From a bacterium (GTDB lineage Bacteria; Calditrichota; Calditrichia; RBG-13-44-9; J042): 64,000 nucleotides of DNA. The notes beneath the pieces were generated by a model. The model had not been told where the DNA came from. It saw only the letters and a program-made list of their open reading frames with translations, and did not search any database. The stretch is from assembly GCA_015485355.1 (NCBI GenBank), contig WFTQ01000084.1:10104-74103 (forward strand). Reading direction: 5' to 3'. Numbering within the stretch: position 1 is the first letter of the stretch; each line of letters begins with the position of its first letter. Below, one piece after another: positions 1 through 64,000 of the stretch. The translations under genes were made by a program, and so were the position numbers.

Positions 1-447
1 GGGCGCCCCATCTTTCCGTAGCCCCATTAAACGAGAAAAAAGTCCGAAAATATTACAAAGAAGACGCCTTTATCTGGATCATTTTCTTCAATTTTCGTCG
101 GCTGGATCGCTTTCTGAAAACGCGCTTACTGCGGCGAAAATACAATTTCATTTTACCGGGAAAGATCAAGCGTTTCTAACAGCGGCTGAAAATCGGTGCA
201 CTTCTCAAAAGGGAATGGGGCCTGCCAGCGGAAGAGCGGGAAGGAGTTAAAATAACGCTTGGCACCGGGTGTGGTTTAAGGGAAGGGAAATGAATGGTTC
301 ACTCCAAGAGGCGGGAATAACCATTGGTCAAATTGCATTTTGGTCCGAAAACCCCTACATTTCGATGGGATATCAACAAGATCGGAGGGCAAAAACCGAT
401 GTGAATGCCCGCATCTCCCTGAAAGCAAAAGCATGCAGGAAGGTAAA

Positions 448-1731
448 ATGAGCCCTTTAAACGTTGTTGCCATCATTCTGGCAGGCGGCCAAGGAACCCG
501 ATTGTATCCTTTAACCAGACTGCGCTCTAAACCGGCGGTGCCCATCGCCGGTAAATTTCGTCTGATCGATATCCCGATCTCCAACTGCCTGCATTCCAAT
601 TTTCGGCAAATCTTCATCTGCACCCAATTCAGTGCCGAGTCGCTGCATCGGCACATCTTCCTTACATATCGATTTGACAATTTCACAAAAGACTTCATTA
701 CCATTCTTTCGGCTCAGCAAACCTTAGAGAATCGGGATTGGTATCAGGGCACCGCCGATGCCGTGCGGCAGAATTTACGTTTTATCCGACACTACGGAGA
801 GCAGGTGCTAATCTTATCCGGCGATCACCTCTACCGAATGAATTACCGAAAGTTGGTGGAATTTCATGTACAGAAGGGGGCCGATATCACCATATCGGTG
901 ATTCCGGTGGAGGCCTCCCGGGCCGGTCGATTCGGCATTATGAAGGTGGACGCCGAGGCCCGAATCATCGATTTCAGAGAAAAGCCCAGGGAGCATACGG
1001 TTTTAAAAACCATGGCCACTTCTCCCTCGATCCTCGGTCAATTCGGCATCCCGGCAAAGGGGCGAACCCATCTGGCGTCGATGGGGGTATACGTGTTCAA
1101 CAAGCCCGTGCTGTTTGCGTTGCTGGAAAACAGTGTCTTTGAGGATTTTGGAAGGGATGTCATCCCCCACGCCATTCGGCGGAATTCGGTTTATGCCTAT
1201 TTTTTCGACGACTACTGGGAAGACATCGGCACGATCAAATCGTTTTTTAAAGCCCACATGGATTTGGTCAATCCTTTACCCCGATTCCATTTTTACGATG
1301 AAGAACGCCCGATTTATACTCATCCACGCTTTCTGCCCGGTGCGAAATTGTTGGAGTCGGACGTTCAGCATAGCATCCTCTGCGACGGCAGCATCATCAA
1401 TCGATCGTATATCCGGCACTCCATCGTGGGCATACGCTCGGTGATCCGTGAAAACAGTGTGCTGGAGCGGGTGGTCATGATGGGAGCCGACTATTTCGAA
1501 ACCCCGGAACAAACGGCGGAAAACGTTGCGAAGGGCCGACCCTCCATCGGCGTGGGGAAGCATTGCCTCATCCGTAACGCGATCATCGACAAAAATGCCC
1601 GCATCGGAAACAACGTTCAGATCGTGAACAAGCGCCGGCTCGACAGTGAGGATCGGGAAAATTATGTGATTCGGGAAGGGATCATTGTCATCCCCAAAAA
1701 CGCGGTGATTCCCGACGGAACCATGATTTAG
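448..1731 (+). CDS. glgC: glucose-1-phosphate adenylyltransferase (ADP-glucose pyrophosphorylase)
   Basis: The ORF 340..1731 contains MSPLNVVAIILAGGQGTRLYPLTRLRSKPAVPIAGKFRLIDIPISNC, the classic GlgC N-terminal nucleotide-binding motif. The likely real start is the ATG at 448. The C-terminal left-handed beta-helix region is typical of GlgC. Confidence 0.85.
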   Translation: MSPLNVVAIILAGGQGTRLYPLTRLRSKPAVPIAGKFRLIDIPISNCLHSNFRQIFICTQFSAESLHRHIFLTYRFDNFTKDFITILSAQQTLENRDWYQGTADAVRQNLRFIRHYGEQVLILSGDHLYRMNYRKLVEFHVQKGADITISVIPVEASRAGRFGIMKVDAEARIIDFREKPREHTVLKTMATSPSILGQFGIPAKGRTHLASMGVYVFNKPVLFALLENSVFEDFGRDVIPHAIRRNSVYAYFFDDYWEDIGTIKSFFKAHMDLVNPLPRFHFYDEERPIYTHPRFLPGAKLLESDVQHSILCDGSIINRSYIRHSIVGIRSVIRENSVLERVVMMGADYFETPEQTAENVAKGRPSIGVGKHCLIRNAIIDKNARIGNNVQIVNKRRLDSEDRENYVIREGIIVIPKNAVIPDGTMI

Positions 1732-1830
1732 GCACCCGACGGTCACAATGGGGGAAGGATCACCCGGGACGGACCACCACAGCCGAGAGAATCTGTTTTC
1801 AAAGGGTCAGGCCATCGAGCGCGGGGGATT

Positions 1831-2307
1831 TCACTCCTCATTTTCAAACGAGGGTTTAACCAGTGGAAGTTTTCGGTTATTTGCATCGGCCCCGATCCCG
1901 AATTTGAGTACCAGTTCCCCCCCCAGGAAACCCGTCCGAAACAGAAAAATCAGTCCCAGCACGCTGACGGCGTAGTATGCCCACCGAAACGGCTTCGATT
2001 CCCTTATCGATACCGCCAATCCGTAACGGAACAGACACAACAACACAAAAGCAATCAGGGTCATTATGCCGGACCATTGATGTCGAGCAATGTTGTTTTC
2101 CAATCCCTGGGGTATTTCCAGGGCATTCCGGGCCAGCATGCCCGAGACCACCGCCGCCAGAGCCGCCAGGGTACCCGGAATTAAAAGCGACCGGCTTATT
2201 CGGCGGAATTTTTCTTTACCCGAAATCAGAAACAAAAAATCGCTGGTTACGGAAACCGCCAGCAGAGCGATAGTGAAATGAACCACCAGGGCATGTAAAT
2301 CGGGCAT
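1831..2307 (-). CDS. small integral membrane protein (DUF2231-like), hypothetical
   Basis: 158 aa with about four predicted TM helices (HFTIALLAVSVTSDFLFLI, GTLAALAAVVSGMLA, GIMTLIAFVLLCLF, AVSVLGLIFLFRTGFLGG). No catalytic motif is recognised. Confidence 0.45.
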   Translation of the reverse strand: MPDLHALVVHFTIALLAVSVTSDFLFLISGKEKFRRISRSLLIPGTLAALAAVVSGMLARNALEIPQGLENNIARHQWSGIMTLIAFVLLCLFRYGLAVSIRESKPFRWAYYAVSVLGLIFLFRTGFLGGELVLKFGIGADANNRKLPLVKPSFENEE

Positions 2308-2484
2308 TGGCTCGACTCCATTGATCTCGCAAAAGATGAATTTAGGTTATCGCACCGCCCAATTCAACCTCCTTTACGCAACCCTTCCGGCACGACGGCC
2401 CCACCTGCCGGGGTTCATTCCCTCTGGGAGGGACACATACCGGCGGTGCAGGAAGAGGTCCCCCCGGAGGGCCCATCACCCCCC

Positions 2485-4590
2485 TCAGGCAATATGCGCC
2501 ATGTGAAATCTATCGGCAAACTTTTTCAGGAATTGGCGACGAACCGAGGCATGTTCCGGCCGACGCAACTGGGGGTCCGTTTCCACCAAAGCAAAGGCGT
2601 CTTTCCGGGCTGCCTCGATGATCTTTCCATCGGTTACCAGGTCGGCATAGCGTAAATCGGGCATCCCGTGCTGGCGGGTTCCAAAAAACTCGCCACTGCC
2701 CCGAAGCCGCAGGTCTTCTTCGGCGATCTTGAACCCATCGGTGGTCGCCTCCATGGCCTGCATCCGTTGCCGGGCCACCTCGTTGATGTCCGAAGGCGTC
2801 ACCAGGATACAATACGACTGCCGGCGGCCCCGGCCCACCCGTCCACGCAATTGGTGCAATTGACTGAGACCGAAACGTTCCGCATGCTCGATGAGCATGA
2901 GAGTCGCATTGGGCACATCCACCCCTACCTCTATCACCGTAGTGCTGATCAGAATCTGAATCTCGCCCGCTTTGAACCGGTACATAATGGTTTCTTTTTC
3001 TTCCATTTTCAAGCGTCCATGCAGCAAGGCCAACCGGAATTCCGGAAACACCGCTTGCAAATGCTGAAAGGCTACGGTGGCCGCCTTCAAATCAATCTTT
3101 TCGGATTCTTCGATGATCGGGTAAACGATGTAGGCCTGCTCCCCCTGGCGGATTCGCTCCCGGATAAATTCATAAATTTGCGGCAACCGCTCTTCGGTGC
3201 GCCAGTAAGTTTTGACCGGCCGTCTACCCGGCGGCATCTCGTCGATGACGGAAACATCCAGGTCACCATACAGGGTAAGGGCCAGGGTCCGGGGAATAGG
3301 CGTCGCGGTCATGACCAATACGTGGGGACCCCCGCCCTTTTCAATCAATTCCGCTCGTTGCAACACGCCGAAGCGATGTTGTTCGTCGATCACCACCAAT
3401 CCCAATCGATGAAACTCCACCTGCTCCTGAATCAGGGCATGGGTTCCGATGATCAGATCGACCTCTCCCTTGCGAATGGCTTGTTGAACGGTGACCTTTT
3501 GGGAATGTTTCAGGCTGCCCATCAACAAACCCACGCGAATTTCAAACGAGGCCAGCAGTTCTTTCATCGATAAGTAATGCTGTTGGGCCAGAATTTCCGT
3601 AGGCGCCATCAAGGCGGCCTGATATCCCGCGGAAATGGCCATCACCATGGTGAGCAGGGCCACCACCGTTTTACCGGAGCCCACATCGCCCTGCAATAGT
3701 CGGTTCATGGGAGGACCCTTGGTTAGATCCTGATAAATTTCCCGCAACACTCGACGCTGGGCCCCGGTCAAAGTAAAGGGCAGCCTCTGGACCATTTTCT
3801 TCAACACCTCGTTTCGAATGGTTAAGCGAATACCCTGAGTCGGTGAGTGATCATGCCGCCGGCGCAACGCCATCAGCAACTCCCAATAGAACAACTCTTC
3901 ATATTTGAAACGGCGAAAGGCCTGTTGCAGCTGGGATTGGGATTCCGGAAAATGCATCTGCTGGTACGCCCGGGCCCGGGACAATAGACCGTATTTGCGG
4001 AGCAGAGGTTCCGGAAGCGTTTCCACTACGGCCGGTCCATAGCGTTCCAGCGCCAGATGCACCAACCGGCGTATACCGTAACTGCTGAATCCCACCTTGC
4101 GCAACGTTTCGTTCGAGGAATAAAGAGGAATAATCTGACCGGTGTGCAGGGGAGATTGCTTCTGGTCGATGATGTCGAAGTCCGGATGGATGATCTGCCA
4201 GTGTTTATAGCGGATAACTTTTCCGCTGAAGGCCACCGTCATTCCCACCCGAAAGATTCGGGAGAAAACCGTTATCTGATGGAACCAGACGCCTTCCAGA
4301 ATGCCGGTCTGGTCATAAATGCGCACCAGCAAGCGTTGCCGTCCTCGGCGCACCTGTTCGACCTGAATGACCTCCCCGGTAACCGTTACCTCCTCATCGG
4401 TTTTCAGCCGGGCGATAGGCACCACGTTGCTGCGGTCCAGATACCGACGAGGACGGTACTCCAGCAAATCTTCCACCGTCAAAACGCCCACCGTGGCCAG
4501 CGCTTGAGCTCGCTTTTCCCCGACCGTTTTGACAAACTGGATGGGAACATCTTCCACCCCTTCCCTGTTCCGAATGTTCTTCATAAACAA
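2485..4590 (-). CDS. recG: ATP-dependent DNA helicase RecG
   Basis: 701 aa. Walker A GDVGSGKT; helicase motifs (LMAPTEILAQQHY, DEQHRFGV, LVMTATPIPRTLALT); an N-terminal wedge/OB region; length and domain order typical of RecG. Confidence 0.9.
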   Translation of the reverse strand: MFMKNIRNREGVEDVPIQFVKTVGEKRAQALATVGVLTVEDLLEYRPRRYLDRSNVVPIARLKTDEEVTVTGEVIQVEQVRRGRQRLLVRIYDQTGILEGVWFHQITVFSRIFRVGMTVAFSGKVIRYKHWQIIHPDFDIIDQKQSPLHTGQIIPLYSSNETLRKVGFSSYGIRRLVHLALERYGPAVVETLPEPLLRKYGLLSRARAYQQMHFPESQSQLQQAFRRFKYEELFYWELLMALRRRHDHSPTQGIRLTIRNEVLKKMVQRLPFTLTGAQRRVLREIYQDLTKGPPMNRLLQGDVGSGKTVVALLTMVMAISAGYQAALMAPTEILAQQHYLSMKELLASFEIRVGLLMGSLKHSQKVTVQQAIRKGEVDLIIGTHALIQEQVEFHRLGLVVIDEQHRFGVLQRAELIEKGGGPHVLVMTATPIPRTLALTLYGDLDVSVIDEMPPGRRPVKTYWRTEERLPQIYEFIRERIRQGEQAYIVYPIIEESEKIDLKAATVAFQHLQAVFPEFRLALLHGRLKMEEKETIMYRFKAGEIQILISTTVIEVGVDVPNATLMLIEHAERFGLSQLHQLRGRVGRGRRQSYCILVTPSDINEVARQRMQAMEATTDGFKIAEEDLRLRGSGEFFGTRQHGMPDLRYADLVTDGKIIEAARKDAFALVETDPQLRRPEHASVRRQFLKKFADRFHMAHIA

Positions 4591-4923
4591 AATTTAAACG
4601 AGAACAGGGCAGGAATCCAAACGCTGACCGGGAAAAAATCGGGATCCTCAGAATGGCAAATACGCCCGAAGCGCCGCCGAGGCTTCATCGGTTATTCTGA
4701 AAACGGCCGGGCGCCCGACCGGAACACGAGGCCGGAGGGCGATATAAGCGGAGGCAGTCCACCCGAAAAGACGCTCTCTCGGGACATCGGCCCTGGAAGC
4801 ATCCTCCCGGTGTTGCTTCACTGCCATGGGTCGGGGGCAAGCAATCCTTTCCTGAGGAATGGGAACCGACAGCAGGGCGTAGAGGTCACAGACGGCGCAC
4901 TCAACCGGCCGGGAGGAGGCGGA

Positions 4924-5625
4924 TCAGAGGTTCTTCAACACCTTTTCCTCGGCTATTTTCCCATCCCATAAATGAATGACCCGATGCGCCCTTTCGGCGA
5001 ACATTTCGTTATGGGTAACAATCACAAACGTTTGATGGTATTTTTCGTTCAGGGAAAGGAGCAGATCAAACAAGGCCTCACTGTTGCGGCGATCCAGATC
5101 GCCGGTGGGTTCATCGGCAAGAACCAGTTTAGGCTGATTCATCAAAGCCCGGGCCACGGCGACCCGTTGTTGCTCCCCGCCGGAAAGCTGATTCGGGCGA
5201 TGATGCAGTCGGGCCCCCAAGCCCACCTCTTCCAGCAATTGAACCGCCCGGTGCCGTTCCTTCTTCCAGTCATTGCCTTTGATCATGCGGGGTATTAACA
5301 CATTCTCCAGAGCGGTGAACTCGGGAAGCAAATAATGAAACTGGAAAACAAAACCGATATGCATGTTTCGGAAACGGGCCAGGCTGAGGTCATCCAGCCG
5401 GGACATATCCTGCCCATCGATCCAGACTTTTCCTCTGGTGGGCTTATCCAGGGTACCGACGATGTTCAACAAGGTGCTTTTTCCCACGCCCGAGGGCCCC
5501 ATAATCACCACAATTTCCCCGGTCTTTACCGTCATAGAAATGCCTTTTAATACTTCGATCACTTCCGGCCCGGAGCGATAGGTTTTGACTAGGGCCTCGG
5601 TTTTCAGCAAATAGTCTGGATTCAC
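4924..5625 (-). CDS. lolD: lipoprotein-releasing system ATP-binding protein (LolD/MacB-type ABC ATPase)
   Basis: 233 aa ABC ATPase: Walker A GPSGVGKST, signature LSGGEQQRVAVARAL, Walker B LVLADEPTGDLD. Immediately downstream of an FtsX-family permease, as in lolCDE. Confidence 0.75.
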   Translation of the reverse strand: MNPDYLLKTEALVKTYRSGPEVIEVLKGISMTVKTGEIVVIMGPSGVGKSTLLNIVGTLDKPTRGKVWIDGQDMSRLDDLSLARFRNMHIGFVFQFHYLLPEFTALENVLIPRMIKGNDWKKERHRAVQLLEEVGLGARLHHRPNQLSGGEQQRVAVARALMNQPKLVLADEPTGDLDRRNSEALFDLLLSLNEKYHQTFVIVTHNEMFAERAHRVIHLWDGKIAEEKVLKNL

Positions 5626-5676
5626 AGGGGTTTCTCCTTTGTTGCGGGCATTCCCTTCAGCCCTGCCTCGCGTCTT

Positions 5677-6915
5677 CTACTCATAGCGAATGGCCTCCAC
5701 GGGTTCCAATCGCGACGCTTTATATGCCGGGTAAACCGCGGCGATCAGGCACAACAGCACCGCCGCTACGCCCACGGCGACAAAATCGGATACATGCATC
5801 TCTACCGGCAATTTGTTGATCAGATAAACATCCGGAGGAAGTTTGATGATCCCGAAGGTTTGCTGGGCATAGCCAATGGCATAACCGATGATGCTTCCCG
5901 CCGTGGTGCCCAGCAGGCCGACGATGATCCCTTCAAACAAAAAAATGCGCATGATTCCTCGGGACGTGGCCCCCATGCTTTTCAATATCCCGATTTCGCG
6001 GGTTTTTTCCATGACAATCATAATCAACGAGCTGATGATGTTAAAAGCCGCCACCATAATGATCAAACTGAGTACCACAAAGGCTCCCCATTTTTCAATG
6101 GTCATCCAGCTATACAGGCTACGGTTTAACTCGAACCAGGTGACCGCATGGAAGGGATAGCCCCCTACTTGTCGTTCAATCAGCGGGGCGATTTTCCCCG
6201 CCAGATTATAATCGTCCAGTTTGATTTCGATCCAGGTGACCGCATTGGGCATTCGGAAGAGGCGTTGGGCCGCCTCGATGGAGATGTAGGCCATCACTTT
6301 ATCGTACTCATAAAAGCCGATTTCGCTGATTCCGGTAACCACAAATTGCTGAAAACGAGGCGGGGTAAGCAAGCCGGCGTTCTCCGGGATGGTAAAGAGG
6401 GTTACCACCTCGCCTTCGCCGAAAATGTACAGATTTTCCGCCAGGTACCTGCCCAGAACGATCCCCGGCAACCGCCGACCGTTGACCTGGTGCCAATCCA
6501 GATCAAAGGCTCCCGCCACAATGCTACGGGGAACGGCACTCACGGTGCCCGCCGTTTCAGGATCCAGGGCCCGCACCACCACCGGTTGATTGCCTTCCTT
6601 GGATCGAATAACACCTTCTTTGGCAATCACCGGCGAGGCCCCGATAACATGGGACACCTGCTTGACCGAATCCACCAACGCCCGATAGTCCTGGATGCTC
6701 TGAGTATAAAATTTTCGAAGGCGAATATGGGCATCGGCATTGATCAGCCGGGTCCGTACTTCATTTTCAAACCCATTAAATGTGGACAGCACAATGTCCA
6801 GCGCCGCTACACCAATCATTACCCCAACGATGGATACATAGGTGATGATGGATATAAAACCCGTGCGTCGTTTGGCCCGGAAGTAGCGCAGCGCGATAAA
6901 GGTTTCGTATCGCAT
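5677..6915 (-). CDS. lipoprotein-releasing system permease (LolC/LolE, FtsX family)
   Basis: 412 aa with N-terminal TM (ISIITYVSIVGVMIGVAALDIVLS), a large periplasmic domain and three C-terminal TM helices; typical FtsX/MacB-type architecture. Cotranscribed with lolD. Confidence 0.75.
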   Translation of the reverse strand: MRYETFIALRYFRAKRRTGFISIITYVSIVGVMIGVAALDIVLSTFNGFENEVRTRLINADAHIRLRKFYTQSIQDYRALVDSVKQVSHVIGASPVIAKEGVIRSKEGNQPVVVRALDPETAGTVSAVPRSIVAGAFDLDWHQVNGRRLPGIVLGRYLAENLYIFGEGEVVTLFTIPENAGLLTPPRFQQFVVTGISEIGFYEYDKVMAYISIEAAQRLFRMPNAVTWIEIKLDDYNLAGKIAPLIERQVGGYPFHAVTWFELNRSLYSWMTIEKWGAFVVLSLIIMVAAFNIISSLIMIVMEKTREIGILKSMGATSRGIMRIFLFEGIIVGLLGTTAGSIIGYAIGYAQQTFGIIKLPPDVYLINKLPVEMHVSDFVAVGVAAVLLCLIAAVYPAYKASRLEPVEAIRYE

Positions 6916-7038
6916 AGGATCGGTCTCTTTTCCTGTTGATTTGAACGGTTCAATTCATTGTCGTATCCGCCGATTGGCGCCAAACGTTTTCAGTGTATTT
7001 CCGCCGTACCAGCGATTCGTGCCCCGCTTCCCGGAACG

Positions 7039-8535
7039 TTAGTGGGTTTTTTCCGGCCGCATGTGTGGGAAAAAGATGACATCCCGTATCGAGGGTTGAT
7101 CGGTCAATAGCATGGTCAGACGATCGATACCGATACCCAATCCGGCCGTCGGCGGCATACCGTATTCCAGGGCCCGTAAAAAGTCTTCATCCAGCACCTG
7201 AGCCTCTTCATCGCCCCGGGCCCGCAATTGCATCTGGGCCTCAAAACGCCGCCGTTGATCAAGGGGGTCATTCAATTCGCTAAAAGCATTCCCGATTTCT
7301 TTGCCGGCGATGATGGGTTCAAACCGCTCTACCAATCGGGGGTTTTCCCGGTGTTTTTTGGCCAAAGGCGACATTTCCAGCGGGTAATCGGTGATAAACG
7401 TGGGTTGAATCAGTTTGGGCTCTACCAATTCTCCGAATATTTCGTCGATGATTTTGCCACTTCCCCAACCATCTTCCACTGCAATGCCCAGGTCTTCCGC
7501 CACCCGGCGCAAGGTTGCCTCATCGGCCCCGGCAATGTCCACCCCTGCATGTTCCCGGATACTCTCAAACAGGGGCACCCGCCGCCATGGCGGGGCCAAA
7601 TCAATTTCCCGGCCCTGATAAGTGATCTTCATGGTTCCCAGGACTTCCTGCGCAATGGTACTGATCATTTCCTCGGTGAGCGCCATCATCCAGTGATAGT
7701 CCTGGTAAGCCACATACAATTCCATCTGAGTGAATTCGGGATTATGAAAACGATCCATCCCCTCGTTCCGAAAATCCTTAGCAAATTCGTACACGCCCTC
7801 GAATCCGCCCACAATCAGGCGCTTTAAATACAGCTCGTTGGCAATGCGCAAATACAGCTTCATGTCCAGGGCATTGTGATGGGTGATAAACGGTCGCGCC
7901 GACGCCCCTCCGTAGATCGGCTGCAGGATGGGCGTTTCCACCTCCAGGTATCCGCGTTTGTTCAAAAATTCCCGCATGGCGCTCATGATGCGAGAGCGCT
8001 TGATAAAGACCTCTTTGACTTCCGGATTAACGATTAAGTCCACATACCTCTGACGATATCGCAATTCCTTATCCGTAAAGGGATCGTACACCACGCGTCG
8101 GCCGTTCACCAGCTTTTCTTTAACGATAGGCAAAGGGCGCAGGGATTTGGTCAGCAATTCCAGGGTTTCCGCCAGAATGGTTATTTCTCCCGTGCGGGTT
8201 TTAAAAACCCTGCCCGCTACCCCCACAATGTCCCCAATGTCCAGCAGCTTATACACCTCGAAGGCGAAATCACCCACGGTATCCCTTTTCAAATAAATCT
8301 GAATCCGACCATCCATATCTTGAACATGAAAGAAAGCAGCTTTTCCCATTCGCCGATTGGACATGATGCGCCCGGCCACGGCCACCGTTTGATTCTGCAA
8401 TGCCTCAAAATTCTCCTGAACCTGGCGGGAGGTATGGGTGCGCTCAAATTTATATGGATAGGGATTGATCCCCATCTCCTGAAGTTTTTTCAGCTTTTTG
8501 CGCCGTTGCTGCATCAATTGATGAATCTCTTCCAC
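7039..8535 (-). CDS. lysS: lysine--tRNA ligase (class II)
   Basis: 498 aa. N-terminal OB anticodon-binding domain, class II motifs ([34 protein letters not shown]), and a C-terminus typical of LysS. Confidence 0.9.
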
Positions 8536-8892
8536 CTTCGATCTCCTCCATTATGGATTCGTAAATGAGTAAACTTACAGAAAAGGAAAAGGGTTTACAA
8601 GTAAAGTTGGAAATTCATGGATGTCCCCGTGCCGGGGACATTTCTCCGGCCTCAGGCGGCTCTCTGCTTCCGGTCCCGGGGGTCGATGCGACCTCCGGAG
8701 CGACGGATCCCTCGAAAGGCACCGCGATCGGCGCGCCGCCGCTCCCGTTTCACCAAATTCTTTGAGCGGGACAAGGGATGATATCAGAAATCGCTTTTTC
8801 GGTATTCTTATTTTCATTTTCATTTGAAAACCTATCCGAATTGCTCTAAATTTTCCGGCTCAAAAACAGAGAATTGACGAGAAAGGAAAACA

Positions 8893-9399
8893 ATGCCCTG
8901 GTATGCTTTATATACCCGGCCCCGTCACGAAAAGAAAGTGTACCAGCAACTGTGCGAGAAGGGCTTTCATGCCTTTTTACCCCTGGTCAAAAGATTGCGG
9001 CAATGGAAAGATCGAAAAAAGTGGGTAGAAATGCCCCTGTTTAACAGTTATGTATTTATCGACATCGATTTGCGAGACCGCCTGAACGCCCTGCAGACCC
9101 ATGGGGTGGTGCGGATGGTCAGCTTCGGCGGGGTACCCGCTGCTATCCCGGATTGGCAGATCGAACAATTGCGCCGGATCATCGAACATCCCGAAACGTT
9201 GCAGCCGGAACAGTATTTGAAAGAAGGCGATTGGGTGGAAGTGGTGGAAGGCCCCTTTCGTGGGATCAAAGGATATTTACGCGAACTGCGGGGAGAAACC
9301 CGGGTGGCCATTTTGATCGACGGTATCTACCAATCGGTCAGTTTCGTGGTGGACCGACGCTTTGTAAAAAAGATTTCCCCTCTCCTTCCCGAAGAATAA
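8893..9399 (+). CDS. UpxY-family NusG-like transcription antiterminator
   Basis: 168 aa beginning MPWYALYTRPRHEKKVYQQL, the hallmark WYAL-T-RHEKKV NGN-domain start of Bacteroidota UpxY/NusG paralogs. C-terminal KOW-like segment GDWVEVVEGPFRGIKGYL. Confidence 0.7.
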   Translation: MPWYALYTRPRHEKKVYQQLCEKGFHAFLPLVKRLRQWKDRKKWVEMPLFNSYVFIDIDLRDRLNALQTHGVVRMVSFGGVPAAIPDWQIEQLRRIIEHPETLQPEQYLKEGDWVEVVEGPFRGIKGYLRELRGETRVAILIDGIYQSVSFVVDRRFVKKISPLLPEE

Positions 9400-9404
9400 T
9401 CCCC

Positions 9405-10445
9405 TTAAAAGGCCGCGTAAACGGTCATTCGGGGGATAACGTCCGGTTTTAAACCCGCCGCCCCCAGGAATTCGCTGTACAAAATGCTTTCTACATTCGG
9501 CATCAGGTGAAAGTTTTTTATGATCCGATAATCCAGGCCTGCCAGAATCAATAACGCCGGGTTGTCCGGATTAAATGGAAGGTAGGCGATGCGATAGCCT
9601 GCGGGACTGGGATCAAAAAGGCGATCGAGCCTCAGAAACAATTTTTTAGAGGGCGATATGTCCCAGGCGGCAAAGGCGGAAACCATCTCCAGGGTCAGGA
9701 AATCCCGGCCGGGCCGTTGCCGCACCTGACGGGCCCATTGTAAGCCCACCCGAGCATGCGGCCAACGGTATCCCACAATGAGTTGTAGCGTCCACCGATC
9801 GTTCCTCCTCCCCCGAAGATCATCGTAATCGGCGTAAACTTCCACCAGAGGCCCGAATTCCGGATAGTAACCCAGTGCCAGCATGAATTTTTTTCCCAGA
9901 TTTTCCTCGCCGGCCACACCTTTTCCGTTCCCCACCATGACATGAAACTGGATAGGCAAACCCGGCAGACCGCCCCGAATCGCAATGCCCATATCCCGGG
10001 TGCTTCCCCATTGATGCAAGTCCAGGGGAGTCTTCTCCACGGGCCGATATCCCCACAAACGCTCAATCCAGACAAAGGTAGGCGTGGGAGCTATACCCAG
10101 ATACACCTCGGTGCCTTTGTAAACCCATTTTAAATACGCATCCTTGACATAGGGAACGGCGGCACCGGAAACAAATCCGTTCCGATAGGTATTCAACCCT
10201 CCCGGATGATTCATTTCCAGTCGAAAACGGAAAGCCCATTGAGGCGATAACACCCGATCGTAGGTAAAATAAATGCGCCGTATCCAGAATCCGTTCATCC
10301 GTTGCAAACCTGGTAGATGATGGTTGACGATCCAGAAATAATCGCCAAACACGAGGCCACTCAAACGGCCGGATGGCTGGCCAATTCCCGAAAAGGCCGG
10401 TGTCAGCAGCAACCAGCATCCTATCCACCAGAAACGATGCCGCAT
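9405..10445 (-). CDS. putative outer-membrane beta-barrel/porin, hypothetical
   Basis: 346 aa with signal peptide (MRHRFWWIGCWLLLTPAFSG), alternating aromatic/hydrophobic beta-strand pattern and C-terminal aromatic residue (...VYAAF), typical of OM beta-barrels. Proximity to pst operon suggests a phosphate-type porin, but this is not demonstrated. Confidence 0.4.
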   Translation of the reverse strand: MRHRFWWIGCWLLLTPAFSGIGQPSGRLSGLVFGDYFWIVNHHLPGLQRMNGFWIRRIYFTYDRVLSPQWAFRFRLEMNHPGGLNTYRNGFVSGAAVPYVKDAYLKWVYKGTEVYLGIAPTPTFVWIERLWGYRPVEKTPLDLHQWGSTRDMGIAIRGGLPGLPIQFHVMVGNGKGVAGEENLGKKFMLALGYYPEFGPLVEVYADYDDLRGRRNDRWTLQLIVGYRWPHARVGLQWARQVRQRPGRDFLTLEMVSAFAAWDISPSKKLFLRLDRLFDPSPAGYRIAYLPFNPDNPALLILAGLDYRIIKNFHLMPNVESILYSEFLGAAGLKPDVIPRMTVYAAF

Positions 10446-10459
10446 TCTTCCCCCGGAAC

Positions 10460-10627
10460 CTACTCCTTCAATCGTTTCTCATCCGATGGGTCCGATTTGA
10501 TTTCCTTTTGAAATTCCCGAATGCCCCGCCCCAGATTGCGGGCCAGGTCCGGTAACCGTTTGGCACCGAAAAACAACACCAGTACCAATAGGATAACCAA
10601 CAATTCAGGAAGGCCGATACCACCCAT
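10460..10627 (-). CDS. tatA: twin-arginine translocase subunit TatA/E (ORF absent from the supplied track because it is under 60 aa)
   Basis: Reverse-complement translation gives [55 protein letters not shown] (55 aa): an N-terminal TM helix followed by the conserved FG-x-KLP-xLxxxLG-xxxxxFKK amphipathic motif of TatA. SD-like AAGGGAG upstream. Confidence 0.75.
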
Positions 10628-10852
10628 ACTATTCTCCCTTTGTTTTCACCCGGTTCAACGAAAGAAAATTACAGGCCGCGGTGGAAAATTCAAAAGTAAA
10701 ACCGATTTTTCCGGGGACAGGGGCAAGGTTTCCCTCCACACCCTATTCAGGGGATATGCTGTAAATCCTGCCTTTCTTCTGTTCGGTGCCCTTGCCGCAA
10801 TCCGGTCAACAACGCTGTTCGGCGGCCCGCCGCCCGCTTTGCGCCCGGTAAC

Positions 10853-12094
10853 CTATCCGGTGCCGTCTGTCGGCCCGGTTCCACCCTCGGGGAATCGAAA
10901 CCGGACAACCTCGGCCCGCTGAAGCGCATCGCGGATCAACCCCTCCACATCCAGTCGGGCTTCGGCCTCTTGAACCACTTCCAGTCTGGCGCGAGTCACC
11001 GGATGTCGGGGGACAAAAAGGGAACAGCAGTCTTCATAGGGTTCCACGGATATGTCGTAGGTGCCCAACTTTCGTGCCATCTCCACAATTTCTTCCTTAT
11101 CGTTACCCGAAAGAGGCCGCAATACCGGCAGCCGGGTCACTTCGTTGATGACCTGAAGATTGCTTAAAGTTTGCGAGGCCACCTGAGCAATGCTTTCCCC
11201 GGTGACCAAGGCCCGAGCGCGTTCCCGGCGGGCAATGCGCTCTGCCAATCGCAACATGAACCGGCGGTACAATACCACCCGATAATCCGTCGGGGCTTTG
11301 AGCATAATTTCCTGTTGCACTTCCAGAAAGGGTACCAGGTATAATTTGGAGTCATACTGGTATTGCGTCAACAACCGGACCAACCGCCCGGAATTCCGGA
11401 TGGAAGCATCACTGGTAAAGGGAACGCTGTGGAAATGGACAAAGATTAATCGAACTCCCCGTTTCATGATGGTGTAAGAGGCCACCGGGGAATCGATGCC
11501 GGCCGACAACAGACTTACCGCTCGTTCGCTGACGCCTACCGGCAATCCCCGGGGGCCGGCGATGCGTTCCGCGTACAGGATGGCAAAGCGATCAAATATT
11601 TCGATATAGCAGGTCCGTTGGGGATGACTCAGATCCACTCGTGCACCGCTCTGCTTTTGAATGGCGGCACCGATGCGGACATTTACTTGCTGAGAATTAT
11701 AAGGAAAAGCCTTTTGGGACCGCCGGGTGGACACCCGAAATGTCTGAAAGACCATCTGCTTCATCAGTGCCAAAGCCGCCGCTTCTATGGGTTCGATCGC
11801 CTGCTCCGTCAAGACGGCCGGCGCGAAATAGGCCACGCCAAACACGTTTTTCAACCGGGACTCCAGAAGTTCCCAATCATAATCCCGGGGTAAAACCAGG
11901 GCGAATCGCCCGTGAAACCGCCGGACAAGGCCGATGCCGGCATCGGCCAGAGCCCGCTTGATGTTTCGCATCAGCTGATTCTCGAACATGCTCCGGTTCT
12001 CCCCTTTCAACCCCACTTCGGCATAGTGAATGACCACGCAGGGTTGAGCGGTGGGGACATCCCGGGTGACCCTTTCCAGAACGTTTGGCTTCAT
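10853..12094 (-). CDS. thiI: tRNA 4-thiouridine(8) synthase ThiI
   Basis: 413 aa. N-terminal THUMP-like region and PP-loop LLSAGIDSPVASYTIMKRG (SGGxDS-type adenylation motif); overall ThiI architecture without a rhodanese extension. Confidence 0.8.
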   Translation of the reverse strand: MKPNVLERVTRDVPTAQPCVVIHYAEVGLKGENRSMFENQLMRNIKRALADAGIGLVRRFHGRFALVLPRDYDWELLESRLKNVFGVAYFAPAVLTEQAIEPIEAAALALMKQMVFQTFRVSTRRSQKAFPYNSQQVNVRIGAAIQKQSGARVDLSHPQRTCYIEIFDRFAILYAERIAGPRGLPVGVSERAVSLLSAGIDSPVASYTIMKRGVRLIFVHFHSVPFTSDASIRNSGRLVRLLTQYQYDSKLYLVPFLEVQQEIMLKAPTDYRVVLYRRFMLRLAERIARRERARALVTGESIAQVASQTLSNLQVINEVTRLPVLRPLSGNDKEEIVEMARKLGTYDISVEPYEDCCSLFVPRHPVTRARLEVVQEAEARLDVEGLIRDALQRAEVVRFRFPEGGTGPTDGTG

Positions 12095-12214
12095 ATCCCA
12101 TCATTCTACAAAATATCTGTTTGTTACGCAAGAAGAAAGGTTCGTCCCTACCCTCACCCGGCTCCCCATGCTTCCTCCACACCCCTATTTACAATGTTTC
12201 TGGATTTTTACCCC

Positions 12215-12247
12215 ATTGTAACACGATTGTAACACTGGTTTGTTATC
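12215..12247 (+). promoter_or_regulatory. candidate Pho-box-like direct repeats upstream of pstS
   Basis: Tandem 11-bp direct repeats ATTGTAACACG ATTGTAACACT followed by the degenerate GGTTTGTTATC, 33-65 bp upstream of the pstS ATG. The 7+4 periodicity resembles PhoB/PhoP-type response-regulator sites. A similar half-site TTTGTTAC lies at about 12118. Confidence 0.35.
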
Positions 12248-12279
12248 ATAGCCACCCTAACAAACAAGGAGCATAATTT

Positions 12280-13263
12280 ATGGAGCCGTTGAAACGCAGT
12301 GGATTCACATTCATCCGGCTGTGGGTGATTCTGGGTTTACTGACCCATCTGTGGGCCCAGAGTATTCAAGTCGACGCGGACCTCCCCCGGTATAAAAAAG
12401 TTCGTGGAATCCGCGGGAATGCCAACAGCATCGGTTCGGACACGATGAACAATTTAATGACCCTATGGCTGGAGGGATTCAAGAAGTACTATCCGATGGT
12501 GAACATTCAGGTGGAAGGGAAGGGGTCGTCCACCGCCCCGCCGGCCCTGATCGAAGGGATCGCCCAATTCGGTCCCATGTCTCGTAAAATGAAGGCCAAA
12601 GAAGTGGATGCCTTTGAGAAAAAATATGGATTCAAACCCACCGAAATTCGAGTAGCATTGGACGCCTTGGCGGTATTTGTCAATCGGGACAACCCTTTAG
12701 ATTGTTTGAGCCTGGAAGAACTGGACGCCATCTTTTCTTCCACCCGTAAGCGGGGCTATCCGGAAAACATCACCCGATGGGGCCAACTGGGCTTAACCGG
12801 CGCATGGAGCAACAAGCCCATCAGCATTTTCGGACGCAACTCCGCCAGCGGTACATACGGGTTTTTCAAAAAGATCGTCCTGAGAAAAGGCGATTATAAA
12901 AACATCGTTAAAGAGCAACCCGGATCCGCTTCGGTGGTTCAAGGAATCACCGAAGATCGTTACGCCATCGGCTACAGCGGCATCGGCTACATCACTTCCG
13001 GAGTGAAAGCGCTGGCCCTGGCCAAGAAAAAGGGTGCGCCGTGTTACCACGGCACTTATGAAAATGTGATCGCTAAAAAATATCCCCTTTCCCGATACCT
13101 GTACATCTACATCGTTAAAACCCCCAATAAACCCCTGGATCCCCTGGTGAGGGAATTCCTAAAATTTGTTCTGAGTTACGAAGGTCAAAAGATCGTTGCC
13201 AAAGATGGATATCTTCCCTTGCCGGCCAAGGTGGTCCAGGAAGAACGAATGAAACTGCAATAA
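12280..13263 (+). CDS. pstS: phosphate ABC transporter substrate-binding protein PstS
   Basis: 327 aa with signal peptide; PBP-like domain with motifs GSSTAPPALIEG and RDNPLDCLSLEELDAIFS typical of the PstS family. First gene of the pstSCAB-phoU cluster. Confidence 0.85.
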   Translation: MEPLKRSGFTFIRLWVILGLLTHLWAQSIQVDADLPRYKKVRGIRGNANSIGSDTMNNLMTLWLEGFKKYYPMVNIQVEGKGSSTAPPALIEGIAQFGPMSRKMKAKEVDAFEKKYGFKPTEIRVALDALAVFVNRDNPLDCLSLEELDAIFSSTRKRGYPENITRWGQLGLTGAWSNKPISIFGRNSASGTYGFFKKIVLRKGDYKNIVKEQPGSASVVQGITEDRYAIGYSGIGYITSGVKALALAKKKGAPCYHGTYENVIAKKYPLSRYLYIYIVKTPNKPLDPLVREFLKFVLSYEGQKIVAKDGYLPLPAKVVQEERMKLQ

Positions 13264-13299
13264 TTCCGGGATGAATGGATCAGCCGAAGACTAATCAAG

Positions 13300-15525
13300 A
13301 TGATGAAGCCGAAGAGATCGCTTAGCACGGACATCTCCTCTTTTCGTCTACGGACCTATCGCAGGGACCGCCGGGCCCGCTGGATCATCACCCTGGCCGG
13401 ATACGGCATCATTCTGAGCATCGTTCTGATTTTCGTTTACCTGGTGAAAGAAAGTCTGCCGCTTTCCTTTGGGGCTTCGGTTCAAAAATGGTTCGGCTGG
13501 GGACTGCCTCGGGATGAAAACGTGCTGCTCACCGGTGTCGATTCTTATCAGGAAGTGGTATACGTCCTGACCGCCGGGGGCAAGATCAAATTTTTCCGGA
13601 TGCGGGACAAGGCTTTAATTCAACAGGACTCCCTGCCGTTGTTTCCGGGCGAACACCTCCTCAGCGCTTCCAAAGGCAGCCTTCAACAGGAATGGTTCGC
13701 AGTGGGCACCGATTCAGGACGCATTTTGACCGCTCTCATCCGGTTTATCCCCCACTATACCGACACAGGCAGAGTCATTCTGCCCCAAACCTCTCTTGAA
13801 GAAACTTTTTTCGCCGATCCCGGGCAGGCGGCGGGCCATGTGGAACGTTTGGTATTTCGCCGAAACGAAGAAGGGCAACGCTTCTGGCTCTGGGAAACCC
13901 ACACCGGAGAACTGTTTCTGCGACATTCCGACACGGAATTTGAAGAAGTATATCGGGTCAGCATTCCCAGGCCATGGGGTGAACACACCCTCACGGCGTT
14001 GACCATGAGCTATAGCGGAGAACATATCGCCTTCGGCACTTCCGGCGGAGAGGTGTACTGGTTTCGTTATGCCGACGGCGAGGTGGTTTTGCAGGATCGT
14101 TTTCAGGAAAGCGAAATGCCCGTGAGTGCTCTGTCCTATTTGATTGGAGATAATGCCCTGGTCGTGGGCGACACGGACGGCCGGGTGAGTGTTTGGTTTC
14201 CGGTTTACGGTCCCAGTCAGATTTACAAAATGCAACCGATTCATCGATTTCGTTCTCACCCGGCGGCCGTGGAACAAATCTATCCGTCCCCCAGAAACCG
14301 AAACTTTTTAACCATCGACACCCGGGGCAATGCTCATCTGAATTATTCAACCACCGGCCGCACCCAGCTGGAATTTCAGCCGGCTTCCAATCGCATCCAG
14401 GCCGCGGCCATTGCTCCCAAAGCGAATGGCATCGTGGTGGTCGATGCCCAACATCGGATCGGCCATTTTTTGCTGGATAATCCTCATCCAGAAATCACCC
14501 TGAAAACCCTTCTGGGCAAGGTCTGGTACGAAGGTTATCCCCGCCCCGCATTCGTCTGGCAATCCACGGGGGGCTCCGATGCCTTTGAACCCAAATTCAG
14601 CCTGGTTCCCTTGATTTTCGGCACCTTTAAGGGGACGCTCTACGCCATGGTCTTTTCCGTTCCTCTGGCCCTGCTGGCAGCCATTTATGTTTCCCAATTC
14701 GCCCCCTACTGGCTGTCTCGGCTGGTCAAACCCACCGTAGAGATCATGGCCGCCCTGCCCAGCGTGGTCATCGGGTTTCTGGGGGGACTGTACTTCGCAC
14801 CCTTGTTCGAACAACACCTGACCGCCATATTAATCTTCTTGATCATGCTGCCCGGGGTTTTTCTGATTTTCATTCTGGGTTGGCGCCAGGTTCCCGAATC
14901 CCATCGCCTGCGAATTCCCATAGGATGGGAACTGTGGTTTACCATTCCGGTGGCCCTGCTGGCCATCAGCCTTTCCCTGACGCTGGCTCCATACATCGAA
15001 CAGGGGTTCTTTGGCGGCGATTTAAAACAATGGATCTATATGACGCTGGGAATGACCTACGATACCCGCAACAGCATTGTGGTAGGATTTGCCCTGGGGT
15101 TTGCGGTCATTCCCATCATCTTCACCGTTGCGGAAGATGCCCTCAGTAACGTGCCGGATTCGCTCACGTCGGCATCGCTGGCGCTGGGGGCCTCCCGCTG
15201 GCAAACGGTCCGACGGGTGGTGTTGCCCGCCGCTGCCGGCGGGATATTCGCCGCGGTTATGCTGGGTTTCGGCCGCGCCGTGGGCGAAACCATGATCGTG
15301 TTGATGGCCACCGGCAACACCCCCATTATCGACCTGAGTCCATTCAATGGCTTTCGCACTATGAGCGCCTGCATCGCCGTGGAAATTCCCGAGGCCCCTG
15401 TAGGCGGCACCCTCTACCGGGTCCTCTTTTTAACCGCCCTGTTGCTGTTTACATTCACCTTTATCATCAACACCCTGTCCTCCGTGGTTGGAGAACGGTT
15501 GCGCAAAAAATATGCGAGATTTTAA
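13300..15525 (+). CDS. pstC: phosphate ABC transporter permease PstC with large N-terminal periplasmic extension
   Basis: 741 aa. The C-terminal ~310 aa form the PstC-like permease core (6 TM, EAA-like loop, ALGASRWQTVRRVVLPAAAGGIFAAVMLGFGRAVGETM). The N-terminal ~430 aa carry one TM (WIITLAGYGIILSIVLIFVYLV) and then a beta-rich repeat domain (VVYVLTAGGKIKFF, GGEVYWFRYADGEVVL, VVGDTDGRVSVWFP). Confidence 0.8.
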   Translation: MMKPKRSLSTDISSFRLRTYRRDRRARWIITLAGYGIILSIVLIFVYLVKESLPLSFGASVQKWFGWGLPRDENVLLTGVDSYQEVVYVLTAGGKIKFFRMRDKALIQQDSLPLFPGEHLLSASKGSLQQEWFAVGTDSGRILTALIRFIPHYTDTGRVILPQTSLEETFFADPGQAAGHVERLVFRRNEEGQRFWLWETHTGELFLRHSDTEFEEVYRVSIPRPWGEHTLTALTMSYSGEHIAFGTSGGEVYWFRYADGEVVLQDRFQESEMPVSALSYLIGDNALVVGDTDGRVSVWFPVYGPSQIYKMQPIHRFRSHPAAVEQIYPSPRNRNFLTIDTRGNAHLNYSTTGRTQLEFQPASNRIQAAAIAPKANGIVVVDAQHRIGHFLLDNPHPEITLKTLLGKVWYEGYPRPAFVWQSTGGSDAFEPKFSLVPLIFGTFKGTLYAMVFSVPLALLAAIYVSQFAPYWLSRLVKPTVEIMAALPSVVIGFLGGLYFAPLFEQHLTAILIFLIMLPGVFLIFILGWRQVPESHRLRIPIGWELWFTIPVALLAISLSLTLAPYIEQGFFGGDLKQWIYMTLGMTYDTRNSIVVGFALGFAVIPIIFTVAEDALSNVPDSLTSASLALGASRWQTVRRVVLPAAAGGIFAAVMLGFGRAVGETMIVLMATGNTPIIDLSPFNGFRTMSACIAVEIPEAPVGGTLYRVLFLTALLLFTFTFIINTLSSVVGERLRKKYARF

Positions 15526-15528
15526 ACG

Positions 15529-17187
15529 ATGAAGGATCGACGAATCAGCTATTTCCGGCAAAAAGGCGATGCCTACATCATGGGTACCAGCCTCGGACTG
15601 GTATTGTCGTTGCTGATGGTCGCTTTCATCCTGGGCGTCATCCTGGTAAAGGGACTGGGCTTTTTCTGGCCCTCGGACCTGCTGTATTTACAGTTAAAAG
15701 ACGGTAAACACTACCTGGGTGAGGTAACCGACCGGGAAGAAAGCGTTCGCTTCTCCGAGTCCGGAGAGCCGCTGCACATACAAGAGGTTCAGTTAAAGAT
15801 CGGAAACCGCGATCTGTATGGGCTGGATTTTGTTTGGATTGACCTGAGCGATGTAGTTGAGCAGACCTATCCCGCCCATGCCATCACCATTGAACGTCTG
15901 GAATACGGGAATTTTTATGGATTTCCCCAAAAGGTGCGATGGGGGGAGCGCCAGTGGGAGGTTCACCATCCCGATTTCCCCCAACAGCTGCGCCGGTTGC
16001 ATCACCAGGCGGTGGCCAACCGCAAGCAGATCGCCCGCCTGGAAAAACAGCTGAATCGATTGTTGGAGCCGTTATCGCACGTCGAAAGAGCGATTTCTCT
16101 GCTGGAAATCTCTCCCGAGGCCCAAACGCCGGAGGGGCGACGGAAAATGCAGCAACTGGAAGAACAAATTCGGCAGCTGGAAACGGCGATCCGTGAACCC
16201 TACACGCGCCTGACCCGGCAACTGGAAAGCCGATATCAGGAGAATCGGCAACTGGTCCTGTCCCTGATCACGGCCGACAAGCAGGTAAAGGAAATTCCCC
16301 TGGAAAAAATCGTGCGATGCTATTTTCCCAATCAGATGGGCTTTTTTCAGAAAGCGAGCCTGTATGCCTCCAAATTATGGGAATTCGTCTCCGCCGATCC
16401 CCGGGAATCCAACACCGAGGGGGGAATTTTCCCCGCCATTTTCGGCACGGTATTGATGGTCCTGATCATGTCCATTGCCGTGGTGCCTTTTGGTGTGCTG
16501 GCGGCCATATATCTGTGCGAATATGCTCGTCCCGGCCCGGTGGTACGTCTGATCCGCCTGTCGATTAACAATCTGGCGGGGGTACCGTCCATTGTTTTCG
16601 GCATATTCGGTCTAAGCTTTTTCATATATATGATCGGAGGGAGCATCGATCAATTATTCTTCAGCAGCAAGCTGCCCGAACCCACCTTTGGAACGGGCGG
16701 TATCTTGTGGGCTTCCTTGACCCTGGCGTTGCTTACCCTGCCTGTGGTGGTAGTGGCCACAGAAGAAGGCATTCTGGCGGTGCCTCAGGCCAACAAAGAA
16801 GCGGCGCTGGCCCTGGGGGCCACCCGGTGGCAGATGATCCGCAAAATCATCCTACCCAATGCCATGCCCGGTATTCTAACGGGTCTAATCTTGGCGATCA
16901 GCCGCGGAGCCGGGGAAGTGGCCCCCTTAATGATCACCGGGGTGGTGAAACTGGCACCCTCCCTGCCACTGGATACCACCTTCCCCTTTCTGCACCTGGA
17001 TCGCAAATTTATGCATCTGGGATTTCATATATACGATGTGGGATTTCAGTCGCCCAATGTGGAGGCGGCCAAACCCATGGTCTACACCACCGCCCTTCTG
17101 CTCATCCTATTGGTGGTGGTATTAAACCTGATCGCCATACGCATGCGCAATCACTTACGTAAAAAATATAAAATGGCCGCTTTTTAA
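15529..17187 (+). CDS. pstA: phosphate ABC transporter permease PstA with N-terminal periplasmic/coiled-coil insertion
   Basis: 552 aa. The C-terminal core carries the PstA signature ([46 protein letters not shown]). The N-terminal ~260 aa after the first TM include a heptad-like coiled coil ([30 protein letters not shown]...[14 protein letters not shown]). Confidence 0.8.
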
Positions 17188-17203
17188 AACAACAGGGGTT
17201 CCT

Positions 17204-18046
17204 ATGGTAGAGGTCAAAAAAGTGGACACCGAAGTGCAACTTCAATTTAAGGTTCCGGAAACCGATTATAACTCGATACTGGAAGGCGAAAACGTTGTCA
17301 TCGAGACCCTTCACCTGAATTTCTATTACACACCCGAGGTTCACGCATTAAAAGCTATTACCATTAAGATTCCCGAAAAGAAGGTGACCGCGTTCATCGG
17401 GCCCTCGGGGTGCGGAAAATCCACCCTGCTTCGTACCTTTAACCGGATGAACGACCTGATCCCCGGGGCTTATTTAACCGGCAAAGTGCTCATCGAAGGT
17501 CAGGACATCTACAGTAACAACATTCGTCTGGAAGAATTGCGTAAAAAAGTGGGCATGGTGTTTCAGAAATCCAATCCTTTTCCCATGTCCATCTGGGAAA
17601 ATGTGGCCTTCGGCCCGAAGGTCAACGGCATAACCGATAAGTCCCTCCTGGACGAGATGGTGGAATCCGCGTTAAAGCAGGCGGACTTATGGAAAGAAGT
17701 GAAAGACCGCTTGCATCAATCGGCGCTGGATTTATCCGGGGGACAACAACAACGGCTATGCATTGCCCGTACTCTGGCCAACAAGCCGGACATCATTTTA
17801 ATGGACGAACCCGCTTCGGCCCTGGACCCCATTTCCACGGGAAAGATTGAAGAAACCATCGAGGAATTAAAACAAAATTATACGATTGTGATAGTCACCC
17901 ACAATATGCAGCAGGCCGCAAGAATATCGGATTATACCGCGTTTATGATGCTGGGAGAATTGATCGAATACGACAAGACCAAGACCATTTTTACCAACCC
18001 CAAAGTGAAGCTGACAGAGGATTATATTACCGGGCGGTTTGGATAA
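17204..18046 (+). CDS. pstB: phosphate ABC transporter ATP-binding protein PstB
   Basis: 280 aa. Walker [10 protein letters not shown], signature [16 protein letters not shown], Walker [13 protein letters not shown]-loop VTHNMQQA. Strongly PstB-like throughout. Confidence 0.9.
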
Positions 18047-18104
18047 TTCCCGAAAATGCGGTAAAATAAAACCATCGGTTCCAATGAAGCGGGAGAAACC
18101 CCAC

Positions 18105-18764
18105 ATGAAAGAGAAAATGAAGCAATTGTTGGACAGCATCAAAAAGGATATCATTTATCTGGCCAACGAAGTGGAACATGCGTTGCGGCAGTCCATGAAA
18201 GCGTTAGAAAAACAGGATGTGGAGTTGGCCCGTATGGTCATCGAAAACGACACCGAGATCGATAAACTGGAAGTAAAGATCGAGGATCAAATTCTCACTC
18301 TGATGGCCTTACAGCAACCGGTGGCCATTGATCTGCGATTTATTGTGGCCGGATTGAAAATGAACAACGACCTGGAGCGAATCGGCGATCACGCGGTCAA
18401 CATATCCCAAACGGCCATTCAGCTGGCGGGAGAGCCGTATATCAAGCCTCTGGAAGATTTACCCCGTATGAGCGAAATTGCCTGCGACATGCTGCATGAA
18501 GCGGTCAATTCCTTCATTTATCAAGATACCGAACTGGCCCGGCAGGTCTGTGCCCGGGATACGGAGGTGGACGAACTGTACAGTAAAGTGGTCAATCACC
18601 TCATCGAAGTGGTGAAGGGCAAAATCGACAAATTGGAGCAGGCGTTTGCCCTGGCGCGGGTGGCGCGGGATTTGGAGCGCGTGGCCGACCTGGCCACCAA
18701 CTTGTGTGAAGACGTGGTCTTTATGAAAGAGGCCAAAATCATTCGTCATCATATGGAAAAGTAG
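18105..18764 (+). CDS. phoU: phosphate signalling complex protein PhoU
   Basis: Two repeated PhoU three-helix-bundle halves with conserved E/D-x-x-x-D motifs (VIENDTEIDKLE, CARDTEVDELY). The ORF track starts at 18039; ATG 18105 (or 18084) is the more likely start, preceded by GGGAGA. Confidence 0.85.
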   Translation: MKEKMKQLLDSIKKDIIYLANEVEHALRQSMKALEKQDVELARMVIENDTEIDKLEVKIEDQILTLMALQQPVAIDLRFIVAGLKMNNDLERIGDHAVNISQTAIQLAGEPYIKPLEDLPRMSEIACDMLHEAVNSFIYQDTELARQVCARDTEVDELYSKVVNHLIEVVKGKIDKLEQAFALARVARDLERVADLATNLCEDVVFMKEAKIIRHHMEK

Positions 18765-19117
18765 CGGGCAAGGATGTATGCGGCAGTTTGTGGCCCCTTG
18801 AATGCAAACAAACGTTAATGCCGAGTTTTTCATCAATTATGGGAAAAAAATCTGGGTATTGGAATTTTATTGCAAAAAGAATAAATTTGAAGATTATGTT
18901 TCAATTGTAAAGCTTTTTGGTTTGAGGAGGCAAAGTGGGTTGGCAATATTGGGTCAGGCGGGGAGAGCGGGGCATTCCTTGTTTCTTTCATTCCTTTCCT
19001 GTAATCGCTTTCACCCGGCGAACCATTGCGGCGCAAACGGTTGATTGTCTTTTCGAGGGGCGGAAAAGGTCTCACCGGCTGGAGTGCATCCCCAAGCCTT
19101 GCAATACCTTATCGACG

Positions 19118-19147
19118 CCCTCTCCAACGCCGGCAGAGGGTTTTTTT
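19118..19147 (+). terminator. terminator-like hairpin plus T-run immediately upstream of the TonB-dependent receptor gene
   Basis: CCCTCT-CCAACGCCGGC-AGAGGG followed by TTTTTTTATTTT, ending about 35 bp before the ATG at 19183. Confidence 0.4.
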
Positions 19148-19182
19148 ATTTTCTTACACTTAACTAAATCACAGGAGGAGCT

Positions 19183-21891
19183 ATGAGGCTTTTTCAGGTA
19201 ATGTTACTGGTGTTATGGTCCGCATCGGTGGCGTTTGGTGGTATCATCAAGGGAGTGGTAAAAGATGCCACCACAAACGAGCCACTGATTGGCGCCAATG
19301 TCGTCCTGGTGGGTTCGGCCATGGGCACCATTACCGATGAGGACGGCTTTTTCATCCTGGAAAACGTGCCCGAGGGGAAGTGGCGCATTCAAATCACTTA
19401 CCTGGGCTATATCGATTTTTCCAGGATGATTACCGTGGGGTCCAAGGAAGTGAGCATTGAAGCCCTGTTACAGCCCACTGTTTTCGAAGGACAGGAGATT
19501 GTGGTCGAGGTAAACCGCGCCAAGGAACGGCAGACCCCGGTCACGTTTTCGGAAGTCGACCAGGACGAAATCTTACGGCGTTACGCCACTCAAGACGTCC
19601 CCGACTTGTTACGGGCCATCCCGGGGGTGTTCACCACCACATCGGGATTGGGAGAAGCCGAAATTCGCATTCGCGGATTCGACCCGGAACACATTCAAAT
19701 CATGATCAACGGCGTTCCCGTCAATGATCCCGAATCCCAATGGGTCTATTGGTCGAACTGGACCGGTTTATCCGGAAACGCCGCCTCGATTCAGGTACAG
19801 CGGGGTGTGGGGGCCTCTCTGGTGGGTTCCGGTGCATTCGGGGGTTCGGTCAACATCGTTACCGGACGCTACTCGGCCACCCCCACCTTGACGCTCCGCA
19901 GTTCCGTGGCCGGTTACTGGACCCAAGGGGGGTACCTGGGAACCAATCGCGTTGCCGATGGTCTGGGCGGTTCTCAAACCTACAATCCGTTTAACGAAGC
20001 ATTTTCCATCGATTATATCTCGGGCTTACTGGCCGACGGCAAATTGAATCTGTACCTGCGGTACGAACGCAAGGCCGGGGATTATTACATCGCCAATACG
20101 TACTACAACGGCCATTCCTTCTACCTGGGCCTGCAAAGCATTCTGGGTAATCATGTGATTACTTTTAATGCCCACGGGGCTCCGCAGCGACACAACCAGG
20201 CCCGGAGCATGCAGGACATGAACCTGTTGAAAAAATTAGGCCGGGAGTACAATCGGTACAATCACCCTTACCAGGAAAACTACTACTTCAAACCGCAATT
20301 TGAACTGCATCATGATTGGGCGATCAACGACCGCTCGTTTTTGAAAACCAATGCCTTTTTAACCTTTGGCCGCGGTGGGGGACGTTACCTGAGAAACGAC
20401 TACTTCGATGTCAATACCGGTCAGGTGGGTTTTAAATCGGTCTCTCCGGCCACCGATGCCAAATATTTTGGCCGTCATGCCCGTTTTATTTACGAAATGA
20501 CCGGCCAGGCGCTCACCGGCTACAACCCCACCACCAACGAGTTCATCTACAACGGAGACACCACCACCGTCTCCAAGGCGCGAAATCTGATCAGCAGCAC
20601 CTACGCCCACTCCTGGCGGAACGATTCCCAAAACCGCCACTTCCAATACGGATTCAATACGGCCTATCAAAATAAATTGACCGACGTGGTGACCGTTACC
20701 CTGGGTGGAGAAGCCCGATACTGGAAGGCACGGCATTTTGCTCAGTCTTTCGACTTCCGCATGTATGACGTCAACACGGGATCGGTAAAACGACTGGATG
20801 AGGTTCAGTTGCGTTACGATTACGACGGTATTGTGTTGAATACCTCGGTATTCGGCCGCTTGCTGATCCATCCGATCAAGGACCTGACCATCATGCTTGA
20901 CGGACAATTCGCCCGCTACTCTTCGCGGGTGGAAGAACGGCCCATTCGGGTATTCGATTTCGGTGCCCAGAAATGGACCGACATTTTTTACTATCAAACC
21001 CAGGACCTGAGGGATGAAAACGGCAACCGTATTTACAAGGACAGCGACTACCAGCGCGTCTTCACCTTCTTCATGCCCAAGGCCGGCTTCAATTACAACA
21101 TCACCCAGGAATTTAATGTCTTCGGCAACGTCAGCGTGTCCAAAAAAGAACCCAAAACCGGCGACTGGTACAGCCGTTCCAGAGGACCGGGTGCCAACCA
21201 GCCCCGTGACGATCAGGGCAACATCATTCAGTTGAAACCCGAAAGTTTGACCAACTTTGAAGCCGGAGTGGGTTATTATGGTCGATATCTCATTCTCAAG
21301 GCAAACGCTTACCTGATGAACTTCGAAGATAAAATCGAACGGGTCATCGACCAAGCCGGGGAACTGGTTACCATCAATGCCGGGAAGGCCCGTCACATGG
21401 GTCTGGAACTGGAAGCCCGGTTTCGGTATCGACGATGGGATGGATTGCTTTCCGCCACTTACGCCCGAAACCGCTGGCGAGCCATGAATGTCCAGAAAAT
21501 CTTCGGTATCGACCAGGAAGACGTGGTGAACAAGGTGGTACCCTTTGCTCCGGAACAGATTCTCAACGCCGAACTGGGTTATAACATCAAGAGTTTCCGA
21601 CTGGGACTTTCCACCCTCTTTTGGGATGAATATTATGGAAATTACGATAACACCGCAAAACTGCCTGCTTATCTGGAACTGAACGCCGTGGTGGCCTATC
21701 ACTTCAAGCTGGCCGGTGCGGAAGTGGATATCCGTTTAAACCTGAACAATCTGTTGAACCGGGAAAATTACACCCGTGCTGCATGGACCCGGGATTTCAA
21801 CCGCAATGACAATCTGGCCGGGGTTTACAACATGTATGTGGTTCAGGCACCGTTATTCCATACTTTTCTGACTACTCAGATCACCCTGTAA
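19183..21891 (+). CDS. TonB-dependent outer-membrane receptor (CarboxypepD_reg-like N-domain + plug + 22-strand barrel)
   Basis: 902 aa. Signal peptide, N-terminal GIIKGVVKDATTNEPLIGANVVLVGSAMGTITDEDGFFIL (carboxypeptidase-regulatory-like fold), plug-domain motifs (IRIRGF, INGVPVNDPE), and a C-terminal aromatic terminus typical of TBDRs. Confidence 0.85.
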   Translation: MRLFQVMLLVLWSASVAFGGIIKGVVKDATTNEPLIGANVVLVGSAMGTITDEDGFFILENVPEGKWRIQITYLGYIDFSRMITVGSKEVSIEALLQPTVFEGQEIVVEVNRAKERQTPVTFSEVDQDEILRRYATQDVPDLLRAIPGVFTTTSGLGEAEIRIRGFDPEHIQIMINGVPVNDPESQWVYWSNWTGLSGNAASIQVQRGVGASLVGSGAFGGSVNIVTGRYSATPTLTLRSSVAGYWTQGGYLGTNRVADGLGGSQTYNPFNEAFSIDYISGLLADGKLNLYLRYERKAGDYYIANTYYNGHSFYLGLQSILGNHVITFNAHGAPQRHNQARSMQDMNLLKKLGREYNRYNHPYQENYYFKPQFELHHDWAINDRSFLKTNAFLTFGRGGGRYLRNDYFDVNTGQVGFKSVSPATDAKYFGRHARFIYEMTGQALTGYNPTTNEFIYNGDTTTVSKARNLISSTYAHSWRNDSQNRHFQYGFNTAYQNKLTDVVTVTLGGEARYWKARHFAQSFDFRMYDVNTGSVKRLDEVQLRYDYDGIVLNTSVFGRLLIHPIKDLTIMLDGQFARYSSRVEERPIRVFDFGAQKWTDIFYYQTQDLRDENGNRIYKDSDYQRVFTFFMPKAGFNYNITQEFNVFGNVSVSKKEPKTGDWYSRSRGPGANQPRDDQGNIIQLKPESLTNFEAGVGYYGRYLILKANAYLMNFEDKIERVIDQAGELVTINAGKARHMGLELEARFRYRRWDGLLSATYARNRWRAMNVQKIFGIDQEDVVNKVVPFAPEQILNAELGYNIKSFRLGLSTLFWDEYYGNYDNTAKLPAYLELNAVVAYHFKLAGAEVDIRLNLNNLLNRENYTRAAWTRDFNRNDNLAGVYNMYVVQAPLFHTFLTTQITL

Positions 21892-21912
21892 TTCTTGCGG
21901 GCTCTATCGGTA

Positions 21913-21952
21913 ACAGGCGGGGCTTCCGTGCGGAATCCCCGCCTGTTTTATT
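21913..21952 (+). terminator. rho-independent terminator after the TonB-dependent receptor gene
   Basis: ACAGGCGGGG-cttccgtgcggaat-CCCCGCCTGT (10-bp perfect stem) followed by TTTATT. Confidence 0.6.
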
Positions 21953-22033
21953 CATTATCAACACATTTTTCTTTCCCCGCCCGATGGAAGATATTAATTT
22001 GTTGTTTCCGGGTGGCAGAGCAATGTACCAACG

Positions 22034-22909
22034 ATGATGGCCAAAGCGTTCCCAATATCTGTCGTTATTCCCACCTACAACCGGGCCGCTGTATTACCCC
22101 GGGCCGTCGAATCGGTCTGCCGGCAGACTCTTCCGCCAAAGGAGATCATTGTTGTGGACGACGGCTCGACCGACGAAACGGCGAAGCTTATCGCAGAAAA
22201 GTTTCCCCATGTCGTGTCCATCCGGCAGAAACATCAAGGGGTCAGCGGTGCCCGCAATCGGGGTATCCGGGCGGCCACAGGCGAATGGATCGCTTTTCTG
22301 GATTCCGATGATGAATGGTTGCCCCGGAAACTGGAAACCCAGGTCCGGGCTTTGCAAGCACATCCCGATTATCGCATCTGTCATACCAATGAAATCTGGA
22401 TTCGCCGGGGCCGACGGGTCAACCCCAAGAAAAAACATCGGAAATACGGCGGCTATATTTTTCGGCACTGCCTGCCCCTGTGTGTCATCTCTCCATCATC
22501 GGTGCTAATCCACCGGGATGTATTTAGGGAACTGGGTCTCTTCGACGAACAGCTTCCTGCCTGTGAGGATTATGACCTGTGGTTGCGCTTTTGCGCTCAT
22601 TATCCCATCCTTTATCTGGAAATGCCCCTGATCATCAAATATGGTGGGCACGAAGATCAGCTTTCCCGACGGTTCTGGGGGATGGACCGTTTCCGAATTT
22701 ATGCCCTGGAGAAGATTATTCAGTCGACGGTTCTATCGGAGGCGGATCGGGCAGCTGCACTGAAGGAACTGCTGCGGAAAATTCAAATCTATCTTCAGGG
22801 GGCCCGGAAGCGACAACGCATCAGGGAAGTGAAACGATACGAAGAAAAACGACGACGATATCTGCTCCTGCTGCAACAGCTTGGGGAAAACGTGGAGTCC
22901 ACTATTTAA
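22034..22909 (+). CDS. family 2 glycosyltransferase
   Basis: 291 aa. N-terminal SVVIPTYNRAAVLPRAVESVCRQT...IIVVDDGSTDET and the DSDD/DxD motif (IAFLDSDDEW) typical of GT-A fold GT2 enzymes. Confidence 0.75.
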   Translation: MMAKAFPISVVIPTYNRAAVLPRAVESVCRQTLPPKEIIVVDDGSTDETAKLIAEKFPHVVSIRQKHQGVSGARNRGIRAATGEWIAFLDSDDEWLPRKLETQVRALQAHPDYRICHTNEIWIRRGRRVNPKKKHRKYGGYIFRHCLPLCVISPSSVLIHRDVFRELGLFDEQLPACEDYDLWLRFCAHYPILYLEMPLIIKYGGHEDQLSRRFWGMDRFRIYALEKIIQSTVLSEADRAAALKELLRKIQIYLQGARKRQRIREVKRYEEKRRRYLLLLQQLGENVESTI

Positions 22910-23351
22910 GTTCCCCTTGGGAATCCCCCCGGGGAACTTCCAGCAGGAGCAGCTCCTCCTGGCGCAAGCCCCACAACCCATTTTGCAAGTAAAACACGGT
23001 ACGGCCGATTTCGGCAAACTGGGTGGCAATCAAGCGGGCTCGGTTGCCGTCGGTGCATACCAGTACATAGGTCCTGCCCTCCTCCAGGGGAAATTCTTCC
23101 ACCCGGTCGACCAGTTGCAAAAACGGCCAGTGAAGAACCTGGGGATAGCGCAAAGGGAGTCGGGAACACTCGGGATTCTCTCTTAAATCCACCAGTACCG
23201 GACGATTGGCCTGGACAAACGCCACAAATTCCCGATTCGCCACCGCCTGAATCTTAAAATGCTCCCCTGCGGCGATCCAGTATACCACAATCGTCGTGCC
23301 CAAAAAGAACAAGGTTACCCAGATGTCTCGATTCACCCTTATACCCACCAC
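22902..23351 (-). CDS. rhodanese-like domain protein (single domain, N-terminal TM anchor)
   Basis: 149 aa: an N-terminal hydrophobic helix (VTLFFLGTTIVVYWIAAG), then a rhodanese fold with the active-site loop context YVLVCTDGNRARLIATQFAEIG (Cys in the CxxGxR-like position). Its 3' end overlaps the GT2 gene by 8 bp in convergent orientation. Confidence 0.6.
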   Translation of the reverse strand: MVGIRVNRDIWVTLFFLGTTIVVYWIAAGEHFKIQAVANREFVAFVQANRPVLVDLRENPECSRLPLRYPQVLHWPFLQLVDRVEEFPLEEGRTYVLVCTDGNRARLIATQFAEIGRTVFYLQNGLWGLRQEELLLLEVPRGDSQGELK

Positions 23352-23757
23352 ACGCTACAATGCCTTGATGTTTGTCCCGAAACGTTTATCCAATCCCCTT
23401 CCCTCACAATCCATTCCGGCAAAGGGAGGATTAAAATAATTGGATGGAGGAAAAAATAAAACTAAAATTTTGGAAGAGGCGGCCTTCCGGAAGGGAATTA
23501 TCCCCGGGGAAAAAAGCGCAGGAAGAATATTTTCCAATAAACCAGCCGAAAGCTTACATGGCGCAACAGGAACACTCGGAAACGATCCCTCAACCCCATT
23601 CCAATCCCCCTGTTTTTTCCATACACCTTTCCATTACCATCGGAGTACCGACTGCAGGGTTTAGAAGAAAGAGGGGAATTTTATTATCCGGGAATCGGGT
23701 TCAGAGATTTCGCTTTATAAAACCGTGGCGGGCGAAAGGGATTTTAAAGTGCCCCCC

Positions 23758-24717
23758 TCACCATTCCTTTTTCACCCGCTTGGCCAGGGGATGTTTGGGG
23801 AAATGATCCAGAATGAACCGGAACTCTTTACGAGCCTCATCGAGGTTACCTTTGTTCTTTAGACAGACCCCCAGCTGATACCGAGCCTGAACAAAATACG
23901 GATTCACCGATAGGGCTTTCCGGAACTGATAACAGGCCGCGGGATAATCCTCTTTTTCCAGAAAAATTTCCCCCAGCTCGTTTAATGCATAAATGTTCTC
24001 CGGATCGAAGTTCAGCAATCGAGTCAATAATTTCTGAGCTTCTTCCAGTTGTTTTTTCTGGATTAAAATGCTGGCCAGGGTGAGATAGGCCGGTTTAAAC
24101 CGGGGATATTTCTGGATAGATTGCCGGAGCATTTCCACCGCCCGGGGATCGTCCTTTTCTCGATGATAACGAGTGGCCAACAGATAATACTCATATTCGG
24201 GAGCCAACCGGCGGATGCGCTGCCACAAGGCCGCCGCCTTATCAGAATCCCCACCGGCAATACCCGGTGCCATTTCATAATAACTGTATAAGGCAACCAT
24301 GGCATCCACATGCCGGGGGTCCAACTGCAACGCCTTTTCCCAGTATTCCCGCATTTTTCGGGCGCTTTTCAATTTGTTCCAAAAGCCTCCTTGATTGATC
24401 TTCATACTGTAAGCGTTGCCCATGCGAAAGTAAATTTCCGCATTTCGGGGTTCCCGTCGGGCTGCCTTTTCCAACAGAGCCAAGGCTTCGTCGGGACGAA
24501 ACCGTACCAATTGTAAAATGGCCATTTTGATCCAGATGCGAGGCTCATCGGGATGGGCGGCCGCCAGGGTATCCAGAATCGCCTCGGCCTGCGCGTATCG
24601 GTAGGCCTGATACAACGAGTCGATCTGGCGTAACGTTTGCTCCAAGTCCTGCGAAAGGGCATGACCCACCATTCCCACAATCCAGAAAAAGAGAAAAATG
24701 CGCTTTAGCGGTTGCAT
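23758..24717 (-). CDS. secreted TPR-repeat protein
   Basis: The ORF track starts at 24936; ATG 24717 gives a signal peptide (MQPLKRIFLFFWIVGMVGHALSQD) followed by multiple 34-residue TPR-like repeats (e.g. AEIYFRMGNAYSMK, ALNELGEIFLEKEDYPAACYQFRKALSVNP). Confidence 0.65.
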   Translation of the reverse strand: MQPLKRIFLFFWIVGMVGHALSQDLEQTLRQIDSLYQAYRYAQAEAILDTLAAAHPDEPRIWIKMAILQLVRFRPDEALALLEKAARREPRNAEIYFRMGNAYSMKINQGGFWNKLKSARKMREYWEKALQLDPRHVDAMVALYSYYEMAPGIAGGDSDKAAALWQRIRRLAPEYEYYLLATRYHREKDDPRAVEMLRQSIQKYPRFKPAYLTLASILIQKKQLEEAQKLLTRLLNFDPENIYALNELGEIFLEKEDYPAACYQFRKALSVNPYFVQARYQLGVCLKNKGNLDEARKEFRFILDHFPKHPLAKRVKKEW

Positions 24718-24816
24718 TTCACAAACTCCCATTTTTAATTGATTATCATAAATAGAACACACGGTAAAGGCAATGGTTTGTTTTAATTTTCTTTCCCACA
24801 CCGTAACGATGGAACC

Positions 24817-25674
24817 ATGGGCACGGGCATATTCATGACTTCCATGGCAGAGGGAAAAGAGCGCTCCGGCGTTCCAGAACATTCGATACTGGCACTGATT
24901 CGAGCCCGGGGATTTCAATTGTCTCGCTGGAATCACCCCCGAGAAATGGAATCCTTCATGGCCGATAAATCAGAGGACGCCGATGCGTTCTATCGTTTTA
25001 TGCATCGATATTCCCACCGATTGATACTCCACGATTTATTTCGCCTGAAGCCCCGCTGCCAACGGCAGGAATTGACCCACTATGTTTCCCGGGAAAGCCT
25101 GTCCCGCATTCTGGCCCGGCTGGAAACGTTTGGTCTGATTACCTGCCACAGCGACGGTGGGGTATCCATTCACTTTCCCCGGGAATGGAGCGTCGGGTGG
25201 CTCCTGGAATGGTATCTCGCCAGTTTGCTCGACAACGAATTTGCCAGCCCGGCCATTTTCAACGTGGGCCTATTGGGCACCGAAACGGGGGGCGATTTCG
25301 ATGTTCTGGCCGGTTGGGGAAACCGTTTGCTGTACATCGAAACCAAATCGGCGCCCCCCAAAGGCATCCATAACCCGGAAATCGCCGCCTTTCTGACACG
25401 CATTCATCAATTAAAACCCGACTTGGCCGTTTTTCTCAACGATACCCACTTAAGGGTCAAAGATAAAATCGTATTGATGTTCGAAGAAGAACTTATCCAC
25501 TTGAAAGGCATCGGAAGTTTGAAACAATATCCCGTGGAACGGGTTCAGGAACAGATTTTCCACATCCAGCACGCCCTCTACATCATGAATAGTAAAAGAG
25601 ATATTCGCCAGAATTTACGAATCGTTTTTCATGATCATTTGCAACATCGGGGAGCATTCGGCTGGCTATTTTGA
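24817..25674 (+). CDS. hypothetical protein with predicted N-terminal winged-helix and C-terminal PD-(D/E)xK nuclease-like motif
   Basis: 285 aa. Central MarR/wHTH-like segment (RQELTHYVSRESLSRILARLETFGLI); C-terminal E...D...ExK arrangement (GLLGTETGGDFDVLAGWGNRLLYIETKS), reminiscent of restriction-endonuclease-fold proteins. The start may be at an internal Met. Function unknown. Confidence 0.45.
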   Translation: MGTGIFMTSMAEGKERSGVPEHSILALIRARGFQLSRWNHPREMESFMADKSEDADAFYRFMHRYSHRLILHDLFRLKPRCQRQELTHYVSRESLSRILARLETFGLITCHSDGGVSIHFPREWSVGWLLEWYLASLLDNEFASPAIFNVGLLGTETGGDFDVLAGWGNRLLYIETKSAPPKGIHNPEIAAFLTRIHQLKPDLAVFLNDTHLRVKDKIVLMFEEELIHLKGIGSLKQYPVERVQEQIFHIQHALYIMNSKRDIRQNLRIVFHDHLQHRGAFGWLF

Positions 25675-25764
25675 GGAGCGGACGGCGGCGCGATATTTTT
25701 TTTCTTTCGATTGACGGAAGAACTGCTTAAAATAGATCGCCCGAAATCAAATCAAGGAGGTGCC

Positions 25765-25992
25765 ATGGTCAAGAAGGTGTCCATTGAATATTGTTACGAA
25801 TGAAACTACTACCCGCAGGCCGCCAGTTTGGCGGATACGATCAAAAGGGCTCTGGGCGTGGAAGTGGAACTCATCAAATCACGCGGGGGCGTGTTTGAAG
25901 TCCAGGCAGACGGGGAATTGATTTTCTCCAAGAAAAAAACGCATCGTTTTCCGGAACCCGAGGAAATCCTCCACGCACTGCGCCAACGATAA
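25765..25992 (+). CDS. SelW/Rdx-family selenoprotein with in-frame UGA (selenocysteine) codon
   Basis: ATG 25765 preceded by AAGGAGG. Translation MVKKVSIEYCYE-[TGA 25801..25803]-NYYPQAASLADTIKRALGVEVELIKSRGGVFEVQADGELIFSKKKTHRFPEPEEILHALRQR. The C-x-x-U motif sits exactly where the Rdx/SelW redox motif (IEYCxxU) lies. A hairpin follows the UGA (candidate SECIS). Stop is TAA 25990. Confidence 0.7.
25820..25834 (+). promoter_or_regulatory. candidate bacterial SECIS hairpin
   Basis: CCGCC-AGUUU-GGCGG stem-loop beginning 17 nt after the UGA. Short, but in the expected position for a bacterial SECIS. Confidence 0.35.
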
Positions 25993-26144
25993 GGTTTTTT
26001 ACAAGAGGCTTGCCCGGCACGCTTTTCATGGTCGGGCGGGCCTGTGAGTGTTCATGCCCTGAGGACGGCATCACCCTTTCCAATTTCGGTTACCGACGTT
26101 TATATTAATGCTTTCGGGGAAAAGAGCAAAGGCAGGAATGGGTT

Positions 26145-27500
26145 ATGAGCACCCAGCTGCGACGGATGTATTTTCTTTTAAAATTCATGCGCATCACACT
26201 GCCTGCGCTAACGGTGTTGAGTATGCTGGCCATGATTCTTATCGACCAACCGTGGGCAAACTGGGTATACGCTGTGGCACTGGCAGGTTCCGTCGGCATG
26301 TTTACCAATACCATTGCCATTAAAATGCTTTTTCATCCCCTGCATCCCACGCCCCTGAATCGACAGGGCGTTATCCCCCGCAACAAGGAACGCATCGCCC
26401 ACGGGCTCAGCATTGCCATCGAAAACAATGTGTTAAATCCCGACCAGATTCTGGACTACATCGAACATTATCAGCTCATCGACCAGGGATTGATAAAAGC
26501 CGACCGATATTTAGAACAATACCTGCGCGTACCTCAGAACCGAGAACGCTTGATCTCTAAGATCATTGAGTTATCCGAAAAGATATTGCCCGAGTTGATG
26601 GATAAATCCCTGACCTGGGCGGCCTCCCGGGCCCGAGAATTCGCCGCTCAACAAGAAATCCTGGACCAGCTTCACCGGGCTGTGGTGGAAGGACTGACCC
26701 GCTATCTGGACAAGCCGGACAATCGGCAACACATTTACGTCACCGTACACCAGTTACTGAAGAACAACCTACCCGCATTCGCCGAGTTGCTGTATCAATT
26801 TCTGGAAAAATATCAGAAGAACCTGTCGGGCATTCGGAAATATTTAACCCGTCTGGCTTCTCTGGCCATGGAAGTCAATCCGGAACGCATTCGGGAAGTG
26901 CTGGAAGAGATGCTGGAAAACCCGGATACCCGTCAGCAGCTGATCGACTTCATCGACCAGGGCATCAACCGGTTTTATGAATACCTGGAAGCACCCGACG
27001 TCAGGGAACGCATTTCTGAATATTTGCATCGTTTTCTGGTCTGGTTCGAAGAGCAGGGCGTGCCGGCGGTCATGCCGCACATGCTGACCTTTCTCAACAA
27101 CTATTTAAAGCGTCCGGAAAGCTGGGAATCCATTAACACCCTACTGGACGGTCTAACCACGTTCTTAAGAGAGCGGGCCCGACTGTTTTTTCAGCGTCCG
27201 GAACAGAAAGCGGCGATTAAAATGTTTATCCGACGATTGATTGTGGAATTGAACATCCGGCAAATTATTCAGCGCAATCTGGAGGGCCTGCCGATGGACA
27301 AATTTGAGGGCGTGATCATGCAGGCTACCGGCGAACATCTGGCCTGGCTGGAAATTCTGGGAGGCATTCTGGGAGCCATCGCCGGGTTAAGTTTTATCCA
27401 TTGGGAATTGATCTTTGTGCTACCGGCATTGATTCTGACCATCCTGATGATCGAGAAGGGCTTGACCGTGCTTCAAAAATCTCCCCCAACTTCGGCCTGA
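26145..27500 (+). CDS. DUF445-family membrane-associated protein, hypothetical
   Basis: 451 aa. N-terminal TM helices and the motif GSVGMFTNTIAIKMLFHPLHP characteristic of DUF445 (YheB-like) proteins, a long helical middle region and a C-terminal TM helix. Confidence 0.6.
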   Translation: MSTQLRRMYFLLKFMRITLPALTVLSMLAMILIDQPWANWVYAVALAGSVGMFTNTIAIKMLFHPLHPTPLNRQGVIPRNKERIAHGLSIAIENNVLNPDQILDYIEHYQLIDQGLIKADRYLEQYLRVPQNRERLISKIIELSEKILPELMDKSLTWAASRAREFAAQQEILDQLHRAVVEGLTRYLDKPDNRQHIYVTVHQLLKNNLPAFAELLYQFLEKYQKNLSGIRKYLTRLASLAMEVNPERIREVLEEMLENPDTRQQLIDFIDQGINRFYEYLEAPDVRERISEYLHRFLVWFEEQGVPAVMPHMLTFLNNYLKRPESWESINTLLDGLTTFLRERARLFFQRPEQKAAIKMFIRRLIVELNIRQIIQRNLEGLPMDKFEGVIMQATGEHLAWLEILGGILGAIAGLSFIHWELIFVLPALILTILMIEKGLTVLQKSPPTSA

Positions 27501-27503
27501 CCG

Positions 27504-29012
27504 CTACCGACCGCTTACAGGAAATTTCCGGGAGACTTCCGGCCCGTGGGTCTCATGGTCCCGGGCCAAATCTTCCAGGGCAGCCTGCAATGCATTGCGA
27601 AATGCTGCGGGACGAAACAGCGATACCCCCCGTTTGGCTCCCTCATTCAACATGTGAGCCAGCTGGTTTACCCGATGAAAGCGCTCGTACGCTTCCCGGG
27701 TGCGGAAAAGGGGGCCGATAGTCTTATTGGTTAACAGGGGATCGGCCTGGGATGGAAAATACCCATTCTCCACAGCCCTTTGATAGTCCACCGTCCCGGG
27801 AATGGGAGAAAAGGCCGCCAGGCGAATCAACACTCCCAGGCTATGGGCATAGAGCATGGTTTCCACAACCTCTTCGATCGATTGGGAGGGCAACCCCATC
27901 ATGATGTAGGTTTCTATATCCTTGGGTTGGTAACCCGCTTTGATCAGGTTTTGCACGGCGCGGGTCATCTCTCCGGGGGTAATTTTGTTGTGGATATCCC
28001 GGCGCCGTTCTCCGGCCACCGATTCCAGGCTGATGCGAATGGTGCGAAAATGGTTCGCATACAACAAATACGCCATCTCCTCATCAATAAAGCGCCCATG
28101 CAAGCCGTTGGGCGTATGAAAGCGCAGGCGATGGCGGTGACGCAATAATTCCCATAAAATCGGCTTGATGCGCCGTTCCGGTTGCATCAGCAGGGCATCG
28201 TCGTAAAAGGCCACGTCACGGACTCGGAACCGACGGGTCTGGGTCAGAATCTCTTCCACCACTTTATCCGGACGCCGCTGGGTAAACCGGCTATCAATCG
28301 TGTAGGTGGCACAAAAAGTGCACCGAAAAGGACACCCCCGGGAGGTCATCACGACCAGATAGTCCAGCTTGCGGTACAGATCGAATGCGGGATAGGGATA
28401 ATCGTCGATATCTTCCGGAGGGGATTCCGCCAGCGAGGGACAGTGAAGCCAGTCGGCCAGCAATTGAGCCACCGGCACCTCTCCGGGTCCCTGTATCAGG
28501 GCATCGGGTTGAATGACCCGGCGGGCATGATCGGGCATCAGGGTGGCATAGATTCCACCCAGGATCACAGGCACGCCCGGAAATACCTGGCGAACCATTT
28601 CGACGACCCGACGCGGGCCGGGATACCAATAGGTCATAAACGAGGTGACCAGAACGGCGTCTGGAGTCCCGCAACGCTGGAGCTCCCGGCGAAAAATATC
28701 TTCCGGAAGTCCATACCGGGCATATCGGCGAGGAATAAACGCCACCGGCGTCGGGGTGGGCACAACCTCCCGATGCCAAGGCCCGGTACCATATTTCCGA
28801 ATCTTCGGTCTTTCTCGACCCTGCCGCTGCAGCAACTCCGGATGGTACTTATCCAGACAATCGATAAAATCAACCCGAGCACCGCGGGCCCTTAAATAAG
28901 CCGCAATATACAACAATCCAATCGGTTTACTGAAATAATCATAAGCACTGAAATCGTAAATCCAGGGATTGATGCATAATACACGGGGTCTATCCATCGG
29001 CTTCCTGCTCAT
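27504..29012 (-). CDS. B12-binding domain radical SAM protein
   Basis: 502 aa. N-terminal cobalamin-binding Rossmann-like domain (RVLCINPW...LLYIAAYLRARGARVDFIDC), then the radical SAM core with VVMTSRGCPFRCTFCATY (CxxxCxxC). Class B rSAM architecture; substrate unknown. Confidence 0.8.
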   Translation of the reverse strand: MSRKPMDRPRVLCINPWIYDFSAYDYFSKPIGLLYIAAYLRARGARVDFIDCLDKYHPELLQRQGRERPKIRKYGTGPWHREVVPTPTPVAFIPRRYARYGLPEDIFRRELQRCGTPDAVLVTSFMTYWYPGPRRVVEMVRQVFPGVPVILGGIYATLMPDHARRVIQPDALIQGPGEVPVAQLLADWLHCPSLAESPPEDIDDYPYPAFDLYRKLDYLVVMTSRGCPFRCTFCATYTIDSRFTQRRPDKVVEEILTQTRRFRVRDVAFYDDALLMQPERRIKPILWELLRHRHRLRFHTPNGLHGRFIDEEMAYLLYANHFRTIRISLESVAGERRRDIHNKITPGEMTRAVQNLIKAGYQPKDIETYIMMGLPSQSIEEVVETMLYAHSLGVLIRLAAFSPIPGTVDYQRAVENGYFPSQADPLLTNKTIGPLFRTREAYERFHRVNQLAHMLNEGAKRGVSLFRPAAFRNALQAALEDLARDHETHGPEVSRKFPVSGR

Positions 29013-29360
29013 CGTTTATCACCCAGGCAATTTAGCCGCATCAAACGCGAAAATGCAATGCGAAATTCCCGCCGTATCGACAACTCGCCCATCTTTTTCA
29101 GTTGCGGTAAACGTCCACCGGATACCCCGGTGGGTTTAAACCGTAGGGGAAAGGGGGTTCACCGCGGCATTCAGCCACCTTTCGCTATCTTTTCTCTTCC
29201 TCTTGATTTTTCCGGAATGGGTTGGGAAGCTGCAACATCCCGAGCGAGGCCACCGGGTCCCCCCAAGCGGTTTGATTCGCCCCCATTCTGAGCCGGGGAT
29301 AAAGGATTATCAAAAAATTCCGACATTTTAACCTGCGGCAAAACGATAACGGCAGGCGGC

Positions 29361-30245
29361 ATGAGCACGTCAAAGCAACGGGAAAAGCGGAACGATTCGG
29401 TAATCTTGCTGATTCACTGTCCCGATCGGCGGGGACTGATTGCAGCGGTGACGGAATTCATCACCAAAAACCAGGGGAATATTATTTATTTGGACCAGTA
29501 CGTGGATCCCGTCCATCAAGTTTTTTTTATGCGCATCGAGTGGGAACTGGACAATTTTCTCATTCCCCGGGAAAAAATCGGCGAATATTTCGACACCCTA
29601 CTGGCCCGCCGGTTCCAAATGCAATGGAGCCTGTACTTTTCCCGGGAAGTGTTGCGGATGGCGATATTCGTATCGAAATTGCCTCATTGTCTGTACGACA
29701 TCCTATCCCGCTGGAAGACCGGGGAATTTGTCGTCGACATTCCCTTAATCCTCAGCAATCACCCGGACCTAAAAGCGGTGGCCGAGCAGTTTGGGGTGGA
29801 TTTTTACCATTTTCCGATCACCCCGGAGACCAAAATCGATCAAGAGCAAAGCGAGCTGGAGTTGCTTCGCAAGTATCGGATCGATTTTATTGTACTGGCG
29901 CGATATATGCAAATTCTCACCGAAAGGTTTGTACAACATTATCCCAATCGGATCATCAATATTCACCATTCGTTTCTACCGGCATTTCCGGGAGCCCGGC
30001 CCTACCATTCGGCCTACGAACGGGGCGTTAAAGTCATTGGCGCCACCAGTCACTATGTGACCGCTGCCCTGGATGAAGGTCCCATCATCGAACAGGACGT
30101 GGTTCGGGTCAGCCATACCGATACCCTATCCGATTTCATCCGCAAGGGACGAGACCTGGAAAAAGTGGTGCTGGCAAGGGCCGTCTGGCTTCATCTGCAG
30201 CACAAAACCCTGGTCTATCAAAACCGCACCATCGTCTTCACCTGA
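29361..30245 (+). CDS. purU: formyltetrahydrofolate deformylase
   Basis: 294 aa. N-terminal ACT domain (VILLIHCPDRRGLIAAVTEF) and C-terminal formyltransferase domain with the INIHHSFLPAFPG and HYVTAALDEGPII motifs typical of PurU. Confidence 0.85.
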   Translation: MSTSKQREKRNDSVILLIHCPDRRGLIAAVTEFITKNQGNIIYLDQYVDPVHQVFFMRIEWELDNFLIPREKIGEYFDTLLARRFQMQWSLYFSREVLRMAIFVSKLPHCLYDILSRWKTGEFVVDIPLILSNHPDLKAVAEQFGVDFYHFPITPETKIDQEQSELELLRKYRIDFIVLARYMQILTERFVQHYPNRIINIHHSFLPAFPGARPYHSAYERGVKVIGATSHYVTAALDEGPIIEQDVVRVSHTDTLSDFIRKGRDLEKVVLARAVWLHLQHKTLVYQNRTIVFT

Positions 30246-30407
30246 ACAAAGCGCTCTTCAGCCCGCTAACCAGGGAATGGGGACATTCCCCACGGGAAAT
30301 GTTGGGAAAAGGCTTGAAATATCCCTAAAAACTTTCTAAATTGGGCCGCCCTCGGGGAAAGGAGGGAAGGAGAACCGGGATTTTTCGGAAGCAGGGAAGG
30401 ATTCCAA

Positions 30408-30482
30408 CGGGGCGTAGCGCAGCCTGGTTAGCGCGCTTGGTTCGGGACCAAGAGGTCGCCAGTTCAAATCTGGCCGCCCCGA
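30408..30482 (+). tRNA. tRNA-Pro (anticodon CGG)
   Basis: Manual cloverleaf: acceptor CGGGGCG/CGCCCCG, D-stem GCGC, anticodon stem CTTGG/CCAAG with loop TTCGGGA (anticodon CGG), T-stem GCCAG/CTGGC with TTCAAAT loop, discriminator A. CCA not encoded. Confidence 0.9.
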
Positions 30483-30734
30483 CTATCCTCTTCAGGCTCC
30501 GCTTCCTTTTCAACGGGCATTTCCCGGTTTATCGGGATCGACAATCCTTTCAGGGCGATGGCGACACCTGCGTTCGAGCGGGCGGCGTTCCTCCCCCAAT
30601 CGGAACGGCTTTATCGGGAAAAGTTACCCACCCAACGATTCCATGCCGAACGGCGGGACAGGGGGTTTCACCGCCGGACGACCGAAAGCCAATCCTTCCC
30701 GCCATTTTTTGCAGGCAATCCGCTTCACAGACCC

Positions 30735-31568
30735 TCAATCGCTCAACCTCAGGGAAACCAGGATCCCGAAACCAATCATCAAGAGACCCACGGCGCCTTC
30801 GGCGAAGCTTTCCGGCCAACCGGGGAAAATCGCAAATAGGGAAGCCACCACCAAGCCCAGAATGAAATAAAAGGTCTCCCGGGGGAATGTTTTCAATAAC
30901 ATTTCGATGGCCCTGGCAAAAGACCAGACACCCAGAAGGATGCCGGTGCCCAGAACAGCCAGAGGCACTAGATCCATATGTTTAACGGCCCGAATAACCA
31001 CTTCATATTGTCCCAAAAGCACCAGCATAAAGGAGCCGCTGATACCCGGAACAATCATGGAGCCGCCGGAGAGCACCCCGGCAAGCAACAGGAGGCCGAC
31101 GGCCGCCGCCGAAAACTGGAAGGCGCTACCGCTTGTTTCCACGGTAGGGTTGTCCTTCGACAACAGGGTAAAAAACAGGATCAGGCCCGCGCCGCCCAAA
31201 AAAACCAATCCCGCCAGCGGGGATAAACGCATATCCGAATGGGAACGATAAATGGAAGGAATAGAACCGGCAATCAATCCAATAAAGAATAGATAGGTAT
31301 ATCCGGGGTAATGGGTCAAGAGATAGTCCATGATCCAGGAAAAAACCAGAATGGCCAGAATGGCGCCCATACCAACCTTAAGCAGGAACTTGACATACTC
31401 CCATCGTCGCTTCCGATTGCTTACCACTTCTCCAATGGCCTCAATGAGCGGTTCATAAATGCCCAGCACCACGGCCATGGTTCCGCCGGACACCCCCGGG
31501 ATAATGTTGGCGATACCGATCAACCCGCCCTTGAGCATCAGTTTAATCTGTTCTTTCATAATGGCCAC
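30735..31568 (-). CDS. polytopic membrane protein with internal duplication (DUF368/UppP-like repeats), hypothetical
   Basis: 277 aa, about 8 TM. Two repeated motifs PGVSGGTMAVVLG and PGISGSFMLVLLG resemble the duplicated PG(I/V)S-x-SG loops of the DUF368 and undecaprenyl-diphosphatase families. The exact family is not certain. Confidence 0.45.
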   Translation of the reverse strand: MAIMKEQIKLMLKGGLIGIANIIPGVSGGTMAVVLGIYEPLIEAIGEVVSNRKRRWEYVKFLLKVGMGAILAILVFSWIMDYLLTHYPGYTYLFFIGLIAGSIPSIYRSHSDMRLSPLAGLVFLGGAGLILFFTLLSKDNPTVETSGSAFQFSAAAVGLLLLAGVLSGGSMIVPGISGSFMLVLLGQYEVVIRAVKHMDLVPLAVLGTGILLGVWSFARAIEMLLKTFPRETFYFILGLVVASLFAIFPGWPESFAEGAVGLLMIGFGILVSLRLSD

Positions 31569-32194
31569 CCTTTCTTGCCGATCAGTGGAACAAACTGAAA
31601 CACTTCCAATTCCGTTTCGATGAACCGATCGTTTATTCGGTCGATGGTCTTTAATTTCTGCTGGTGTGTCGGCCCCACCGGAACAAGCAACCGGCCTCCT
31701 TCCGCCAGTTGATCCCGTAGAGGGACAGGCACTTGGGGGGTCCCTGCGGTAACCAGGATGCGATCAAAAGGTGCCTGAGAGGGCCATCCCAGACTCCCGT
31801 CCCCGACCATGATGGCCACCCGGTAATATCCCAATCTTTCCAGCACCCGGCGGGCTTTTTGTGCCAATTGGGGAATCCGCTCGATGGAAAACACCCGGTC
31901 GCACAATTCCGCCAGCAGAGCCGTTTGGTATCCGCTACCGGTACCCACCTCCAGAACCTTCTCCCGTCCCGACAGCTCCAGCAACGCCGTCATCAAGGCC
32001 ACCGTGCCGGGATGAGAAATGGTTTGCCCGTATCCGATGGGCAGGGATTTTCCCGCATAGGCCTGGTTGCGCATGGCCGGATCCACAAACAGGTGGCGGG
32101 GTACCTTCCGGAAAGCAGCAATCACCCGTTGGTCCCGAATTCCAGCGCCTTTTACCCACTGATGTACCATCTGACCCCGCTGTTTCTCATACAT
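31556..32194 (-). CDS. pcm: protein-L-isoaspartate O-methyltransferase
   Basis: 212 aa. SAM-binding motif VLEVGTGSGYQTALLAEL, preceded by the substrate-recognition segment GQTISHPGTVALMTALL typical of PCMT. Confidence 0.85.
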   Translation of the reverse strand: MYEKQRGQMVHQWVKGAGIRDQRVIAAFRKVPRHLFVDPAMRNQAYAGKSLPIGYGQTISHPGTVALMTALLELSGREKVLEVGTGSGYQTALLAELCDRVFSIERIPQLAQKARRVLERLGYYRVAIMVGDGSLGWPSQAPFDRILVTAGTPQVPVPLRDQLAEGGRLLVPVGPTHQQKLKTIDRINDRFIETELEVFQFVPLIGKKGWPL

Positions 32195-32984
32195 GGCCCA
32201 ACCACCTCTGAAATGCCAATGTACCCATTAACAAAATGAAATCGAGGGTATCGGGGAGATGTTTAATGGCGCTGGGCTCTCCCCGATACACCGTGGGTAT
32301 TTCCACAAATACCATGGTTGCTTTTCGCCATCCCAGACGCACGGCCATCTCGCTCTCCAGATGAAACCCGTCCCGTTGCATGGGGAGCCTTTGCAGCACC
32401 GAACGTCGGTAAAGCCGGAAGCCGCATTGGCTATCGCGAATCAAACGCCCCACCATCAGGGATATGATCAGCGAAGTGAGCAGATTGGACAGAATACGAT
32501 GAAAAGGCATCACCCCGGGGATTCGGCGGCGGTATCCCAGCACGACATCGGCGGCGGAACGGGTGAATGCCTGCAAAAATTGGGGTATATATTCCGGTGG
32601 ATGTTGCAGATCCCCATCCATGGTTAAGATGGCTTCCACTTCTTTTCTGGCACCGAAAAATTGAAATCCGGTCTTCAGGGCCCTTCCCTTGCCCCGATTC
32701 CGTGGATGCCGCAACCGGTGGACGAGCAAATCGGGAATGATCCAGGAACCGATGGGAGGTTCAGAACCATCATCCACAATGAGGACTTCCATCCGCCAGG
32801 GGCGAATCCGTTCCTGAACCCGACTTAATTCCTGCAACAATTGAGGTAAGAAACGCGCGGCATTATATACGGGGACGATCACCCCGACCACCGGCCCGGA
32901 GGACGGTTCTACAGCCATATTGGACATCCTCACGCTTTTCGGGGAGGTGTTCCCGAGGCTGTCTTTTGTTGCCCGAAGTGCCAC
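32187..32984 (-). CDS. family 2 glycosyltransferase (polyprenyl-phosphate sugar transferase-like)
   Basis: 265 aa. VVGVIVPVYNAARFLPQLL, EVLIVDDGSEPP and MDGDLQHPPEYIP (DxD/QxxRW-like region), with a C-terminal TM segment; typical of DPM1/ArnC-like GT2 enzymes. Confidence 0.75.
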   Translation of the reverse strand: MALRATKDSLGNTSPKSVRMSNMAVEPSSGPVVGVIVPVYNAARFLPQLLQELSRVQERIRPWRMEVLIVDDGSEPPIGSWIIPDLLVHRLRHPRNRGKGRALKTGFQFFGARKEVEAILTMDGDLQHPPEYIPQFLQAFTRSAADVVLGYRRRIPGVMPFHRILSNLLTSLIISLMVGRLIRDSQCGFRLYRRSVLQRLPMQRDGFHLESEMAVRLGWRKATMVFVEIPTVYRGEPSAIKHLPDTLDFILLMGTLAFQRWLGHV

Positions 32985-33194
32985 GTGCCGGTCTTTCTCC
33001 TGTTACTTGAGTCTACCGCCCTCTCATCCGATACGGCCGCTGTTTGCGCCCTTCCGGTTTCCCAGGCCGGTGTTTTGCCCACGGCTTCTTGCAGACGCCA
33101 CCTCGCGATGGATACCCTTGCCGGGCCGGTAGAGGACTTCCGGCTTTCCCTGAGCCGGTCACCTCCAAGGGATTGCGCCCTGCCGGGGGCACTA

Positions 33195-33223
33195 AAAGAA
33201 AAGGGGAATCTTCCGATTCCCCT
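33195..33223 (-). terminator. rho-independent terminator downstream of tRNA-Pro(GGG)
   Basis: On the minus strand, GGGGAATC-ggaa-GATTCCCC followed by TTTCTTTT. Confidence 0.5.
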
Positions 33224-33231
33224 TTGGTCGT

Positions 33232-33306
33232 CGGAGCGACTGGATTCGAACCAGCGACCCCCACCACCCCAAGGTGGTGCGCTATCCAGGCTGCGCCACG
33301 CTCCGA
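33232..33306 (-). tRNA. tRNA-Pro (anticodon GGG)
   Basis: Reverse complement folds as acceptor CGGAGCG/CGCTCCG, D-stem GCGC, anticodon stem CCACC/GGTGG with loop TTGGGGT (anticodon GGG, G37), T-stem GCTGG/CCAGT (one G-U pair), TTCGAAT loop, discriminator A. Confidence 0.9.
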
Positions 33307-33489
33307 CATTTCGACATAAAATTTATAAAAGCCGGCATTCAAAATCAAGCCTTTTGGAAACTCGGGTCATCCCCGTTCGAAATATAATCATTTTATTTTC
33401 AAACAATTATCCCCCTTCCCAACCGTTCCCTCCACCCCGTTTTTACCTCCGCTTTTCCGAAAACGGTTTCCCCATATCCTTTCGGGGAG

Positions 33490-33849
33490 TCATGAATCTT
33501 TGTCAAGCAAGTCCAGAATCTCCTGAATCTCCAGCTTGATTTCGGCCAGCAATACTTTCCACTTTATATTTTCCCCACCATCCTTATGCTGCCGAAAGTC
33601 TTTTAACCGCCGGCGGATCTCATCGTCGGACAATTTCTCCTCCACAATCCATTTTTTGATGTAGAAAAGCATTTCCAGGTCTTTTTCCACATAATATCGA
33701 TTCCCCCCCCGGTTACGAATCGGTTGCAGTTGGGGGAATTTTTTTTCCCAATTCTTCAATAGATAATCGTTAACGCCCACCATATCGCACACCTGACGGA
33801 GCGAATAGTAGAGTTTTTTCCGAGGTTTTTGAATGCGCATGGGCATCAT
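33490..33849 (-). CDS. MerR-family HTH transcriptional regulator (small)
   Basis: 119 aa. YYSLRQVCDMVGVNDYLLKNWEKKFPQL...NRGGNRYYVEKDLEMLFYIKKWI matches the MerR-type HTH plus wing pattern (ys..eva...gv....lR.YE......P.r...g.R.Y...dl..l..I). C-terminal coiled coil. Confidence 0.55.
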   Translation of the reverse strand: MMPMRIQKPRKKLYYSLRQVCDMVGVNDYLLKNWEKKFPQLQPIRNRGGNRYYVEKDLEMLFYIKKWIVEEKLSDDEIRRRLKDFRQHKDGGENIKWKVLLAEIKLEIQEILDLLDKDS

Positions 33850-33887
33850 TCCCGACTTTCGATAGGGGAATATAAATACGGGGATTC

Positions 33888-34721
33888 TTATTTATCAAGG
33901 AATAAATGCCTCCGGAAGAGCAACTGATAGATTGGGGTCAACACCGCCGGCCAGCGGAGCATGGCCAGGGATAAGCGCAGAGGGAGCCCCGGTCTGCCAT
34001 TTAACTTGCAGGAAAGCTGCCGGGGAGCGTCGAAGGGGAAAACGGTCAAACGCGGAAGCGCGAAGGCATCGGGGGCCGAAACGTCCCAGAACACGTTCCC
34101 CAACCCGAACCGATATCCAGCCCGACGAGCCGCTCGGAGCACCCGGCGGTTATATAATCCAAAGGGATAGGCGAGGGTGACCACTTGATCGCGAAGGCCG
34201 TTTTCCAGCACCCTGCGAGATTCTCGTAATTCTCTTTCCAGCGCCCGATGATTCAAAAACGGCAGGGCCCGGTGGGTCAAAGAATGGGACGCAATTTCCC
34301 AGCCCTGACTGTGCAACTCCTTCAATTGGGCCCAATCCAGATGCCGGAATGACCGCCCGCCCAGGTTTACATCCCATCCATTGGTCCGCCCTACGAATCC
34401 GGCCACCATACAAACCACCGCCCGGAATCCCAGGGCCTGTAAAACCGGAAATGCCTCCCGGTAAACCGATTCCAGTCCATCGTCGAAGGATAAGATGACG
34501 GGGCGCGCGGGCAAAGGACGGTTTTCCAGGATATCGCGAAAAGTAACGCTCCGAAACCCGTGATCCTGCAAAAACTGGACATGTCGGCGGAATCTGCCCG
34601 GATGAACGGTGGTGACGCCCGGCTCCAGGCGGCTGTCGACTTTGTGATAAACCAGGATGGGAATCCCCTTCAAGCTATCCAGGGCCCTACGGCTCAGCAG
34701 CGGTGTCCTCCTCTGCTTCAA
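33888..34721 (-). CDS. polysaccharide deacetylase family protein (CE4)
   Basis: 277 aa. NodB-homology motifs ILSFDDG (TFDDG-like motif 1), HSLTHRAL (H-x-x-H-like region) and LAYPFGLYN (motif 5-like). Confidence 0.75.
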   Translation of the reverse strand: MKQRRTPLLSRRALDSLKGIPILVYHKVDSRLEPGVTTVHPGRFRRHVQFLQDHGFRSVTFRDILENRPLPARPVILSFDDGLESVYREAFPVLQALGFRAVVCMVAGFVGRTNGWDVNLGGRSFRHLDWAQLKELHSQGWEIASHSLTHRALPFLNHRALERELRESRRVLENGLRDQVVTLAYPFGLYNRRVLRAARRAGYRFGLGNVFWDVSAPDAFALPRLTVFPFDAPRQLSCKLNGRPGLPLRLSLAMLRWPAVLTPIYQLLFRRHLFLDK

Positions 34722-35823
34722 CCTTCAGGTGGTAAACCGGAACGGAAAGGGCCTGTGCCAGAAAGGCGTTGGTCACATGGCCCTCATAGATGGCCAAACC
34801 ACTACGCAATTGGGCATCCTGGCGCACGGCTTCTTCGAAACCCATTTCGGCAATGCGTTCCAGGTAAGGCCAGAAGGCGCTGCTCAACGCCTGCGACGCC
34901 GTGATGGGGACCACCCCGGCCAGGTTGGGCACACAATAATGGATGACGCCGTCCACAACAAAAATAGGGTTGGCGTGGGTGGTCGCCTTACTGGTTTCGA
35001 CGTTGCCCCCACGATCGACAGCGACATCGACAATGACGCCGCCCCGGGGCAATAAGGCCACCATTTTTTTACTGATCAATACCGGAGAACGAGCATCCGG
35101 TTGATGCACGGCGGTGATCAGTAGATCGGTTTGGGGCAAGACCTGGAGCAGGTGTTCTTCCGTACTCAGCAGGGTTTCCACATTGGGCGGCAGGTTGTTC
35201 CGAATCTCCTCCAATCGCCGAAACTCTTTATCTAATAACACTACATGGGCCCCCAATTGGGCGGCCATCCGGGCGGCAAAATAGCCCACGGCACCGGCTC
35301 CCAGTATGGTGACCCGCGTGGGAGGAACGCCCGTAATGTTGGCCAGCAGTTTTCCTCGACCACTGTTTTGTTTTTCCAGAAAAAACATGCCTTGCTGCAC
35401 GGCCATCTTCCCGGCGATCTCGCCGTTGATGGCCATCATAGGCCGCTTACCGTCCCGCGTCATGAACATCTCGTAAGCAAAACAGCTACAGCCTTTCCCC
35501 AGCAGATTGCGAGCCAGATCCAGATTGTTCACAAAATTGAAAAAGGCAAAAATTTTGTGTTCGGGACGAATCAGGTCATACTCCACCGGCATGGGGCCCT
35601 GGATCTTTAAAATGACTTCCGCCTGGGAATACAACTTCTCCGAAGAAGGAACAACCAGGGCACCCACTTTTTCGTAGGCTTCATTGGACACTAAACTGTC
35701 TTCTCCCGCGCGAGCCTCCACCAGCACCTGATGCCCCCGCTTCACCAGTTCCTTTACCACAAAAGGCATGGCCCCCACCCGATATTCGTGAGGCCGAATT
35801 TCCAGAGGTATGCCAAAGATCAT
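34687..35823 (-). CDS. ald: alanine dehydrogenase / AlaDH-PNT family NAD-dependent dehydrogenase
   Basis: 378 aa. N-terminal AlaDH/PNT domain (IFGIPLEIRPHEYRVGAMPFVVKELVKRGHQVLVE) and NAD-binding GxGxxG ILGAGAVGYFAARMAAQLGAHVVLLD. Length fits alanine dehydrogenase. Confidence 0.65.
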   Translation of the reverse strand: MIFGIPLEIRPHEYRVGAMPFVVKELVKRGHQVLVEARAGEDSLVSNEAYEKVGALVVPSSEKLYSQAEVILKIQGPMPVEYDLIRPEHKIFAFFNFVNNLDLARNLLGKGCSCFAYEMFMTRDGKRPMMAINGEIAGKMAVQQGMFFLEKQNSGRGKLLANITGVPPTRVTILGAGAVGYFAARMAAQLGAHVVLLDKEFRRLEEIRNNLPPNVETLLSTEEHLLQVLPQTDLLITAVHQPDARSPVLISKKMVALLPRGGVIVDVAVDRGGNVETSKATTHANPIFVVDGVIHYCVPNLAGVVPITASQALSSAFWPYLERIAEMGFEEAVRQDAQLRSGLAIYEGHVTNAFLAQALSVPVYHLKVEAEEDTAAEP

Positions 35824-35835
35824 CGTCAGTGACTC

Positions 35836-37086
35836 CTAATTTGCTTTTTGGGGAACAAAAACAACCTTTACGGCCTTATCCGGATCCAGAATCCGCCGGG
35901 TCAATTCCCAGAGGCTTTCCCGATCCACCCGATCGATGGCCTCCAGCACGGCGTCGATGGTCTCCAGCTTTCGACGATAAATCTCCATTTTCCCCAGACG
36001 CGACATCCGCCGTGCGGTGCTCTCCAGACCCAGCATTAAACTCCCCTTTAACTGAGATTTGGTCTGGTGCAATTCTTCCGGTTTCGGCGGATTGTCTCGC
36101 AGGTCTTGCAGCTCCCTCTCCAGCAGCCCCTCGGCCCGTTCCAGGTTTTTCATGTCGGTGCCCAGATAAATACTCAACAAGCCGATATCAAAATAGGTAT
36201 CGATGAAGGAATAAATCGAATAGGCCACACCATGCTTCTCTCGAATATTCTGGAACAGGCGGGAACTCATTCCACCACCCAGCAGAGTATTCAAGACCAG
36301 GAGTTCATACTTCCGGGGATGGTGATACGGGAGCGCCGGAAACCCGACACAAATATGAGACTGGTTAATGGGCTTCGGGTAAACCCATTCGCCCCTTCCC
36401 AGATGGTCCGGCGAATGCACCGTCCAGGGATGGTTGGATTCGGAGAAGGTAAAATGACGGGAGCACAATTCCACCAATTCTTCATGCCGTAAATTTCCCG
36501 CGGCGGCGATCACCATATTGCGAGCCGAATAAAACCGGCGATAGAATGCCACCAGATCGTTCCGGGAAAGCCGGGAAACCGTCTTTGCCTCGCCCAAAAT
36601 GGGAAAACCCAGCGCGTGATCCGGAAAAAGAGCCCGAATCATATAATCCTGGATCAATTCGTCGGGGCTGTCCTCCAGCGAGTGGATCTCGTCCAGAATC
36701 ACCAACCGCTCTTTTTCCATTTCCTCTGCCGAAAATCGAGAGCATAATAAAATATCCGATAACACGTCCACGGCACGGGGTAGATACTCGTCCAGAATTT
36801 CGGCATAGTAACAGGTCAGATCTTTACTGGTATAGGCATTTAAATGACCGCCAACCGATTCCAGGCTTCGAGCGATCTCCAAGGGACTCCGACGATCGGT
36901 TCCTTTAAACATCATATGCTCCAAGAAATGGGCAATGCCGTTGTTCTCGGCCGTTTCGAACCGGGTTCCCGTTTTGACCCACACACCTATGGATACGGAA
37001 CGAACCGAAGGGATCTGTTCGGAGATGACCGTCAATCCGGAAGGCAACACGCTCCGATTGATTTTTGCCTCTACCATGGTTTCCAT
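35836..37086 (-). CDS. M16 family zinc peptidase (insulinase-like)
   Basis: 416 aa. Inverted zinc-binding motif HFLEHMMFKG (HxxEH) plus the downstream glutamate region; two-domain M16 architecture. Confidence 0.8.
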   Translation of the reverse strand: METMVEAKINRSVLPSGLTVISEQIPSVRSVSIGVWVKTGTRFETAENNGIAHFLEHMMFKGTDRRSPLEIARSLESVGGHLNAYTSKDLTCYYAEILDEYLPRAVDVLSDILLCSRFSAEEMEKERLVILDEIHSLEDSPDELIQDYMIRALFPDHALGFPILGEAKTVSRLSRNDLVAFYRRFYSARNMVIAAAGNLRHEELVELCSRHFTFSESNHPWTVHSPDHLGRGEWVYPKPINQSHICVGFPALPYHHPRKYELLVLNTLLGGGMSSRLFQNIREKHGVAYSIYSFIDTYFDIGLLSIYLGTDMKNLERAEGLLERELQDLRDNPPKPEELHQTKSQLKGSLMLGLESTARRMSRLGKMEIYRRKLETIDAVLEAIDRVDRESLWELTRRILDPDKAVKVVFVPQKAN

Positions 37087-37384
37087 CGTATGCTCATCCC
37101 TTTCATCAATTTACAGTCGATTCTCCGGCGGTGCAACGGCGCGTCCCCGACGGCGCTGTTTAAGCATCATTCTCCATTTCCACGCCTTGGGTATTGCTGC
37201 CTTCGTCGTCTTTCGATCGCTTCCGCGCCACCTCTCTCCCTTCTGTCCTCCCGGATGGGGAATCCCGACACCACCGCGGGAGCCGTCCGGGATTTTTTCT
37301 CTCTTAATGCCAACGCTCACCGATGCTTTACCATTTTCGGCATTTTGCCTCTCCCGCTTCACAGCAACGGCCATGGAGGTGGAA

Positions 37385-37416
37385 TAAAAAACGGGAAACC
37401 CACGTCGGGATTCCCG
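37385..37416 (-). terminator. rho-independent terminator after pnp
   Basis: On the minus strand, CGGGAA-tcccgacgtgggt-TTCCCG followed by TTTTTT, 30 bp after the pnp stop. Confidence 0.55.
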
Positions 37417-37444
37417 CATGTCAGATTCGGCATCCTAAGCGTGT

Positions 37445-39583
37445 TTATCGCTTAAACGGTTTTCCGTCCTTGCGGTCCTTACGATCGCCGGGTTTCTGAC
37501 CGTGGCGGCGCAGGTACTCCTTTCGGCTCAGATTAAAGCGTCCCTCTCGATCGATATTCTTTAATATTACGTGCACCTTATCGCCCACCTTCACGATATC
37601 GGTAACCGTGCCGATCCGTCGGGTGTCCAGCTCGGAGATGTGGATCAATCCTTCCTTGCCCGGTAAAAATTCCGCAAAGGCGCCGAAATTGGTGACCCGT
37701 TTAATAATCGCTTCGTATTCTTTTCCCACCTCGGGTTCTTCAATGATCGCCTCGATCATTTTCTTGGCTTTCTCGGCCATGGTGACATCCTGGGAAGAGA
37801 TGATGGTGAATCCGGTACCATCTTCGATATCGATCTTCACACCGGTCTCTTCGATAATCTGACGAATGGTGCGTCCTCCAGGCCCGATGACCAGTCCGAT
37901 CTTCTCGGCCGGAATCACCAGGGAGAGGATACGGGGGGCATAAGGCGAGATCTCCGCCCGCGGCCGTTCGATCGTCTGCTCCATGATATCCAGGATTTTC
38001 AGGCGGGCCACCCTGGCCTTTTCCAGAGCCTCCTGCAGGATTTCGTAAGACAATCCCGATATCTTGATGTCCATCTGAAAGGCGGTGATGCCATCTCGAG
38101 TGCCCGCCACCTTGAAATCCATATCACCCAGATGGTCTTCATCGCCCAGAATGTCGGTCAAGATCCGCACCTGGTCTTCTTCCTTGATTAATCCCATGGC
38201 GATGCCCGCCACATGACACTTGACCGGGACTCCGGCATCCATCAAACTCAGCGAGCCGGCACACACGGTCGCCATTGAAGAGGAGCCATTGGATTCCAGA
38301 ATATCGGAAACGATTCGGATGGTATAGGGGAAGCTATCCTCATCGGGAAGCACATTTTTCAAAGCCCGTTCGGCCAAATTCCCGTGGCCGATTTCCCGGC
38401 GGCTGGGTCCCCGGAAGGGCTTCACCTCGCCCACGCTGAACCCTGGAAAGTTGTAGTGCAACATGTAACTCTTGCTGGACTCTCCCTCCAGGGATTCAAT
38501 GATCTGCTCATCGATTTTGGTCCCCAGGGTGGTCGTTGCCAGACTCTGGGTTTGTCCGCGTGTAAACAGGGCCGATCCATGGGCCCGGGGCAGAATGCCC
38601 ACCTCGCAATTGACCGGTCGAATATCGTCGGGGCCCCGTCCATCCAGTCGCCGGTTTTTCTGAATGACCATACCGCGCACTTCACGCTTCTCGATTTCTT
38701 CCAGCAACTCCTTAATAAAACCGTGGTGGTCCTCGTAGGCTTCGCCCAAGGTTTCCAGCACTTCGTCGCGAATGGCCGACAGGCGATCCCGACGGGCCTG
38801 CTTTTCGGTAATCCAAATCGCTTCCCTGATCTTCTCCAGGGCCAGCTCTTCCACCCTCGCCGGCAGCTCTTCGGGAATTTCGGGCTCCGGAATCTCCATT
38901 TTCGGACGGCCCACCTCAGCAATCAACTCCTGTTGCAATTCAATAATCTCCCGAATATACCTATGCCCAAACTTGATGGCCTCCAGCATCTCCGCTTCGG
39001 AAATTTCCTGGGACTCCCCTTCCACCATGGTGATGGAATCGTACGACCCCGCAATGACCAGTTCCAGGGGACTCTCTTCCAGCTGGGAGAATGTGGGATT
39101 GATGACAAACTCTCCTCCCACTTTGCCCACCCGCACAGAAGCGATCGGTTTTTCGAAAGGTATATCGGAGATGCACAGCGCTGCGGATGCCCCAATACCC
39201 CCCAGGACATCGGCATCGTTCTCCTGATCGCTGGAGAGGACAAACACCACCACCTGAGTATCGTTTTTAAAATTTTTGGGGAAAAGGGGGCGGATCGGCC
39301 GATCGATCAGACGGGCACTCAAAATTTCTTTTTCACTGGGGCGACCTTCCCGTTTAAAAAAGCCTCCGGGAATTCGGCCGGCGGCATAGGCTCTTTCCTG
39401 ATACTCTACGGTGAGGGGAAAGAAATCAATGTCCTCTCGGGGTTCTTTACTGCAAGTGGCGGTTGCCAGAACCATGGTGTCGGCATAGCGCACCAGTACC
39501 GCCCCGTTGGCCTGCTTAGCCACCCGACCGGTTTCGATGGATAATATCCGGCCGCCGATTTCTCGTTCTTTCTTAACAATCAT
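37445..39583 (-). CDS. pnp: polyribonucleotide nucleotidyltransferase (PNPase)
   Basis: 712 aa: two RNase PH domains, then KH (GPGGRTIRQIIEETG) and S1 domains; conserved throughout. Confidence 0.95.
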   Translation of the reverse strand: MIVKKEREIGGRILSIETGRVAKQANGAVLVRYADTMVLATATCSKEPREDIDFFPLTVEYQERAYAAGRIPGGFFKREGRPSEKEILSARLIDRPIRPLFPKNFKNDTQVVVFVLSSDQENDADVLGGIGASAALCISDIPFEKPIASVRVGKVGGEFVINPTFSQLEESPLELVIAGSYDSITMVEGESQEISEAEMLEAIKFGHRYIREIIELQQELIAEVGRPKMEIPEPEIPEELPARVEELALEKIREAIWITEKQARRDRLSAIRDEVLETLGEAYEDHHGFIKELLEEIEKREVRGMVIQKNRRLDGRGPDDIRPVNCEVGILPRAHGSALFTRGQTQSLATTTLGTKIDEQIIESLEGESSKSYMLHYNFPGFSVGEVKPFRGPSRREIGHGNLAERALKNVLPDEDSFPYTIRIVSDILESNGSSSMATVCAGSLSLMDAGVPVKCHVAGIAMGLIKEEDQVRILTDILGDEDHLGDMDFKVAGTRDGITAFQMDIKISGLSYEILQEALEKARVARLKILDIMEQTIERPRAEISPYAPRILSLVIPAEKIGLVIGPGGRTIRQIIEETGVKIDIEDGTGFTIISSQDVTMAEKAKKMIEAIIEEPEVGKEYEAIIKRVTNFGAFAEFLPGKEGLIHISELDTRRIGTVTDIVKVGDKVHVILKNIDREGRFNLSRKEYLRRHGQKPGDRKDRKDGKPFKR

Positions 39584-39599
39584 TTCTCTCTTAACCTTT

Positions 39600-39869
39600 T
39601 TATCTTCTTAATCCAAGTGTGTTGATCACGGCACGGTAACGTTCGATATCTTTCCGGGCCAGATAATTTAACAGGCGTCGTCGTTGTCCGACCAGTTTCA
39701 GCAAACCACGACGGGAATGGTGATCTTTCCGATGCGTCTTCAGGTGCTCGGTCAACTGAAGAATGCGATGGGTCAACAAAGCGATCTGGACTTCGGTACG
39801 CCCGGAATCTTTAGGATCGGCTCCAAACTTTTTGATGATCTCCAACTTCTCTTCTTTGGTTAAAGCCAT
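39600..39869 (-). CDS. rpsO: 30S ribosomal protein S15
   Basis: [16 protein letters not shown]...[22 protein letters not shown], the canonical S15 sequence. The start is trimmed to ATG 39869 relative to the track ORF. Immediately upstream of pnp, as in the conserved rpsO-pnp unit. Confidence 0.9.
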
Positions 39870-39885
39870 ACATGCGCCTCCAACA

Positions 39886-40803
39886 TTATATTTTCTCACA
39901 AATTTCTCGATCCTTTCGCAATTGGGTTTTCAGTTCTTCGATGGTGTTAAATTTTCGTTCGGGACGAATGAACTTTTTAAACAAAACGGTCACCACTTTT
40001 CCATATATCAAACTTTGAAAATTAAATATGTGAACTTCCGAAGTCAAGGCCTCAATATTATTAAAGGTGGGACGAAATCCAACGTTCATCATTCCTTTGT
40101 AGCAACGATGATCCAGCCATACGTCGACTGCATAGACCCCTCGGGCGGGGAGGATTTTATGCCGGTTCAGGGGCTCCAAATTGGCGGTAGGAAACCCCAT
40201 GCTCTTACCCCGCCCCTGGCCTTCCACAATTCGTCCCTTTAAACTGTAACAACGCCCCAGAAAGCCGGCTGCCTTCTCCACCTTCCCTTCTTGTAACATC
40301 TGCCGGATCAGGGAACTGCTGACGATTTCTCCCTCTACCTGAATCGGCCCCACCCGCTCGACGGCAAATCCCAATCGCTTTCCTAAATCGATTAAACGTT
40401 CGAACGTTCCCTCCCGATTCCGACCAAAATGATGATCGTAACCGATGACCATGTCTCGAATCCGCAACCGCTTAAACAGGATTTCCCGCACAAAACTCTC
40501 GTAATCCAGACGGGCAAATTCCCGGGTAAAGGGGATGACCAATACTTGATCGACCTGCAAGCGTTCGAACTGTTCCAGCTTTTCTTCCAGATCGGTGATA
40601 AGGTGAACGTCACCCCCTCCCAGCACGATCTTGGGATGGGGCTCGAAGGTGACGATGATACTCCCCCTCCGATGAGCACGCGCCAGAGCCTTCAATCGCC
40701 GGATCAGTTGTTGGTGGCCCAGGTGCACCCCATCGAACGATCCGACGGTGGCGCTGGACTCCCCCTCCAGATGCACATTCCGCCAATCTCGATAGACCCT
40801 CAT
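39886..40803 (-). CDS. ribF: bifunctional riboflavin kinase / FMN adenylyltransferase
   Basis: 305 aa. N-terminal FAD synthetase ([14 protein letters not shown]) and C-terminal riboflavin kinase ([20 protein letters not shown]) motifs. Confidence 0.9.
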
Positions 40804-41495
40804 ACTCCACCATCGTCCGTTCGTTTCGATTGCGTCTCCACGTCCTGAATGGAGAGCGCCTCTTCCAGGCGGTATTGCCCAATTCGCGTGCGAATCAACG
40901 ATCGGACATAGCCCACCGTTCCCAGTTCACCGGCAATGTCCCTGGCCAGGGTGCGAATATAGGTTCCCCGACTACATACGACCCGGATTTCCAACCAGTC
41001 CCTGCCCCAATCCAGCAGTTCGATTTCGTGAATATGAACGGTTTTGAACAGACGGGGAATGTCTTTTCCCTTACGGGCCAGTGAATACAACCGTTTTCCT
41101 TGATATTTGGCGGCGGAGTAGGCCGGTATTTCCTGCTTCAGCTCGCCGATAAACCGCCGTAATACGGCCTGCAGGCGGACTTCGTCCATTGCGGGTATCG
41201 GCGCCTCTTTGACGACCGGCCCTTCGGGATCCAGGGTACTGGTTTCCCGTCCCAGTTGAATTTCGGCCACATATTCCTTAGGGAGTTCCATCAACTGGGC
41301 TACCTTTTTGGTTGCCCGTCCTAAGCAAACCAGCAACACCCCTTCGGCAAAGGGATCCAGGGTACCGGCATGTCCCACTTTTTTGACCCGGGTGACCCGG
41401 CGGATTTTTTTCACTACATCAAAGGAAGTCCAGTGGGCTGGTTTATTCACGACCAGAATTTTACCGGAATCATTTGCTGCCGCTGTCGTCTTCAT
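40800..41495 (-). CDS. truB: tRNA pseudouridine(55) synthase
   Basis: 231 aa. Catalytic-Asp motif VGHAGTLDPFAEGVL and overall TruB fold; no PUA extension. Confidence 0.9.
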   Translation of the reverse strand: MKTTAAANDSGKILVVNKPAHWTSFDVVKKIRRVTRVKKVGHAGTLDPFAEGVLLVCLGRATKKVAQLMELPKEYVAEIQLGRETSTLDPEGPVVKEAPIPAMDEVRLQAVLRRFIGELKQEIPAYSAAKYQGKRLYSLARKGKDIPRLFKTVHIHEIELLDWGRDWLEIRVVCSRGTYIRTLARDIAGELGTVGYVRSLIRTRIGQYRLEEALSIQDVETQSKRTDDGGV

Positions 41496-41847
41496 TCTGT
41501 TCTTTTTTGATCTGTTTCAACAGGTTTTCAATGCGCTGGGCGTATTCGAAGGTATCGTCGATGAAAAAACGCAATTCGGGGATGAAACGCACCTTTAAAT
41601 GCGGGGCCATTTCACTGCGGATGAAATTTCGGGCCCGATTCAGCACTTCCAGGGATTTATCGGCGGCCTCCCGGTCGCCCAGGGTGGTGAAATAAATCGA
41701 GGCGATTCGCAGGTCTCCACTGATTTTCACATGGGTGATGGTAATGAATCCTTTATGGGGATCCTTGATTTTACGATCAATTATGACACTGACCAGCTTT
41801 TTGATCTGATCGGCCAGTTTTCTCTGTCGGATGGTTTCGATCGCCAT
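41470..41847 (-). CDS. rbfA: ribosome-binding factor A
   Basis: 125 aa. RQRKLADQIKKLVSVII...ITHVKISGDLRIASIYF...IRSEMAPHLKVRFIPELRF, a typical RbfA KH-like fold sequence. Confidence 0.85.
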   Translation of the reverse strand: MAIETIRQRKLADQIKKLVSVIIDRKIKDPHKGFITITHVKISGDLRIASIYFTTLGDREAADKSLEVLNRARNFIRSEMAPHLKVRFIPELRFFIDDTFEYAQRIENLLKQIKKEQNEDDSGSK

Positions 41848-41856
41848 AGGGGCTCC

Positions 41857-42138
41857 TTAAATAAACTCCAGCGAATGATCCACGATTTGCGCCAGGCCGT
41901 TGTTATCAATCAATTTGAAGATGGCGTTCATATTTTTTTCCACATATCGGAAATCGTTGCCAATTTGGACAATACCCAACCGTGCTCGTTGCCACTTGTC
42001 CACAAAATCCACTTCCGCAATGGAAACGTTGTATTTATGCCCAATGCGATCCTTAATTCCCCGGATGATCATACGTTTCTCCTTTAAGGAGCCCGCCCCG
42101 GGCAAATATAAATCGATCGTTAACACCCCGATGACCAT
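41857..42138 (-). CDS. DUF503 (YlxP-like) protein
   Basis: 93 aa MVIGVLTIDLYLPGAGSLKEKRMIIRGIKDRIGHKYNVSIAEVDF..., the conserved DUF503 sequence that lies between infB and rbfA in many bacteria. Confidence 0.7.
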   Translation of the reverse strand: MVIGVLTIDLYLPGAGSLKEKRMIIRGIKDRIGHKYNVSIAEVDFVDKWQRARLGIVQIGNDFRYVEKNMNAIFKLIDNNGLAQIVDHSLEFI

Positions 42139-42144
42139 ACGGCA

Positions 42145-45024
42145 TCAATTGGTTTTGCTCACCTGATCCAGCGTTCGCGCTTCTTTCACAATTTCGTAGG
42201 CCTCGATGATGTCGCCCACTTTCACATCGTTAAAATTCTCCAGCATTAAACCGCATTCGTATCCGGCCTGGACCTCCCGAACATCCTCTTTGAACCGTTT
42301 CAAGGAGGCCAATTTTCCATCGTACACTTCCACGTCGTTGCGGAGCAAACGAACATTGCTGTTGCGGGTGATTTTTCCATTCAGCACGTAACATCCGGCC
42401 ACCGTTCCCAGCCGAGAGATTTTGAACGTTTCACGGACTTCGGCGGTGCCCAGAAGCACCTCTTTTTCTTCGGGCTCCAGCATCCCCTCCAGCGCCTGTC
42501 TCACATCCTCGATGGCATCGTAGATGACCTTATAGAGACGAATGTCCACGTGTTCCTGTTCGGCCAGTTCTTTGGCCTTCGGCGTCGGCCGGACGTGGAA
42601 TCCGATGATAATGGCGTTGGAAGCGGCCGCCAGCAGGACGTCCGATTCGGAGATGGGCCCCACGGCTCGGCGGATGACCTCCACAGCCACTTCTTCTTGA
42701 GAAAGCTGCAACAGGGCGTCCGCCAGGGCCTGGGCCGAACCGTCCACATCGGCCTTGACCATGATGTTCAATTTTTTGGCGGTGCCTTCGCGAATCTGGC
42801 GGGAAAATTCATCCAGCGTCATGGTGCGGGTACTGCGGAAATCTTGTTCCCGTTTAAGCTGCCGACGCCGTTGGGCGATTGCTTTCACTTCCTTTTCGTC
42901 TTGCATGACCACAAAGCGATCGCCGGCTTCGGGAACCCCATCGAGGCCCAGCACCTGTACGGGAGTCGAGGGACCGGCCGATGTCACCCGCTGGCCGCGT
43001 TCATTCAACAGGCCACGCACCCGTCCCCAATGTTGCCCCACCACAAAATAATCGCCCACTTGCAAGGTGCCTTCCTGGACCAACACCGTAGCCACCGGCC
43101 CCTTGCCTTTATCCAGCTTGGCTTCCAAAACCACACCCCGGGCCCTCTTGTTGGGATTGGCCTTGAGTTCCAACAGTTCGGCTTCTAAAAGAATTTTCTC
43201 CAACAGGTCACCGATTCCTTGACCGGTCTTCGCCGATACTTCCACCACCTGATAAGTCCCTCCCCAGTCTTCCACCAGGATGTTGCGCTCGGCCAGTTGT
43301 TTGCGAATCGCCTGGGGATCGGCATTGGGTTTATCGACTTTATTGATGGCGATCACGATGGGCACCCCGGCGGCACGGGCATGGTCGATGGCTTCTTCCG
43401 TCTGGGGCATGACCCGATCATCGGCGGCAATCACCAGCACGACAATATCGGTGACCTGTGCCCCCCGGGCCCGCATGGCGGTAAAAGCCTCGTGCCCCGG
43501 TGTATCCAGAAAGGTGATTTTGCGCCCATCTTCCAACGCCACTTCATAGGCACCGATGTGCTGGGTAATCCCACCGGCCTCGCCGGCCACTACGTTGGTC
43601 TTCCGAATATAATCCAGCAACGAGGTCTTCCCATGATCCACATGGCCCATAATGGTGACCACCGGAGGCCGGGGCTTCAGGTCCTCGGGACGGTCCGTTT
43701 CGGATTCCTCTTCCAGAATTTCGGAGGCGAATTCTTCCTCTTCCTCAACAGTATAGCCAAATTCTTCGGCCAGCAGCTTGATGGTGTCCATATCCAGACG
43801 TTGATTGATGGTCACGATCAGTCCCAGATCCAGACATTTGCGGATAATCTCGGAAGCGGGCAGATCCATCAGGTTGGCCAGATCCTGAGTGGTGATAAAT
43901 TCGCTCACCCTGATCACATTCGCTTCGACCTCTTCCTCATCCTTTTCCTTCACCTTTTTGCGTTTTTTACGGCCGGTTCCGGCATCGCGCAATTCCGCCA
44001 GGGTTTTTCGCAGTGTCGCTTCCACTTCCTTCTGATCCACTTCCTTTTTCTTCTTGCCGCGTTTTTTACGCCCTTCCTTTACCGGTTTAACAACCTCTTC
44101 TCCCTCCTCTTCTTCTTCGATGGCCCGCAAATCCCGTTTAAATTTTTTACCTTCCTTACGAATCATCTCGAAGGCCTTACGCCGCCGGGCTTCCCGTTCG
44201 TCCTCCAGTTCTTTTTTGGTCTTCTTCTTGGTCTTCTTCCGTTCCTTCTTCTTTTCTTCCGCAGGGGGCTCTTCTACCGCTTCGGGTGTCGGCTTCTGTT
44301 CGGCCAGCTCTTCGGCCACGGCCTTTTCAATCAATCCCAGGGGACGCGCCTTTTTCCCCTGTTCTCGAATCTGTTTCAGAATGCGTTTTTGCCGTTCCCT
44401 TTTTTCCCGTTCCTCCTCCTCCAGCCGTTTCAGGTATTCTTTGGCCATGGGATGATCCACAATATCGCCCACCTGAGGTTGTTTTTCTTCGGTGCCCTCC
44501 ACCTGGGATGCGGCATCGGCGCCTTCAGGCGTTTCAGGGGGTGGGATTTCGGCCCCCTCCCGGGGGGGGTGTACGACCTCTTCTTGGGGAGGGGCCGCTT
44601 CGGTCAGTTCTTCCTTAACCGTTTCCGCCGGAGGGGGCGTTGCTTCGTCTTCGGCGGGGGGCACGGCTTCAGCCACGGCGGCTGCCTCTTCAGAAACCTC
44701 TTCCGCCGCCTTTTCCGGGGTTTCCGTCTGGGCCGGGGTTGCGCCCACAGGCTCTTTTTTCTCTGTTTCGGCGGCAACGACTTCGGCCGCCTTCTGTTCC
44801 TCCAGCCGTTTCTCGATACGCCGTTTATGCAGCCGTTCGGCTTCCTTCTTCTCGTGGGCAAAACGTTGCAAAATCTCGTCGTACACCTCATCCGTAATGA
44901 TCATGTTCAGGCCTTTGACGGTATAACCCTTCTTTTCCAGAAATTCCTTGATGGTTCCGGAAGATACATTCAGTTCTTTTGCAACCTGAAACAGTTTTCG
45001 TTTTTTATTGGTGGACACTGCCAT
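42145..45024 (-). CDS. infB: translation initiation factor IF-2
   Basis: 959 aa. Long K/E/A-rich low-complexity N-terminus, then G-domain ([21 protein letters not shown]) and the C-terminal IF2 beta-barrel domains. Confidence 0.95.
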
Positions 45025-45032
45025 TGAAACCC

Positions 45033-45362
45033 CTACTTTAAATGTTTTAGAAATCCTTTTGCCATCTCCCCGCGGCGCATTCCCATGATTTTGAATGGTT
45101 CAATACCCAGCCGCCTACGCCAGGGGGGATCTTGTTCCAGTTCGAATACCGGCACCCGCCGGCGCTCTGCAAGGTAACGAATTTTTTTTGCCGAATCTGC
45201 CGAAATTTCTTCGCTGAGCAAGACAAAAGCAATCTTATTTTTTAACAAGTTTCTTTTCACGGCTTCAAAACCCAGTTCCACGGAGCGGGCCCGGATGGCC
45301 AGACCCATCATCCCGATCAATTTTTCGTCCAGACGGATCGTTTTCTTGCCTGTCCGGTCCAT
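45033..45362 (-). CDS. L7Ae-family RNA-binding protein (YlxQ-like)
   Basis: 109 aa between nusA and infB with an L7Ae-like pattern (GLAIRARSVELGFEAVKRNLLKNKIAFVLLSEEISADSAKKIRYLAERRRVPVF). Confidence 0.55.
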   Translation of the reverse strand: MDRTGKKTIRLDEKLIGMMGLAIRARSVELGFEAVKRNLLKNKIAFVLLSEEISADSAKKIRYLAERRRVPVFELEQDPPWRRRLGIEPFKIMGMRRGEMAKGFLKHLK

Positions 45363-45363
45363 G

Positions 45364-46647
45364 TTAAATGTTCAACTGCTGAAGAATCTTTTGGGCCGTT
45401 TTCTGTCCGATACCCGGGATCTCCAGCAGGCCCTGCAGCCCCAGCCCCTTGACTTCTTCGGCGGTCTTGATACCGGCCTCTTTCAATTTTTCCACGATTT
45501 TGGGGCTCAGGCCGGGGATTTCTTCCACCGCCATCTCCGATTCGACTTCGGCGGTTTTTTCGTAATATTCGGATTCTTTGATCAGCTCGATCTGGAAGCC
45601 GGTCAGCTCTTCGGCCAGTTCCAGATTCACTTCTCCGCGCCCCATGGCAATGCCCATGTCTTTATCGGGGATGATGGCCACCGCCATTTTCTGATCCCTT
45701 TCCACCAACACCCGCAGGGGCTTGGCCGGGGTTAAGGCTCGGGCGATATACACCTCCGGTTCCGAGGAGTAGGCGATCACATCGATTTTTTCGCCGTTCA
45801 GCTCACGCACCACAGATTGAATGCGCACACCCCGCATGCCCACACAGGCTCCCACGGGATCGATCCGCTTGTCCATGGATTCCACGGCAATTTTGGTGCG
45901 CTCCCCGGGACGCCGGGCCACCGCCTTGACCTCCACAATCCCGTCAAAAATTTCGGGCACCTCGATTTCGAACAGACGAATCAGGAACCGCTTGTCGGCC
46001 CGGCTGACAATGATCTCGGGTCGGCTGCCCTGACGCCGACGCCGCGGCCGATCGAAATCCTCCTCCTCTTCGACCAGGACCTCCGGTTTCAACACCTCCT
46101 TAATCAAAGCGCGCACGCTTTCTCCACGACGCAACTTCTCCCCGGGAATACATTCCTTCCGGGGCATGAACATTTCCGTACGATCCACATTGATGAAATA
46201 GCCCGCCCGGGTTTCCTGGTGCACATCGCCGATAATGATTTCCCCCACCCGGGAACTGTACTCATCATAAATCTTGCGTTTCTCGTATTCCCGAATCCGT
46301 TGCAACAGGGACTGTTTGGCAATATTGATCAGCCGGCGCCCGAAATCTTCCGGATTGACCAGCTCCGCCAGAATTTCCCCCTCCTCTACATCCGGATCCA
46401 TCCTTCGGGCCTCCTCCAAAGAAATTTCCCGGCGGGGATCGGTAACTTCCTTGACCACCTCTTTTTCGACGTATAACTCCACATCCCCACGATCAATGTT
46501 CACAATCACATCGAATTCAGCCTCTTCGCCATATTTCCGCTTCATCAGGGTCACAAATATATCTTCCAAAATGTCGCGCAAATCCTCTTTGTTGATTCGT
46601 TTTTCCTTGGCAATTTCGCCAGCCGCAATGATGATTTGGCTCTTCAT
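45364..46647 (-). CDS. nusA: transcription termination/antitermination factor NusA
   Basis: 427 aa. N-terminal NusA domain, S1, two KH domains (GMRGVRIQSVVRELNGEKIDVI) and a C-terminal HhH region (GLSPKIVEKLKEAGIKTAEEV). Confidence 0.9.
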   Translation of the reverse strand: MKSQIIIAAGEIAKEKRINKEDLRDILEDIFVTLMKRKYGEEAEFDVIVNIDRGDVELYVEKEVVKEVTDPRREISLEEARRMDPDVEEGEILAELVNPEDFGRRLINIAKQSLLQRIREYEKRKIYDEYSSRVGEIIIGDVHQETRAGYFINVDRTEMFMPRKECIPGEKLRRGESVRALIKEVLKPEVLVEEEEDFDRPRRRRQGSRPEIIVSRADKRFLIRLFEIEVPEIFDGIVEVKAVARRPGERTKIAVESMDKRIDPVGACVGMRGVRIQSVVRELNGEKIDVIAYSSEPEVYIARALTPAKPLRVLVERDQKMAVAIIPDKDMGIAMGRGEVNLELAEELTGFQIELIKESEYYEKTAEVESEMAVEEIPGLSPKIVEKLKEAGIKTAEEVKGLGLQGLLEIPGIGQKTAQKILQQLNI

Positions 46648-46674
46648 AAATCTTGTTCACCTCCAATCAACGGT

Positions 46675-47136
46675 TTACCATTTTATTTTCACCTTTGCCA
46701 ATTCTATGGCGGACAGAGGAACGGTCACTTCCTGTGTCTTCAGTCTCAACACAATGGCTTCTCCCTGCACCCGAATCAATTCCCCGGTCACCTCCTTACG
46801 CAGGTCGGCCTCCTGATACCGCACCTGCAACAGGCGCCCGATGTTTTTTCGAAATTGCCAGGGATGGGTCAAGGGTCGATGCACCCCCGGCGAAGAGACC
46901 TCCAGCCGATAGGAAGCTGGAATAACATCATGGAGATCCAGGATATCGCTGATTTCCTGCGTTAATCGGGTGATTTCGGCCAGAGTAATACCCTTTTCCG
47001 TGTCCGCATATACACACAGCACCCGACGGTTTCCGCTTCCGCGCAACTCCAGATCGACCAGATGATAAAATTTTTCGTCGAACAGGGGACCAATAAGCTC
47101 GCGAACCTTTTCTAAAATCGCTTCTTTATCCGCCAT
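46675..47136 (-). CDS. rimP: ribosome maturation factor RimP
   Basis: Start trimmed to MADKEAILEKVRELIGPLFDEKFYHLVDLEL...YRLEVSSPGVHRPL, the canonical RimP sequence upstream of nusA. Confidence 0.85.
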   Translation of the reverse strand: MADKEAILEKVRELIGPLFDEKFYHLVDLELRGSGNRRVLCVYADTEKGITLAEITRLTQEISDILDLHDVIPASYRLEVSSPGVHRPLTHPWQFRKNIGRLLQVRYQEADLRKEVTGELIRVQGEAIVLRLKTQEVTVPLSAIELAKVKIKW

Positions 47137-47270
47137 TGGACCTCTTGTAAAATGCCTATAATAAAAAAGTGGGTTTATCACCCACTTTCCAACTATCAAA
47201 TTTAACCGCGTGCGAATGTAAATGCAAGTATTTTACTATAAATACAACGCTCGGTTCCGGGGGAGGGATT

Positions 47271-48209
47271 TCAATCCAGTATCAATCCCGCCAGAAGAGG
47301 CACCATTATTTCGTGGTGCCCCACAAAATAATATCCCTTGCCGCCCCCCAATGTGGGACGTTGCATTACATTGACCGTAGGGCGGTAGTGTCGGATCATG
47401 TCAAACACCGCGGTGTAAAAATCGTAAGCCGGATATTTTAGATTACGCACCACGGTAAGGGCTTTCAAAAAAACTTCCGGTAAGATCACCGCCGATCCCG
47501 CGTTGACCACAATGCTCCCTTTCTTCAAGCGGGTGAGGGAATAGGAAAACAATTGAAAGTCCAGCAGCGCCTTTTCTCCAAAGGCCGCTCCATCCAGATT
47601 GGGATGCTGATGGACAATCTCGGTGCCTAAGGCCGGATGAACGGACACCGGCACCCCCTGTTCCACACAGGTGGCCAGAATGCTGAGGTGGAGGTTAGGG
47701 GCGTTTTCCCGAATCAAGCGTTCCCCGATCACTTCGCCGTACCCTTTGTTATTGCCCTTATTCGCCGCCAGGGTCTGATTGATGAATTCGGCCGTTTCCC
47801 GCGCCATCCCGAAACTGCCGTCCTGCAAGGCGGCCGCCACATCTTCGCTGGTAACTCCCCACATGGCCACCTCCACATCGTGAATCACGCCGGCACCGTT
47901 CATGGCCAGGTGCCGAATGCCGTGCCGGCGAATCAATTCGTTGATAACGGGACTCAACCCCACCTTGATCACATGGGCCCCCATCATCCACAAAATCATG
48001 CTGCCCTCCCGAAGCGCTTCCCGATAACGCCCCACAAACTCTTTAAAATCTTTAGCCACCAGAATGTCGGGTAAAAACTGGAGAAATTCCTCCAGGGTAG
48101 TCCGCCGACCGGGTACCCGCCCGAATTCCGACACTTTGACTTTACTCAACCGCTCCTGAATACGATAGGTCCGGACGCCATCAAACGAAAGTTTGGGATA
48201 ACGGCTCAT
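47271..48209 (-). CDS. hypothetical protein, possibly deoxyhypusine-synthase-like Rossmann-fold protein
   Basis: 312 aa with no recognised catalytic motif. The segment GIRHLAMNGAGVIHDVEV and a C-terminal GGGKG loosely resemble the DHS-like NAD-binding family. Assignment is weak. Confidence 0.3.
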   Translation of the reverse strand: MSRYPKLSFDGVRTYRIQERLSKVKVSEFGRVPGRRTTLEEFLQFLPDILVAKDFKEFVGRYREALREGSMILWMMGAHVIKVGLSPVINELIRRHGIRHLAMNGAGVIHDVEVAMWGVTSEDVAAALQDGSFGMARETAEFINQTLAANKGNNKGYGEVIGERLIRENAPNLHLSILATCVEQGVPVSVHPALGTEIVHQHPNLDGAAFGEKALLDFQLFSYSLTRLKKGSIVVNAGSAVILPEVFLKALTVVRNLKYPAYDFYTAVFDMIRHYRPTVNVMQRPTLGGGKGYYFVGHHEIMVPLLAGLILD

Positions 48210-48219
48210 GGTTGGTCCT

Positions 48220-49143
48220 TTAGTTAATTTGAGACTTCAATGGTAAAGGGACACCCTCGATGTGAACCAATTCCGTGGTGATGGATCCAATCAACACTTT
48301 CGATTTCATGAGCACCGGAAGCTTGCGCTCGTCATCGGTCAACCAGACCCACAACTTGCCCTTCTGCTTGAAAATGGCCTCCCCTTTTAAACGGGGTTGT
48401 ACTTTAATGCAATCAAAGGTTCCCGCCTTCACCTTAATCCGCTCCTTTTTCTGAATGATCACCTTCAGATCGTATACTTTACGGTTGTCGTGATTGTTCA
48501 TGATCACCGGAACGCCTACTTCCAGGTCCTGGGTGCGCACGTAGTAAAAGGCGGCCAGGACATCCAGTACATACTCGGGAATGGGGATCACAAATTCTTC
48601 CTGATTTTTAATGCGCAACGGCTCGTCGCTATGGTAGCGGATCATTTTTACGTGAGCCTTTCCAAACAGCTGGTCGTAGTTGACAAAGAGGTCGAATTTA
48701 TAACCGCCTTCGCGGAGTTTTTTGGTAAATTGCCAGGAAAAGATACCCCGGGCATCGATAATGCTTTCCACCTCGTCGCGGACTTTAAACACCAGATCAA
48801 AGGTTCTGGTGGAACGCGCGGTGGAAACGATCCGATAGGAAGGGAAACTATCGTTGACCACAATTTTTTCCCGGACCTCCATGGTGGCATAGCCTGCCTT
48901 AATAAAACCATATCGGACAACGAATGTTAACTTTTCGCCCACATCAAAAGCATGATTGGGGACCACTCGATCCAGCTTCCGAGGAAACGCTTCCCTGGAA
49001 TCCAGACGGCTTTCTTCCGCCAGGGTATCGGCCAGGGCCGATAGTGGGATCCATGCTTCCCCTCGGGTGGATTCCCGGGGTAAGAACAGTGTCACCAGCA
49101 ATACGAAAATCGAGCCACCCATCAGCATCATCCGTAGCCCCAT
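48220..49143 (-). CDS. DUF3108-like secreted protein, hypothetical
   Basis: 307 aa with signal peptide. GEKLTFVVRYGFIKAGYATMEV and later beta-rich repeats match the conserved DUF3108 pattern common in Bacteroidota. Confidence 0.55.
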   Translation of the reverse strand: MGLRMMLMGGSIFVLLVTLFLPRESTRGEAWIPLSALADTLAEESRLDSREAFPRKLDRVVPNHAFDVGEKLTFVVRYGFIKAGYATMEVREKIVVNDSFPSYRIVSTARSTRTFDLVFKVRDEVESIIDARGIFSWQFTKKLREGGYKFDLFVNYDQLFGKAHVKMIRYHSDEPLRIKNQEEFVIPIPEYVLDVLAAFYYVRTQDLEVGVPVIMNNHDNRKVYDLKVIIQKKERIKVKAGTFDCIKVQPRLKGEAIFKQKGKLWVWLTDDERKLPVLMKSKVLIGSITTELVHIEGVPLPLKSQIN

Positions 49144-49387
49144 GGACGCTTCCTTATGTTATGATCGCGGTTCAATCCTTTCCGGCCGATGTTTCACGGC
49201 GTCTTCGACCCGTGGAATTTATAAAATTAGAAGGGCGAATCCACCTATTTTCACGAATAGTGATCGGGGCAAGGGTTACCCTCACCGGATCGGGAAACCC
49301 GGAAGGGAAACAAGGGAGGGTTATTCGGGGGACAAGGAAAGTGATCCAGGTAGGCGGTGCCTGGATTTTCCCATCCGGTCAGGCGTT

Positions 49388-50821
49388 TCAGGCGTCCAGA
49401 ATCTGACTTTTGAGTTGCAGCACGGTGCTTTTCAGAATGGGATTGTGGCCGATCTCTTTCTGAATTTTCTTATGGCTGTGCAGAACCGTTGTGTGGTTGC
49501 GATTGCCAAACTGATATCCGATGCGGATTAAAGACTCTCCCGTGATTTCGCGTGCCAGATAGATGGCAATTTGTCTGGCCAGTTGAATTTCCCGCTTTCG
49601 GGAGGAACCAATGAGGACATCCACCGGGAGATTGAAATAATCGGCCACGACTTGTTGAATGAGCTCAATATCAATCCGTTTTTTCCGCATGCCCAGTCCA
49701 TTCAATCCCTGCCATTGAGGATAAATTTGGGCCACAATAAACTTGGCCTGATCGAGATCCAACGGTTTACCGATCAAAGAGATTTGGGCGATAATGCGAA
49801 TCATGGCCGCATTAAGCAGATGCATGTCTGTCGTAAGATTTTCGACCAGGAAATCGACGATTTCCGGGGCGAGTTTCAGGCCATTCTGTTCCAGTTGAAA
49901 ATCGATCACCTTCCGGCGGGATTCCACCGAGGGGTGGATCAAATCGACGATCAGTCCTTTCTGAAAGAAAGAGATCAGCCGGGGATTGAAATTGATCAGG
50001 TTGGCCGGGGGGACATTTACGGTCAGCACAATCTGACGCCGCTTTTTTTCCAGCTCCATCAGGATGTAGAGGAGGCCTTCCTGGGATTTCGGCTTGTTGG
50101 ATAAAATCTGAATATCATCCATTAAAAATAAATCTGCGGAAGTCAGTTTCTTCTTAAAATTATTGATATCAGCATGTTGCAGGGCGTATACGTATTCATT
50201 GAGAAATTTTTCGGCATTAATATACAAAATTCGGGAACGGGGTCGGCGCTCCTGGACATGATTACCGATGGCGTGGAGCAGGTGGCTCTTTCCGGTTCCC
50301 ACCTCGCCATAAATCACCAGGGGGTTAAATTTGACCCGGGTGGTATGATTGGCCACATACTCGGCCGATTTCAGGGCCAGTTCGTTATCGTTGTTGACGA
50401 AAAAATTGCTTAGTCGGCAATGAGTATCCAGTTCACAATCTTCACTGGAGAAGCCGTCCGGTTGGACGGGGCCGCGCTCCTCCGGTTCTTCTTCGACTTC
50501 ATCCAGGGGTTCCTTGTCCCGATGCGAGGGAGCAATCAGAAATTCAAGGCGGGTCCTTAAACCAAACACCTTGCGGACGGTGGATTCCAACAGATGGCCG
50601 TAATGGGTATCGATCCACTCGAAAAAGAACCGGGAGGGCACCCGCAGGATCAGCGTATCGTCCACAAATGAGACGGGTATGATGGGCAGGAACCAGGTTT
50701 GCAGGGTTTGAAGAGACACCTCATTTTTAATCGCTTCCAGGCACCGCTTCCACTGCGTTTGAACCGAAGCATCCGAAGGCGGAAACGCTTCCGAAATCGC
50801 ATTAGCATTGTGTATACTCAT
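49388..50821 (-). CDS. dnaA: chromosomal replication initiator protein DnaA
   Basis: 477 aa. AAA+ Walker A GEVGTGKSHLLHAIGN, Walker B LFLMDDIQ, sensor motifs, and the C-terminal DNA-binding domain (LIGSSRKREIQLARQIAIYLAREIT). Confidence 0.9.
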   Translation of the reverse strand: MSIHNANAISEAFPPSDASVQTQWKRCLEAIKNEVSLQTLQTWFLPIIPVSFVDDTLILRVPSRFFFEWIDTHYGHLLESTVRKVFGLRTRLEFLIAPSHRDKEPLDEVEEEPEERGPVQPDGFSSEDCELDTHCRLSNFFVNNDNELALKSAEYVANHTTRVKFNPLVIYGEVGTGKSHLLHAIGNHVQERRPRSRILYINAEKFLNEYVYALQHADINNFKKKLTSADLFLMDDIQILSNKPKSQEGLLYILMELEKKRRQIVLTVNVPPANLINFNPRLISFFQKGLIVDLIHPSVESRRKVIDFQLEQNGLKLAPEIVDFLVENLTTDMHLLNAAMIRIIAQISLIGKPLDLDQAKFIVAQIYPQWQGLNGLGMRKKRIDIELIQQVVADYFNLPVDVLIGSSRKREIQLARQIAIYLAREITGESLIRIGYQFGNRNHTTVLHSHKKIQKEIGHNPILKSTVLQLKSQILDA

Positions 50822-51146
50822 AATACGTATGCCACCAAAAAATTGTCTATACCATCATCTCATGTTTTTTTCTGGGTTAAAATGAATCAAATATTCAATT
50901 CAGAGTCATCGCCTCGAGCTGCCCAATTATATAAAAGTCCCCCCAAAAAAATCAAACGAGTTGAGAAAAAAATTTTAAAAAAATTAGTTTCACGTTAAAC
51001 ACATTTTCCAGACCAATATTTTACTATGACTTAAGAAGTTTACCCAATTTCCGGGCATAATTTTTTCAATTCATTTGATTTTAAAAGCGGGATTTTTTAA
51101 AATTGTAAGCTTTAAGCTAATGATGCAATCAGCAAAGGAGTGGTCT
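50822..51146. other. AT-rich dnaA-rpmB divergent intergenic region, candidate oriC/DUE
   Basis: 325 bp, markedly AT-rich with poly-A/T tracts, immediately 5' of dnaA. Only degenerate DnaA-box-like 9-mers (e.g. TTTTCCAGA, TTTACCCAA) are visible by eye. Confidence 0.3.
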
Positions 51147-51341
51147 ATGGCCAAGGTCTGTGAAATTTGCGGGAAAAAGCCGATGTTCGGCAACCGTGTC
51201 AGTCACGCCAACAATCGTACCCGGCGGCGCTTTAACCCCAATTTGCAGAAAGTCCGGGCAATAATTCAGGGCCAAACCCGGCGGGTCACCGTTTGCACCC
51301 GCTGCATTCAGGCCGGTAAAGTGCTCAAAGCCGTCCGATAG
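51147..51341 (+). CDS. rpmB: 50S ribosomal protein L28
   Basis: [36 protein letters not shown]...[14 protein letters not shown], canonical L28 with the zinc-ribbon Cys pairs. AAAGGAG SD 7 nt upstream of ATG 51147. Confidence 0.85.
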
Positions 51342-51370
51342 TTCCGGCTCAACCATCAGCGCTTTTCCTT

Positions 51371-51403
51371 CCCCAATGGCTCTGCAACATTGGGGATTTT
51401 TTA
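51371..51403 (+). terminator. rho-independent terminator after rpmB
   Basis: CCCCAATG-gctctgcaa-CATTGGGG followed by ATTTTTTATT. Confidence 0.55.
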
Positions 51404-51485
51404 TTGCCCAAGCCTGTGAAAAGACTTTTTCCTCCCTCCTCCGCGCGGCAGGGAAGTCCCCCCCTCCGGAGACCCGCCCTTGCAA

Positions 51486-52766
51486 TTAATTAAACTCCTC
51501 GTTATAAAACGAAGGATGCAGGTAATAGTCTCCAAATCCGGTGCGATCGATAAATAAAAAGACTTTCCGCAACTGGTAATATCGCCATATTTCGTAGGGA
51601 TAGCTATCGATTTCAAAGGGGTGACGTTCGATGTCATCGGGTTCCCCGAATTTAATAAAGATGCGCCCACGATCGGTCAACCAGCCGGCCTGCGTCATGG
51701 TCGAAAAATTCTGGTTGGCAAAGTTCACCCGCCGGTAATATTCATCCATCAGCTCGTTCTTTTCGGTCTCCGGATTGGGGTCCATCTCTTCCCAAAAGCG
51801 CTCGAAAAAAACTTTCTTTTCCCGGTAGGTCCGCTTCAATACGCGACGAATGGAATCTTCCTCGAAAATATAGACCAGCTGTTCAATCGCCATATCCAGA
51901 TCCCGGGGGGATTGGGGTGTAACCGTCCAGAAAAACGAGAAAATTTGGTTTAACTGAAATTTCTTATCCCCCCTTACAGCCTCCAAGTATAAAGAATATT
52001 TGTTCCGATCAAACTGGTAGCGGTTTAGCCGAATAAAATGTTCCTGAAAGGGGGGTTCACCGAATACCAGGTACTGATTGCGTAAATCCAGGCGCCCTTC
52101 TTCGTCGTATACCCGGTAATCGATCCGCAAAGTGTCTTGCGGATTTTCCACAAAGGTGTTGAAGAAGAAGTAGATATCCTTTTCGTCCCCGGAGTAGTTG
52201 CGCGTCAGATTGGGTTCGTAACCGACGATGCGCCCTGTGCTGTCCCGAACGACCCTGTTTAAAAACAGAACATTGCTTATCATAAACTGATATTTTCGAT
52301 AATCGGGCATTTTAAAATGAATTTTCCGGTTAACCTGCTTATTGGTGTTTTTATCCAATACCGTGATCACGGCCTCATATTCCCCGCTTTCAATGGGTAT
52401 GTCGATGGTAAAAGTATTCATGGTGGTCCGGGAATTGGTTTCCTCAAAGGAGCCCACCCAGAGCCGTTTCTGTATCGAGCGGTTGAAAAACACCTCTTTG
52501 CCGGCATCCATCACATAAACTTCCAGTTGAATTTCCGCCGTGTATCCGGTATCCGCCTGGATAAAGGTGATGTCGTCGTTCACCATCTGAATGAACACCC
52601 GAACCAGCGTTTGCTGACCGTCGGTGGTAAAGGTGGGAAAGACTTCGGCACTAAAATAGGGCAATCCGATACCGCTCAGCTGGGGCGTGGCCATATATTG
52701 TGCGTGGGCCGTCGGGATTCCAAACCGGACAATGCAGAGCAAGAAAATGGCCCAACGAAACCTCAT
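51486..52766 (-). CDS. GWxTD domain-containing secreted protein
   Basis: 426 aa with signal peptide. C-terminal AGWLTDRGRIFIKFGEPDDIERHP matches the GWxTDrG...yG.PD signature of the GWxTD domain found in the FCB group. Confidence 0.7.
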   Translation of the reverse strand: MRFRWAIFLLCIVRFGIPTAHAQYMATPQLSGIGLPYFSAEVFPTFTTDGQQTLVRVFIQMVNDDITFIQADTGYTAEIQLEVYVMDAGKEVFFNRSIQKRLWVGSFEETNSRTTMNTFTIDIPIESGEYEAVITVLDKNTNKQVNRKIHFKMPDYRKYQFMISNVLFLNRVVRDSTGRIVGYEPNLTRNYSGDEKDIYFFFNTFVENPQDTLRIDYRVYDEEGRLDLRNQYLVFGEPPFQEHFIRLNRYQFDRNKYSLYLEAVRGDKKFQLNQIFSFFWTVTPQSPRDLDMAIEQLVYIFEEDSIRRVLKRTYREKKVFFERFWEEMDPNPETEKNELMDEYYRRVNFANQNFSTMTQAGWLTDRGRIFIKFGEPDDIERHPFEIDSYPYEIWRYYQLRKVFLFIDRTGFGDYYLHPSFYNEEFN

Positions 52767-52771
52767 GGTCC

Positions 52772-54103
52772 CTAACCCCCTTGCACCCGTCCATACAATT
52801 CGTATTCCGAGGCATCCACCACCCGGACCGACCGAATTTGTCCTGGCAGGAGGTCGTCCGGGATGTCCTCCAGGATGACCTCGTTATCGATCTCCGGGGA
52901 GTCCCCCGGGGTTCGTCCAAAAGCAATTCGCTGCGTGGCATCGGTTTCATCGATCATGACGGTCACTTTCCGTCCCATCCATTCCCTGTTTTTTCTAAGG
53001 GAAATCTCCCGCTGAAGTTCCATAATTTCCCGATAGCGGGCTTCTTTTCGCTCTTCCGGCAAATCCTCCATGGCATAAGCAGCCGTATGGTCTTCGTGGG
53101 AATAGGTGAAAACGCCCAGTCGCTCAAATTGCATCTCCTGAACAAAGTCCTTCAATGCCTGAAAATCGGCTTCGGTTTCTCCGGGATGGCCCACAATGAG
53201 GGTGGTCCGCAATGTCACCCCGGGAATACGCCGGCGCACTTGAGAAAAAATCGCTCGAATGCGGCCGGCACTCCCCCCCCGGCGCATAATCCGCAACATC
53301 CGATCGGTTATATGCTGCACAGGCATGTCCAGATAAGGCACGATCCGACCGCTGTGGGCCATTTGATCGATCAACGCCTCCTGTACGGTGGTGGGATATA
53401 AATAGTGAAGGCGTATCCACTCCACGCCCGGAATCTGTTCCAGCGCTTTGAGCAGATCCACAATCCTCTGTTCTTTGTATAAATCCATGCCATAAAAGGA
53501 GGTGTCCTGGGCAACCAGAATAATCTCCTTAACGCCTTGCTCGGCCAGCATCCGTGCTTCGGACACGATCTGAGATATGGGACGGCTGCGATAGCGTCCC
53601 CGAATCCGGGGAATGGCGCAAAAGGAACAGGTATGGTTGCATCCCTCGGATATTTTCAAATATGCATAATGGCCCCGGGTGGTCAGGTAACGCCGTTCAA
53701 ACAGATGTTCCGGGGTCAACTCATGAGCCACATTCAAAAATTTAAGAATATTCTGGTAATCCTCGGTACCAAAAAACGCATCAACCGCCGGCAATTCTTT
53801 CCGCAACTCTCCGGCATATCGCTGAACCAAACAGCCGCACACCACGATCTTTTTCGAGGGATCCTCCTGCTTTAATCGTTCGGCCTCTAAGATGGCATCC
53901 ACCGATTCCTGTTTGGCCAGATGGATGAAACCGCAGGTATTGATAATGAGGACATCGGCCTCTTCGGGGTCGTCGACCAGCCGGGCCTTATGGGCCTTCA
54001 ATTGACCCAACAAGATTTCCGAATCGTACACATTCTTGGAACAACCCAGGGTAGTGACATGAATGCGGGGGGGGCTTTTGGTTTTTCCGGTTCCTGTGCT
54101 CAT
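52772..54103 (-). CDS. rimO: ribosomal protein S12 methylthiotransferase RimO
   Basis: Start trimmed to ATG 54103 (444 aa). MTTase N-domain Cys (TLGCSKNVYDSE, INTCGFI), radical SAM YAYLKISEGCNHTCSFCAIPRIRG (near-identical in pattern to E. coli RimO) and a C-terminal TRAM domain. Confidence 0.88.
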   Translation of the reverse strand: MSTGTGKTKSPPRIHVTTLGCSKNVYDSEILLGQLKAHKARLVDDPEEADVLIINTCGFIHLAKQESVDAILEAERLKQEDPSKKIVVCGCLVQRYAGELRKELPAVDAFFGTEDYQNILKFLNVAHELTPEHLFERRYLTTRGHYAYLKISEGCNHTCSFCAIPRIRGRYRSRPISQIVSEARMLAEQGVKEIILVAQDTSFYGMDLYKEQRIVDLLKALEQIPGVEWIRLHYLYPTTVQEALIDQMAHSGRIVPYLDMPVQHITDRMLRIMRRGGSAGRIRAIFSQVRRRIPGVTLRTTLIVGHPGETEADFQALKDFVQEMQFERLGVFTYSHEDHTAAYAMEDLPEERKEARYREIMELQREISLRKNREWMGRKVTVMIDETDATQRIAFGRTPGDSPEIDNEVILEDIPDDLLPGQIRSVRVVDASEYELYGRVQGG

Positions 54104-54107
54104 CGGT

Positions 54108-55046
54108 TTAACGATTCTCCGAAACGGTTTGGTCTTCAAACAATCCCTCCACAAACGTCTGGGGATGGAAGACCTCCAGGTCTTCCATCTGCTCGCCCAG
54201 TCCCACATATTTAATGGGAATCCCCAACTGATGGGCAATGCCAATGACGCTCCCCCCTTTTGCCGTACCATCCAGTTTGGTAAGAACGATCCCGGTAACG
54301 CCCACGGCCTCCACAAAATTACGGGCCTGATTGAGTGCGTTTTGTCCCACCGTGCCATCCAGCACCAACAGGACTTCGTGGGGGGCCTGGGGCAGCACCT
54401 TTTGAATCACCCGTTTGATTTTCTTCAATTCTTCCATCAGATTGACTTTGGTGTGCAACCTTCCGGCGGTATCCAGAATGGCTACATCCATGCCCCGGGC
54501 CACGGCGGCCTGGACGGTATCGTAGGCCACGGCTCCCGGGTCCGATCCGCTGTGATGTTTAATCACATCGGCACCCAGACGCTCCGCCCAGACGCCCAAT
54601 TGTTCGATTGCCGCCGCCCGAAAAGTATCCGCCGCTCCAAGCAAAACCTTCTTGCCCCGCTGTTGATATCGATAGGTCAACTTGGCGATGGAAGTGGTTT
54701 TGCCCGTACCGTTGACGCCCACAACAAGAATCACAAAGGGTTTTTCCGGAAGTTGTTCTTCCCAAACTTTCATGGGCGGAAAAAACCGAACGATTTCCGC
54801 TTTTAGAAGGCGAAGCAATTGCCGCGGGTCTTCACACCGTTCTTTTCTGACCCTTTGTTGCACCCGTTCCAGGAGGGTTAACGTGGTATCGAACCCGACA
54901 TCTCCGGTGATGAGAATCTCCTCAATCTCTTCCAGCAACTCATCGTCAATGCGGGTCCGCGTCGCAATGATCTGGGAGAGGCGGTCAAACACCTGGCTTT
55001 TGGTGCGTGCAAGGCCCTGTCGCAATTTATGGAAAAACGCCGCCAT
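54108..55046 (-). CDS. ftsY: signal recognition particle receptor FtsY
   Basis: 312 aa: NG domain with GVNGTGKTTSIAKL (G1), DTAGR (G3), TKLDG (G4). Short form lacking the acidic A-domain. Confidence 0.9.
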   Translation of the reverse strand: MAAFFHKLRQGLARTKSQVFDRLSQIIATRTRIDDELLEEIEEILITGDVGFDTTLTLLERVQQRVRKERCEDPRQLLRLLKAEIVRFFPPMKVWEEQLPEKPFVILVVGVNGTGKTTSIAKLTYRYQQRGKKVLLGAADTFRAAAIEQLGVWAERLGADVIKHHSGSDPGAVAYDTVQAAVARGMDVAILDTAGRLHTKVNLMEELKKIKRVIQKVLPQAPHEVLLVLDGTVGQNALNQARNFVEAVGVTGIVLTKLDGTAKGGSVIGIAHQLGIPIKYVGLGEQMEDLEVFHPQTFVEGLFEDQTVSENR

Positions 55047-55127
55047 GCTGCTTTACTCCTTTCTCGCGAATATGTTCTCTACTCATCCCCGTTTCTTCAA
55101 CTCATAAATATACACCCAAAGCTTCCT

Positions 55128-56318
55128 TTAATCCACCTCTGACGTAGATCGTCGGAAGATCAAATGGCCCACCAACACACTGAGGATGACCACAAAAACG
55201 GCGGCAATAAACACTTCCGCCGATAGAATCCGCTGACGGTATCCCAGCCAGAGGATGATCAAGGTCAGTTCCCCCCTGGGAAAAGTCCCCAGCACCAGGA
55301 ACAAAAGGTGCTGTTTCCGATACCGGACGTAAGCCCCGAAAGCAATCGCCAGCACAATAAGGGCCGCCATCAGGAGGTTAAAGTCCTTCCACACGTGATA
55401 GGAGTGTTGAAAGGCCGTCACGGCGGTGCGCCCCATATCGGTAAACGGAATCAGGAAAAAAAAGGAACCCATCTGCAACAACCGTTGCCGCTGAAATTTT
55501 TCCACCGAAGGGATCATACTCTTTAAAAACAACCCGGCCCAGAAACCGATAAACATGAGGGATAACCCCGTGTTATAGGCCAGATTGAGGGAGATAAAAA
55601 AGATGCCCATGGCCAGAAATAAAAGGCTGTTGGTAGCCGGTTGGGAACGCCGAGACAGATAAAAGGAGAAGCGACGCCGCAGGAAAATGGGGAGCGAAAA
55701 CAGCAGAAACAACAGCAGGTAGATCAGATCCAGTATGGTAAAACTTCGGTGCAGATTTTGTTTAATGGTGTCGATGGCCGCCATGGCAATAATGGCAACA
55801 ATGTCCAGGGAGAGGGCGATTTGCAGCAAATTGGTGGTCTGTTTTTTTAATATTCCGCTCTCCGAAAGATAGCTCCGGGCCACCGCCCCGATGTTAATAC
55901 TAAGAAAAGCGGTGGTTAAAAAAAGGGCGGCCCACCAGTCGTGGTCGGTAATAACGAAAAACGACGCCGTGCCGAAAATCAGTATTGTCAGGGCGGCCAG
56001 AACCGTGCTAAACGTCAGATTGTCCCCCTCCACCCAGCGAAAAAATCGGGGATCGAAATTCAGCCCGATGAGAATTAAAAACACCAGGACCCCAATGTGG
56101 TTGGCAAACAGCAGGAACACATTGTTGTCGTTAAACACCCGGTTCAATACCTGGGGATAATCGGATAATAGCACCAGCAGAGACCCGAACAGGGCTCCGG
56201 TAATCAGATAGGCCAAAAAATCGGGCAATCGCAATCTTCGGATTAAAGCCAGGGTAAAAGCACTGAGTGCATAGACAAACGCCAGGTAAACAAAAAACTG
56301 CCCAACCAGTTCTTTCAT
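55128..56318 (-). CDS. polytopic membrane protein, cation:proton antiporter-like (CPA/NhaP-type) hypothetical
   Basis: 396 aa with about 11-12 TM helices, resembling a Na+/H+ exchanger topology. No sharply diagnostic motif recognised. Confidence 0.4.
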   Translation of the reverse strand: MKELVGQFFVYLAFVYALSAFTLALIRRLRLPDFLAYLITGALFGSLLVLLSDYPQVLNRVFNDNNVFLLFANHIGVLVFLILIGLNFDPRFFRWVEGDNLTFSTVLAALTILIFGTASFFVITDHDWWAALFLTTAFLSINIGAVARSYLSESGILKKQTTNLLQIALSLDIVAIIAMAAIDTIKQNLHRSFTILDLIYLLLFLLFSLPIFLRRRFSFYLSRRSQPATNSLLFLAMGIFFISLNLAYNTGLSLMFIGFWAGLFLKSMIPSVEKFQRQRLLQMGSFFFLIPFTDMGRTAVTAFQHSYHVWKDFNLLMAALIVLAIAFGAYVRYRKQHLLFLVLGTFPRGELTLIILWLGYRQRILSAEVFIAAVFVVILSVLVGHLIFRRSTSEVD

Positions 56319-56327
56319 ATTCCCCCT

Positions 56328-57341
56328 TCACTGTCCTTTAAAATTCGGATAATCAAAACGAAATCGCTTTCGGTAATAAAAGCGGGTAAAGTAAAAACCG
56401 ACCAATGCGATCAGGAAAAACATCGGAAACTTCAGAGAAACCAGCAGCACAAAGAAAAATATACCCATCTTCACCGTTACAATAGCCCGGCTGATCGCGG
56501 GGAAGAGCGTAAGATACAGGGCAAACGGTAAAGTACCGAGTGCGATCAGTACGATGAGATCGTCCCGGAGCAAAATGCCACCTATCAGCGCCAAAGCAAT
56601 AAAAGCGGTGCTCAAATAAACGGTTGTGCGGAAACCATAACGGACCGGAAAGGTGATTTTTCTGGCGGCGGCATCTCCTTCGCGATCGGGCAGGGTGGTC
56701 AGGAAATACAAGCCGGTGTTGAAGGCCAGATAGTTCAGAGAGAACAGCAAAAATTCGACGCTCACAGGGCGATGCAATTGCCACCCCAGGGCAAAAGCCA
56801 ACCATCCCATTCCCATATTTGCCCAAAGTCCCCATAAAGGGCGATTCTTAAATTCGAAAGGGGCGTAATTGTAAAAATAGCCGGTGATGAGCACAAACAT
56901 GGCCAGCCACATGGCAAAGGCAGCGTTTATGAGCATTCCTAACAAGATGCTCAGCGCACAGGTAAAAAAGGCCTGGATCATCCCATGAACGAGGGGGATG
57001 TGCCCATCGCCCAACAGAAACAGTTTCCGGTTTTGTCGATCGGAATCCACATCCCGAAGTTGATTGAAAATGAAGCTCCCCCCCATGGCCAGGGCAAACG
57101 CAAGCATGGCCAGCCACACGGGATACCCCAGCGAATAGTATTGAAATTCCTTGCCTACTTGCGGCAGCAAGAGGGGAAACCGGTTGCGGGCCAACAGACT
57201 ACCGGCCAGGAGGGTCGCCCAACCCGGAAAAAAAAGCATCGGGCGCATAAGGAAAAAATAATCCAAATATCGGAACCACCGGAGCCGCTCTTTGGCCGAC
57301 AACGCCATGGCAGCCGGCTTATTGGGGAACTCTTTCCTCAC
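56328..57341 (-). CDS. UbiA-family aromatic prenyltransferase
   Basis: 337 aa, about 8-9 TM. First Asp-rich motif FNQLRDVDSDRQNRK (NxxxDxxxD) and a second D-rich region (LPDREGDAAA) typical of UbiA/MenA-type prenyltransferases. Confidence 0.7.
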   Translation of the reverse strand: MRKEFPNKPAAMALSAKERLRWFRYLDYFFLMRPMLFFPGWATLLAGSLLARNRFPLLLPQVGKEFQYYSLGYPVWLAMLAFALAMGGSFIFNQLRDVDSDRQNRKLFLLGDGHIPLVHGMIQAFFTCALSILLGMLINAAFAMWLAMFVLITGYFYNYAPFEFKNRPLWGLWANMGMGWLAFALGWQLHRPVSVEFLLFSLNYLAFNTGLYFLTTLPDREGDAAARKITFPVRYGFRTTVYLSTAFIALALIGGILLRDDLIVLIALGTLPFALYLTLFPAISRAIVTVKMGIFFFVLLVSLKFPMFFLIALVGFYFTRFYYRKRFRFDYPNFKGQ

Positions 57342-57353
57342 GCTTTCCCTGAA

Positions 57354-57815
57354 TTATTGGTTTAACAAGACAATGGCCACCCCGATCCCTCCCAGATTCG
57401 CCAGTAGATCCTTCCAGCAAAAATGATTTCCCGGTTGACGCCGATCCCGCATTTCTTTTATCAGGCCCAGGCTCAGGGACACCCCGACGCCGATCCTTCG
57501 GCTGCGTCGGTCCGATACGCCAAATTCCTGATGCAGCGCGCGAGCAGTAAAAACGGTCAGCATTAAACTGCCTAAGAAATGCTTTCCCTTGTCCGGGGCC
57601 AGCCAGGCATCCGCAACCCCCATGGGCCTCACCGTGTCCGCCCGGACGGCGATTTGCTTGACCATGCTCCCCCCACTACCCGCAGGTTGCGCCCACCCCA
57701 TACCCGCAAACAGCAACACCATCATGCCCGCCCACCATCCGAATGCCCCGGGGGAAAAATCCGCCCTTTTTGTATCGCGATGCCGGTCCCATAACGCGCA
57801 CATATGCCTTCCCAT
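57354..57815 (-). CDS. DUF2279 (YfiM-like) protein, hypothetical
   Basis: DKGKHFLGSLMLT...GLIKEMRDRRQPGNHFCWKDLLANLGGIGVA matches the DUF2279 lipoprotein pattern (DKxxHf...KEi.D.....fSwkDLvAN..G). Confidence 0.5.
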   Translation of the reverse strand: MGRHMCALWDRHRDTKRADFSPGAFGWWAGMMVLLFAGMGWAQPAGSGGSMVKQIAVRADTVRPMGVADAWLAPDKGKHFLGSLMLTVFTARALHQEFGVSDRRSRRIGVGVSLSLGLIKEMRDRRQPGNHFCWKDLLANLGGIGVAIVLLNQ

Positions 57816-57851
57816 TGCCGGGTTGTTTCAGCCGTTGGTAAATCCTGTGAT

Positions 57852-58343
57852 CTAAAATCGAATAACCAGTTGTACGCCAGGCACCGCCCACCCTCCGTCA
57901 CCCGATGGCCAGTACCGACCCGATATCTCCATCGCCGTGTCGAATTCGAACAAATAGGCATCCACGTAAGCATCCACCAGGGTCAATATGTAGGCTAATC
58001 CCCAATACCAGGTAAACGTATTTCGTTTATCCTGGAAGGCCCGATTTCGGGTCTTGCGCCATTGGTTGTGGTAATAAAACACCCGCTGTATCAGTACTGC
58101 ATTGACACCCAACACCAGGACACCCTTGGCGTACTGTTCATTATAAAACTGACCCCATCCGGGAATCACGGCCGATCGCAGCAGGGCACCCATTGGAGAT
58201 TTTAAAGGTCGATCGCTCAGCAACCGCATGGTATCGATGGCCGCGGTATCTCCCTCGGTGAATGGTCCTGCTTCCGCCCGGGACCATTGGAAGCCGCCTG
58301 ACCCAAGCAGACCGCATAAAATTACAACGAGCATCCCATGCAT
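57852..58343 (-). CDS. DUF5683-like protein, hypothetical
   Basis: 163 aa with signal peptide. LRSAVIPGWGQFYNEQYAKG is the conserved core of DUF5683, a Bacteroidota-type family. Confidence 0.5.
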   Translation of the reverse strand: MHGMLVVILCGLLGSGGFQWSRAEAGPFTEGDTAAIDTMRLLSDRPLKSPMGALLRSAVIPGWGQFYNEQYAKGVLVLGVNAVLIQRVFYYHNQWRKTRNRAFQDKRNTFTWYWGLAYILTLVDAYVDAYLFEFDTAMEISGRYWPSGDGGWAVPGVQLVIRF

Positions 58344-58365
58344 TCAATCTTCCCAAAAGACAGGG

Positions 58366-58752
58366 TTAAACTTCGGGTCGCCAGGCGATGCATTCAATCT
58401 CCACCAGTACATCTTTCGGTAATCGACTGACTTCCACCGCCGAACGGGCAGGCGGATCAGAAGGAAAAAATTCTGCATACACCTCGTTCATCCGGGGGAA
58501 ATCCTCCATATTTTTTAAAAAAACCGTGGTTTTGACCACCTGACTCAGATCGCTTCCGGCGGCTTTCAATACCGCGGCAAGATTCTGTAAAACCCGACGG
58601 GTCTGGGCCTTGATGTCGCCCTCGAGCAACTTTCCTGTTCGGGGATCGATCGCGATCTGACCCGCGGTAAACACCAGCCGATCCACCACAACGGCCTGAT
58701 TATAAGGCCCTACCGGTGCCGGCGCTTCGGTGGTGTGAACAATCTGTTTCAT
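58366..58752 (-). CDS. RidA family reactive-intermediate (enamine/imine) deaminase
   Basis: 128 aa. [14 protein letters not shown]...[10 protein letters not shown]...[13 protein letters not shown]...[23 protein letters not shown], the canonical YjgF/RidA fold sequence. Confidence 0.85.
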
Positions 58753-58822
58753 GCCCGACCTCCCCTGTTGACTTGAACGGGTTCATTCAACCTCCCGACA
58801 CCAACCCCTCCCATAGGATGTC

Positions 58823-59440
58823 TCAAATCAATATGCGCTCCAGGCTCCCCTTACCTTCCCGTATCACTTCTATCTCCTCCCGTACTACTTTAATGATGGT
58901 GGATTCTTCGGCATCGGGTAAGGGACCGGCATCTAAAAACACTTCGGCTTGATGATGATACCGCTGCTCAATTTCCTGGGGATCGTTTAACAATTCGCCC
59001 TCTTCCAGGTTCACCGAGGTATTGGCCAGCGGGTATCCTAATGTGCGCACAATCTGAATCACCATGCGATTGTCCGGAATCCGTATGCCCACCTCTTTGC
59101 GCCGGGCCAGCATTAATTTAGGAATTTCCCGAGTCGCTTCCAGAATAACCGTATAGGGTCCCGGAAAACACCGTTTCAAAACCCGAAAAGCGAAGTTGGT
59201 GATACGGGCATACCGGGAGGCCTGCTGAATGGATTCACAAATCAAACTCATCGGTTCGAATTTGGTTTTGCCCTTTAACCGGTAAACGGCTTCCAGAGCC
59301 TGTTTCCTATACAAACTGCAGCCCACACCATAAACCGTATCGGTAGGGTAGATAATCAACTTGCCTTCACGAAGCGCTTCCACAGCCCTATTGATCGATC
59401 GTTGATGAGGGGAATCCACATAAACCTTAAATCGAATCAT
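58823..59440 (-). CDS. tsaC: L-threonylcarbamoyladenylate synthase (YrdC/TsaC type, Sua5/YciO/YrdC family)
   Basis: 205 aa. GKLIIYPTDTVYGVGCS (KxR...TDTxYG motif), FPGPYTVIL and VGIRIPDN match the YrdC-domain consensus. Confidence 0.8.
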   Translation of the reverse strand: MIRFKVYVDSPHQRSINRAVEALREGKLIIYPTDTVYGVGCSLYRKQALEAVYRLKGKTKFEPMSLICESIQQASRYARITNFAFRVLKRCFPGPYTVILEATREIPKLMLARRKEVGIRIPDNRMVIQIVRTLGYPLANTSVNLEEGELLNDPQEIEQRYHHQAEVFLDAGPLPDAEESTIIKVVREEIEVIREGKGSLERILI

Positions 59441-59942
59441 GTACGCCCAGCGCCTCCACCCAAAGTGTTAATAAAAAATAAGATAAAATACCCATCTGCG
59501 TTTTACAACTACTTATTCAGACGAAGAGGGCTCGGACGTGTTGATCCCTGGAACCGTTTGCGCCCCGGCGAGGGTCACGCCTTTCCCGGACCCACGTCCC
59601 CCCTTACCCGGGGAGTCATCGCCGAATGCCGGCGAAAGGACCATACCCGTTACGGGATTGGATCACCGAAAACCGGAGAGCACCCCGGGGGCAGGAGAAC
59701 GGGATCGCTGCGGTGCTTAAGGCCGCTATTTTGCCTCAAGCACTGGGGGCCTTCAGGTGGGGAAATCGGAATCAATCGCCATTGCCGCTGGAGTGACCGG
59801 CGGCCGGGCCAAGGGGCCGCAAAACCGGCTACCACCGGGAAAAGAACTTCGAGCAAACGCCGGAGGCCGTCTATGGGCAAACGAGCGCATCCTCCAACAG
59901 GATTCCATCGTAGAGGGGACGAGGATTAACTTTTCGGCGAGG

Positions 59943-61151
59943 TCAGGCGGTAATGCCCACGCCCGGCAGCACCTGGGCCCACAATTGATCCAGTTGTAAA
60001 TGTCGGCTCCCCGTCATCAATACTGTGGTTCGGGGTTCCAAGAACGGCTGCAGGGTGTCCGGCACTTCCCGGGGATCGCGACACACTTTAACAATTTTGT
60101 TGGTATGATTGATCTGGCGAATGCCTTCGGCAATAAATCGGGCTCCTTCCCCAACCGTAATGATGACATCGATCGGCAGGGCGGAAATATAATACCCCGC
60201 TTTCAAATGGGTTTCGGAAACCCGGGGACCCGGATCACTGATATCTCCGATCACCAGAACCAGAAGATTGGAGTACGGACGGAATTGAACCAGACTTTCG
60301 CAGACCTTGCTGACTGAATTCGTGGTGGTATCGTAGGTATAATCCAGGAAGAATATGTCCTGAGCGGTGATCAAATTTCCCCGGTGTTCCAGAACATTGA
60401 ATTTCTCTTCCAACACGTCCCGGATACTGGGAAATTCGATGCCCAGCACCCGGGCCGCCGCAATAGCAGCTAGGGCATTGTAAATAAATGCCGAACTATA
60501 CACATGAAGATGAAAACGGTAGAAATCGTTCAATAAAAATTCGATGCCCTCGGGTCCCAGGTAACGAATGTTGGAAGCATAGAAGTGGGCGTTGGTATTC
60601 AGTCCAAACTTGATGATCCGACGCGTGTGAGAAAACTTATCCATGGCACTGACCAGATCATCGTCCATATTCAAAATGGCAAAACCCTCCTCGGGCAAAT
60701 TCCGCACCAGCTCCACTTTGGCATCGGCAATCAAATATTTATCTCCCTGAGAAGCTAAATGGGCTTCGCCGATATTGGTTACAATGCCGATATTGGGTTC
60801 GGCTACACTCACCGCCAGTTCAAACTGTTGGGGATTGATGATCCCCAATTCCAGCAAAGCATATTGGTGGGTCTTGTTCAGTTTTAACAGGGTGGCGGTA
60901 ACGGCGGAAGCGGTCGAACAATCCAGTGGGGTTTCCAGCACATGGCCGAATTGAGACAAGATGGTGGCCAACATCCGCTTGGTGGTCGACTTGCCCTCTG
61001 TACCCGCAATGCCGATCACCGGGATATCGAACTGTTTACGGTGATCGAGAATCTTTCGCAGATTCAACAAAATGTAATCGGAAAGCTCCTCGTGGGTATC
61101 TAAGGAAATCTCATCGAAATAGAGCTTTTCAGGCGATTTACGCTGGGACAA
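59943..61151 (-). CDS. Mur ligase family protein (MurF/CapB-like; specific substrate unclear)
   Basis: 402 aa. P-loop IGIAGTEGKSTTKRML of the Mur ligase central domain and the downstream TNIGEAHL motif. Lacks the full three-domain length of MurC-F. Confidence 0.6.
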   Translation of the reverse strand: MSQRKSPEKLYFDEISLDTHEELSDYILLNLRKILDHRKQFDIPVIGIAGTEGKSTTKRMLATILSQFGHVLETPLDCSTASAVTATLLKLNKTHQYALLELGIINPQQFELAVSVAEPNIGIVTNIGEAHLASQGDKYLIADAKVELVRNLPEEGFAILNMDDDLVSAMDKFSHTRRIIKFGLNTNAHFYASNIRYLGPEGIEFLLNDFYRFHLHVYSSAFIYNALAAIAAARVLGIEFPSIRDVLEEKFNVLEHRGNLITAQDIFFLDYTYDTTTNSVSKVCESLVQFRPYSNLLVLVIGDISDPGPRVSETHLKAGYYISALPIDVIITVGEGARFIAEGIRQINHTNKIVKVCRDPREVPDTLQPFLEPRTTVLMTGSRHLQLDQLWAQVLPGVGITA

Positions 61152-61668
61152 TTGACTTCTCCCTCGTTGGTTTCGGCATTATACGGTTTATGAGATCCAC
61201 AGTGTCTTGCATTATACACGCTGCACGGCTTCCGATTATGTCTTAAATCAAAAAACGGCAATCGGTTTAGATAACGTTTACGGTCAAATGCGCAATGGGT
61301 TCCCCCGTCTGCAAATGTCGTTGTCCCACACAGAAAAACGCCTTTCCTCAGGAAACCGAATTTAATCGTGAAAACGGAAAAAAGTAAAGCTTAGGGAAAT
61401 TCCGGCCCTTGTCCGATGATGTTTTCGGGAAAAATCCCATTCCAAAATCGGCATTTTCCGGAAAAAATTAATCATATTCTGGATTTTCCCGCAGAAACAA
61501 TGTTCGACCACCGGTGGGGAAATCCGCCGCCGATCTTCGAGGGGTGGGTGTGTTGGCCTCAGGCCCCCTCGAATCCACGGCCGAAGGATACCCTTCTTCC
61601 CTCACCGAAGCCCATTCTCCGGGCGGGGAGCCAAAGCCGAGGATCAGCTATGGAAGATTTTCCGGGTG

Positions 61669-62463
61669 TTAAATAAACTGAAGTTCGGGAATATATTCCA
61701 GTTGCCTGTAATAAAACAGATAATGGTAGTATTCTCTTAAATGTTGCCAGATGGTTTCGTCGGGATCATAACGGTAGAGCTTCTCCAGAACATCGGCGTA
61801 ATAGTCCCAATCATTCAAATGATGCTGGGCGTAGGCGCGGGCGATTTTAACCACATTTCTTAGTCCCAGCTCCCTGGTTTGCAGCAGGACTTCCAGCAGA
61901 TCGGTGGCTTGAAAATCTTTGCGCACCGCCAGCACGCCGTGAAGGAAGGACAGTCCCATTTTTTCGGACCAGTTTTCAATGAGATCCAATTTTGCATCGC
62001 TTTGCAGATCCACTTCCAACGCCTGATTGCCCGTATAGCAACAGGCCGGATAATCCGTCAGCGCCTGCTCTACTAAACCGGGTAACGGTACCGCCCGCCA
62101 GACCGGCTCGAGCTCATACATTTCGTTCAGTACCAGGCGGGCCAACACATGGTAGTGATTTCCCGGCCCCTGAAAGGCAATGGTTGTCAGTTCTCTCATG
62201 GCGCTGCGGAAAAAGAGCAGGCATACCTTTCCTTCGCTTTCGCTGAAGACGGCCAGCTCTTTCACCAGCCGCAGCTCCGAAGCATAACGGGCGTATTCCA
62301 GGGGAGAAATCCAGGCTACATCCAGGGTCCCCTGTAACAACTCCCGACAATTTTTCTCCAGGTCACCCCGCACCACCCGAAAGGGATGCTTGTAATGGGG
62401 ATCCTCCAGAAGAAACGTTACCGGTCGAAATATGAAGTCAGTTGTAATCCCCAACCGGTTCAT
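61669..62463 (-). CDS. MqnA/MqnD-family (VitK2_biosynth/DUF178) protein, putative futalosine-pathway menaquinone biosynthesis enzyme
   Basis: 264 aa beginning MNRLGITTDFIFRPVTFLLED...DVAWISPLEYAR, resembling the LGxIxYLNxxP...DxALISSxxY pattern of periplasmic-binding-fold MqnA/MqnD proteins. Assignment by eye only. Confidence 0.45.
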   Translation of the reverse strand: MNRLGITTDFIFRPVTFLLEDPHYKHPFRVVRGDLEKNCRELLQGTLDVAWISPLEYARYASELRLVKELAVFSESEGKVCLLFFRSAMRELTTIAFQGPGNHYHVLARLVLNEMYELEPVWRAVPLPGLVEQALTDYPACCYTGNQALEVDLQSDAKLDLIENWSEKMGLSFLHGVLAVRKDFQATDLLEVLLQTRELGLRNVVKIARAYAQHHLNDWDYYADVLEKLYRYDPDETIWQHLREYYHYLFYYRQLEYIPELQFI

Positions 62464-63982
62464 TTTGACGGCGACTCCAACGGCTCTCCTTCGATTCGTT
62501 CGGATTAAACGCCGGTAAAAACAGATAACAATCGGTACCCTTGTTCAATTCGCTCTCAAAATAGATGATCCCATCATTCTCTTTAATGATTTGATAAACG
62601 ATGGACAAGCCTAATCCGGTGCCGAAAGTTTTGGTCGTAAAAAACGGATTAAAAATTTGTTTTAAATTTTCCGGGGAAATGCCACAGCCATTGTCCTTTA
62701 TCAAAATCAACACATAAGGATGCTCGGTGATCCGGGCATGGAACGGTTTGCGGGAAAATCTCTCGGCCACTTTTTCTCCCGGTAGGATGCTGATCTGGAT
62801 CTCTCCATCCTTTTCGATGGCCTCGATGCTGTTTAAAATCAGGTTCATAAAAACCTGTTGAATCTGGGAGCTGTCCACGTAAATTTCCGGCAAATCGGGA
62901 TACAAGGACTCCGTTACCCGAATATTATGTTCCCGGAATTTTTGTTTCAGCAGGCCGATGACATCTCGCAGAATGGTTTCGATATTGCAGAATTGGCGAT
63001 TCGGTTTTTGAGGCTTGGCATAGGAGAACAGCGAGCGCAGCATCTCATCCAGCCGGTTGACCTGCCGAATGATACGCCGAACGTATTCGTTTTTCGGGTC
63101 GTCGGAATTCAATTCCTCTTCAAAAGTTTGAGCAATGGCCTTAATACCCGCCAGCGGGTTACGAATTTCATGCGCAATTCCCGAGGCCATCACCCCTAGG
63201 GAGGCCAGGCGCTCCATGCGCCGCATCTCTTCCTGAAGTTCCTTGCTGTAGGTAATATCTTTCAAAGAAATGATATAACCCGCGGTGCCGCCCTCTTCGT
63301 CCTTATAGTCGTGCACGGTAAACCCCACCAGCAGCTTTTCTCCATGCGAGTTGGTCAGCAGCAGCTCCGGTCGCTCAAAGGTGGTGGAGGACGGATGACG
63401 GGAGTTTAAAATGGTGCGAATGTTTTGGTCGTTCATCACATCGGTCAGGCGCTTGTACGTTACCGCTTCCGGAGCAATGCCCAGCAGATCCGAAGCCATT
63501 TTGTTGAGATAAAGAATACGCAACTCCTCGCTGATCACCAATATCCCAAAGTTTAGCTGGTTAATGATCCGATCCAGAAACTGGTAAGAAAATTTCCAGA
63601 CCCGGTTGTCCAGATTTTCGCGTACCTGAGATTTCAATCCTTCCAGGTAAAAGGCATATTCAAAAAGCTTCCCGAAGAATTGGATCACTCGATAATCGGC
63701 TTCCGAGAACGGTTGTTCATCGGTACGCAGAGTAAGCAACACTCCCCGGGTTTCGTTCTGAAATACAATGGGATAAGTAATAAAGGAGCGTACGTTGAGG
63801 TTTAAAATCGATCGTAAATAGACCAGCAAATTGTTTTCCCCGGTAACGCGGTTCAGGATGGTGGGTTGTTTCAGCCGTACGGCTTTGACCACCGTGGGCA
63901 GATCATCAATGCGCATCGTCCAGGGCTCATCGATGACCGATTCGGGATCGGCCGCCTGTAAGAAGAGTTCGTCATCGGTCAA
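62438..63982 (-). CDS. sensor histidine kinase with N-terminal GAF/PAS sensory domains
   Basis: HisKA H-box LASLGVMASGIAHEIRNPLAGIK; HATPase N, G1, G2 boxes (NLILNSIEA, DNGCGI, GTGLGLSIV); PAS-like segment upstream. The start may lie beyond the window end. Confidence 0.8.
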   Translation of the reverse strand: MTDDELFLQAADPESVIDEPWTMRIDDLPTVVKAVRLKQPTILNRVTGENNLLVYLRSILNLNVRSFITYPIVFQNETRGVLLTLRTDEQPFSEADYRVIQFFGKLFEYAFYLEGLKSQVRENLDNRVWKFSYQFLDRIINQLNFGILVISEELRILYLNKMASDLLGIAPEAVTYKRLTDVMNDQNIRTILNSRHPSSTTFERPELLLTNSHGEKLLVGFTVHDYKDEEGGTAGYIISLKDITYSKELQEEMRRMERLASLGVMASGIAHEIRNPLAGIKAIAQTFEEELNSDDPKNEYVRRIIRQVNRLDEMLRSLFSYAKPQKPNRQFCNIETILRDVIGLLKQKFREHNIRVTESLYPDLPEIYVDSSQIQQVFMNLILNSIEAIEKDGEIQISILPGEKVAERFSRKPFHARITEHPYVLILIKDNGCGISPENLKQIFNPFFTTKTFGTGLGLSIVYQIIKENDGIIYFESELNKGTDCYLFLPAFNPNESKESRWSRRQNEPVGDYN

Positions 63983-64000
63983 ACGTTGAAAAAAAAAGAG

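Follow-up and report, generated by a model that had tools for sequence, protein, structure and literature searches.

Predicted folded domains in the P1 loops of PstC and PstA, the likely permease pair of a long-form Calditrichota phosphate importer

The window, i.e. the whole stretch of 64,000 nucleotides analysed, harbours a pst operon with the gene order pstS-pstC-pstA-pstB-phoU, identified from the list of open reading frames and from Pfam and NCBIfam profiles. Its genes are:

12280..13263, plus strand: pstS, 327 aa, periplasmic phosphate-binding protein of PstS-family type TIGR02136
13300..15525, plus strand: pstC, long form, 741 aa
15529..17187, plus strand: pstA, long form, 552 aa
17204..18046, plus strand: pstB, ATPase subunit, 280 aa, Pfam ABC_tran
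18039..18764, plus strand: phoU, Pfam PhoU, two domains

The positions, strand and sizes of pstC and pstA agree with those of the first-pass annotation, which rightly regarded both subunits as oversized compared to the canonical proteins; the E. coli PstC and PstA of solved structure count 319 and 296 aa, respectively. Public gene calls start pstC one codon downstream, yielding a protein of 740 aa, and place the start of phoU at about 18084 or 18105 (loci L084 and L085). The window PstS scored 254.3 bits against TIGR02136 (cut-off 206.6; NCBIfam), also matches Pfam PBP_like_2, and has a signal peptide and no lipobox. Its top relative among the matches listed is from a Calditrichaeota MAG (92 % identity), and the 120 best matches all share at least 69 % identity with it. 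A scan for promoters and terminators gave no signal exceeding the shuffled expectation.

The reading frames of pstC and pstA are continuous, as had been noted at first pass, and the exact pstA sequence is present on 5 public contigs. Compared over 6485 bases, the pst region of two other public assemblies shows 5 SNPs, no indels and unbroken frames; fusion by an assembly error is therefore excluded. Indeed, the chance that a frameshift or assembly error joined an upstream gene onto each permease is negligible, since nothing was found in its favour (some database entries show the opposite, frameshifted long forms in fragments), more than 70 genomes, as well as P. aeruginosa, show this architecture unbroken, and the canonical six-TM topology requires TM1.

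Both permeases were assigned to phosphate transport families. PstC scored 207.1 bits against TIGR02138 (equivalog cut-off 196.45; NCBIfam), the match falling in two stretches with the insert between them. PstA scored 252.2 bits against TIGR00974 (equivalog cut-off 193.45; NCBIfam), with residues 284-544 corresponding to profile positions 36-271 of 272. The MetI-like core of PstC is recognized by Pfam BPD_transp_1 at residues 545-735, including the EAA coupling loop, and residues 417-507 and 593-736 align to the solved E. coli PstC (9k3s_B). From homology and operon context we infer that the window PstA is a phosphate transport permease.

The transmembrane helices of both subunits were placed by hydropathy, which is also the only basis for the extra hairpin described below; structures were predicted for the inserts. 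The features of the two proteins are:

13381..13446, plus strand: PstC TM1, residues 28-49, hydropathy peak 2.47, preceded by an Arg-rich cytoplasmic N-terminus
13447..14478, plus strand: PstC P1-loop insert, predicted 7-bladed WD40-type beta-propeller, residues 50-393 (AlphaFold2 and Foldseek)
14479..14601, plus strand: PstC post-propeller linker and P1-loop tip, residues 394-434, NPHPE...GKVWYEGY...VWQSTGGSDAFEPKFS (conservation)
14635..14799, plus strand: PstC canonical-core helices TM2 and TM3, residues 446-500 (hydropathy; alignment counterpart E. coli PstC 71-143)
14824..14988, plus strand: PstC extra transmembrane hairpin, residues 509-563, hydropathy peaks 2.92 and 2.04, positively charged connecting loop
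15076..15477, plus strand: PstC TM4-TM6 and cytoplasmic EAA coupling loop, residues 593-726 (Pfam BPD_transp_1; alignment counterpart E. coli PstC 171-314)
15592..15648, plus strand: PstA TM1, residues 22-40, hydropathy peak 3.02
15649..15975, plus strand: PstA P1-loop insert, first beta part, residues 41-149 (AlphaFold2 and conservation)
15976..16248, plus strand: PstA antiparallel helical hairpin, residues 150-240, two predicted helices of ~45 and ~40 residues
16249..16392, plus strand: PstA insert, second beta part (3 strands) and closing helix, residues 241-288 (AlphaFold2)
16393..16425, plus strand: PstA P1-loop tip, residues 289-299, a nearly invariant motif (10 letters)
16453..17139, plus strand: PstA TM2-TM6 and EAA loop, residues 309-537 (Pfam, E. 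coli alignment and hydropathy)

By hydropathy, TM1 is followed by a soluble stretch of ~395 aa in PstC and ~265 aa in PstA. The first-pass description of one N-terminal helix followed by a long soluble region thus stands for both subunits, but this helix belongs to the canonical core as its TM1, and there is no extra helix ahead of a six-TM core. The additional domains had been taken as N-terminal add-ons; instead, both are insertions inside the periplasmic loop between TM1 and TM2 (P1). In P. aeruginosa, the counterpart of PstC TM1 is encoded upstream of the RefSeq start. Hydropathy and alignment give PstC a total of 8 TM helices (TM1, TM2-3, the extra hairpin and TM4-6), and PstA has 6. The region of the extra hairpin spans 85 residues in the window PstC versus 27 in E. 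coli PstC in the alignment. Of 60 long PstC homologues, 59 have both of its segments; in the homologues its connecting loop counts 232 K+R versus 47 D+E.

The PstC region had been called propeller-like at first pass. AlphaFold2 indeed predicted an all-beta, 7-bladed WD40-type propeller (pLDDT 91.1, pTM 0.90) with 28 strands (7 blades of 4); one of its beta-hairpins, around residues 141-171, is unusually long. A Foldseek search of the PDB with this model yielded 1939 matches at E ≤ 0.001, of which the best 50 are all WD40-type beta-propellers, including G-beta, Swd1 and a bacterial WD40 domain (E ~1e-14, TM-score up to 0.75). By sequence, every Pfam propeller model fell far short of its threshold (the best, PF23414, 32.9 bits versus 90; PF00400, 15.3 versus 27). 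The conserved propeller residues are mostly the structural Gly, Asp and Trp of WD-type blades. The best-conserved part of the PstC insert region is the linker and tip (residues 394-434), with columns that are invariant or nearly so among 91 sequences. Residues 417-434 align with residues 55-69 of E. coli PstC, including D63, a PstS cross-link site, and in this alignment the end of the insert coincides with the start of the E. coli P1 loop.

The PstA insert was modelled with an overall pLDDT of 94.9 (AlphaFold2). Its Foldseek matches are only small Sm-like, Tudor or chromo barrels over 60-90 columns, none with E ≤ 0.001 against solved structures. The first beta part carries the conserved motifs GLGxFWP, a further stretch of 14 letters, and ERxEWGNFYG, and the beta domain contains the invariant charged residues R55, D61, E83, R84 and E86 (insert numbering). 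Within this beta domain a hairpin is inserted (model helices 111-155 and 162-201, pLDDT 97-98), in which hydrophobic residues show a heptad-like spacing; the coiled coil noticed at first pass is thus borne out by the AlphaFold2 model and this spacing, as a long two-helix antiparallel hairpin. Its sequence is poorly conserved. The hairpin is absent in the PstA of Nitrospira, being deleted in loci L030, L031, L032, L038 and L068. The tip at residues 289-299 aligns with residues 68-78 of the E. coli PstA P1 loop, and the insert ends there. In both PstC and PstA the junction segments are the most conserved portions of the inserts.

These two proteins are almost certainly the permeases of a phosphate importer, a PstSCAB of the long form also present in P. 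aeruginosa, in which a folded domain is inserted in each P1 loop, just upstream of the conserved tip: in PstC a propeller, accompanied by an additional TM3-TM4 hairpin, and in PstA a small-beta-barrel domain with a projecting two-helix hairpin. The architecture extends beyond this lineage: it was found in at least 595 species genomes from many phyla and is also the Pst form of P. aeruginosa. A long PstC is followed by an insert-bearing PstA in 71 of 71 loci. In Pfam and NCBIfam scans of the window and P. aeruginosa proteins no model covers either insert, and literature searches found no account of PstC or PstA insert domains, P. aeruginosa included; the 1996 pst operon paper (PubMed 8628229) was outside their scope. 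The earlier view that these domains are undescribed therefore holds for the domains and not for the architecture, which is widespread beyond the lineage. The window is an ordinary example of the long-form group.

Two further candidates were set aside. Pfam DUF or COG families for long PstC and PstA did not turn up in the scans of the window and P. aeruginosa proteins, and a text search by COG number was empty. Apparent stand-alone "auxiliary subunits" consisting of the PstA insert (P0211 and P0224), as well as a 510-aa PstC, resembled split or intermediate forms but proved from their genomic context to be fragments of long genes caused by frameshifts or gene-call errors.

The location of the inserts bears on their possible function. 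In E. coli PstSCAB both subunits send their P1 and P3 loops into the PstS cleft, Pro 73 in the P1 loop of PstA touches PstS at its C-lobe, and TM1 of either subunit contacts TM2-6 of its partner (PMC12976172). With TM1 packed on the partner subunit and the P1 loops rising into the PstS cleft, the PstC and PstA inserts would flank the PstS docking platform from opposite sides. The first-pass annotation had proposed gating or sensing of substrate, or docking of PstS or the adjacent porin; of these, docking of PstS is plausible and the best supported, as both inserts lie inside the P1 loops, which in the E. coli structure contact PstS. Judged from loop position alone, the inserts may act as a cradle in which phosphate-loaded PstS is captured, oriented or retained, for which we put the chance at slightly under even. 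They would hold loaded PstS on the transporter as the P2 domain of MalF does with maltose-binding protein, after which PstS would hand Pi to the PstC/PstA pore and PstB would hydrolyse ATP, as in E. coli; the transport cycle of the window system is presumably the same. The PstA hairpin, missing from Nitrospira, is therefore not essential to a common mechanism. In long-form loci only, median identities across phyla are 63 % for PstS, 62 % for the ATPase and 43 and 51 % for the permeases; this high conservation of PstS in the long-form set would be compatible with a larger interaction surface. Counting against a cradle are the high-affinity phosphate import of E. coli and many other bacteria that have no inserts, and the structural nature of the conserved propeller residues, which points to no binding face.

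A less probable reading, to which we give about one chance in five, is that the inserts have a structural role only, stabilizing or assembling the 8+6 TM heterodimer or clustering Pst complexes, without touching PstS or substrate. The inserts and the extra TM hairpin of PstC occur together, so that the entire membrane part appears remodelled, and the two inserts are strictly co-inherited. However, short forms assemble without inserts, and a placement right at the PstS-contacting loop tips would be odd for a purely structural domain.

It is rather unlikely that the propeller or the PstA hairpin provides an envelope link, reaching peptidoglycan or an outer-membrane phosphate porin and thereby positioning the importer below the porin or passing on phosphate or PstS. 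In the periplasmic adaptors of efflux pumps a beta domain is interrupted by a long antiparallel helical hairpin, a layout, and layout only, that the PstA insert resembles; yet there is no adaptor (membrane fusion) protein among its best 50 Foldseek matches, and each transporter would carry a single hairpin and no ring. From its helix lengths the hairpin is estimated at ~6 nm, which is short compared to a periplasm width of ~20 nm, and Nitrospira does without it. The source names of long forms are almost all of Gram-negative phyla, and a gene for a conserved outer-membrane-like protein adjoins pstS in 8 fetched loci and lies nearby in the window, but this porin-like gene is missing from most loci. 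Similarly doubtful is the proposal that both inserts build a periplasmic cage round the docking site, keeping one PstS captive or coupling the transporter to an outer-membrane phosphate porin. If true, substrate delivery in P. aeruginosa and many environmental phyla would be unlike that by the free-diffusing binding protein of E. coli.

No more probable is a regulatory or sensory module, in which the inserts would respond to a cue from the periplasm, be it phosphate species, ions or the state of the envelope, and adjust transporter gating or the Pst-PhoU-PhoR signal. The phoU gene was adjacent at all pst loci examined, Pst is described as serving PhoR as a phosphate sensor, and the invariant charged residues of the PstA beta domain could suit such a role. 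Against this, no ligand-binding fold or motif was recognized in the inserts by Pfam/NCBIfam or Foldseek, WD40 propellers are mostly protein-interaction platforms, and E. coli signals without such a domain.

The Pst system is described as the main route of high-affinity phosphate uptake in bacteria, as their phosphate sensor and, in pathogens, as a virulence determinant. Solved Pst structures exist only for the short form of E. coli. The long form, which adds ~650 periplasmic residues and two TM helices, is used by a large and widespread group that comprises P. aeruginosa, nitrifiers and anammox bacteria as well as many uncultured phyla. If PstS is indeed held or selected by these domains, the mechanism known from E. 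coli would not be directly transferable to long-form organisms, and the insert domains would be exposed, lineage-specific targets.

Compared to E. coli PstSCAB (PDB 9k3s, 9k3x, 9k3y; Nat Commun 2026, PMC12976172), the TM core, EAA loops and P1 tips of the window proteins are homologous. However, E. coli PstC and PstA have 6 TM helices each and short P1 loops, and lack the propeller, the beta/hairpin domain and the extra TM hairpin. The PstS subfamilies differ as well, with TIGR00975 in E. coli and TIGR02136 in the window. P. aeruginosa (NZ_CP070468; WP_003123734.1 and WP_003096667.1) has the same pstSCAB-phoU order as the window. The similarity is unbroken through the inserts in BLASTP, with 39 % identity over residues 76-739 of PstC (E 5e-149) and 45 % over residues 2-548 of PstA (E 2e-161); the PstC insert alone gives a tblastn E of 5e-30 at 93 % coverage. 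Both insert positions, the extra TM hairpin and the junction motifs are shared, while the inserts themselves are only about 27-31 % identical. P. aeruginosa belongs to a different phylum; the closest relatives of the window among the matches listed are Calditrichota MAGs.

The PstC insert shares the fold of 7 blades of 4 strands predicted by AlphaFold2 with the WD40 propellers of G-beta, Swd1 and Thermomonospora (5yzv), at TM-scores of 0.65-0.75 and identities of 9-14 %. Unlike these proteins, it forms part of a membrane permease, inside one of its loops; BamB and TolB are examples of periplasmic propellers. MalF of the E. coli type I importer MalFGK2 has 8 TM helices and a folded periplasmic P2 domain that caps the docked maltose-binding protein. 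The window PstC likewise combines 8 TM helices with a large periplasmic domain, by analogy and not homology: MalF P2 is an Ig-like fold in the TM3-TM4 loop of one subunit, whereas the inserts of the window proteins occupy the TM1-TM2 loop of both subunits, with propeller and beta/hairpin folds.

Five plus-strand genes in the order pstS-pstC-pstA-pstB-phoU span positions 12280-18764 of the window:

12280-13263, + strand: pstS, 327 aa, TIGR02136 type
13300-15525, + strand: pstC, 741 aa
14824-14988, + strand: predicted extra TM hairpin between TM3 and TM4 of PstC (from hydropathy and conservation)
15529-17187, + strand: pstA, 552 aa
17204-18046, + strand: pstB, 280 aa
18039-18764, + strand: phoU, 241 aa as listed, 219-226 aa in public calls

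The lengths and coordinates of both permease genes had been given correctly in the first-pass annotation. E. coli PstC and PstA (cryo-EM structures 9k3s, 9k3x and 9k3y) comprise 319 and 296 aa, respectively. Both window proteins passed the thresholds of their NCBIfam equivalog models, PstC with 207.1 bits against TIGR02138 (threshold 196.45) and PstA with 252.2 bits against TIGR00974 (threshold 193.45). PstS shares 92% identity with a Calditrichaeota MAG protein, and among the matches listed the closest species genomes were MAGs of Calditrichia and Caldithrix, so that this phylum is the most likely source of the window. The mechanical call of phoU uses a TTG start overlapping the 3' end of pstB, while public calls start later, at ~18084 or 18105. 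A frameshift or assembly fusion had been raised as a possible source of the extra length. The reading frames were found to be intact: the exact PstA sequence is present on five public contigs, including a 109,911-base ENA scaffold and NCBI MAG GCA_027016595.1, each of these two assemblies differs from the window by 5 substitutions and 0 indels over the pstS-phoU stretch of 6485 bases, and public gene calls give 740 aa for PstC and 552 aa for PstA. That an artefact explains the long proteins is hardly credible.

The extra regions had been described as N-terminal add-ons preceding a complete six-helix permease core, which is incorrect; they are insertions in the TM1-TM2 periplasmic (P1) loops. 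Hydropathy analysis of PstA revealed only six hydrophobic helices in total (22-40, 309-327, 355-373, 392-410, 440-458 and 519-537), so that the first corresponds to canonical TM1. E. coli PstA aligns from residue 289 onwards (E. coli 68), inside the TM1-TM2 loop. TM1 of PstC comprises residues 28-49, and its alignment with E. coli PstC picks up again at residue 417 (E. coli 55). PstC differs further in the spacing between TM3 and TM4, which is 85 residues (508-592) in the window protein but 27 (144-170) in E. coli. This region holds two segments of high hydrophobicity (509-527 and 545-563). Of 60 long PstC homologues, 59 have both, and the length of the region is near-constant among the homologues (median 79 residues). 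The loops joining these segments contain 232 Lys+Arg against 47 Asp+Glu in the long homologues, which by the positive-inside rule points to an additional TM hairpin whose loop is cytoplasmic. Hydropathy and conservation thus predict eight TM helices for long PstC, not six.

The structure of the PstC insert (residues 50-435) was predicted from a 91-sequence alignment (pLDDT 91.1, pTM 0.90). In agreement with the propeller-like fold proposed earlier, the model arranges 28 beta strands in seven blades of four; one hairpin (model residues 92-122) is unusually long. Foldseek returned 1939 PDB matches at E <= 0.001, the top ones being G-beta subunits, Swd1 and a bacterial WD40 domain (E ~1e-14, TM-score 0.65-0.75 normalised to the target, identity 9-14%). 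Pfam propeller models matched the insert only far under their thresholds. The PstA insert (residues 40-299; 76-sequence alignment, pLDDT 94.9, pTM 0.86) is predicted to consist of beta strands, an antiparallel hairpin of two helices (~45 and ~40 residues), three strands and a closing helix. Hydrophobic residues in the hairpin are spaced heptad-like, which bears out the coiled coil noted before. No solved structure matched this model with E <= 0.001, and the highest-ranking partial matches, spanning 60-90 columns, were to small barrels of the Sm-like, Tudor or chromo type. Neither insert of the window proteins is covered by a Pfam or NCBIfam model, and no Pfam model covers those of P. aeruginosa.

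Searches with the inserts yielded 514 database proteins for PstC and 121 for PstA; those that carry a name in their source are labelled as phosphate transport permease, ABC transporter permease or hypothetical protein. They come from, among others, Calditrichaeota, Nitrospirae, Rokubacteria/NC10, anammox Planctomycetes, Ignavibacteria, Latescibacteria, Acidobacteria, Dadabacteria, Verrucomicrobia and delta- and gamma-proteobacteria. When a single genome was scanned for each species, at least 600 stretches were found, of which at least 595 were confirmed. The PstA insert, used in an exhaustive search without a profile, gave 764 clusters (50% identity) at E <= 1e-3 and 312 at E <= 1e-10. In nearly all cases the PstA-insert domain begins 35-60 residues from the N-terminus, straight after TM1. 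Compared loci retain the order pstS-pstC-pstA-pstB-phoU, and in all 71 loci that have a separate gene after long pstC, this gene is an insert-bearing pstA. In Nitrospira PstA (470-503 aa) the beta domain is retained but most of the helical hairpin is missing (a gap of 84 residues in public locus L030:8049-9560, and also in L031, L032, L038 and L068), indicating that the hairpin is an optional sub-module. Entries of ~200 aa under the label 'ABC-type phosphate transport system auxiliary subunit' proved to be N-terminal pieces of long PstA that frameshifts had split off (locus L082:5001-6594 with two overlapping pieces; L083 with several genes split).

The P. aeruginosa record NZ_CP070468 lists pstS, a 677-aa 'ABC transporter permease subunit', a 558-aa pstA, pstB and phoU. 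Window PstC shares 39% identity with this PstC over window residues 76-739 (E 5e-149), and PstA 45% with WP_003096667.1 over 2-548 (E 2e-161), inserts included in both cases. The architecture is therefore already in databases as part of an experimentally studied Pst system, and the window proteins are a further case of a known, widespread architecture. The RefSeq start of P. aeruginosa PstC (WP_003123734.1) leaves out TM1, and since a homologous TM1 segment, RWYVLVGGLAVLAAITLIFFYLAYVV, is encoded in frame just upstream (L081:1468-1800 of that record), the annotation is probably truncated N-terminally, by ~85 residues. The suggestion that the domains may not be described for this lineage holds in part: they are not lineage-specific, occurring in many phyla, but a literature search, with the 1996 P. 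aeruginosa operon paper outside its reach, returned no description of the PstC/PstA insert domains. The E. coli PstSCAB cryo-EM paper makes no mention of Pseudomonas, 'insertion' or 'additional domain' (Nat Commun 2026, PMC12976172).

In E. coli Pst, TM1 of each permease packs against TM2-6 of the other subunit, and the P1 and P3 loops of PstC and PstA rise into the inter-lobe cleft of docked PstS; a cross-link was formed between PstC D63 and PstS K167, and PstA Pro 73 contacts the PstS C-lobe (PMC12976172). The PstC insert ends directly at the loop tip VWQSTGGSDAFEPKFS (419-434), aligned with E. coli 57-69, and the PstA insert at the tip 290-299, aligned with E. coli 69-78. As these tips are homologous to PstS-contacting loops, both domains should adjoin the platform on which PstS docks, probably flanking it on opposite sides. 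Within the insert regions, conservation is highest at both junctions and in the PstC NPHPE...GKVWYEGY stretch before the junction. We tentatively propose, at slightly less than an even chance, that the two inserts would form a docking cradle capturing, orienting or retaining PstS. Across phyla, conservation within long-form operons is 63% (median) for PstS, 62% for PstB, 51% for PstA and 43% for PstC. PstS is thus unusually conserved across phyla, to the same degree as the ATPase; this is compatible with a cradle, the comparison covering long-form operons only. The inserts themselves are conserved at 33-34%. A purely structural or assembly role for them is unlikely.

An envelope link of the inserts to a porin or peptidoglycan is slightly less probable still. 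The adjacent porin mentioned in the first-pass annotation is probably this ORF:

9405-10445, - strand: 346-aa ORF (297 aa in the public call), signal-peptide-like N-terminus, C-terminal Phe

Sequence comparison with Pfam, NCBIfam and the PDB gave no match for it. In public loci L013, L015, L018, L043, L048, L056, L064 and L077 (Latescibacterota, Gemmatimonadota, Acidobacteriota), homologues with 31-34% identity are encoded immediately upstream of pstS and on its strand. The window ORF is a candidate for a phosphate-related outer-membrane protein whose family is undescribed. Directly downstream of phoU, a TonB-dependent receptor (19183-21891, +) carries an N-terminal carboxypeptidase-regulatory-like domain and may be linked to phosphorus scavenging; in L014, L015, L020 and L077, weak relatives (28% identity, N-terminal part only) are encoded close to pstS but on the other strand.

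A sensory or regulatory module is judged just as improbable as the envelope link. The role of the insert domains is a question for the whole long-form group and is not specific to the window. MalF of the maltose importer has a P2 domain, to which the proposed docking cradle for PstS would be analogous, not homologous.
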